Virus record (IMG/VR): IMGVR_UViG_2531839527_000012
Direction: 5' to 3' (one strand)
Length of the DNA: 25,720 nt
DNA from: a virus
Taxonomy: Duplodnaviria; Heunggongvirae; Uroviricota; Caudoviricetes
Positions within the stretch are counted from its first letter, which is position 1; each line of letters begins with the position of its first letter. Of this stretch, positions 1 through 25,720 are shown in pieces. The notes below the pieces were generated by a model. The model was not told the DNA's origin. It worked only from the letters and a program-made list of their open reading frames with translations, and did not search any database. A program made the position numbers and the translations under genes.

Positions 1-62
1 GGTATCCGTTCTGCTGAAGTGTCATGGCGTTGATTTTACGGTGACTCTTCGACAGTGAAAAG

Positions 63-83
63 AAAAAAGGCCGCAGAGCGGCC
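63..83 (-). terminator. Rho-independent terminator candidate for the leftward int operon
   Basis: Plus strand reads AAAAAA-GGCCGC-aga-GCGGCC at 63-83; on the minus strand this is a 6-bp GC stem with 3-nt loop followed by a T6 run, about 110 bp downstream of the last minus-strand gene (stop at 192). Confidence 0.6.
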
Positions 84-191
84 ATAAACACAAACAAAAA
101 TCAATAAGTTAGATAATTATCAAAGACTTACAGACACACAAAAACACAGCCAACCACAACAAATAACAGAGATGTGGTCACTTTGTGGATC

Positions 192-494
192 TTAAATCCA
201 GTGAAAACCTCTCGCCATTAAGCCAGCTAACCCCAAGGCTGTAGTAATCAACGCACCAAACATGAGCCTGAAATCTGTTGTGCGTATCTTATCAATATCG
301 CCTCTCACATCCTTGAGATCGCTCTTCAGCTCTTCAATATCTCTCTTGATGTATGAGATATCAGACTCCATTCGTGCAACACGGCTATCAAGAGCGAACT
401 CATCACGACTTGCCTGACTTCTGCGATTGCTCACCTGAATTCCTCCTGGATACGGAATGGAAAAACCCGTGATATAAGTATACTCATTCATCAC
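192..494 (-). CDS. Small membrane protein, coiled-coil plus C-terminal transmembrane helix (XhlA-like architecture, unverified)
   Basis: 100-aa ORF; charged heptad-like middle (DISYIKRDIEELKSDLKDVRGDIDKIR) and hydrophobic C-terminus (LMFGALITTALGLAGLMA). Overlaps the upstream ORF by 11 nt on the same strand, so probably co-transcribed with int. Confidence 0.5.
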   Translation of the reverse strand: MMNEYTYITGFSIPYPGGIQVSNRRSQASRDEFALDSRVARMESDISYIKRDIEELKSDLKDVRGDIDKIRTTDFRLMFGALITTALGLAGLMARGFHWI

Positions 495-867
495 CTGACC
501 CTTCCTGGTTTTTTTGCGATCCCAACCAGTTCAATACCGGAGTCACTGCATGCATAGTTATATAACCGCAGTTCTCACAAAAAGATTTGTAGTAATAATT
601 CGCATCACTATCACCTGGGTGACCTGGTTCAAGCCTGAAGTACGTCATAAACTCTTCCCCTTTTTCACCATCCAGGAGTTGTTGGAGATTTAACTTACCT
701 GTAGTGGCAGTTATCTGGGTATCTTTCAGCCCGCACCCAGGGCAAACCACAGTGACGTTTTTTTCATTTAAAAAACGGAAGAATTCTCTTGGCGTTATCG
801 ATTCCAGTTTTTTAATAAACTCCCGTTTTTTCTTTTCCATTTCCCCTGAATGTTCAATATCTTTCAT
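484..867 (-). CDS. Hypothetical zinc-ribbon protein (CPGC ... CENC)
   Basis: 127-aa ORF starting 10 nt downstream of the integrase stop on the same strand; two Cys pairs (CPGCG and CENCG) about 50 residues apart. No homolog recognised. Confidence 0.5.
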   Translation of the reverse strand: MKDIEHSGEMEKKKREFIKKLESITPREFFRFLNEKNVTVVCPGCGLKDTQITATTGKLNLQQLLDGEKGEEFMTYFRLEPGHPGDSDANYYYKSFCENCGYITMHAVTPVLNWLGSQKNQEGSGDE

Positions 868-877
868 TTTCCTACCT

Positions 878-1849
878 TCAAGCTATTGGATTAAATCTCA
901 CCGCATCCTGCAAGTAATCCGGCGCAAGATGGGCATAAATCATCGTTGTCTGAATCTTTGCGTGCCCCAGAATTTTCTGGAGCGTCAGAATATTGCCGCC
1001 GTTCATCATGAAATGACTGGCGAAGGTGTGGCGCAGCGCATGAACAGCCTGGCCGTCAGGAACATCAGATGCGACCGTTTTGATGACATCGCGAACCAAT
1101 GGATAATCCAGCGTCGGAAACACCAGTTTCCCGCCCCGTTTTTTGATCTTTTCAAACAGGCTTTCAGAAATAGGAACGGTACGGTTTTTGCTGTTCTTCG
1201 TTTTTGAAAAAGTGATTCGACAATGAAGAACACGGCGCTGCTCCAGTACCGCTACCTCGCCCCATCGCGCCCCGGTCGACAGAAGGATTTCGACAGCCAG
1301 CCGTTCATCGGGATTTTCAGCCAGTGCATCCAGCAACTGAACACATTCAGACTTACTCAGATATCCCATTTCGCGCTCGTTAACCTTCATTCCTTTAAGG
1401 CCTTGAACGGGGTTATCGTTAAGAAAATGGCCGGATGAGATGAGTGCGGTAAACATCGCGCTTAACGCCCCAATCTCTCGATTTATGGTGCTGGGCTGTA
1501 TCCCCTGCTCTATCCTGGACACACGTAGCTCGGTGAGCATCGTTGTATTAAGTTTATGCACGCACGGGTCATCCATTGCCTCACTCAAGCGCAGCAATTT
1601 AAGGCGCGTGTTATGCCCTGACTTCATTAGCTGGCCGTGGTATTTCCACCACAAGTCAATAAGCACTGACAGAGGACGGCGATCAATAGAGTTTCCTTTC
1701 CACTCATTGTTATGCTGTTGCGCCAGCCCCCACCGCTCATATAAAACTGCATCCGATTTCGTTTTAAATTTTTTGCGAATGCGTTTGCCTTTACGCCCCT
1801 CAGGGCGCATGTCAAGAAGATACCCTCCCGGAATTGATTTTATGCTCAT
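878..1849 (-). CDS. int: Tyrosine integrase, P2 Int-like
   Basis: ORF 878..1999 contains, from the internal Met (MSIKS...), a protein colinear with P2 integrase from memory: RKGKRIRKKFKTKSDA N-terminus, LSTGARWGE, HALRHTFASHFMMNGG, LQKILGH and IYAHL catalytic-domain motifs. Start placed at ATG 1849-1847; the 50 upstream codons are read-through. Confidence 0.9.
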   Translation of the reverse strand: MSIKSIPGGYLLDMRPEGRKGKRIRKKFKTKSDAVLYERWGLAQQHNNEWKGNSIDRRPLSVLIDLWWKYHGQLMKSGHNTRLKLLRLSEAMDDPCVHKLNTTMLTELRVSRIEQGIQPSTINREIGALSAMFTALISSGHFLNDNPVQGLKGMKVNEREMGYLSKSECVQLLDALAENPDERLAVEILLSTGARWGEVAVLEQRRVLHCRITFSKTKNSKNRTVPISESLFEKIKKRGGKLVFPTLDYPLVRDVIKTVASDVPDGQAVHALRHTFASHFMMNGGNILTLQKILGHAKIQTTMIYAHLAPDYLQDAVRFNPIA

Positions 1850-1898
1850 TCGTGAAACCCCAGCGTTACAAGACCACCATGCCCCCAGCGTTCCATGA

Positions 1899-2207
1899 TT
1901 AGCCGGGCTGTGTACCAGTCTTGCGGGGCTTTTGAGAAGACGATGTGTTTTCTGGCCCATCAGGGGAGAGAGAGGGACTGATCTGCCCAGCAGCCTCATT
2001 CGTTTTTCCTGTCATAAGCCAATTCATGTACTTAAAAAAGCGAGGGTGATTAACAATCTTGATAAGCACTTCGCCCCCTATGTTTTCAATCCGCCCCGTT
2101 TCATAACGACGCAAAGTGCCGATAGGCACATCAATCAGGCCGCAAAATTCTTCGCGCGTTAAATCCTCTGATTCACGAATCACTCTAATTTTTTCACCGA
2201 TAAGCAT
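1899..2207 (-). CDS. C: Immunity repressor, P2 C-like
   Basis: ORF 1899..2243; from Met13 (MLIGEKIRVIRESEDLTREEF...GTLRRYETGR) it is colinear with the ~99-aa P2 C repressor (ISEKIVLMRKSEYL...GTLSYYESGR, from memory). Same strand and upstream of int, as in P2. Start could alternatively be the ATG at 2243. Confidence 0.75.
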   Translation of the reverse strand: MLIGEKIRVIRESEDLTREEFCGLIDVPIGTLRRYETGRIENIGGEVLIKIVNHPRFFKYMNWLMTGKTNEAAGQISPSLSPDGPENTSSSQKPRKTGTQPG

Positions 2208-2219
2208 TGACAGTGTTCC

Positions 2220-2264
2220 TATAAGTACACTAAGCTTGCGCACAAGGTGTACTTATAAGTACAC
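2220..2264. promoter_or_regulatory. Lysis-lysogeny switch operator: three TAAGTACAC half-sites including a perfect 18-bp palindrome
   Basis: Between divergent C and cox: TAAGTACAC at 2222-2230 and the palindrome GTGTACTTA|TAAGTACAC at 2247-2264. A consensus TTGACA -35 hexamer sits at 2207-2212 on the plus strand. Promoter assignment is inferred, not demonstrated. Confidence 0.5.
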
Positions 2265-2303
2265 CAAGTCACAAACAACCACAGATAGCGCAGGTTATCA
2301 CAC

Positions 2304-2582
2304 ATGGCAAAAGTCCTGAACACACACGAACAGGCAGACTTTGAGCGTTTAGCAGCGTTCTATCCCTACCGCGATGAGCATGGGTTACCAGTACTTGAAG
2401 AAAGCCTGAAAGATTACGCAAAGCGTACCAACCAAGCTGTTAACACAGTGAAAAGACAGGCTGACAGAGGTTCAATTCCCATCAACCAAGATGAAAAGAA
2501 CTCAAGACGCACAGTAAATCTTTTCGCTCTTTTCCTGAAAACAATCAGGAGCGCAGAGAAATACGTGCAGATGACAAAATAA
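2304..2582 (+). CDS. Small basic early protein in the cox position (Cox/excisionase-like by position only)
   Basis: 92-aa ORF, first rightward gene opposite the repressor. No sequence similarity to P2 Cox recognised; assignment is by synteny. Confidence 0.45.
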   Translation: MAKVLNTHEQADFERLAAFYPYRDEHGLPVLEESLKDYAKRTNQAVNTVKRQADRGSIPINQDEKNSRRTVNLFALFLKTIRSAEKYVQMTK

Positions 2583-2596
2583 CGAGGTGTCATTTT

Positions 2597-2935
2597 ATGC
2601 TGAAGCAACGCCGTAATTTTCGTACCGGAACAGAACGCCACGCTAACCATTTCGCTACCAACGCATCCCGCAGCAACATCCGCTACAGCCTGAGCGAGAC
2701 GCACGCAACACCTGATGGCCACACAGTAAAACAAATTGGCGAACACACCTGGCTAATTGAAAAAGCTGGAATCGTGGTTCACAGATGCCCACGCAATCCG
2801 TTTACCGGAAACCGCATTTTTGCACTAAGCAGCGGCGACAATCAGTTCGGACAGGATTTCACATTATACGAAGCACTTCGCACGGTTGATCGTCTGCTTC
2901 GCGGGCAAAGTTTTATTAAACAGACTGATTTATAA
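2597..2935 (+). CDS. Hypothetical early protein
   Basis: 112-aa ORF with GAGGTG ribosome-binding site 7 nt upstream of ATG 2597. No homolog recognised; does not look like P2 B. Confidence 0.45.
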   Translation: MLKQRRNFRTGTERHANHFATNASRSNIRYSLSETHATPDGHTVKQIGEHTWLIEKAGIVVHRCPRNPFTGNRIFALSSGDNQFGQDFTLYEALRTVDRLLRGQSFIKQTDL

Positions 2936-2945
2936 CAGGTGCGTT

Positions 2946-3224
2946 ATGATCAAAGAGCATGCACAAGGTGTATTTATCCGTTTTATTGATTTTCGCGGTG
3001 AACTGTTATTGCGCGCATCAGCTATTGATGGAGTTGTCCCATCAGAAAAAAATGCAGCTACTTACGTTTATCTGAACGGCACGCGCCTGACCGTAGAACT
3101 TCCGTACCAGACTGTACAAGGAATCATTAGCGAAGCTGAAAAAGCACGTAAGATTAATGGCGATGAACCCTATATCGAAATTATTTGTATGGATTCAGAA
3201 GCTGAAATTCAGAAAGCAGATTAA
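2946..3224 (+). CDS. Hypothetical early protein
   Basis: ORF frame 2886..3224; ATG at 2946 (MIKEHAQG...) is preceded by AGGTG. 92 aa, no homolog recognised. Confidence 0.4.
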   Translation: MIKEHAQGVFIRFIDFRGELLLRASAIDGVVPSEKNAATYVYLNGTRLTVELPYQTVQGIISEAEKARKINGDEPYIEIICMDSEAEIQKAD

Positions 3225-3235
3225 AGGGCGTTGCG

Positions 3236-3478
3236 ATGGGCAAAGAATATAAAACTCTCATTAACAAAGCACTTGAGCGTTTTTATTTTCGCTTAAGTGC
3301 ATCAGGTGCTCATGCTGAACGTGCAGCCCGTGACTCATTGACCAGGGCAATCCGGAGTCTGTATGACGTAGCTTTTTACGCTGATGATCTGGATGCACTT
3401 AACGAACTTTCCGAGCTGATCTGTGCCGCAGAATGCGGGGAGCATATTGAACCGTATAAGCTGGGGAATATTGCATGA
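3236..3478 (+). CDS. Hypothetical early protein
   Basis: 80-aa ORF beginning 11 nt after the previous stop. No homolog recognised. Confidence 0.4.
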   Translation: MGKEYKTLINKALERFYFRLSASGAHAERAARDSLTRAIRSLYDVAFYADDLDALNELSELICAAECGEHIEPYKLGNIA

Positions 3479-3588
3479 GTATATTTATCTCATGGCTTGT
3501 TCTGATTATTTCGGTGGTCTGCGCCATTGGGATTATGCAAATTATTCATTCAGTAAAAAAGATTGAACGCTTTTTCACTGGCGAATAA
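3475..3588 (+). CDS. Small hydrophobic single-transmembrane peptide (37 aa)
   Basis: Not in the ORF track (too short). ATG 3475 overlaps the upstream stop as ATGA; translation MSIFISWLVLIISVVCAIGIMQIIHSVKKIERFFTGE, a hydrophobic helix of about 22 residues followed by a basic tail. Confidence 0.4.
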   Translation: MSIFISWLVLIISVVCAIGIMQIIHSVKKIERFFTGE

Positions 3589-3675
3589 CAGCGCAAATAA
3601 AAACCCTAGGTTAAATAAGAAAATGTAAAAACAATCCGCATTCGCGGAGGTATTCGCACACGCCCAGGAGGCGTA

Positions 3676-3879
3676 ATGGCAATTAAGCATTTTCCTGTCG
3701 TTCGTTTCACTTCCAGAGGACGTGAATACGAAGTCGACGAACGCCTGATTACCACAATCGACAAACACCGCTCAGAAAAGGATGCACACCACATCTATCT
3801 CACTGACGGTACTTACTTCTGCGCCACTAATGTGGCGCGGGTGAATCTTATCCGACAGGTACAGGATCCACGTAAATGA
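3676..3879 (+). CDS. Hypothetical early protein
   Basis: 67-aa ORF with a strong AGGAGG ribosome-binding site at 3667-3672. Confidence 0.5.
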   Translation: MAIKHFPVVRFTSRGREYEVDERLITTIDKHRSEKDAHHIYLTDGTYFCATNVARVNLIRQVQDPRK

Positions 3880-4094
3880 GCAGGAGAAGAATCACTCGCA
3901 GACATCACCGCACACACCTGAATTCCTCAGCAACGCTAAAGGCACTTATTCAAAGCGAGATCGGTGATTTCTTCGCGGGAGTTGGCTCACCAGGTGAACC
4001 AGAAACACCAGAAGCGATGCAGCGTGAGCTCATGATACGCATAGATAACACTTTTGATTTCTTCTACAGCATGCACGGAATTAAACAGAAATGA
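3876..4094 (+). CDS. Hypothetical early protein
   Basis: 72-aa ORF; start overlaps the upstream stop (ATGA), suggesting translational coupling. Confidence 0.45.
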   Translation: MSRRRITRRHHRTHLNSSATLKALIQSEIGDFFAGVGSPGEPETPEAMQRELMIRIDNTFDFFYSMHGIKQK

Positions 4095-4202
4095 ACCTCA
4101 AGCCAGCAATAACTACTCGTAGAACGCCAATTTCTGTAACCGACCGCTTCTGAGTTTTTTGGCAGGAAGCCTTCGCACATCCTTAGTAGAGAGAATTGCA
4201 GC

Positions 4203-4592
4203 ATGATTGACGCTCATGACTTCACAAGATGGGTGCGCACACAGGACACCCGTCTGGCTCCCGTTCTCCAAGGATTATATGATCTTTACATCCGTGGTCG
4301 TGACAACAGAGCACGCACTACAAAACCGGAGAATGTGGATACCCTTTATTTCACAGTAGACGACTGCTACCGCGTGGACTTCACACCACACGGACTGGCG
4401 TTGCACTGCCTGACACCGCACGGCGAATCACTGCTGGCGTATTACGACTCCCCGGCCTCCGTATTTGCGGCAATGCTGGCGCATCGCACTGCTGGCGGGT
4501 GTGCCTCGCTGAGTGAATACACCGCTGAATTTAACCGCCTTTCCACCATCTTCTTGCAGGAGTGGCAGCGCGTGACGGGATACCAGCCATGA
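4203..4592 (+). CDS. Hypothetical early protein immediately upstream of the replication gene
   Basis: 129-aa ORF whose stop overlaps the A start (ATGA at 4589-4592). No homolog recognised. Confidence 0.45.
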   Translation: MIDAHDFTRWVRTQDTRLAPVLQGLYDLYIRGRDNRARTTKPENVDTLYFTVDDCYRVDFTPHGLALHCLTPHGESLLAYYDSPASVFAAMLAHRTAGGCASLSEYTAEFNRLSTIFLQEWQRVTGYQP

Positions 4593-7429
4593 GTGAGTTT
4601 GCATGGAGCTGGAATGAACCACGACCAGCCATTGATCCGGCCAGATTTACGGAGCACAGGCAGGAAACTGAAACCGACCTGCAACGCGCCATCCGTTACT
4701 ACCTTGAGGCGGACAAAAGGGCACAGAAAGAACAGGAAGCGAAGGAAGAAGCCTTTTTCGCACAATCCGCCATGGGTAAAAAACTCATGGCATCCCTTGA
4801 GGAAGCCGGACAGCGTGAAAAGCTGGCACAGAGCATCATCAGTAAGCGCCGGGCAACAGAACAAGACCCGGTAGCCCGTGCCTTTGCCACACTGAAGGCG
4901 CTTCCCGTTTATCTGCGAGAACCTCTGAGCCGCCACCTCTCTTTCCTGCGCAAGAAGCAGGAAGCCGATCGTCAGAAAGGCAAAAAGAGCTGGCAGGCGG
5001 AACGCTATGCACGCGGAACCCTGCGCAAAATATTCGAACGTCTGGACCGCACCGACAGCCGCTGGCTGACACCGGGTTATCGCTCCCTTGCCGGACGCGA
5101 ACGCCTGGACGATTTGCTTTACCTGCCGCAGCTCAACAAACACCAGATACAGACGCTGGCCACCATGACGGCGGCGATGTTCAGCAGCACCTTCGAAAAA
5201 CTCTGCGATGGCTTTGGCGCGACTGATGGCGAACTGACCATGGATGTAACGCTGAAGGCGTATCAGATGCTGGCCCGCATGGCGTTACACCTGCACGCCA
5301 TGCCTCCACATTATGACGCACTGACAACAGACAAAGACCGGAGGAACGAACCGGACACGGAGCTGCTGCCGGGCGCAATCCTTCGCCTGACCTGTGCGGA
5401 ATGGTGGAAACGCAAACTGTGGCTGTTACGTTGCGAGTGGAGAGAAGAACAACTCCGCGCCGCCTGTCTGGTTTCCAGAAAAACATCACCCTATCTGAGC
5501 CAGGACGCGTTAAGCGAGTTTCGCGCACAGCGCGAGAAAACACGCGATTTCCTGAAAAGTTTCATGCTGGAAAATGAAGACGGGTTCACGATTGATCTCG
5601 AGACGGTGTATTACGCGGGTGTCAGTAACCCGGTTCACCGTAAGGCAGAAATGATGGCCACCATGAAGGGACTGGAACTTCTGGCCGAAGCCCGTGGCGA
5701 CAGAGCGGTGTTTCTGACTGTCACCTGCCCGTCAAAATACCACGCAACAACGGAGAACGGTCATCCGAACCCCAAATGGAACGGGGCCACCATGCGCGAC
5801 TCCAGCGATTACCTGGTTAACACGTTTTTTGCGGCGGTCCGCAAAAAACTGAACCGCGACGGTCTGCGCTGGTATGGCATCCGCACGGTGGAGCCTCACC
5901 ATGACGGCACGGTGCACTGGCATATGATGGTCTTTGCACATCCGGACGAGATTGAAACCATCGTGTCCCACGTCTGCGATATTGCCATTCAGGAAGACCG
6001 CCACGAGCTGGGCGATGACATAACTCCGCGTTTTAAGGCGGAGTACGTAGACGGCTCAAAAGGCACACCAACCAGCTACATCGCCACCTACATCGGAAAG
6101 AACCTGGACAGCCGCGCCGTGGATGGCATCGACCCGAAAACGGGCAAGCCACGCGTTGACCACGAAACCGGAAAATCAATGGCCGAGAGCGTGGAACGCG
6201 CCATCGGCTGGGCGCGCCTTCACCGGGTCCGCCAGTTCCAGTTCTTTGGTATCCCCTCCCGTCAGGTGTGGCGTGAACTGCGCCGCCTTGCCAGCCAGAT
6301 GGCACGCAATCCGGAAGGCCCGCAACGGCTGAAAGATGATGCAATGGATGCGGTACTCGCTGCCGCCGATGCCGGGTGTTTTGCCACCTACATTGAAAAA
6401 CAGGGTGGCGTGCTTGTTCCACGCAAGGACTACCTGATTCGCACCGCCTACGACCTCGCAGATGAGCTGAACGATTACGGCGAACAGAGCGTACAGATTT
6501 ACGGGATCTGGTCACCACTCATCGGGGAATCCTCCCGTGTGTGCACGCATCCGGATAACTGGAAGCTGGTAAGACGTAAACCAGAACCGGAAGACAACGC
6601 CCACGAAAATGGTTTTGACCTTCAGGGCGGCCCTGCCGCCCCTTGGACTCGTGGCAATAACTGTCCCCGTGTACAGGAAACGGACAACAACGGGACAGAA
6701 CAGCCGGAAGAACGGCCAGCACCGTGGCCGCAGCTCCCTGACGGCGTTGACGTGAATGAATGGATGCGCTCACTGAAACGGCACGAACGCCGGGCGCTGA
6801 TGCGTTCGCTGCGTGACAAACAGGCAAAAAACAGCAGTGATGAAATGCAGAACTGGACACAGAGCCGCAAACAGCCACGGCCTTTGCCTGATAACCACGA
6901 GTTACTCGCTAAAGAATGGCGGGAGTCTGCTGAATCTCTCGGCCTGCATATCGGTGAACAGCAGATGCAGCACCTGTTACGGGGCGGCAGTCTGTACGTT
7001 GACGGCAGCATCATTGCACCGCAGGGATTTGAAATTGTACGCAAACCGGATACCCGCCCGGACAGCCGAATCACGCAACTCTGGCAGCGCCTGAGCCGTA
7101 ATCACGGCGTAAGCAGCACGGAGATCCGCCATAACCCGGTCGCCAGCTATCTGGAACAGCTGGGGGCATCAGACCCCGAAGCCGCCGCACACCTGGCATC
7201 CACACTTCAGCAGGACCAGAACACCATGAAAACCCCCGTTACCGTGCTTTCTGACATGCTGCGCGCCATCCGTGACGCAGAGCACGCACAGAGAATCAGT
7301 GAAACCACTGAACGCGCCCACCGCAAAGCAGACCTGCTGCGGGGTAGCCTGACCAGTGGAAACAAAAAACAGACAGAAACGGGACTCACAAATCCCGTAA
7401 ATGAGCAAAAAACGTGCCGCGATATATGA
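4589..7429 (+). CDS. A: Replication initiation endonuclease, P2 gpA-like (HUH rolling-circle initiator)
   Basis: About 946 aa from ATG 4589. HUH motif VHWHMMVF near 5914-5925 and a twin-tyrosine motif SYIATYIGK near 6074-6091, both typical of P2/phiX-type initiators. Longer than the ~761-aa P2 A (from memory), with a long C-terminal region. Confidence 0.85.
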   Translation: MSEFAWSWNEPRPAIDPARFTEHRQETETDLQRAIRYYLEADKRAQKEQEAKEEAFFAQSAMGKKLMASLEEAGQREKLAQSIISKRRATEQDPVARAFATLKALPVYLREPLSRHLSFLRKKQEADRQKGKKSWQAERYARGTLRKIFERLDRTDSRWLTPGYRSLAGRERLDDLLYLPQLNKHQIQTLATMTAAMFSSTFEKLCDGFGATDGELTMDVTLKAYQMLARMALHLHAMPPHYDALTTDKDRRNEPDTELLPGAILRLTCAEWWKRKLWLLRCEWREEQLRAACLVSRKTSPYLSQDALSEFRAQREKTRDFLKSFMLENEDGFTIDLETVYYAGVSNPVHRKAEMMATMKGLELLAEARGDRAVFLTVTCPSKYHATTENGHPNPKWNGATMRDSSDYLVNTFFAAVRKKLNRDGLRWYGIRTVEPHHDGTVHWHMMVFAHPDEIETIVSHVCDIAIQEDRHELGDDITPRFKAEYVDGSKGTPTSYIATYIGKNLDSRAVDGIDPKTGKPRVDHETGKSMAESVERAIGWARLHRVRQFQFFGIPSRQVWRELRRLASQMARNPEGPQRLKDDAMDAVLAAADAGCFATYIEKQGGVLVPRKDYLIRTAYDLADELNDYGEQSVQIYGIWSPLIGESSRVCTHPDNWKLVRRKPEPEDNAHENGFDLQGGPAAPWTRGNNCPRVQETDNNGTEQPEERPAPWPQLPDGVDVNEWMRSLKRHERRALMRSLRDKQAKNSSDEMQNWTQSRKQPRPLPDNHELLAKEWRESAESLGLHIGEQQMQHLLRGGSLYVDGSIIAPQGFEIVRKPDTRPDSRITQLWQRLSRNHGVSSTEIRHNPVASYLEQLGASDPEAAAHLASTLQQDQNTMKTPVTVLSDMLRAIRDAEHAQRISETTERAHRKADLLRGSLTSGNKKQTETGLTNPVNEQKTCRDI

Positions 7430-7504
7430 AGCGCGCACAAAACAGGCAAAAGCGGGATTTCAGAATCCTGTAACCGATTAATTAATCAACATAAGGAAAG
7501 CGAC

Positions 7505-8454
7505 ATGAAAATTTGTATCGACGACGGCTCCACCAACATCAAGCTGGCATGGACTGAGAACGGCGAACGCCGCAACGCCATCAGCCCGAACAGCTTCAAG
7601 TCGGAATGGTCTGCGCCGTTCGGTGGCACGCAGCCCGCGAACTACATGCTTGATGGCGTGCGCTATGGTTTTGATCCGGTCAGCGATCGCTTTGTCCAGA
7701 CGACCGACACGCAATACCAGTACAGCGATGTGAATGTATTGCCATTCATCACGCGCTGGTCAAATCAGGCATCACACCACAGGAGGTGGATGTGGTTGTC
7801 ACCCTGCCACTGAGCGAATATTTCGACACAAACGCACAGCCGGACATGGCCAACATCAACCGCAAAAAAGCGAACGTTATGCGCCCGGTGGAGTACCAGA
7901 ACGGCGAAGCATTCACTATCCGTAACGTCGGGTTATGCCTGAATCCATTCCGGCTGGCTTTAAGGCACTGGCTGACATGAGTCCGTTTGAATCCCTGCTG
8001 ATTGTGGATTTAGGCGGAACCACGCTGGATGTGGCAAAGGTTCAGGGCAACTGGCAGGATCAGCCAGGTGTTTTGCGATCCACACGTAGGCGTTTCCTGA
8101 TGCCGATGCCGTACTGTCGGTGATGGCCACTAACGGTATGCGACCAGTCACCAATCGCCAATACCATTATCGAACATCGCCGATGAAGCCTGGCTGCGCC
8201 AGCACATCCACAATGACGCGCATTACGCCAGCCTGATGGCGGTTATTCGTGAAAAGGAAGAAACACTGAAACAACGCGTGATCCGCGCGCTGGCGGGTTT
8301 TTCGGGTTACGGACGGGTGATGGTTGTCGGTGGCGGGGCGGAGATTGTGGCACCCGCTATCCGCGAAGCCTGCGGAGTTAATGCGACTTTCATCGCGGAC
8401 GGGGTGCCACAGTTTGCTCTGGTTAATGGGCTGTACGCAATGGACAAGGAGTAA
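7505..8454 (+). pseudogene. parM: ParM/StbA-like actin-type partition ATPase, disrupted by multiple frameshifts
   Basis: Four track ORFs (7505-7813, 7786-7980, 7935-8123, 8236-8454) plus untracked frame segments are colinear with plasmid R1 ParM from memory: IDDGSTNIKL (phosphate 1), [12 protein letters not shown] (phosphate 2), VMVVGGGAE (adenosine motif), and a C-terminal LVNGLY. At least four frame changes; the two junctions reconstructed (near 7740 and 7930) are single-nucleotide deletions. Confidence 0.75.
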
Positions 8455-8458
8455 ACCA

Positions 8459-8770
8459 ATGACGACACCAACCAGACGGATAAGTTTCTATCTGAAGCCC
8501 GCCGCCGTCAAGAACGAAGGCGAAGCATGCGCCTGGCTGGACAGCCTTACACCAGAAGCCCGCAAAAGTGGTCAACGCGTGGCTTTTCTGGCCGGGCTGG
8601 CACTACTGAAAATGAATCCGGCAGAGGCTTACCGACTGGCTGCATGGGCTGATGATGAGGCGTTATCAGTGACACAAACCAGGACAGAACGCCCCGCATC
8701 ACAGCCAGTATCAACCGCACAGATAACCAGTCAGATGGCCGGAAATATCCGGGCGTTATTTCCTGAATAA
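8459..8770 (+). CDS. parR: ParR-like partition adaptor / ribbon-helix-helix DNA-binding protein
   Basis: ATG 8459 lies 4 nt after the parM stop. MTTPTRRISFYLKP...AWLDSLTPEARKSGQRVAFLAGLAL resembles the R1 ParR N-terminus (IAFKLNPD...LDSIP...RAALTAGLAL) from memory. Confidence 0.6.
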   Translation: MTTPTRRISFYLKPAAVKNEGEACAWLDSLTPEARKSGQRVAFLAGLALLKMNPAEAYRLAAWADDEALSVTQTRTERPASQPVSTAQITSQMAGNIRALFPE

Positions 8771-8833
8771 CACAACATCAGGGCGAGTTCGCCCTGCTCT
8801 CCACCTCAGAACATAAACAAGGAGAACGACTTA

Positions 8834-9424
8834 ATGAGCGAAATCAACTATCAGGCATTACGTGAACGTTATTCACCTGTGCCAGTACCGAAATGCCCTA
8901 TTTGCGGCGAGGAAATGTCAATTCAGCGAATATCTGGAGCACAGGTTGTTTATGCCTGCTCCGGTTATGGTGATGATGGAGATTTCAAAATTGGCCGAAC
9001 TCTTGCCGACGAACATTATGAAAAATCACGCGTAACAGTGTTGGATGTCGAGGATCCTGAAGTATTGGCGCTACTTGATTGGCTGGAAACCAAAGACAAC
9101 CGAATCGCTGAACTGGAAAAAATCGCCACTGACTATGCACTTAAATTCCAGAAAGCACAGGACGCATTAAAGTATGCCGCTTTGCTGCATAGCAGGACGG
9201 CGCAACAAACAAATAATTTTGCAGTATCGCTTCCGGACATAAGCGAATATTTCATTAATGACGTATTTCAGCCCTTGCGATACGAGCGGGATGTTGAAAG
9301 AGCCATCATAAAGGCTGGCGGAAAAGCATTGTGGCAGGAGAAACACGAGGACAGAACGCATCAGTCCTGCGATGTAAATCGTGGATGGTTTAGCCCACTG
9401 ACGACAGATAAAAATAACACCTGA
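8834..9424 (+). CDS. Hypothetical zinc-ribbon / coiled-coil protein in the P2 tin-old hotspot slot
   Basis: 196-aa ORF with AAGGAG ribosome-binding site 9 nt upstream; N-terminal CPICG...(~20 aa)...CSGYG, central helical region. No homolog recognised. Confidence 0.6.
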   Translation: MSEINYQALRERYSPVPVPKCPICGEEMSIQRISGAQVVYACSGYGDDGDFKIGRTLADEHYEKSRVTVLDVEDPEVLALLDWLETKDNRIAELEKIATDYALKFQKAQDALKYAALLHSRTAQQTNNFAVSLPDISEYFINDVFQPLRYERDVERAIIKAGGKALWQEKHEDRTHQSCDVNRGWFSPLTTDKNNT

Positions 9425-9438
9425 TCCCCCTCAAACCA

Positions 9439-9460
9439 GGGCGATAATCGCGCATCGCCC
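9439..9460 (+). terminator. Hairpin just downstream of the 196-aa gene (terminator-like)
   Basis: GGGCGAT-aatcgcgc-ATCGCCC (7-bp stem, 8-nt loop) followed by TTCT; begins 15 nt after the stop at 9424. T-tract is weak. Confidence 0.4.
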
Positions 9461-9864
9461 TTCTGCACAATAGTGCACAAATTTGCACAATTTTTTTGAA
9501 CGACTTTTTACCCTTCCGGCCCGCATGGCGGCTGGATCCGTCAAGGATCCGTGCGTGCACAAAAAAACGCGTTTTTTCTGCGCGCAGGTGACGGGGGAAC
9601 AGCCCGCGTTTCAGGGGGTAAATAGCATCCCCTGAACGATGTCGCAGCAACACAACAGAATGGCTGTATTTCTCACGCTGAGTGTGAAAAAGACGTGAGG
9701 GATTCGATTTGATGGGGTGAAAGGTAAGGCCGTCAAAATCGCACTGAGGCGTCGAAGAACATGCAGTCAACGCAGTGGGATTGCGTAAGAGTCTGACCGT
9801 CGATGATGGCAATAAGCAGGAAAGCGTCGTGAAATTATCTGACTGATACAGGAGCTGGAGAGTC

Positions 9865-9887
9865 GGGGCATAAATTTTTTATGCCCC
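9865..9887. terminator. Hairpin between convergent genes (possible terminator for portal Q)
   Basis: GGGGCATAAA-ttt-TTTATGCCCC, a 10-bp perfect stem, about 30 bp beyond the Q stop (9915) on the minus strand. Confidence 0.4.
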
Positions 9888-9914
9888 GGCGAAGCAGCAG
9901 ACAAGCGAAGCGCG

Positions 9915-10961
9915 TCAGGATGTGGGCTGGGTGTCTAACAGTGCGTAAGGGTTAAAGCGGATCACCTCTTCGCCAAGCCAGTCATTGATGTGCTTCATGG
10001 CCTCCATGACGGGCATCAGCTCGTTAATTGCGTAAACCCGCGCGGCCTTCTCCACATCACCAAACGCACTTTTTTCACCCGGCATCGCCCCCATCAGTTG
10101 CGGCGGAACGCGGTGCGCAGCCAGCACATCATCACGGGATGCCGCCTTAACATTCATGAACTCATCCTTTGCGGTGATCTGCTGGAACGGCAAAATTTGC
10201 ACCCCCTCTTTGCCCCCGTTGGGCGCATGAATGAGCACGTTTTTAAACGCACCACCACCACGTGCCCCCTGTAGCGTTTCTTTCAGGGAGTCCATGCTTT
10301 CGCGGTTTACCTGCGCTGCACCGATGTAGATGATGCACCCGGCGTGGGATCCATTGTCGTAATACAGTTTTCTGAACATGTCCGCCGAATGAGACAGGCT
10401 TGCCGAGAGTAATGCGCCAAGATATTCCGGCATGCCGTAAATTTCCTGGTTAATGTCCGGATTCATCAGGTGGCACACTTTGCCAGGGCGAAACTGGAAC
10501 GCGTCCTTGCCATCCTGCACATACCACCATGATTCAAGATCGCTTCCGCGTCGCATGTATTTCGCCAGTGCGTGCCGTAATTTAAGCGGTTCGCCGAGCA
10601 TATTGCTTCGAAGCTCAAGGAATGCGTTACCGAACACAAACCAGTCCAGCGCCAGCGCCGAGAAATCCTGCCGGGAAAGCAGCGGGTGCGGGATGTAGCA
10701 ACCGAGTAATACATTGCGCTTAAAGTAAAGCGCAGACTGATGCCAGGACGTTTGCCGGGCTGCTCTTGCCAGACCGTACCAGTCCACCGGGGTTTCATAC
10801 CACCGCCCGTTATCAGCACAGTACATATTGTCCAGCAGGTCATGCCCGGTCAGGCGATAAGGACCATCAAATGTGAATGCACTGAGCGATGATTCTTTCC
10901 TGAGCGCATCAGCGAGATCAATGCGTGAACTCATGCGCACTTTTTTATTTTTTCTGCTCAT
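9915..10961 (-). CDS. Q: Portal protein, P2 gpQ-like
   Basis: 348 aa, close to P2 Q length; position and orientation as in P2 (downstream of P, leftward). Start overlaps the P stop by 1 nt (ATGA on the minus strand). Confidence 0.85.
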   Translation of the reverse strand: MSRKNKKVRMSSRIDLADALRKESSLSAFTFDGPYRLTGHDLLDNMYCADNGRWYETPVDWYGLARAARQTSWHQSALYFKRNVLLGCYIPHPLLSRQDFSALALDWFVFGNAFLELRSNMLGEPLKLRHALAKYMRRGSDLESWWYVQDGKDAFQFRPGKVCHLMNPDINQEIYGMPEYLGALLSASLSHSADMFRKLYYDNGSHAGCIIYIGAAQVNRESMDSLKETLQGARGGGAFKNVLIHAPNGGKEGVQILPFQQITAKDEFMNVKAASRDDVLAAHRVPPQLMGAMPGEKSAFGDVEKAARVYAINELMPVMEAMKHINDWLGEEVIRFNPYALLDTQPTS

Positions 10962-12712
10962 CAGAACTCCATAACCGTGAAACGCTCGTTTTCTCCTTCG
11001 CCGCCAATCGGTTCGTTAATGACAGCAAGCATGGTTGCCCACGCAAGGTCGCCGTGGCTGATCCCCCTCGCGCGGTCCGTTTCGTAAGTGATAAAGCCGC
11101 CCGGTGTTTTCACCTTACGCACGGCGTTAAAGGCCGCGACCAGCTCGCGTTCGGCGCGATCGTATTCCCACCGTCCGGCACGCATTATTTGCAGCATTTT
11201 CAGTACCAGCGACCGTTTGGATGACAGCGTGAAGGTGTACGGAATAGCAGCAGGGAAAAACCGTTTCACTATCTGATAAACAGCCTCCCCGTTCCCGCCC
11301 GTCACATCAATGCCGATGTGTTCCACGTTGTAGCGATACGTGAACTCTTCAATGACTCTGGCCTGTTCTTCAAACTCCAGCCCCTGAACGCGTCGCGTCT
11401 CCACCGTTCGAAAACGGCCACCAGGAACAGCCGGAGGAACCACCACGGACACAGCGCCGCTGTCGCCGTTGCCACTGCTGCCGTTTGCGTCATACCCAAT
11501 CCATACCGGACGATTCCCCATCGGGCGGGGAGCAAAAGGTTTCCAGTCTTTCCAGTCGTCGTATCCGTCAACACCGCAGCCAATCAGGATATTCAGGTTA
11601 AATGCCGATTCCCCTTCGCGGACAAACTCACACATATAGAGATTGAGGAACTCGTCTTCGGTGTTTTCATCACGAATTTCGTCAATATCGGTGTGTTTCC
11701 AGCCGTGATTAACCACATCTTCCAGCGTGACAATTTGCCGCCACGTCCGGTCAGGGCAGATAAGCCCGTTATGCAGCGTTTTCCAGTCCACAGAAAAACG
11801 CTGGCGTTTATGCGTGGCCTTTTTCTCGTTCCAGCGGTCGCCGTTCCAGTAGGCGTATGCCTCGTGCGTTTCGGTGGATGGCGTGGAGAAGTAGGTGCGC
11901 CGCAGTCCGCTGAGGGTTGCCATAGCGCCAGCCACCTTGCGCAGTTCAGCAAAGCGACTGACCCAGAAGAATTCATCAAAATAAAAATTGCCCGTATAGG
12001 ACTGTGCCGACGCAGCAGAAGTGCCGAGAAAATGCAGCTCTGCGCCGTTGGAGAGGATGATTTTATCGCCCCCTTTCAGCTCCACATCAACTTCAGATGC
12101 AGCCTTCTGAATAATGCTTTTAAACTGGAACGCCTGACGACGCGACGCAGACAAAAAAATCTGGTTACGCTGGTAAGGTTGCGCCACATCGTCACGCAGC
12201 GCCATCAGCAGTGCTTCCTGTGCAAAATACCAGGTCGCCCCAATCTGTCGGGATTTCAGGATCATCCTGTTACGTATCCCGGCTTCCCTGCAAAGGGTCA
12301 GGGAGTCAAACCAGCCCCGCTGATGCCACTCCAGCCTGCTGATGATTTTTTCCCGCAGTGCGGCAATCTGTTCCGGCGTGAAATGATTTTTGAGTTTTTT
12401 CGCCCGGCCTTTCTTTCCTGTGGCCGTCACATCCGGCTGGCCATCATGCAGTTTTTTAAGCTGCCGGGTCAGCAGGTCTATTTCCTTAAAGTCACCGCCT
12501 GTTTTATTCTGTTTTTCAGTAAGCTGGATGAGGCGCGCATCAATGGACTGCGTGACACGCTGCACGGGTGGCGTTTCATCCCACTGGTCGCGTTTTTTCC
12601 ACGCATAAATCGTGTTCGGGTTTATTCCCATCAGACGTGATATTTCTGCGGGCGGATAACCCTGCCAGTAAAGTTGCCGCGCACGCTGGCGCACAAAAGC
12701 GTCCTGAATCAT
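10961..12712 (-). CDS. P: Terminase large (ATPase) subunit, P2 gpP-like
   Basis: 583 aa; helix-turn-helix-like N-terminus (AEISRLMGINPNTIYAWKKR) as in P2-family terminase P; divergent from the O/N/M block, as in P2. Confidence 0.9.
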   Translation of the reverse strand: MIQDAFVRQRARQLYWQGYPPAEISRLMGINPNTIYAWKKRDQWDETPPVQRVTQSIDARLIQLTEKQNKTGGDFKEIDLLTRQLKKLHDGQPDVTATGKKGRAKKLKNHFTPEQIAALREKIISRLEWHQRGWFDSLTLCREAGIRNRMILKSRQIGATWYFAQEALLMALRDDVAQPYQRNQIFLSASRRQAFQFKSIIQKAASEVDVELKGGDKIILSNGAELHFLGTSAASAQSYTGNFYFDEFFWVSRFAELRKVAGAMATLSGLRRTYFSTPSTETHEAYAYWNGDRWNEKKATHKRQRFSVDWKTLHNGLICPDRTWRQIVTLEDVVNHGWKHTDIDEIRDENTEDEFLNLYMCEFVREGESAFNLNILIGCGVDGYDDWKDWKPFAPRPMGNRPVWIGYDANGSSGNGDSGAVSVVVPPAVPGGRFRTVETRRVQGLEFEEQARVIEEFTYRYNVEHIGIDVTGGNGEAVYQIVKRFFPAAIPYTFTLSSKRSLVLKMLQIMRAGRWEYDRAERELVAAFNAVRKVKTPGGFITYETDRARGISHGDLAWATMLAVINEPIGGEGENERFTVMEF

Positions 12713-12866
12713 TGCTCCCCCTGAGTAATTACAGGAAGATTACCCGCGCGCGAAACCGTTCTCCTTAACCCCCTGTTCTGGCTGTTTTCTTACAACAAAA
12801 GCCCTTTGTATCAGCCTGTTACGCTTTGCCATCATGACTGAAGAACCAGTCAGAGGGGCAAAAACT
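12713..12866. promoter_or_regulatory. Divergent late promoter region between P and O
   Basis: 154-bp intergenic region between divergently transcribed P (minus) and O (plus), where P2 has its Ogr-dependent late promoters. No exact TGT-N12-ACA activator site found by eye. Confidence 0.35.
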
Positions 12867-13703
12867 ATGGCTAATGAAAAAAAGACATCCCGCAAAAAGT
12901 TTCGCGTGGCTGTCTCCGGTGTAACGGCAGACGGGCGCGAAATCAACGGCGACATGCTGAAAGCTGCCGCCACCAGTTATAACCCGTCCGTTTATGGTGC
13001 ACGTGTGAATATTGAGCACATCCTGTCACCACTCCCCGGTAGCGAGTTTTCCGCTATGGGCGATGTTGTGGGGTTGAGCACCGAAGACATAACCGATGGC
13101 CCGCTGGCAGGTCGCACGGCACTGTATGCCGAAATTGAGCCGACCGCTCGCATGATGTCCCTGCTTAACGATGGTAAGAAAATCTATTCCAGTATTGAGC
13201 TGGAACCACAGTTCTCCGTTAACGGGCGCGCCTATCTGGTCGGGCTGGCGATGACCGACACCCCGGCAAGCCTGGGCACTGAGCGCCTGAAATTCACGGC
13301 ACAGCAACGTCAGGCGGTGATGACGTTCAACAGTGTCCAGGGTGAAGCACCGCTTATCTCCGAAGCCATCGAGTCTGAAATCATCGAAATGGCAGAACAA
13401 CGCCAGGAAGAAGGCACCCAGTGGTTTAACCGCGTAATGGGGATTATTGGCCGTGGCCGCAAAGCGGATGACGCCAGTTTCTCCCGCATTCAGGAAGCGG
13501 TGGAAGGCGTCGCAACGTCACAGGCCGACATTATCGACCGTTTTAATGCACTGGAAACCCGCCATCAGCAGGACAGCCAGAAAATCACTTCACTGACCAC
13601 AGAGCTGGCAGCACTGAAGGAAAAGCTGCGCACGCAGGACGGCGATCCGCAGAACCGGTTCACCGCAACGGGCGCAGCCTCCGACCAGCTGGCTGACTTC
13701 TGA
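12867..13703 (+). CDS. O: Capsid scaffolding protein, P2 gpO-like
   Basis: ORF 12834..13703; ATG 12867 (MANEKKTSRKKFRVAVSG...) has a GAGGGG ribosome-binding site. N-terminal and central regions (YLVGLAMTDTPASLGTE) match the P2 O pattern from memory. Confidence 0.8.
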   Translation: MANEKKTSRKKFRVAVSGVTADGREINGDMLKAAATSYNPSVYGARVNIEHILSPLPGSEFSAMGDVVGLSTEDITDGPLAGRTALYAEIEPTARMMSLLNDGKKIYSSIELEPQFSVNGRAYLVGLAMTDTPASLGTERLKFTAQQRQAVMTFNSVQGEAPLISEAIESEIIEMAEQRQEEGTQWFNRVMGIIGRGRKADDASFSRIQEAVEGVATSQADIIDRFNALETRHQQDSQKITSLTTELAALKEKLRTQDGDPQNRFTATGAASDQLADF

Positions 13704-13726
13704 TAAGACAAAGGAGCAAATTTTTT

Positions 13727-14773
13727 ATGAATCTGGTGATGTCAGATATTACCCGCAACAAGCTGGGTTGCTATATGGCGCAGCAGGCGTCGCTTAACAA
13801 TATCCCGGTTTCCGCACTGGTATCGCGATTTACCGTGGAACCCTCGGTACAGCAGCGTTTTGAAAACGCCTCAAAGGAAAGCACCGAATTTACAAAAAGA
13901 ATTAACGTGATCGGCGTGACCGACCAGAAAGGCGAAAAAATCCTCCTGGATACCACAGGACCGATTGCGCGCACGAATACCAGTTATGACGGAACAAAAC
14001 GCCGTAACCCGAATAACGTGGTTGATCTGAAAAACCGCAAATACCAGTGCGAACAGGTGAACTACGACACGTTTATTTCATATCCGCAGCTTGATGCCTG
14101 GGCGGCACACCCTGATTTTCAGTCCCGCATCAGCGCACAGATTGCCCGACAGGTGGCCTTGACCGATCATGATCGGTTTCAACGGCACGTCTCACGCGGA
14201 TGAGTCAACTTCAGCACCAACAAGTTGCTTCAGGACGTTAACGTGGGTGGCTGGAGCACATCAGAACCGACGCCAGCGAACGCGTTATGAATACGTGACG
14301 CTGACCTCCCGTAACATGGACAACACCGTGGCGCACGCGGGTAAGTATGCGAACGCTGATGCACTGGTACAGGACGCGCGCTCATCCCTGCTGGATGAAT
14401 GGCACAAGGAAGCGACGACCTCGTGGTGATTATGGGGCGCAACCTGTTTAACTCGCTGCGTCTGCCCGTGCTGAACAGCATCAGCGGCCAGAATCCCAAT
14501 GCGGAATTACTCGCCGGGCAGCTCATTCTGTCATCGCGCACCATTGGCGGGCTGGGCGTGTTCCTTGCGCCGTTCTTCCCGGATTCAACGATGCTGGTCA
14601 CCTCGTTCAACAACCTGTCGATTTACTGGCAGAAAGGTTCAATGCGTCGTCTGATGAAAGACGAACCGGAATACAACCGCATCGCCACCTACCAGTCCAT
14701 CAATGACGCTTATGTCGTTGAAGACTATGGCAAGTGCGCGATGGTCACTGGCCTGAAGTTCGCCGACAGCTAA
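13727..14773 (+). pseudogene. N: Major capsid protein, P2 gpN-like, frameshifted
   Basis: First 159 codons (13727-14203) are colinear with P2 N (FTVEPSV, RINV, KGEKI, NKYQCEQVNYD). The protein then continues across several frame switches between 14169 and 14430 (MIGFNGT / STNKLLQDVNVGGW / ERVMNT), and the last 125 codons (14399-14773) match the P2 N C-terminus (NLSIYW, YVVEDY). Confidence 0.85.
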
Positions 14774-14818
14774 TCAACTCACGGCGGGCATCATGCCCGC
14801 CTGTAACGGAGAGAAAAA

Positions 14819-15607
14819 ATGATTACTCCTGCACAACAACACTGGCAGAACGTGATGGCACAGCGCGCAGGCCGGGCGAATGAAGGCGTGGACCACGCCG
14901 CGCGTACCGCGCATGAAGAGGTGCTGTATCGTCTGCGTCTGGCACAGGCCCGGCTTAAGGGCGTACAGGCCAGAAGCGCGAAAGCCGCCATCAAAAAAGA
15001 GTTGTTGCCGGATTTTTCCGGCTGGATTGAGGGAACGCTGGAGGCTGACGGCGGGCAGCAGGATGAAGTGATTGCCACGCTGATGGTGTGGGCGATTGAC
15101 TGGGCGATCTTCCGCTTGCGTGCGTATGGGCGTATGTGGTCCGTCAAACCTCATCATGCCGGATAACTTTGGCCGTACTGCTGCCACGGTACTGACCGAA
15201 GAAATCTGAACCGGTACTGACGCAGGCCGGGACGGATGCGACGCGGATTTGTCCGCCTTTATCGAACCACTGGACACCCTCCGGGAGATTGTCACGACCA
15301 GGACATGCCGGACGAAGTGCGCGCCAAATTATGCAAGCGTGCGCTTTGCCCGTCGTGGTCTGACCGATGCAGGCAACATGGCCTTATCACTGAAGCTGCT
15401 GCGCGAAGCGATGCACCTGAACCCGAACGCAGGTGTGAAACGCGAGATTGCAACCCTTTCCCGCGCCCTGAAAAAAGCCGATTCCGCAGCCGACCAGAAG
15501 ACGCCAGCGCACAGCAGGCGCAGGACGAAAGCAGCAAAAGTAAAAAGACAACGCGGAAGCCTGCAACACGAAAAACCACCGCGACGCAGAAGGCGAAGCG
15601 CGGTTAA
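14819..15607 (+). pseudogene. M: Terminase small (endonuclease) subunit, P2 gpM-like, frameshifted
   Basis: N-terminal 115 aa (14819-15166) match P2 M (KKELLPDFSGWIEG, QDEVIATLMVW); later segments lie in two other frames (MPDEVRAKL in 15236-15607; AGVKREIATLSRALK in 15249-15614). Confidence 0.8.
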
Positions 15608-15708
15608 CGACTGACCCCGTCAGCGGGCGGCGTGCGCGGTGTTCCGGTTTGACTCCGTGACCGTTTACACCGCGCACCCACCGCCCGATTTTTTCAGGAG
15701 TGAACCCC

Positions 15709-16201
15709 ATGAGTATGGTTGCCAGAACCAACCCCGGACCCGCAGAGGACGACATCACCGATACCGATGATGGTGATACCCGTATTTCAGCGGGTGCATT
15801 CTGGCCGGATATTGTGCTGCGTGAACTGCGTCTGGCGGTACGACTGCCGGGCCGTGTGACCACCTCCCGCCTGCTGCATACCGCCACCGGGGCCGTGGCA
15901 CACGTTACCCGCGAGCTGGAAGCGTGGCAGCAGGAACAGCAGGCGGCTGGCCATCAGACGCTGGCCGATGTTCCGGCACCCGTAATTAACGGAGAAAGCG
16001 TCAATCTCTGGCACTGGCGCAATGCGTTTAACCGCCACACGCGCCCTGATTCTGGAGCGTTACCGCGATGCGGACACAACGGATAAGGGCGACCGCCGGG
16101 CGGACGCACTGGATATACAGACATCGGATTTGTGGCGCGATGTGAGCTGGGCCATCTCTGACATTCTGTGCCGCCCGCGAATCTTTGCGGAGCTGTGCTG
16201 A
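15709..16201 (+). pseudogene. L: Head completion protein, P2 gpL-like, frameshifted
   Basis: ATG 15709 preceded by AGGAG; LADVPAPVINGESV matches P2 L. The reading frame ends at 16086, but the C-terminal match (WRDVSWAISDILCRPRIF) continues in another frame to the TGA at 16199-16201, which overlaps the X start. Confidence 0.7.
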
Positions 16202-16401
16202 TGAAAGTGAAGGCACTGGAAGGCGACACCGTGGATTCGCTCTGTTTCCGGTACTACGGCACGACGCAGGGCGTCACCGAAAAGGTGCTGGATGCCAACC
16301 CCGGACTCTGTCAGCAGGTATTTCTGGACGCCGGGCAGGAAGTGGAGATGCCGGAGCCGGAGAAGAAGAAACGAGAAATGATTCAGTTGTGGGGGGAGTA
16401 G
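16201..16401 (+). CDS. X: P2 gpX-like small tail protein
   Basis: 66 aa from ATG 16201 (MKVKALEGDTVDSLCFRYYG...), colinear with P2 X from memory. Confidence 0.7.
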   Translation: MKVKALEGDTVDSLCFRYYGTTQGVTEKVLDANPGLCQQVFLDAGQEVEMPEPEKKKREMIQLWGE

Positions 16402-16403
16402 CA

Positions 16404-16727
16404 GTGAGCACCATTCAAACAGGGATCACAGAGCAGGTTATTGCGTGGCTCTTTGACCACCTGCCAACGGTGTATGCAGTAGGCGCGGCAGTCAGCATTT
16501 CCGCGCTGATGAGTCTTTATGACGGACGAACTCTGGTTCAGACCGTAACGGGATCGCTGGCGTGCGGCGTTCTTGCCATGGCCGTGGCCGGGTCGTTGCG
16601 CTTCTTCGGTTTTCCTGAAGATGCCGTGACGTTTATCGGCGCATCAATCGGTTTTATGGGTGCAGAGAAAGCACGCGACAAGGTTATTGCGGCCTTTAAT
16701 CGCAGGGTGAAGGAGAAGGACGAATGA
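16404..16727 (+). CDS. Putative holin
   Basis: GTG 16404, 2 nt after the X stop; 107 aa with two or three hydrophobic helices and a charged C-terminal tail (RRVKEKDE). Immediately precedes and overlaps the endolysin (ATGA). Assigned by position and topology; not similar to P2 Y. Confidence 0.55.
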   Translation: MSTIQTGITEQVIAWLFDHLPTVYAVGAAVSISALMSLYDGRTLVQTVTGSLACGVLAMAVAGSLRFFGFPEDAVTFIGASIGFMGAEKARDKVIAAFNRRVKEKDE

Positions 16728-17116
16728 GCAACACATTTAAATTCAGCAGCCGGAGCGAAAAGAATTTGCAGGGCGTAAATCCTGATCTGGTGAAAGTGAC
16801 CCGACGGGCACTGGAAATCTCGGAAGTGGATTTTGGTATCACCGAAGGGTTGCGCAGCCGTTACCGCCAGAAGCAACTGGTGGCCACGGGTAAGAGCCAG
16901 ACCATGAACAGCCGCCACCTTACGGGGCATGCCGTGGATGTTGTGGCTTATATCGGCAGCCAGGTGTCATGGGAATGGCCGCTGTACGAAAAAATCGCAG
17001 CAGCATTCAGACAGGCCAGCCGGGAACTGAATATTCCGGTGGAATGGGGCGGCGACTGGAAGACCCTGAAAGACGGACCGCATTTTCAGTTACCACACGG
17101 AGGCTATCCGGCATGA
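16724..17116 (+). CDS. Endolysin, peptidase M15 (VanY / L-alanyl-D-glutamate peptidase type)
   Basis: 130 aa; SRHLTGHAVDV and GPHFQ resemble the Zn-binding H-x6-D ... H signature of M15 peptidases. Sits between holin and spanins. Confidence 0.7.
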   Translation: MSNTFKFSSRSEKNLQGVNPDLVKVTRRALEISEVDFGITEGLRSRYRQKQLVATGKSQTMNSRHLTGHAVDVVAYIGSQVSWEWPLYEKIAAAFRQASRELNIPVEWGGDWKTLKDGPHFQLPHGGYPA

Positions 17117-17670
17117 AGCTCTGGCCCACGCTGGGCGTCGCTTTCCTTCTGATTGCCGCATGGGGAACATCCATGCGTCTGTCGTGGTCGCTGGGCAGGG
17201 AGAACGCCAGAAACGAAGCGCAGGCCAGCGCCCTGAAAAGTACCGTCGACACCCTGAATATCATCAGCGCTGGGGTACAGGATATGCAGCAGGTGCTGGC
17301 ACAACTCCGCGTGGAAAATCAGCAACGCAATCAGGACGGAGAGGCAGACGTGAACAGCTACGCAACGATATTGCAAAAGATGAATGCGCCCACGCTTTGC
17401 CTGACGCTCGTTTTACTGACAGGCTGCGCAGGCACGCAGAACGCGCCACGGCCAGCGCCGTCAGTCCGGCTTATACCGCAGACGCTGACCATACCGGTAA
17501 CGCCTCCCCCCTTCCCTGACACTCCCACATGGGGAAATCTCGGTATATGGGGCGACCGCCTTCTGGATGCACTGGAAACCTGTAACACGGATAAACGGGC
17601 CATTGAATTACTGGAGCAGCGCAGACTGCAACGACTGAACAACGAGGATAACAACCATGCTGAAAACTGA
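17113..17670 (+). CDS. Spanin region: Rz/LysB-like i-spanin N-terminus reading in frame into the o-spanin lipoprotein sequence
   Basis: ATG 17113 overlaps the endolysin stop; N-terminal signal-anchor (LWPTLGVAFLLIAAW) and coiled-coil, then in the same frame a lipobox sequence. A +2 frame segment ending at 17519 looks like a separate i-spanin C-terminus, so a frameshift near 17345-17375 is suspected. Confidence 0.45.
   Translation: MKLWPTLGVAFLLIAAWGTSMRLSWSLGRENARNEAQASALKSTVDTLNIISAGVQDMQQVLAQLRVENQQRNQDGEADVNSYATILQKMNAPTLCLTLVLLTGCAGTQNAPRPAPSVRLIPQTLTIPVTPPPFPDTPTWGNLGIWGDRLLDALETCNTDKRAIELLEQRRLQRLNNEDNNHAEN
17380..17670 (+). CDS. o-spanin (Rz1/LysC-like outer-membrane lipoprotein)
   Basis: ATG 17380; signal peptide with lipobox LLTGC, proline-rich segment (PVTPPPFPDTP) and a conserved Cys downstream; the stop at 17668-17670 lies just after the R start. 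Confidence 0.55.
   Translation: MNAPTLCLTLVLLTGCAGTQNAPRPAPSVRLIPQTLTIPVTPPPFPDTPTWGNLGIWGDRLLDALETCNTDKRAIELLEQRRLQRLNNEDNNHAEN

Positions 17671-25720: not shown

Follow-up and report, generated by a model that had tools for sequence, protein, structure and literature searches.

A variable gene pair encoding predicted zinc-ribbon and tail-anchored proteins between integrase and attachment site of a P2-like Escherichia coli prophage: a possible Rex-like exclusion module

Accessory cargo that occupies a prophage hotspot and is expressed together with the repressor is of a known kind. In the Vibrio P2-like phage K139, for instance, Glo/orf2, accessory genes for exclusion or abortive infection, lie between the repressor and int, and Rousset et al. 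are said to have described, in 2022, defence hotspots in P2-like prophages. The slot beside the prophage repressor is on record as a mosaic hotspot and is occupied by rexAB in lambda and by bstA in BTP1 (PMC8585504); the int-att interval of P2-like phages is reported to be a minor defence hotspot, with 3% of P2 defence systems (PMC13586616). A position next to a repressor or an integrase is nevertheless a weak pointer by itself, and the morons placed in this way include conversion genes and toxin-antitoxin modules.

The locus considered here lies in a window (the whole 25,720-nt stretch of DNA that was analysed) that represents the left end of a P2-like E. coli prophage and matches NZ_OY754421.1 exactly. 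Two genes, orfA and orfB, follow the integrase gene and are located, like int and the repressor gene C, on the minus strand. In positions of the whole window, the features are:

1-58, no strand: host DNA, the btuC upstream part of the ihfA-btuC intergenic space, common to E. coli genomes
59-83, minus strand: att core, AAAGAAAAAAGGCCGCAGAGCGGCC, which is the ihfA intrinsic terminator; 25 bp, identical at attL, attR and attB
84-191, no strand: phage attachment arm (attL arm), with two direct repeats at its end
192-491, minus strand: orfB, 99 aa, predicted tail-anchored membrane protein; the ATG start is the one used by RefSeq and homologues
484-867, minus strand: orfA, 127 aa, predicted soluble acidic protein with a CxxC...CxxC zinc ribbon between N- and C-terminal helices
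192-880, minus strand: exchangeable cassette of orfB, orfA, the 10-nt spacer and the int stop codon, defined by breakpoints against other alleles
878-1852, minus strand: int, P2-type tyrosine integrase (Pfam Int_N 2e-28, Phage_integrase 4e-20; RefSeq)
1899-2207, minus strand: C-type HTH immunity repressor (Pfam HTH_3 / HTH_31; RefSeq annotation), first gene of the lysogenic operon

The int ORF ends at 878 with a TGA stop codon (878-880), its extent of 878-1852 being counted from a P2-Int-like start (MSIKS), and it is separated from orfA by a 10-nt Shine-Dalgarno-like spacer, AGGTAGGAAA (868-877). An earlier note on this DNA had described two same-strand genes after int, with a 10-nt gap and then an 11-nt overlap. 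The genes and the gap stand as described, but the 11-nt overlap arises only from an alternative GTG start of orfB (position 494), which would give an ORF of 192-494 and 100 aa, whereas the ATG start (491) gives an overlap of 8 nt, ATGAATGA, and this is probably the correct figure. Both orfA and orfB are real genes, chance ORFs being ruled out by family conservation and a high-confidence fold, and their arrangement is that of a translationally coupled pair, as far as sequence can tell.

Downstream of the pair, a hairpin (GGCCGC-UCU-GCGGCC followed by U6CU4) is present on the minus strand at 59-83, with a free energy of -11.6 kcal/mol (z = -3.7 against shuffles). Window positions 1-2500 hold no other terminator-like site on the minus strand. 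No minus-strand promoter-like or terminator-like site was found between the C repressor gene and the cassette, nor was any minus-strand promoter-like site found upstream of orfA. In the C/cox switch region next to the repressor gene (2208-2303), TATAAGTACAC motifs recur and an inverted AAGTACAC...GTGTACTT is present; these repeats are probably C-repressor operators flanking divergent promoters.

Where does the host end and the prophage begin? Window positions 1-83 are matched by all 5426 complete E. coli genomes, most of which match nothing beyond, and empty sites match 1-83 only. In K-12 this stretch is the ihfA-btuC intergenic region, with btuC starting just left of window position 1, and the hairpin is a terminator located 17 nt past the ihfA stop codon. 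A 25-bp core is identical at attL (window 59-83), at attR (about 870-895 of L005, the sequence covering the other end of the prophage) and at K-12 attB (L002 1559-1583), and at the attR end it abuts ihfA. Because the 25 bp are repeated at attR beside ihfA, the att core can be assigned to 59-83 and equated with the ihfA terminator. The prophage is inserted between ihfA and btuC, and both orfA and orfB are inside it. Comparison with empty sites puts the host/prophage junction of attL at this core, beyond orfB; an att core or host boundary between int and the pair, which would have spoken against the earlier note's view of the two genes as cargo, was looked for and is absent. The same note had the pair end at a clean terminator (63-83). 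The hairpin is real, but it belongs to host ihfA and doubles as the att core, and a phage-specific moron terminator is rejected for that reason.

Integration at this site restores the hairpin and its T-run at both junctions; ihfA retains a terminator at attR, and the int-cargo operon acquires one at attL, just upstream of btuC. The phage arm behind the core ends in two direct repeats, ATGTGGTCA (172-180) and TTGTGGATC (183-191), the last of which is abutted by the orfB stop codon. They are putative arm-type sites for Int, and similar repeats (ATGTGGACA / ATGGTGGAAC) occur in the attR arm. Whatever the function of the cargo, the locus provides a case of a phage using the host ihfA terminator as att core, with the terminator kept at both junctions.

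The attR end, outside the window, has cargo of its own. A Hok/Gef-family toxin gene is situated between ogr and attR (L005 1159-1299 and 1490-1750), and the other att-proximal slot of the prophage thus appears also to carry small membrane-protein cargo. Near the ogr/tail genes (L005 2003-8568, likewise outside the window) there is a complete His-Xaa-Ser radical-SAM system (hxsDBCA) together with an IS66-family element, an unusual cargo for a P2-like phage.

The integrase and arm are found at the ihfA site in about 304-306 E. coli genomes, where the attL arm is 98-99% conserved regardless of the cargo behind it. The slot itself has at least five alleles: prophages carry there either one of at least four divergent forms of the pair or a single unrelated gene. 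Homology between the window and the two other aligned alleles ends exactly at 191 and restarts at 881-883, with flanks that are 98.4-99.6% identical between alleles, and the variable unit is therefore 192-880. The orfA and orfB of the window (allele 1) occur in 17 of the 5426 genomes. Allele 2, present in 86 genomes, encodes a 120-aa protein that is 24% identical to orfA (pairwise E = 9e-10) and a 145-aa coiled-coil/TM protein. Allele 3, from an O157:H7 strain, combines a 166-aa long-form orfA relative with a 145-aa DUF1640-like coiled-coil/TM protein, and the latter is shared by allele 4, in which it accompanies an unannotated 137-aa orfA relative. Allele 5, an unrelated single gene of 131 aa, fills the slot in 158 genomes. 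In strain AH19E004, a 137-aa orfA-family ORF that is unannotated in RefSeq (L114 1425-1838, minus strand) lies between int and the DUF1640-like gene and matches the orfA profile with E = 1e-28.

Two genomes have a cassette 96% identical to that of the window within a prophage whose identity over the whole region is only about 86%, which indicates transfer of the cassette. The earlier note's view of the two genes as cargo (morons) is strongly supported by the clean replacement of 192-880 in near-identical prophages at the same site, and by a GC content of 41-43% in the cassette, lower than that of int (about 50%). Within the prophage, orfA and orfB are dispensable, variable cargo. The carriers include many porcine ETEC and STEC strains, and no match was obtained in the plasmid collection searched. 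Independently of what the genes do, the exchange of cassettes is sharply delimited here, by the int stop codon on one side and the attP arm on the other.

Other parts of the window carry accessory genes as well. ParM-like and ParR-like plasmid segregation genes (about 7506-8781, plus strand) are located in the classical P2 hotspot between gene A and portal, beside an Ea22-like fragment and a frameshifted gene. A serine acetyltransferase gene (about 24832-25377, minus strand), which may be an O-antigen or receptor-modifying conversion gene, follows the tail-fibre assembly gene in a Z/fun-type tail hotspot. Within the tail-fibre gene (23399-23622), imperfect direct repeats with 65-nt units that are 80% identical are accompanied by 33-nt sub-repeats rich in GCACATAC, which would encode repeated Ala-His-Thr-His-like motifs.

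The first protein of the pair, orfA, is acidic (pI 5.4) and has no hydrophobic segment, so it is predicted to be soluble. Among 1.84 billion proteins, its family numbers 15 close clusters and 86 remote representatives, and all relatives are stand-alone proteins of 95-180 aa. Residues C42, C45, C97, C100 and W114 are invariant in a 72-sequence family alignment. The AF2 model obtained from this alignment (pLDDT 90.1, pTM 0.77) shows a zinc-ribbon beta core preceded by two helices and followed by one long helix, with strands around both Cys knuckles as is general for zinc ribbons. Two conserved CxxC knuckles and the modelled fold together confirm the zinc-ribbon call of the earlier note, orfA being predicted to be a four-cysteine zinc-ribbon protein.

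Family libraries say little about what this protein does. The only match of orfA is phrog_4293, a PHROG without assigned function, and scans of Pfam, NCBIfam, PHROGs and PADLOC with orfA, orfB and the 72 orfA relatives returned only function-less PHROGs and Cys-knuckle or coiled-coil noise. None of the zinc-ribbon Pfam families reaches its cutoff with orfA, and the best hit in PADLOC-DB v2, PDC-M14A (E = 0.014 over 17 residues), is not significant. A Foldseek search of the PDB, for which an earlier AF2 model (pLDDT 73.5) served as query, yielded nothing better than E = 0.2, and one of BFVD yielded a single unnamed 87-aa viral protein (E = 3e-3); there is no significant or informative neighbour of orfA among these solved and viral predicted structures. 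Two named candidates were also discarded: Lar-type restriction alleviation, with E = 0.02 over one Cys knuckle only, and the Ogr/Delta transcription factors, with no Ogr_Delta match.

The second protein, orfB, is built from a variable N-terminus, about six coiled-coil heptads, a TDFR juxtamembrane motif, a TM segment and an RGFHWI tail. The coiled coil with C-terminal anchor that the earlier note had read from the sequence is borne out by the heptad pattern, in which 11 of 12 a/d positions between residues 34 and 74 are hydrophobic, and by a hydrophobic segment at residues 76-92 (TM segment FGALITTALGLAGLM). With a coiled coil followed by a C-terminal TM and RGFHWI alone behind it, orfB is therefore predicted to be tail-anchored, with its coiled coil in the cytoplasm. 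The family has at least 1734 clusters, which share a Gly-rich linker, the coiled coil and the motif TDFRLLFGAIIAVALGLAGLMAKGFHW. The N-terminal peptide ahead of the linker varies with the type of partner, whereas the remainder is conserved. The juxtamembrane and TM stretch, TDFR-x2-FGA-x4-ALGLAGLMA-x-GF-x-W, is almost invariant, a degree of conservation that appears to exceed the need of a passive anchor.

The nearest named relatives of orfB stay below threshold. Against Pfam XhlA (PF10779) it scores 18.4 bits (E = 0.0024) and does not reach the gathering cutoff of 34.7, the Aeromonas orthologue scores 21.6 bits, and the resemblance of the coiled-coil/TM proteins to DUF1640 / CCDC90-like (PF07798) amounts to 26.5 vs a cutoff of 33.5. 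PADLOC-DB v2 gave no match to orfB, and tblastn of orfB against the sequenced phages gave three weak coiled-coil matches only. A search of the literature found nothing on the two proteins; no description of either family or of their pairing was found in the libraries and literature searched.

How far is the pair tied to this prophage? The module ranges over Enterobacterales, Aeromonas, Pandoraea, Pseudorhizobium and environmental viral contigs. Raoultella and metagenomic P2-like prophages have the order C-int-A-B-attL, 186-like elements have repressor-A-B-int, and in Aeromonas the repressor is separated from orfA by a 267-aa gene. The pair also occurs in tail-region accessory (moron) islands of unrelated siphophages, namely Salmonella SPN3UB (gp24/gp25) and a Klebsiella phage, and the SPN3UB-type phages have it without an adjacent repressor. 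An intact coiled-coil gene with a C-terminal TM comes next in 17 of the 19 orfA-family loci for which downstream DNA is available, and the partner appears frameshifted in the remaining two. In the IMG/VR loci L119 and L120 the coiled-coil/TM partner looks frameshifted or truncated compared with L121 and L122, damage that could reflect decay of the module or sequencing error.

Seen from orfB, the usual neighbour is the repressor. In Pseudorhizobium, Pandoraea and metagenomes, orfB is located just after a CI/S24 repressor, and in 45 of 67 non-redundant IMG/VR loci it is preceded, at no more than 1.5 kb and on the same strand, by a CI/HTH-S24-like ORF. When the ORF nearest upstream was scanned with Pfam, Peptidase_S24 was identified in 21 of 64 cases, HTH_3 in 15 and Phage_CI_repr in 8. 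The ORF directly upstream is hypervariable, with 27 partner clusters in 61 loci: the orfA-family zinc ribbon is the commonest type (21 of 61), a mini zinc-ribbon accounts for 3, and the others belong to more than 20 unrelated clusters. The mini zinc-ribbon partner (C-x-YGHG ... CxxCGY-x-ELFD, 74-87 aa) is located immediately behind CI repressors and ahead of orfB-family genes (L033 5745-6008, where it is not called as a gene; L034 5775-6014; L102 3720-3944). A profile scan of the genome contigs with one family alignment detected no relatives, and of the locus scans with single-protein queries, P0058 detected none and P0115 one locus only.

Judged by this distribution, the pair is peculiar neither to the phage of the window nor to the integrase, and belongs to a widespread module linked to the repressor (lysogeny) operon. 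A role as integrase accessory or excisionase (RDF) is rejected because the module also occurs without int, next to cI or in an island of the tail region that has no int in its vicinity.

What would lysogens gain from such a pair? The reading that we favour, and which may well be right although we hold it tentatively, is that the cassette is a lysogen-expressed, two-component phage-exclusion or abortive-infection module resembling Rex. C, int, orfA and orfB would be co-transcribed as a lysogenic operon, of which the cassette would be the tail, and the transcript would end at the att-core hairpin (59-83). Lacking a promoter-like site of its own and placed in the lysogenic operon, the cassette is presumed to be made in lysogens. 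The variable cytoplasmic orfA would dock on the variable N-terminal peptide of orfB and act as a sensor or regulator, with the conserved coiled coil and TM of orfB as the membrane effector. Upon infection by another phage, orfB would then perturb the inner membrane or trigger premature lysis. A constant membrane part, interchangeable partners and divergent alleles in a single species would suit a conflict system whose sensor varies while its effector stays the same; this pattern, and a position shared with rexAB, bstA and a reported defence hotspot, lead us to favour a Rex-like exclusion or abortive-infection module; co-transcription, A-B interaction and anti-phage activity are all things that we infer. 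More tentatively still, the orfB family with its hypervariable partner might represent a widespread class of anti-phage systems, so far overlooked and tied to repressor operons, among the temperate phages of Proteobacteria; a tail-anchored effector would in that case be combined with interchangeable cytoplasmic sensors. We consider this generalisation possible rather than probable.

Phages can also be kept out without killing the host. In non-lethal superinfection exclusion, for which P22 SieA, T4 Imm and HK97 gp15 are the entry-block models, orfB with orfA would block entry of phage DNA at the inner membrane and the host would survive. The presumed expression of the pair in lysogens and the predicted inner-membrane location of orfB agree with such a role, the allelic diversity is compatible with an arms race, and the extremely conserved TM with its GF-x-W tail could be where a conserved membrane component of host or phage is contacted. 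However, orfB is almost all cytoplasmic, with about 5 residues beyond the TM, and its hypervariable cytoplasmic partner better suits the sensing of intracellular cues; the classical injection blockers are single membrane proteins and are not known to need a cytoplasmic partner. We therefore regard an entry block as unlikely.

Just as unlikely, in our view, is an addiction module that stabilises the prophage, with orfB as a membrane-damaging toxin and orfA as its upstream, translationally coupled neutraliser. The format is suggestive, a small overlapping pair in which a soluble acidic protein is encoded ahead of a membrane protein, and a Hok/Gef gene is present at the other end of the same prophage. 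Yet the pair has no promoter-like site of its own and lies within the repressor/int operon in every P2/186-type case, and the 158 genomes that have the unrelated single gene instead give no sign of addiction. Moreover, a single conserved orfB core faces at least 27 unrelated partner clusters, which would be unusual for antitoxins.

A part in the phage's own life cycle, either in the regulation of lysogeny and induction or as XhlA-like help to holin-mediated lysis, strikes us as quite improbable. The tight linkage of the orfB family to CI-type repressors would suit the former and the weak XhlA-like signature the latter, XhlA of PBSX being a membrane protein and the partner of the holin XhlB in lysis (PMC5589764). 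Against this, near-identical prophages lack the cassette or carry unrelated cargo, an ordinary P2 lysis cassette (holin, M15 peptidase, DUF2570) is present at another place in the prophage, XhlA is matched below its cutoff, and the surroundings are those of the lysogenic and not of the late operon. To a similarly low degree we credit host-directed lysogenic conversion unrelated to other phages (envelope or stress physiology, virulence fitness), which low-GC moron cargo presumably expressed in lysogens and the many porcine ETEC/STEC carriers would suit, but which is at odds, as a niche-specific trait, with a host range from Enterobacterales to Pseudorhizobium and environmental contigs, and with a diversifying cassette-swapping that resembles conflict systems.

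Should the favoured reading of phage exclusion hold, the pair would be a compact and abundant two-gene addition to the known repertoire of prophage defence. It would introduce a new type of effector, a tail-anchored coiled-coil protein, together with a naturally modular sensor slot, and would help to show what purpose the highly expressed slot beside prophage repressors and integrases serves in many phages. Alleles in clinical E. coli (ETEC, STEC, O157:H7 and O104:H4-type) could then affect phage susceptibility and the outcome of phage therapy.

Among the systems described so far, the P2 defence hotspots share with the cassette its location in the int-att interval and clean swapping between near-identical phages; unlike their contents, orfA and orfB match no catalogued defence system, and neither of the two main P2 hotspots (A-Q; tail Z/fun locus) coincides with the cassette, both being elsewhere in the window. 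XhlA (PF10779, Bacillus PBSX) and DUF1640 are likewise phage-borne proteins of about 90-145 aa with an N-terminal coiled coil and a C-terminal TM. Unlike XhlA, orfB belongs to the lysogenic operon of a Gram-negative phage, after int, and not to a holin-endolysin cassette, the holin, M15 peptidase and DUF2570 genes of the prophage being at about 17.2-18.0 kb of the window. The arrangement of Glo/orf2 in K139 resembles the Aeromonas and 186-like versions of the pair, although the proteins are unrelated. BstA of the Salmonella prophage BTP1 is also an accessory exclusion or abortive-infection gene directly after the prophage repressor (PMC8585504), but it is an unrelated, single DNA-binding protein with its own aba immunity element. 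RexA/RexB of lambda differ in having no sequence relationship to the pair, which has no PADLOC match; RexB has four TM helices, whereas orfB has a single C-terminal TM and a coiled coil, and RexA has about 279 aa, compared with the 127-aa zinc ribbon of orfA. What they have in common is a two-gene module in the repressor operon, in a mosaic slot next to the repressor, with one protein predicted to be cytoplasmic and the other to lie in the inner membrane. Placement in the repressor operon, on the same strand and with no promoter-like site of its own, is found here in the orders C-int-A-B, cI-A-B-int and cI-X-B, and the analogy with Rex is best understood as one of logic only.

Follow-up and report, generated by a model that had tools for sequence, protein, structure and literature searches.

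The stretch of DNA analysed here (25,720 nucleotides; IMG/VR record IMGVR_UViG_2531839527_000012; hereafter the window) is a P88-like prophage of E. coli, P2-like and belonging to Xuanwuvirus (Peduoviridae). P88 and other Xuanwuvirus members are its closest phages, with 88-95% DNA identity over 3236-3900, and in E. coli E1739 btuC adjoins an identical copy of the stretch. The early operon reads rightward from a repressor/cox switch to the gpA replicase gene, with the portal, terminase, capsid, lysis and tail genes located downstream of gpA (Table 1). Within this operon, a first-pass annotation made from the sequence letters had picked out a 37-codon ORF with a hydrophobic product and a start codon overlapping the stop codon of the preceding gene, and the ORF, its overlap and its place in the rightward early operon of a P2-like prophage were all confirmed. 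The ATG is the first start codon past an in-frame stop, and the ORF is the last gene of a conserved first block that comprises the cox-like gene, the DUF4761 gene, orf92, the DUF4754 gene and the peptide gene.

Table 1. Features of the window that are discussed in the text (positions are those of the window)
Feature	Position	Strand	Details
Integrase	878-1999	-	
C-type repressor	1899-2243	-	
Cox-like gene	2304-2582	+	In the rightward operon
DUF4761 gene	2597-2935	+	112 aa
orf92	2946-3224	+	92-residue ORF
DUF4754 gene	3236-3478	+	80 aa; Pfam PF15946, E=2.8e-54
Shine-Dalgarno-like GGGGAA	3463-3468	+	In the final DUF4754 codons, 8 nt 5' of the ATG
ATGA overlap	3475-3478	+	ATG 3475-3477 over the DUF4754 TGA 3476-3478; coupling signal
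Small-protein gene	3475-3588	+	37 codons + TAA; product MSIFISWLVLIISVVCAIGIMQIIHSVKKIERFFTGE; WP_000021663.1; followed by small ORFs
Predicted membrane span	3481-3537	+	IFISWLVLIISVVCAIGIM, codons 3-21; mean Kyte-Doolittle 2.81
Juxtamembrane amphipathic helix	3538-3579	+	QIIHSVKKIERFFT, codons 22-35; muH 0.68
A6 run inside the ORF	3555-3560	+	1-nt slip site
T5 run inside the ORF	3571-3575	+	1-nt slip site
Hairpin	3635-3650		TCCGC-N4-GCGGA, then GG; 46 nt 3' of the stop codon
P2 gpA-type replication endonuclease	4562-7429	+	
Endolysin-like ORF	16724-17116		

In the repressor/cox-like switch region (2207-2265), a rightward promoter-like pair, TTGACA-N18-TAAGCT, overlaps repeats of TATAAGTACAC that are arranged as inverted GTGTACTTATAAGTACAC and are likely to be repressor operators. 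At the other end of the early region, the match of the window to the prophage of strain IHE3034 ends right of about 3882, the ORF at 3876-4094 matches phrog_4144 over positions 34-97 only, and PGAP treats 3957-4094 as a pseudogene truncated at its N-terminus. Neither the MarR-like gene nor the 'derepression protein' gene of relatives was found in the early region of the window, and these missing genes, together with the truncated pseudogene, indicate that the prophage may be rearranged and perhaps not inducible.

Conservation of the ORF was examined in 106 motif-carrying loci gathered from IMG/VR, NCBI genomes, Logan assemblies and phage records; a contig search with a single DUF4754 query had returned only two loci. 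The ORF is intact, with its ATGA over the upstream stop codon, in all 106 loci, and the upstream ORF is exactly 80 codons long in every locus that includes 243 nt of upstream sequence (n=105), even where the upstream protein is just 26-42% identical to that of the window. Across 41 distinct coding sequences, dN/dS (Nei-Gojobori, NG86) is 0.25 in the frame of the ORF, against 1.0-1.9 in four others; the antisense frame of the same codon phase (-1) yields 0.36, but is interrupted by stops in 27 of the 41 sequences, and frame 0 is the sole frame open in every one. The first-pass annotation had proposed a check of the ORF and its coupling in related prophages and named loss of the frame in related phages as evidence against a gene; instead, the frame is kept and is under purifying selection. 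From this conservation and selection it follows that the ORF is very probably translated, and the comparison establishes it as a bona fide protein-coding gene of the P88-like prophage. We hold with high confidence that it is a real small membrane-protein gene, translationally linked to DUF4754.

Two overlapping ORFs were considered and rejected: a 47-codon ORF at 3423-3566 on the plus strand, with dN/dS above 1 and stops in relatives, and an ORF at 3399-3527 on the minus strand, with dN/dS of at least 1 or stops in relatives. Database proteins of 103-116 residues labelled 'DUF4754', which read the wrong frame over the peptide and contain the 3423-3566 ORF, were likewise set aside as frameshift read-throughs or products of wrong starts, mostly from raw-read assemblies. 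The peptide sequence is absent from the supplements of the O157:H7 Sakai translatome paper, and a literature search returned no mention of DUF4754, the peptide sequence or its accessions.

The Shine-Dalgarno-like block upstream of the ATG has a predicted anti-Shine-Dalgarno pairing energy of -5.5 kcal/mol, which is moderate. In relatives, each of the 17 distinct upstream contexts has a pairing energy of at least this order (-4.2 kcal/mol or better), a strength that can be read against the 10% of background positions that reach -4 kcal/mol, and the purine-rich block is kept while the C-terminal DUF4754 residues encoded there vary. The invariance of the ATGA junction argues, at the level of sequence, for joint production of the peptide and DUF4754 at a fixed ratio.

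DUF4754 is an acidic protein of 80 residues (net charge -3), for which AlphaFold2 models a helical hairpin of two helices (pLDDT 90.8); comparison of the model with the PDB and BFVD gave no structural match at E<=0.001, and the family has as narrow a distribution as the peptide. In comparisons with five divergent relatives, identity is 51-65% for the peptide and 31-42% for DUF4754, compared to 43-46% for the integrase, 34-56% for the repressor and 40-46% for gpA where a long alignment could be obtained. By these comparisons the peptide is among the best-kept proteins of the early region, above DUF4754, the integrase, repressor C and the replicase gpA in divergent relatives; its gene is part of the conserved core and not one of the variable accessory genes. 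In all but one of these five relatives, DUF4761 is the best-kept protein of the early block, at 67-78% identity; in L106, the exception, it is 31% identical over a short stretch.

Natural mosaics of the two genes exist. Locus L088 (3762-4126) pairs a P88-type DUF4754, 83% identical to that of the window, with the 41-residue peptide of L087, whose own DUF4754 (L087 3762-4126) is 40% identical to that of the window, and this mosaic shows recombination at or near the ATGA junction. Since such mosaics join a single peptide type to DUF4754 types that differ greatly, there is no evident sign of tight co-adaptation between the two proteins, and any contact between them must use conserved positions. 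Charges of the two proteins are complementary, with a net -3 on DUF4754 and three to five K/R residues in the tail.

The peptide is predicted to form one continuous helix that consists of a 19-residue membrane span and an amphipathic tail. An AlphaFold2 model made from a 60-sequence alignment has a single helix over residues 2-35 (pLDDT 88.6), which, with the hydropathy of residues 3-21, upholds the single transmembrane helix that had been predicted at the outset; the basic tail proposed with it is also present, though it is mildly basic, with three K/R and two E residues at positions 22-35 (net +1). Residue 22 is Q in the window and R in most relatives, which adds one charge. By the positive-inside rule, the peptide would insert in the inner membrane with its two-residue N-terminus out and its K/R-bearing tail in the cytoplasm. 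Positions F4, S6, W7, L10, I11, A17, G19, I20, I23, I24, K28, I30 and E31 are near-invariant and F34 is invariant across the aligned homologues; conservation follows a helical periodicity in the tail (p=0.027) and shows no more than a trend towards this in the membrane span (p=0.06).

A full HMMER scan of 1.84 billion representative proteins yielded nine matches, every one from the same family. With a profile made from the family alignment, led by a 41-residue member, a search of a 5.8-billion-protein collection recovered 152 homologues, essentially all from Escherichia (coli, albertii and fergusonii), and one further homologue was found in a Citrobacter rodentium phage. Homologues fall into two length classes, of 37 residues and of 41 residues with the ending ...FTG[DE]KRRK, and share the conserved tail pattern ...K.IE..F[TS].[ED]. 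The window product has the N-terminal M-[SN]-[IV]-F-[ILM]-S-W, the G19 and the tail K-x-I-E-x-x-F of the family, with Q22 in place of the common R22, and its gene has the same setting as in all 106 loci: within a P2-like early operon, it directly follows a DUF4754 gene of 80 codons and overlaps it by ATGA. No significant match to the peptide or to its 41-residue homologue was found in Pfam, PHROGs, NCBIfam or PADLOC, with neither the peptide nor P0003 matching PADLOC at E<=1, and a PDB sequence search with the family profile gave no match.

Variants of 45 and 50 residues with an unrelated C-terminus arise from single-base slips in the A6 or T5 run. Because they have diversified further, these variants are inherited lineages and not read errors, and the existence of such frameshifted-tail lineages implies that the last four residues are dispensable, at least for prophage carriage. 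In one group of loci (L094-L101), a second small hydrophobic ORF of 31 aa, MKNVKAIHTIATVWVIFQVSALIWLALKIWE, lies directly 3' of the 41-residue peptide (L095 1878-1973), and the usual hairpin is replaced by another stem-loop followed by a T-rich run.

Downstream of the peptide gene, nearly every locus retains a hairpin, including loci in which the sequences to its left and right are unrelated. Among its 20 distinct variants, 99% of cells are paired; one compensatory change alters both members of a pair, CG to UA, and two single substitutions preserve G-U compatibility on the plus strand. Equivalents are found at 3160-3173 in L104, 3159-3172 in L106 and 4158-4171 in both L091 and L087. On the minus strand, scans scored the hairpin as terminator-like in five divergent loci, and on the plus strand in L106 only, the minus-strand calls being due to a near-invariant A-tract 5' of the stem. 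The first early block of P2 (cox, orf78, B) has a putative rho-independent terminator downstream of it, and in 186, tR1 follows apl, cII, fil and dhr. The hairpin stands at the position of these first early terminators and has GGG(C/A)TTC after the stem in common with them. It forms the boundary between the conserved early block and variable genes. Similarity between relatives breaks at about 3660-3676, right past the hairpin, where the window has a 67-aa ORF, many E. coli and E. albertii have a 137-aa ORF, and others have different genes; from these alignments the site resembles a hotspot at which accessory genes recombine or are inserted.

Consensus scans of the window and four divergent relatives found no plus-strand promoter at a consistent place 5' of the DUF4754-peptide pair. 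As no consistent internal promoter was found, expression should depend on the repressor-controlled early promoter, and this favours a role in the lytic phase over an exclusion function expressed in the lysogen.

The first-pass annotation had described the ORF as untracked, and this did not hold: RefSeq/PGAP annotates it as hypothetical in every E. coli genome row that covers it. PGAP entries of 37 residues, all hypothetical, are WP_000021663.1 (the window), WP_000021652.1 (IHE3034) and WP_000021655.1 (O157:H7), and in GenBank the homologue AIZ95115.1 of phage P88 (KP063541) is named 'membrane protein' and that of vB_EcoM-569R5 a (putative) membrane protein. These four accessioned proteins are products of the same gene, each of 37 residues, 89-95% identical and with the same DUF4754 ATGA overlap; the P88 and Xuanwuvirus entries differ from the window by strain-level substitutions only (Q22 here, R22 in most). 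A query of 141 nt that covers the ORF matched 1375 of 5426 complete E. coli genomes, about a quarter, nearly always as a single chromosomal copy per genome, and a 'hypothetical protein' feature lies beneath every full-length match among the matches listed. Carriers include O157:H7 and O104:H4 strains. One locus (L005, NZ_JBQPOM010000071.1) lies on a 226-kb contig labelled Vagococcus sp. WN89Y, a Gram-positive, and encodes a DUF4754 98% identical to that of an E. coli prophage; the contig is probably contamination or a mislabelled assembly.

Several known systems resemble the locus in part. In phage 186, fil blocks cell division and dhr depresses host replication, and the two genes overlap. The DUF4754-peptide pair is similar as a small overlapping gene pair that closes the first early lytic block just before a terminator-type hairpin, but Fil (75 aa) and Dhr (66 aa) are not hydrophobic and have no similarity to the pair, so that the analogy is positional only. 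No homology of DUF4754 or the peptide to 186 Fil or Dhr, or to P2 Orf78, which is likewise not hydrophobic, is evident.

Bacterial small inner-membrane regulators such as AcrZ, MgtS, MgrB and CydX have fewer than 50 residues and one membrane helix, and bind a larger membrane protein. By analogy, the conserved helical residues and tail of the peptide would fit this mode of binding. Unlike these regulators, the peptide is phage-encoded, operon-internal and translationally coupled, and it has no homology to them in searches of 1.8 billion representative proteins, Pfam and NCBIfam.

Type I toxins (Hok, TisB, Ldr, Ibs, Zor and DinQ) share its size and hydrophobic single-helix character, and on predicted features the peptide is a small hydrophobic membrane peptide of that kind; in contrast to them, it is embedded and coupled in a phage operon, and consensus scans, which are a weak test, found neither a small RNA in antisense or divergent orientation nor a separate transcription unit for it. 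TatA and TatE have a similar layout of short N-terminus, membrane helix and amphipathic helix, whereas the peptide family is much shorter and without their F-G hinge motif; membership was rejected, as the 41-residue homologue P0003 was the only one to match NCBIfam NF003393, at E=0.11 and 12.4 bits, far below the cutoff of 104. A holin or pinholin was also rejected, since the lysis-type genes lie at about 16.2-17.7 kb and the peptide gene 13 kb away in the early operon.

Taken as one statement, that this is a real, coupled small membrane-protein gene whose product has an early-lytic role as a binder or anchor, our reading has a probability of about 0.5. In this reading, the peptide would be made by coupled or re-initiating translation, at a fixed ratio with DUF4754, right after derepression, and would then work by binding a larger partner, as known bacterial small membrane proteins do. 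Candidate binding surfaces are S6, W7, L10, S/A13, A17 and G19 in the membrane and I23, I24, K28, I30, E31 and F34 in the tail, and what it binds would be an inner-membrane protein of the host, acidic DUF4754 recruited to the membrane, or both of these. Such a role would fall early in lytic development, in host takeover, and not in the lysogen, because the gene depends on a repressed early promoter and sits where 186 has fil and dhr. The binder or anchor role by itself is a tentative proposal. A stronger version, in which the peptide and DUF4754 together are an immediate-early effector that seizes or blocks a specific host inner-membrane machine, or forms a viroporin-like channel, is speculative and rather unlikely.

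A membrane-damaging peptide of the kil, type-I-toxin-like or viroporin-like kind, which oligomerises and depolarises or permeabilises the inner membrane to shut down the host or block incoming DNA during early lytic growth, is the foremost alternative, though a doubtful one. Its size, hydrophobicity and span-plus-amphipathic-helix layout would suit such a peptide, the polar or small residues S6, S/A13 and A17 share one helical face, and the gene would be silent in the lysogen through its dependence on the repressed early promoter. However, there is no Rfam match in the window, no transcription unit of its own or antisense RNA, and no minus-strand promoter within the window's ORF by consensus scan; minus-strand promoter-like hexamers in the ORFs of three relatives come from Ile codons and have no terminator to match. 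The conserved polar tail residues K28 and E31, together with the strict coupling to a soluble partner, suggest specific binding instead.

Less probable still is superinfection exclusion, in which the peptide would keep the DNA of competing phages from crossing the inner membrane. Many known exclusion proteins are small, reside in that membrane and are encoded close to immunity regions, and the high frequency of the element in E. coli (1375 of 5426 genomes) would agree with such a function. Against this, the gene lies about 1.2 kb inside a repressor-controlled early operon with no internal promoter conserved across relatives, so that expression in the lysogen is not expected; it is a core early gene and not a variable moron, the variable genes beginning past the hairpin, and it has no PADLOC match.

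It is very improbable that the ORF is a regulatory leader, whose translation brings ribosomes up to the hairpin and affects polarity or termination while the peptide itself is irrelevant. The end of the ORF so close to a conserved hairpin, at the position of the first early terminators of P2 and 186, would be expected of a leader, but purifying selection acts on the amino acids (dN/dS 0.25), many residues are near-invariant, and the hairpin is terminator-like mainly on the opposite strand.

We give scarcely any credence to a cleavable signal peptide or lipoprotein precursor from which a short peptide would be released into the periplasm: S-V-A-C variants at 13-16 are lipobox-like and V-C-A at 15-17 resembles a signal-peptidase site, but residues 1-21 contain no K/R, the charged residues come after the hydrophobic span, and 17 of 60 aligned sequences have M, F, Y or S in place of Cys16, so that both a lipoprotein and a Sec signal peptide were rejected for want of a positive N-region and an invariant lipobox Cys. 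That a chance ORF is kept only through other DNA or RNA constraint is almost certainly wrong: short ORFs commonly arise by chance and AT-rich codons predominate here, but variable sites at codon positions 1/2/3 number 26/12/35 and are thus mostly third-position, the frame is open in all distinct sequences while other frames have stops in most or all, and the protein is 51-65% identical where the flanking DNA is unrelated.

The gene thus belongs with the small phage membrane proteins, a familiar class, and does not represent a new kind of system; it is annotated already, as hypothetical, and there is now good support for its reality. Few studies have addressed such proteins, and this one is a good candidate for experiment by virtue of its selection signature, its invariant link to uncharacterised DUF4754 and its presence in 1375 of 5426 complete E. 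coli genomes. If the effector reading is true, the peptide would define a small-protein family that is new and has a host target, and about a quarter of E. coli strains would carry it silently. Were a role to be defined, for example in blocking division or replication, in targeting DUF4754 to the membrane or as a channel, two 'unknown' families would gain a function at once, and the start of lytic growth, in its first minutes, would become clearer for a prophage group that is common.

Follow-up and report, generated by a model that had tools for sequence, protein, structure and literature searches.

Parity of a P88-like parMR cassette in a P2-family prophage of Escherichia coli with its relatives and a probably artefactual break in parM

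INTRODUCTION

Directly after the replication gene A of a P2-family prophage of Escherichia coli, the gene for an actin-like segregation ATPase, parM, is interrupted in its reading frame and is followed by an open parR. The question raised by this locus is whether a partition module has decayed there, with one of its two genes retained, or whether the interruption has another source. The stretch of DNA analyzed, referred to here as the window, comprises 25,720 nucleotides of a viral record (IMGVR_UViG_2531839527_000012). A sequence-only reading of the window had taken parM to be decayed and ParR to be possibly kept as a DNA-binding regulator, and had regarded type II partition systems as foreign to integrated P2-like phages. 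The analysis reported here leads us, with good confidence, to a single explanation for the whole locus, namely an ordinary P88-like parMR cassette that likely has a partition function and in which the break in parM is artefactual.

RESULTS

Genomic context of the parMR locus

The window is filled by a P2-family prophage, which aligned as one 25.7-kb HSP with 98.98% identity to the btuC-adjacent prophage of E. coli E1739. Genes occur in the order integrase, C/cox, early genes, gene A, a variable region, and then portal, terminase, capsid, and tail; this colinear P2-type order, combined with high nucleotide identity to P88-like genomes, places the prophage among the P88-like phages (Xuanwuvirus). 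The colinearity with the E1739 prophage also upholds the initial view of the window as an integrated P2-like prophage. Gene A corresponds to the annotated "replication endonuclease" of the comparison locus (L003 16160-19000) and is the last conserved early gene ahead of the variable gpA-gpQ hotspot, a region that has been defined for P2-like prophages and in which anti-phage systems abound (Rousset et al. 2022, PMC9122126). The parMR genes lie within this hotspot, between gpA, which ends at 7429, and the minus-strand portal gene (9915-10961), and thus occupy, directly after gene A, the slot of P2 tin/old, as had been proposed. The ead/Ea22-like gene found 3' of parR is variable hotspot cargo, its place being taken by other genes in P88, Shae_phiSM, and 569R5. 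Features of the locus are as follows.

4589-7429, plus strand: gene A (P2-type replication endonuclease), an intact ORF, with PF05840 Phage_GPA on the source contig
7363-7400 and 7436-7473, no strand: two copies of a 38-nt direct repeat, from a repeat search
7380-7397 and 7453-7470, no strand: 18-bp palindromes CGGGAyTnnnnAATCCyG, 73 bp apart, within the 38-nt repeats
7505-8454, plus strand: parM, R1-type actin-like segregation ATPase, frame interrupted in the record, from ORFs, Pfam, and the match to 1mwk
7738-8181, plus strand: parM deletion patch with 10 lost bases, from alignment to E1739 and eight alleles
8459-8770, plus strand: parR, a 103-aa adaptor of the Plasmid_stab_B / ParR family, intact (PF10784, 86 bits)
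8779-8796, no strand: G+C-rich hairpin directly 3' of parR, terminator-like on the minus-strand reading only
8834-9424, plus strand: ead/Ea22-like gene (PF13935, 111 bits)

Identity of ParM and ParR

The parM frame opens at an ATG at 7505, reading MKICIDDGSTNIKL..., and ends at a TAA at 8452-8454. As deposited, the frame is interrupted by nine deletion events and is split over five ORF pieces (7505-7813, 7786-7980, 7935-8123, 8120-8236, and 8236-8454); when the missing bases are filled in, it becomes an open frame of 319 aa. The intact ParM homologue of E1739, also 319 aa, matched Pfam from end to end (PF06406 StbA_N at 274 bits and the ParM C-terminal domain PF21523 at 229 bits), and the structure of R1 ParM (PDB 1mwk) aligned to it over residues 2-316 (315 residues) with an E value of 1.8e-93. 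Actin-fold motifs are visible in the ParM pieces of the window, and these fragments carry the same Pfam matches in the source annotation. The parR gene starts with an ATG at 8459, 4 nt past the parM stop, and runs as a clean 103-codon ORF to 8770. With a score of 86 bits (cut-off, 25), its product fell into PF10784 Plasmid_stab_B, the family of R1 StbB/ParR, and it also matched PHROG 2515 "partition protein" at 1e-58; PHROG families with this annotation match both ParM and ParR. By exact-sequence cluster look-up, the ParR of the window is identical to a protein found on at least 1000 contigs.

Searches with other resources added little to these assignments. No solved structure was found for ParR by sequence, NCBIfam profiles gave sub-threshold matches only, a search of Rfam returned no match, and PADLOC defence models had no match for ParM, ParR, or the Ea22-like protein. 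As judged by gene identity, parM-parR is a bona fide type II (R1-like) partition pair. Both a ParM-like ATPase with actin-fold motifs and an intact ParR-like gene 4 nt downstream had been recognized in the sequence-only reading, and the protein and HMM searches gave significant family matches for each.

Distribution of the module

The 1.4-kb module was found at 94 to 98% nucleotide identity in 14 phage records, including P88, where it corresponds to gp17/gp18; Citrobacter phage PhiSM and other Xuanwuvirus members are also carriers, and it lies after gene A in all of them. Among 5426 complete E. coli genomes, 1307 (24%) carry the module, O157:H7 EDL933 included, at 1455 places, 1453 of which are chromosomal; about one carrier in nine (~11%) has two to three copies. 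When 45 of the E. coli matches were sampled evenly, all 45 proved to be annotated as ParM plus a "plasmid partitioning/stability family protein." In an analysis of 18,150 gpA-gpQ loci, a putative plasmid partitioning system was reported in about one-quarter of E. coli P2-like prophages (Rousset et al. 2022, PMC9122126), and the module is listed as prophage cargo in the PhiSM paper (PMC6456863). The parMR module is therefore ordinary, already annotated, and already described in print; far from being foreign to integrated P2-like phages, type II partition genes are standard in those of the P88 type.

A search of genome contigs for distant ParM proteins recovered only near-identical copies, from E. 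albertii, Salmonella, and one Vagococcus assembly, and so gave no leverage on conservation of the centromere. The Vagococcus match lies on a 226-kb contig of Vagococcus sp. WN89Y (NZ_JBQPOM010000071.1), whose ParM is 97% identical to the E. coli prophage protein; enterobacterial contamination of the Gram-positive assembly is the most likely source of this contig.

Selection on parM and parR in intact relatives

Intact parM homologues of 960 nt were compared from E1739, P88, Shae_phiSM, 569R5, P884B11, PhiR44_2, Chuche, and 520873. Both parM and parR are open in eight of the eight alleles, so that this comparison with related prophages places an intact parMR at the same slot in eight relatives. 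Pairwise pN/pS among the eight alleles was 0.077 for parM and 0.25 for parR. Judged from the open frames and these ratios, parM is under strong purifying selection in the relatives and the module is functional there. The ATPase is more constrained than its adaptor, which is the opposite of what would be predicted if ParR were kept and ParM dispensable.

The parR gene falls into at least three allele families. Its first ~20 codons are common to all of them, and the part that follows (~8515-8770 onward) is divergent, with 52% protein identity between the ParR of the window/P88 type and that of the 569R5 type; the O157:H7-type allele departs after query position 1094. Different downstream cargo is tied to each family. 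The shared first codons, the divergence that follows, and the differing linked cargo indicate a putative recombination breakpoint inside parR, at about codon 20. In ribbon-helix-helix proteins, the N-terminal segment is typically the DNA-contacting strand. The constant N-terminal segment of ParR would be compatible with one shared candidate binding site.

Deletions in parM

Over 1401 nt, the window differs from E1739 by 5 substitutions and by 10 missing bases in 9 events, all of the latter within parM at 7738-8181. The deletions lie at 7738, 7929, 8048, 8059, 8098, 8102, 8143, 8154, and 8181, with two bases lost at the last site. All 10 lost bases fall at columns that are polymorphic among the eight intact P88-like alleles (A/C, A/G, A/G, C/T, C/T, A/G, T/C, T/C, G/A, and C/T), as determined from DNA alignments of the loci rather than from whole-genome alignments. 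Polymorphic columns make up 9.3% of the deletion span, which gives 0.093^9 = 5e-10. Except for the second base of the 2-nt event, every lost base is compatible with a third codon position, and no common motif was seen in the sequence contexts of the parM deletions.

Deletions across the window

The window as a whole lacks 45 bases that are uncompensated relative to the closest genome; every one of these indels is a deletion, and they occur in tight patches. The first 7 kb, compared with the same genome, contains 0 indels and 2 substitutions. Clusters of 1- to 2-base deletions like that of parM break five to six other genes, as listed below. The at least four frame changes noted earlier in parM are in fact nine deletion events removing 10 bases, and such breaks are not specific to parM.

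14158-14414, plus strand: major capsid gene, 6 single-base deletions, from alignment to relatives
15103-15493, plus strand: small terminase gene gpM, 12 single-base deletions, from alignment to relatives
16027 and 16031, plus strand: head-completion gene (gpL), 2 deletions, from alignment
17345, plus strand: DUF2570 lysis-region gene, 1 deletion, from alignment
20565-20672, plus strand: baseplate J / tail I junction, 12 deleted bases, from alignment
21497-21580, plus strand: tail-fibre gene H, 2 single-base deletions, from alignment to relatives

For capsid, gpM, and gpL, polymorphism was scored in a panel of five references with a background of 4.8% polymorphic columns; 7 of 16 events lie exactly on such columns and 11 lie within 2 nt of them (P = 5e-6), while 14158, 14206, 14414, 15147, and 15239 are examples of deletions off the polymorphic sites of this 5-genome panel. 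The bases lost at the J/I junction are on or beside differences between E1739-like and PhiR44_2-like alleles. Third codon positions account for 24 of the 30 unambiguous deletions (P = 2e-7), and 39 of the 45 are third-position-compatible against a null of 0.525 (P = 1.3e-6); this bias is measured from nothing more than the reading frames of the genes concerned. Run length is 1 at 30 of the 45 deletions, placing these outside homopolymers. Sequencing error at homopolymers or methylation motifs was rejected as a source, given that most deletions are at run length 1 and that the parM contexts have no common motif.

Taken literally, the breaks in capsid, terminase, baseplate, and fibre genes would describe a thoroughly dead prophage; their pattern points instead to a consensus artefact. 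Two further patches that diverge from E1739, at 13222-13318 and 24631-24671, carry compensated insertions and deletions, and substitutions relative to E1739 number 68 in the 13- to 14-kb bin (scaffold gene gpO) and 27 in the 24- to 25-kb bin (LbetaH transferase-like gene). In contrast to the deletion-only patches, these two have the appearance of true mosaic tracts left by recombination.

Source of the break in parM

The record derives from APXN01000063.1, a 48.7-kb draft whole-genome shotgun contig of E. coli BCE030_MS-09 (GCA_000356385.1, a multi-contig, 2013-style assembly), on which the parM pieces are annotated as "stbA family protein." The deletions of the window were present in none of the 5426 complete E. 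coli genomes (best identity, 98.9%), and a 70-mer spanning four of them had no exact match in IMG/VR or in GTDB representative genomes. The exact 102-aa parM stub, by which the source contig was traced, occurred in only one other record, the draft MP021552.11, which has similar project-style naming. As judged from the protein, that stub shares the deletion but sits in another allelic background, one downstream residue being different; this fits a probable recurrence at a common A/C polymorphism rather than descent.

From the pattern of the deletions, we hold with high confidence that the frameshifts in parM are an artefact of draft assembly. The consensus would have dropped one base wherever two near-identical prophage alleles differ, the second allele coming from a collapsed second prophage copy or from mixed reads. 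At a heterozygous pile-up column, the alternative bases would be split into two gap-majority columns and then lost, and the reading frames of parM and several essential structural genes would falsely appear shifted as a result. Since the module is present two or three times in ~11% of carriers, collapse of two copies into one is plausible. The intactness of parR would follow simply from the fact that none of the affected sites fall within its 312 nt. With the same kind of deletion in capsid, terminase, and tail genes, there is no sign that parM was targeted or parR exempted.

The main alternative is plain low-quality sequence, that is, random dropout of bases in low-coverage or low-quality stretches with no allelic mixture. 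A clustered, deletion-only pattern in a draft contig is what such dropout could leave; however, random losses should strike all codon positions alike and have no tie to inter-allele SNPs, and most of the deletions (30/45, at run length 1) lie outside homopolymers, so that we consider this source improbable. Genuine pseudogenization, with parM frameshifted in a grounded prophage and parR selected as a DNA-binding regulator, has in its favor that parM is broken and parR open in the record, that the same stub appears in a second assembly, and that C-terminal parM fragments are annotated in other genomes. We nevertheless regard it as very improbable. Only 5 substitutions accompany the 9 deletion events in 1.4 kb, every indel is a deletion, and the sites lost are allele-polymorphic third-codon positions, which mutation cannot "know"; the identical pattern recurs in capsid, terminase, and tail genes, the lesions are absent from all complete genomes searched, the second assembly has its deletion on a different allele background, and parM is under strong purifying selection in relatives. 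Neither mutation nor random base-calling error is expected to track the reading frame or the SNP sites of the population, whereas a consensus drawn from a pile-up of two slightly different alleles does. Lesions that are nonrandom by codon position and polymorphism, are accompanied by few substitutions, and are unshared do not describe a natural pseudogene. Clustered third-codon, allele-variable deletions that extend to structural genes thus speak against a decayed parM with parR kept as a regulator, and selective retention of ParR finds no support, parM itself being under purifying selection in the eight relatives.

Deletion-only clusters on third-codon, allele-variable sites are a recognizable signature of a collapsed-repeat consensus and should not be taken for pseudogenization; strains that carry two similar prophages readily yield such pseudo-frameshifts when assembled to draft level. 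In the RefSeq record of Escherichia phage 503458 (NC_049341.1 / CP025874.1), gene A, parM, and the portal gene are each split into several CDSs; here too, poor record quality might be mistaken for decay.

Upstream region and candidate centromere

A spacer of 75 bp separates gene A from parM. Repeat and k-mer searches revealed no R1- or D6-style iteron array upstream of parM, and in particular no 11-bp array. What the region does contain is the pair of 18-bp palindromes within the 38-nt repeats, situated in this spacer and in the 3'-terminal part of gene A. The search for iterons upstream, suggested at the outset, thus failed to find an array and turned up two conserved palindromes: the pattern gave 4 strand-hits against 0.55 expected, both palindromes are kept in an alignment of 6 relatives, and only two sites with the pattern exist in the whole P88 genome. 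The palindrome pair within 7363-7473 is our best candidate for a ParR operator/centromere.

No sigma-70-like promoter was found for parMR, and no plus-strand terminator was detected between gene A and parM, so parMR may be read through from the early operon. Expression of parMR by such read-through may occur when the genome is extrachromosomal.

Farther downstream, three direct TGCACAA repeats with 10-nt spacing lie at 9464-9493 (P88 L012 10903-10930), in the noncoding stretch from the Ea22-like gene to the portal gene. The linear genome of P884B11 ends ~84 nt after the same gene that precedes these repeats. Given this end, the repeats were rejected as an alternative parC in favor of a cos/terminase-binding role, and they are probably the cos / terminase-binding region.

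DISCUSSION

Possible function of parMR

By homology to R1 ParMRC, ParM would form ATP-dependent filaments capped by ParR, itself bound to a centromere-like site, and these filaments would push circular phage genomes apart or set their position at times when the genome is extrachromosomal, whether following infection or excision or in a carrier state resembling that of a plasmid. On the strength of R1 ParMRC homology and of the analogy to AlpAC of prophage CGP3, a partition function for parMR is likely. A more specific proposal, that P88-like phages use parMR together with a minimal two-palindrome centromere to segregate or position their extrachromosomal genome, is one that we put forward tentatively, as possible but short of probable. 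A role in extrachromosomal segregation was the subject of one speculative sentence in Rousset et al. 2022 (PMC9122126), and no test of such a role in P88-like phages was found in the searchable literature. If the proposal is true, a normally integrating P2-type phage would gain a plasmid-like carrier state or an AlpAC-like DNA-positioning step in its lytic cycle.

One sequence deposited as "E. coli plasmid pZ1323PEC0009-2" (NZ_CP148288.1, 34,461 bp, circular) is a complete P88-like phage genome with integrase, cox, A, parM, parR, portal, capsid, and tail genes. Either the phage exists there as an episome or an induction product was assembled as though it were a replicon; the record shows that the circular form can be abundant, from which stable inheritance does not follow. 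Direct support for a partition role is confined to this one 34.5-kb circular record of a whole P88-like genome, nearly all places of the module being chromosomal (1453 of 1455).

An intact module need not serve partition. It could be incompatibility cargo directed against plasmids or related phages, ParR could be a transcriptional regulator, or the DNA could be hitchhiking, and for this family of explanations speak the location in a gpA-gpQ hotspot rich in anti-phage systems (PMC9122126), the lack of a canonical parC array, the almost constant integration of the element, and the division of parR into three allele families, with recombination at about codon 20. We consider it doubtful, though deserving of some weight. 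PADLOC gave no matches; both genes are conserved together, with the ATPase under strong purifying selection that a regulator-only role would not need; the only other phage with this type of ParM is the phage-plasmid D6, in which partition is natural; and AlpAC of CGP3 is a precedent for an actin-like system at work in an integrated prophage (PMC4446434). What parMR does in about one-quarter of E. coli P2-like prophages is a tractable question, since P88 can be induced and genetically manipulated (PMC5285337), but the window contributes nothing specific to it.

Comparison with known systems

Among the closest counterparts are the parMR genes of P88 (gp17/gp18) and other Xuanwuvirus members, which are the same genes in the same slot after gpA with 94 to 98% nucleotide identity; the pseudo-frameshifts of the draft record are the only difference. 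The tin/old (TO) region of P2 lies at the same place between gpA and gpQ/cos as parMR. Its genes are unrelated to parMR: tin and old serve in exclusion/defence, whereas parMR has no PADLOC match.

Likeness to R1 ParMRC (StbA/StbB) extends to ParM, which aligns end to end and has both ParM Pfam domains, to ParR, which belongs to the same family (PF10784), and to the gene order parM-parR, with a 4-nt spacer in the window. The R1 system is plasmid-borne, whereas the module of the window resides in an integrated P2-family prophage. R1 parC is an array of about ten 11-bp iterons upstream; the window has two 18-bp palindromes in place of an iteron array. Its ParR, at 103 aa, matched no solved structure by sequence.

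Outside the P88-like group, R1-type ParM was found only in the phage-plasmid D6 among 50,697 phage records. The P1-like D6 encodes an R1-type ParM with 47.5% amino acid identity, followed by a ParR-like gene (35% over the N terminus). P88-like phages integrate by a tyrosine integrase; D6 persists as a plasmid, and its upstream region is AT-rich, 266 bp long, and contains TCTCA iterons. In D6 (NC_050154.1 56240-58990), ParM/ParR adjoins what is annotated as a remnant of P1 ParA, its C-terminal third, and the region upstream of ParM/ParR holds TCTCAAAnnnnnCTCA iterons; the arrangement suggests that a type I partition system was replaced there by a type II system.

The best functional analogy for parMR is AlpAC of CGP3, likewise an actin-like ATPase with an adaptor in an integrated prophage. 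AlpAC(S) of this Corynebacterium glutamicum prophage pairs the ATPase with a DNA-binding adaptor and acts after induction in the transport and positioning of phage DNA and in support of its replication (PMC4446434, PMC5539076). The two systems are likened by function and not by sequence, AlpAC belonging to a distant actin-like family in a host of another phylum.

Follow-up and report, generated by a model that had tools for sequence, protein, structure and literature searches.

The Ea22 proteins of phage lambda and of the Stx phages 933W, Phi24B and P27 are built from an N-terminal domain, a coiled coil and a variable C-terminal domain (CTD), and the protein forms a tetramer (PMC7093339, PMC10834534). 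Deletion of ea22 from lambda and from Stx phages results in faster induction and more phage, and the phenotypes published for the family are pro-lysogenic only (PMC7093339, PMC10834534). A terminal K/R-G-E tripeptide has been reported for the lambda and Stx-phage proteins (PMC7093339).

A second body of work concerns the P2-like prophages of E. coli, in which the cos-proximal region between gpA and gpQ is a hotspot, with 1,650 arrangements recorded in 18,150 loci (Rousset et al. 2022, PMC9122126). In about a quarter of P2-like phages the region holds a partition system, and its cargo extends to non-defence genes, among them those for partition and for toxins (Rousset et al. 2022, PMC9122126). 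DefenseFinder matches have been reported for about 21% of the cargo families in this hotspot (bioRxiv 10.1101/2024.10.15.618418).

The window, i.e., the whole 25,720-nt stretch of DNA analyzed here, carries a gene of the first kind in a slot of the second kind. Its 196-aa product is a strong match to PF13935, the family of the lambda and Stx-phage proteins, and shares with them the N-domain, the coiled coil (predicted here by AlphaFold2, AF2) and the variable C-terminal part; the extra beta-stranded N-domain of Stx-phage Ea22 is the counterpart of the zinc-ribbon-like module in this protein. In both settings the gene is accessory and non-essential, and lies in a mosaic part of a temperate phage genome. 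In contrast to lambda ea22, which lies in the exo-xis region under pL, the 196-aa gene is located between parR and cos in a P2-family phage, so it may be regulated differently and have other partners; lambdoid early-left regions do contain relatives of its modules. The C-terminal part is unlike the solved CTD of lambda Ea22 both by sequence and by fold. Whereas the lambda and Stx-phage proteins terminate in K/R-G-E, this one ends in ...TTDKNNT, and the nearest counterpart of the tripeptide is internal (...KAGGKALWQE, aligned to ...AGLKIKGD or ...AGIRIKGE of relatives).

Like the gpA–gpQ (old/tin) cargo of P2, the locus lies close to cos, with the replication gene on one side and the portal gene on the other, and its cargo has a high turnover. 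It differs in that the variable slot lies downstream of parMR and not directly after A, and in that Old and Tin are demonstrated exclusion proteins, whereas the Ea22-like protein matches no defence model in PADLOC. The gene family, the hotspot and this placement of the gene in the slot are already known, since public annotation and a published table already give the protein with its family name and place it in the hotspot: the exact arrangement and the protein accession are listed in Table S5A of Rousset et al. 2022 (PMC9122126). To that extent the finding is largely ordinary.

An Ead/Ea22-like gene in the variable slot of a P88-like prophage

By megablast, the region was assigned to P88-like phages of the genus Xuanwuvirus, family Peduoviridae (the P2 family), and the window, judged from its nucleotide sequence, is a Xuanwuvirus (P88-like, P2-family) prophage of E. 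coli. Phage P88_4B11 is 98% identical to it over parM, parR and the 196-aa ORF, and the chromosome of E. coli strain E1739 is 100% identical over 8775-9465. The RefSeq record of E1739 shows 0 differences from the window within the ORF, and in it the protein, WP_001416413, is flanked by genes for a 'plasmid segregation protein ParM', a 'plasmid partitioning/stability family protein' and a 'phage portal protein'. The features of the locus are as follows.

4562-7429, + strand: replication gene A (replication endonuclease), upstream of the Ea22-like ORF and on the same strand
7505-8454, + strand: ParM-type gene (Pfam StbA_N / ParM C-terminal), split into several frames here
8459-8770, + strand: parR-type partition gene, 103 aa (Pfam Plasmid_stab_B, 1.6e-24; phrog_2515 'partition protein', 1e-58)
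8779-8796, + strand: left hairpin, a conserved element at the parR 3' end, outside the cargo
8819-8824, + strand: ribosome-binding site AAGGAG, read from the sequence, 9 nt before the ATG
8834-9424, + strand: Ead/Ea22-like family gene, 196 aa, ATG start and TGA stop, identical to RefSeq WP_001416413
9437-9461, + strand: right hairpin, the 3' hairpin of this type of Ea22-like gene
9464-9490, + strand: three TGCACAA repeats with 10-bp spacing, the first conserved backbone right of the slot
9915-10961, - strand: portal gene (gpQ homologue), an ORF annotated 'phage portal protein' in locus L001; right-hand landmark of the hotspot
10961-12712, - strand: large terminase gene, an ORF downstream of the Ea22-like ORF and on the opposite strand

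With A on its left, the portal gene on its right and cos adjoining, the Ea22-like gene occupies the position of the gpA–gpQ hotspot. On the left, parR is the last conserved backbone gene before the variable slot; on the right, window positions 9508/9511 mark the end and restart of the linear P88_4B11 record, which opens at about 9509.

The original prediction had described a single ORF with a good ribosome-binding site in this interval, both of which were recovered, and had considered its product an orphan without recognizable homologs, which did not hold. PF13935 (Ead/Ea22-like) matched residues 2-140 over model positions 1-134 of 139 at 111.1 bits (E = 8.4e-32), against a curated gathering cutoff of 27 bits, and phrog_368 matched at 1e-29. 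A large protein collection yielded 533 homologues at E <= 1e-3, the named ones being almost all ead/Ea22-like; the closest 90% cluster has 486 members. RefSeq uses the same name, and in locus L001 an identical gene is annotated 'ead/Ea22-like family protein'. The ORF is thus an accessory (non-essential cargo) gene of the Ead/Ea22 family in a P88-like prophage.

Similarity to lambda Ea22 was confined to the N-terminus, where MSEINYQALRE corresponds to MSEINSQALRE in lambda (10 of 11 residues identical); beyond these 11 residues, pairwise comparison found no match. Alignment revealed the family to be strongly mosaic, its members differing in their combinations of N-terminal, middle and C-terminal segments, and other alleles carry the same C-terminal half behind wholly different N-modules. 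A search of NCBIfam with the 196-aa protein returned sub-threshold zinc-finger noise only, and a sequence search of the PDB gave 0 matches at E <= 1. A PDB match of the family profile to PCNA at 2e-6 was rejected as artefactual, since it arose from a fusion chain with a triple repeat whose individual stretches each had an i-Evalue of 11. Genes gp19 and gp20 of P88 were likewise rejected as a split version of the Ea22-like gene: they did not resemble it by BLASTP, and gp19 is a zinc-finger protein of the ClpX type.

The borders of the slot were delineated by comparison with six differently loaded Xuanwuviruses. Homology to the window stops at 8770, the parR stop codon, or at 8822, and picks up again at 9463/9464 (9418 in the case of Chuche). 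Phage 520873 likewise has a different cargo in the slot, and the cargos of four further phages were as follows.

P88: a ClpX-type zinc-finger gene and one gene of no named type
Chuche: a DUF3800 gene on the opposite strand
PhiR44_2: four genes, one of which weakly resembles Mom (E = 1e-4, short of the Pfam gathering cutoff)
Shae_phiSM: a DUF4760 membrane protein

That the interval between A and the portal is a variable locus of P2-like phages had been proposed from the outset; it agrees with the published hotspot (PMC9122126) and was evident in our own survey. The survey covered the best 80 IMG/VR loci by ParR match, a sample biased to close relatives; both flank anchors were present in 72 of these, whose cargos formed 21 clusters. 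The 693-nt cargo of the window belongs to the largest cluster (15 loci plus the window). The Ea22 profile matched 28 of the 72 loci, in four arrangements, which makes Ea22-like genes the commonest occupant of the parR–cos slot in the surveyed P88-like prophages. Alleles of 174 aa (P0020) and 205 aa (P0007), as well as 169-aa forms, share with the present gene the slot, the C-terminal module and the 3' hairpin; they differ in that their N-modules are swapped, the 174-aa form being devoid of the zinc ribbon. The 174- and 205-aa alleles are sometimes accompanied by extra genes, located upstream or downstream of the Ea22-like gene in some Xuanwuvirus loci, and the L021 cluster carries a truncated allele of 127 aa. 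At least 80% of the window's cargo was found in 134 of 5426 complete E. coli genomes, and some part of the parR–portal interval in 1479. The gene is therefore variably present in related prophages, recurrent and not universal.

Palindromes on either side of the gene

Two related inverted repeats had been noted around the ORF and proposed as terminators or cassette boundaries. Both repeats were confirmed, with arms of 8 nt that are 100% complementary: CAGGGCGA/TCGCCCTG at 8779-8786 and 8789-8796 on the left, and AGGGCGAT/ATCGCCCT at 9438-9445 and 9454-9461 on the right. As hairpins, the left one reads CAGGGCG-AGTT-CGCCCTG (7-bp stem, 4-nt loop) and the right one AGGGCGAT-AATCGCGC-ATCGCCCT (8-bp stem, 8-nt loop). 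The 63-nt spacer that contains the left hairpin folds at -18.1 kcal/mol, and both segments are more stable than shuffled sequence (z = -3.8 left, -3.0 right). Four of the six occurrences of AGGGCGA in the 25.7-kb window lie inside the two palindromes, a total of six being in itself not unusual (reached in 11 of 100 shuffles). An Rfam search of 7300-10100 detected no RNA family.

The two elements are distributed differently. The left hairpin follows parR in 58 of 73 loci, whichever cargo comes next. Its loop varies (AGTT, CATC, TATT, TATC, AACT), and its stem shows a compensatory variant, CAGGGCA...TGCCCTG, in two loci (one of them L036), a G.U variant in L009 and a change compatible with G.U pairing on the + strand in the loci with the 174-aa allele. 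Since it is present regardless of cargo and its stem changes are compensatory or G.U-compatible, the left hairpin is a selected hairpin of the parR 3' end. The right hairpin occurred in 25 of the 73 loci, exclusively after genes that end in the C-terminal module, and in three cargo arrangements, including loci without the left hairpin; here, too, the loops vary (AATCGCGC, AATCGCAC, AATCACAC) while the stem is constant.

The proposed roles were not supported. Neither palindrome is a canonical intrinsic terminator, because no U-run follows either of them on the + strand (tails CTCTCCAC and TCTGCACA); in a scan for terminator-like sites, the left palindrome qualified on the - strand only. Other cargos do have canonical hairpin-plus-T-run terminators at the right-end position. 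A pairing of the palindromes as att-like or matched cassette borders is ruled out by their independent distribution. Both are best read as transcript-end or stabilizing hairpins, the left one belonging to the backbone and the right one to the gene, and not as recombination borders. The AGGGCG/CGCCCT core is common to both palindromes and to the right-end terminator of the P88 type and is absent from several other right-end hairpins; this similarity is probably a matter of chance among GC-rich stems.

Protein architecture and a shared C-terminal module

The full-length AF2 model, built with 48 homologues, is of moderate quality (mean pLDDT 64.8) and comprises beta-strands at residues 29-41, a helix at 75-123 and a small alpha/beta unit at about 129-165. 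Together with the alignments, it divides the protein into four parts.

8834-9055, + strand: N-terminal module, residues 1-74, with the Ea22 signature start and a three-cysteine zinc-ribbon-like domain (C21, C24, C42)
9056-9202, + strand: predicted coiled coil, residues 75-123, a single AF2 helix (pLDDT about 74-84)
9215-9334, + strand: conserved C-terminal module of about 40 aa, residues 128-167, NFAVSLPDISEYFINDVFQPLRYERDVERAIIKAGGKALW
9335-9421, + strand: poorly predicted and probably disordered tail, residues 168-196 (very low AF2 confidence)

The CxxC...C ribbon motif and the helical domain anticipated by the original prediction are thus both present, the former as C21-x2-C24 ... C42. The protein has cysteines at 21, 24, 42 and 179, of which only three fall in the N-terminal domain, and Asp47 aligns with the fourth cysteine of the paralogue P0032. 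Zinc-ribbon Pfam models matched residues 20-49 weakly, every one under its cutoff, and the best fold hint for the N-domain, obtained with Foldseek, was the zinc ribbon of Topo I (probability 0.54, E = 1.0). Zinc binding by this domain is plausible, as predicted from three cysteines with an aspartate at the fourth position. The zinc-ribbon-type N-module (residues ~12-74) shares about 75% identity with its counterparts in many Ea22 proteins of lambdoid prophages. In the helix, 79% of the heptad a/d positions are hydrophobic, compared with 51% across the helix as a whole, and the invariant LL...L..E core of the family alignment falls within the coiled coil.

Foldseek searches of the full-length model against PDB and BFVD returned nothing below E = 0.05, only small zinc-ribbon look-alikes, and no catalytic, enzymatic or membrane domain was detected across the 196 residues with Pfam, NCBIfam or Foldseek (PDB/BFVD). 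We are confident that the protein is modular: its Ea22 N-terminus, which carries the three-cysteine zinc-ribbon-like domain, is followed by a coiled coil of seven heptads, the 40-aa C-terminal module and a floppy tail, and we regard its identity and anatomy as described here as very probably correct.

The C-terminal module was also found outside this protein. When residues 116-196 were searched against 1.84 billion representative proteins, the core 128-167 was located at the extreme C-terminus of 22 representative clusters, in proteins of 68-322 aa whose N-terminal parts are unrelated: Ead_Ea22 in 8 of the 22, DUF551 in 5 and dATP/dGTP pyrophosphohydrolase in 2. The module follows the pattern F-x-V-x-L-P ... 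YFIxxVFQPLRYERDxERA..AGG. Its 16 invariant positions, which include V131, P134, Y139-F140-I141, F145-Q146-P147, R149-Y150-E151, D153 and E155, hold across these proteins, among versions that are 60% identical. Modeled alone, it is predicted confidently (pLDDT 86.7), and it has neither a Pfam model nor a fold relative in the PDB. This 40-aa module common to otherwise unrelated phage accessory proteins may be previously undescribed.

Candidate functions of the Ea22-like protein

The Ea22-like gene begins 63 nt after parR and shares its strand with A, parM and parR. A scan of 7300-10100 for sigma-70-like promoters found no site, a weak negative given the crude consensus test. The shared strand, the 63-nt spacer and the lack of a promoter-like site suggest that the gene is probably co-transcribed with the early/partition genes; such co-transcription would imply early expression, as for lambda ea22 from pL. 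The gene would thus be read with the A/parM/parR transcript, and its product would be made early after infection or induction. The coiled coil would oligomerize and present the zinc-ribbon and C-terminal modules, which could bind a host or phage partner and thereby tune the balance between lysis and lysogeny or the physiology of the host. Both zinc binding and oligomerization are predicted from the models.

By analogy with the tested family members, we tentatively propose, as the best supported of the readings though short of probable, that the protein could be an oligomeric adaptor whose terminal modules bias development toward lysogeny or host survival. Its similarity to the functionally tested Ea22 proteins is thin, involving only the first 11 residues of lambda Ea22, which counts against this adaptor reading, as do the mismatch with the lambda CTD, the location outside a lambdoid exo-xis region and the absence of the terminal K/R-G-E motif. 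The Ea22-like gene is cargo of the P2 'old/tin' slot, one of at least 21 alternatives; we lean towards the explanation as a whole, in which it would encode an oligomeric pro-lysogenic adaptor made early, with the hairpins at transcript ends.

The original prediction proposed the gene as a candidate single-gene defence or anti-defence factor. As a defence factor, its product would be made by the prophage and act against other phages or exclude superinfecting ones, as those of P2 old and tin do from the equivalent slot. The slot is a published defence hotspot of P2-like phages (PMC9122126), is highly variable (21 clusters in 72 loci) and accommodates DUF4760 and DUF3800 proteins as alternative cargos; since defence models match roughly a fifth of the families carried in the hotspot (bioRxiv 10.1101/2024.10.15.618418), the position by itself would be in keeping with such a role. 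However, no defence family of PADLOC-DB v2 matched the 196-aa protein at E <= 1, no nuclease, NTPase, transmembrane or other effector-like domain was detected, a promoter of its own was not found in the 7300-10100 scan, the published Ea22 phenotype is pro-lysogenic and not defensive, and the hotspot also carries non-defensive cargo (PMC9122126). We consider defence unlikely. The same estimate applies to an anti-defence (counter-immunity) factor, in which the oligomeric Ea22 scaffold would present the zinc ribbon, the C-terminal module or both and inhibit an immune protein of the host or of a rival prophage early on. Early expression with the replication genes, inferred from position, would suit this role, as would a small, acidic (pI 5.1), non-enzymatic protein, a profile shared by many inhibitors. 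In a 2026 preprint, the anti-OLD protein Oad2 (EaE-like) is reported to be fused to EaD/Ea22 proteins in some phages, and accessory regions are proposed as reservoirs of anti-immunity genes; in addition, the Mom-like cargo of this slot would point the same way, at a score below the Pfam cutoff. Yet the Oad2 link is one sentence of one preprint, the 196-aa protein has no demonstrated similarity to Oad2/EaE or to a known inhibitor, and the published phenotypes of Ea22 deletions concern lysogeny and not escape from immunity.

The extreme mosaicism of the family and the existence of truncated alleles, such as the 127-aa one, might suggest a functionless by-product, a recombination chimera of Ea22 fragments that persists through hitch-hiking alone. 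This is very unlikely in our judgment: the 196-aa ORF, identical or nearly so, is intact in 134 complete E. coli genomes and is represented by a 486-member cluster, the 16 invariant residues of the C-terminal module are kept in 60%-identical versions, and a good ribosome-binding site is retained. Least likely of all is an accessory to the adjoining machinery, either a third partner of ParM/ParR or a helper of cos and packaging, as the location of the gene directly after parR and about 85 nt from the start/end of the linear P88_4B11 record might imply. A partition or packaging role is disfavored because near-identical parMR and cos/portal flanks hold unrelated genes, some on the opposite strand, and because lambdoid prophages and a plasmid prophage carry the same modules without these neighbors.

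The Ea22 family is abundant in prophages of pathogenic E. coli, the allele of the window alone being present in 134 of 5426 complete genomes. To the public record our analysis adds that the flanking palindromes are not cassette borders, that the parR–cos slot in the surveyed P88-like prophages is occupied most often by Ea22-like genes and, as a mildly new element, that a conserved 40-aa C-terminal module is attached to unrelated accessory proteins. A more speculative and rather improbable extension is that this module could serve as a portable domain for targeting or docking, by which different phage effectors would be directed to a single hub or immune protein of the host, which would make the Ea22-scaffold protein a multivalent anti-defence or exclusion factor in the P2-type hotspot. 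If the module does dock onto a host or immune target, it would provide a handle on many uncharacterized accessory genes of lambdoid and P2-type phages.

Clustered frame-breaking deletions

Alignment of the window with the near-identical prophage in the E. coli E1739 chromosome revealed three clusters of single-base deletions: 10 within parM (7505-8454), six in the major capsid gene region (14158-14414) and 11 at 15103-15345. The genes hit by these clusters are split into several frames. The sequence between the clusters carries no single-base deletions relative to the E1739 prophage, and the Ea22-like ORF of the variable slot (8834-9424, plus strand, 196 aa) is untouched. The pattern suggests either localised errors of sequencing or assembly, or a prophage in decay.

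The cos-proximal side of the slot

Between the cargo and the portal gene, the window carries the following features:

9464-9490: three TGCACAA repeats with an exact 10-bp spacing
9556-9562: a fourth TGCACAA repeat, 66 bp past the first three
9864-9888: perfect 11-nt inverted repeat CGGGGCATAAA-TTT-TTTATGCCCCG, just 3' of the portal gene (minus strand, ending at 9915)

In all relatives examined, whatever the cargo, conserved sequence resumes on its right-hand side with the TGCACAA repeats. The linear record of the related Xuanwuvirus phage P88_4B11 ends and restarts at the equivalent of window 9508/9511, about 20 nt past the third repeat. These repeats are candidate protein-binding sites, either for terminase/cos recognition or of a centromere-like type. 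The inverted repeat at 9864-9888 probably terminates transcription of the portal/terminase operon, which runs leftward.

Some relatives carry a further gene in this region. In two related loci (L011 and L012, 7091-7615), an additional 174-aa ORF, for which Pfam returned no match, separates the portal gene from the conserved sequence next to cos, at the equivalent of window ~9650 to the portal gene end at 9915. The region therefore accepts insertions at a second point, across the putative cos from the first.

Shared ends among cargo genes and terminators

Many cargos have right-end terminators. The P88-type terminator, AACGCCCT-CTTCC-AGGGCGTT, shares an AGGGCG/CGCCCT core with both window palindromes (8779-8796 and 9437-9461).

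Residues 128-167 of the Ea22-like protein (window 9215-9334) form a 40-aa module with 16 invariant positions, which is found at the extreme C-terminus of proteins whose N-terminal parts are unrelated, including Ead_Ea22, DUF551 and dATP/dGTP pyrophosphohydrolase proteins. Pfam holds no model for this module; AF2 modeling was confident (pLDDT 86.7), and no fold relative was found in the PDB. The module may be a functional domain that is portable between proteins, or else a gene end spread by recombination.

P88 gp20 (112 aa; 3275-3613 in the phage P88 locus, L002) ends in WKDAVDWVLKEACQV, a C-terminal segment common to some lambdoid Ea22 proteins (P0047 and P0116). Pieces of Ea22 are thus also found as separate genes in the slot.
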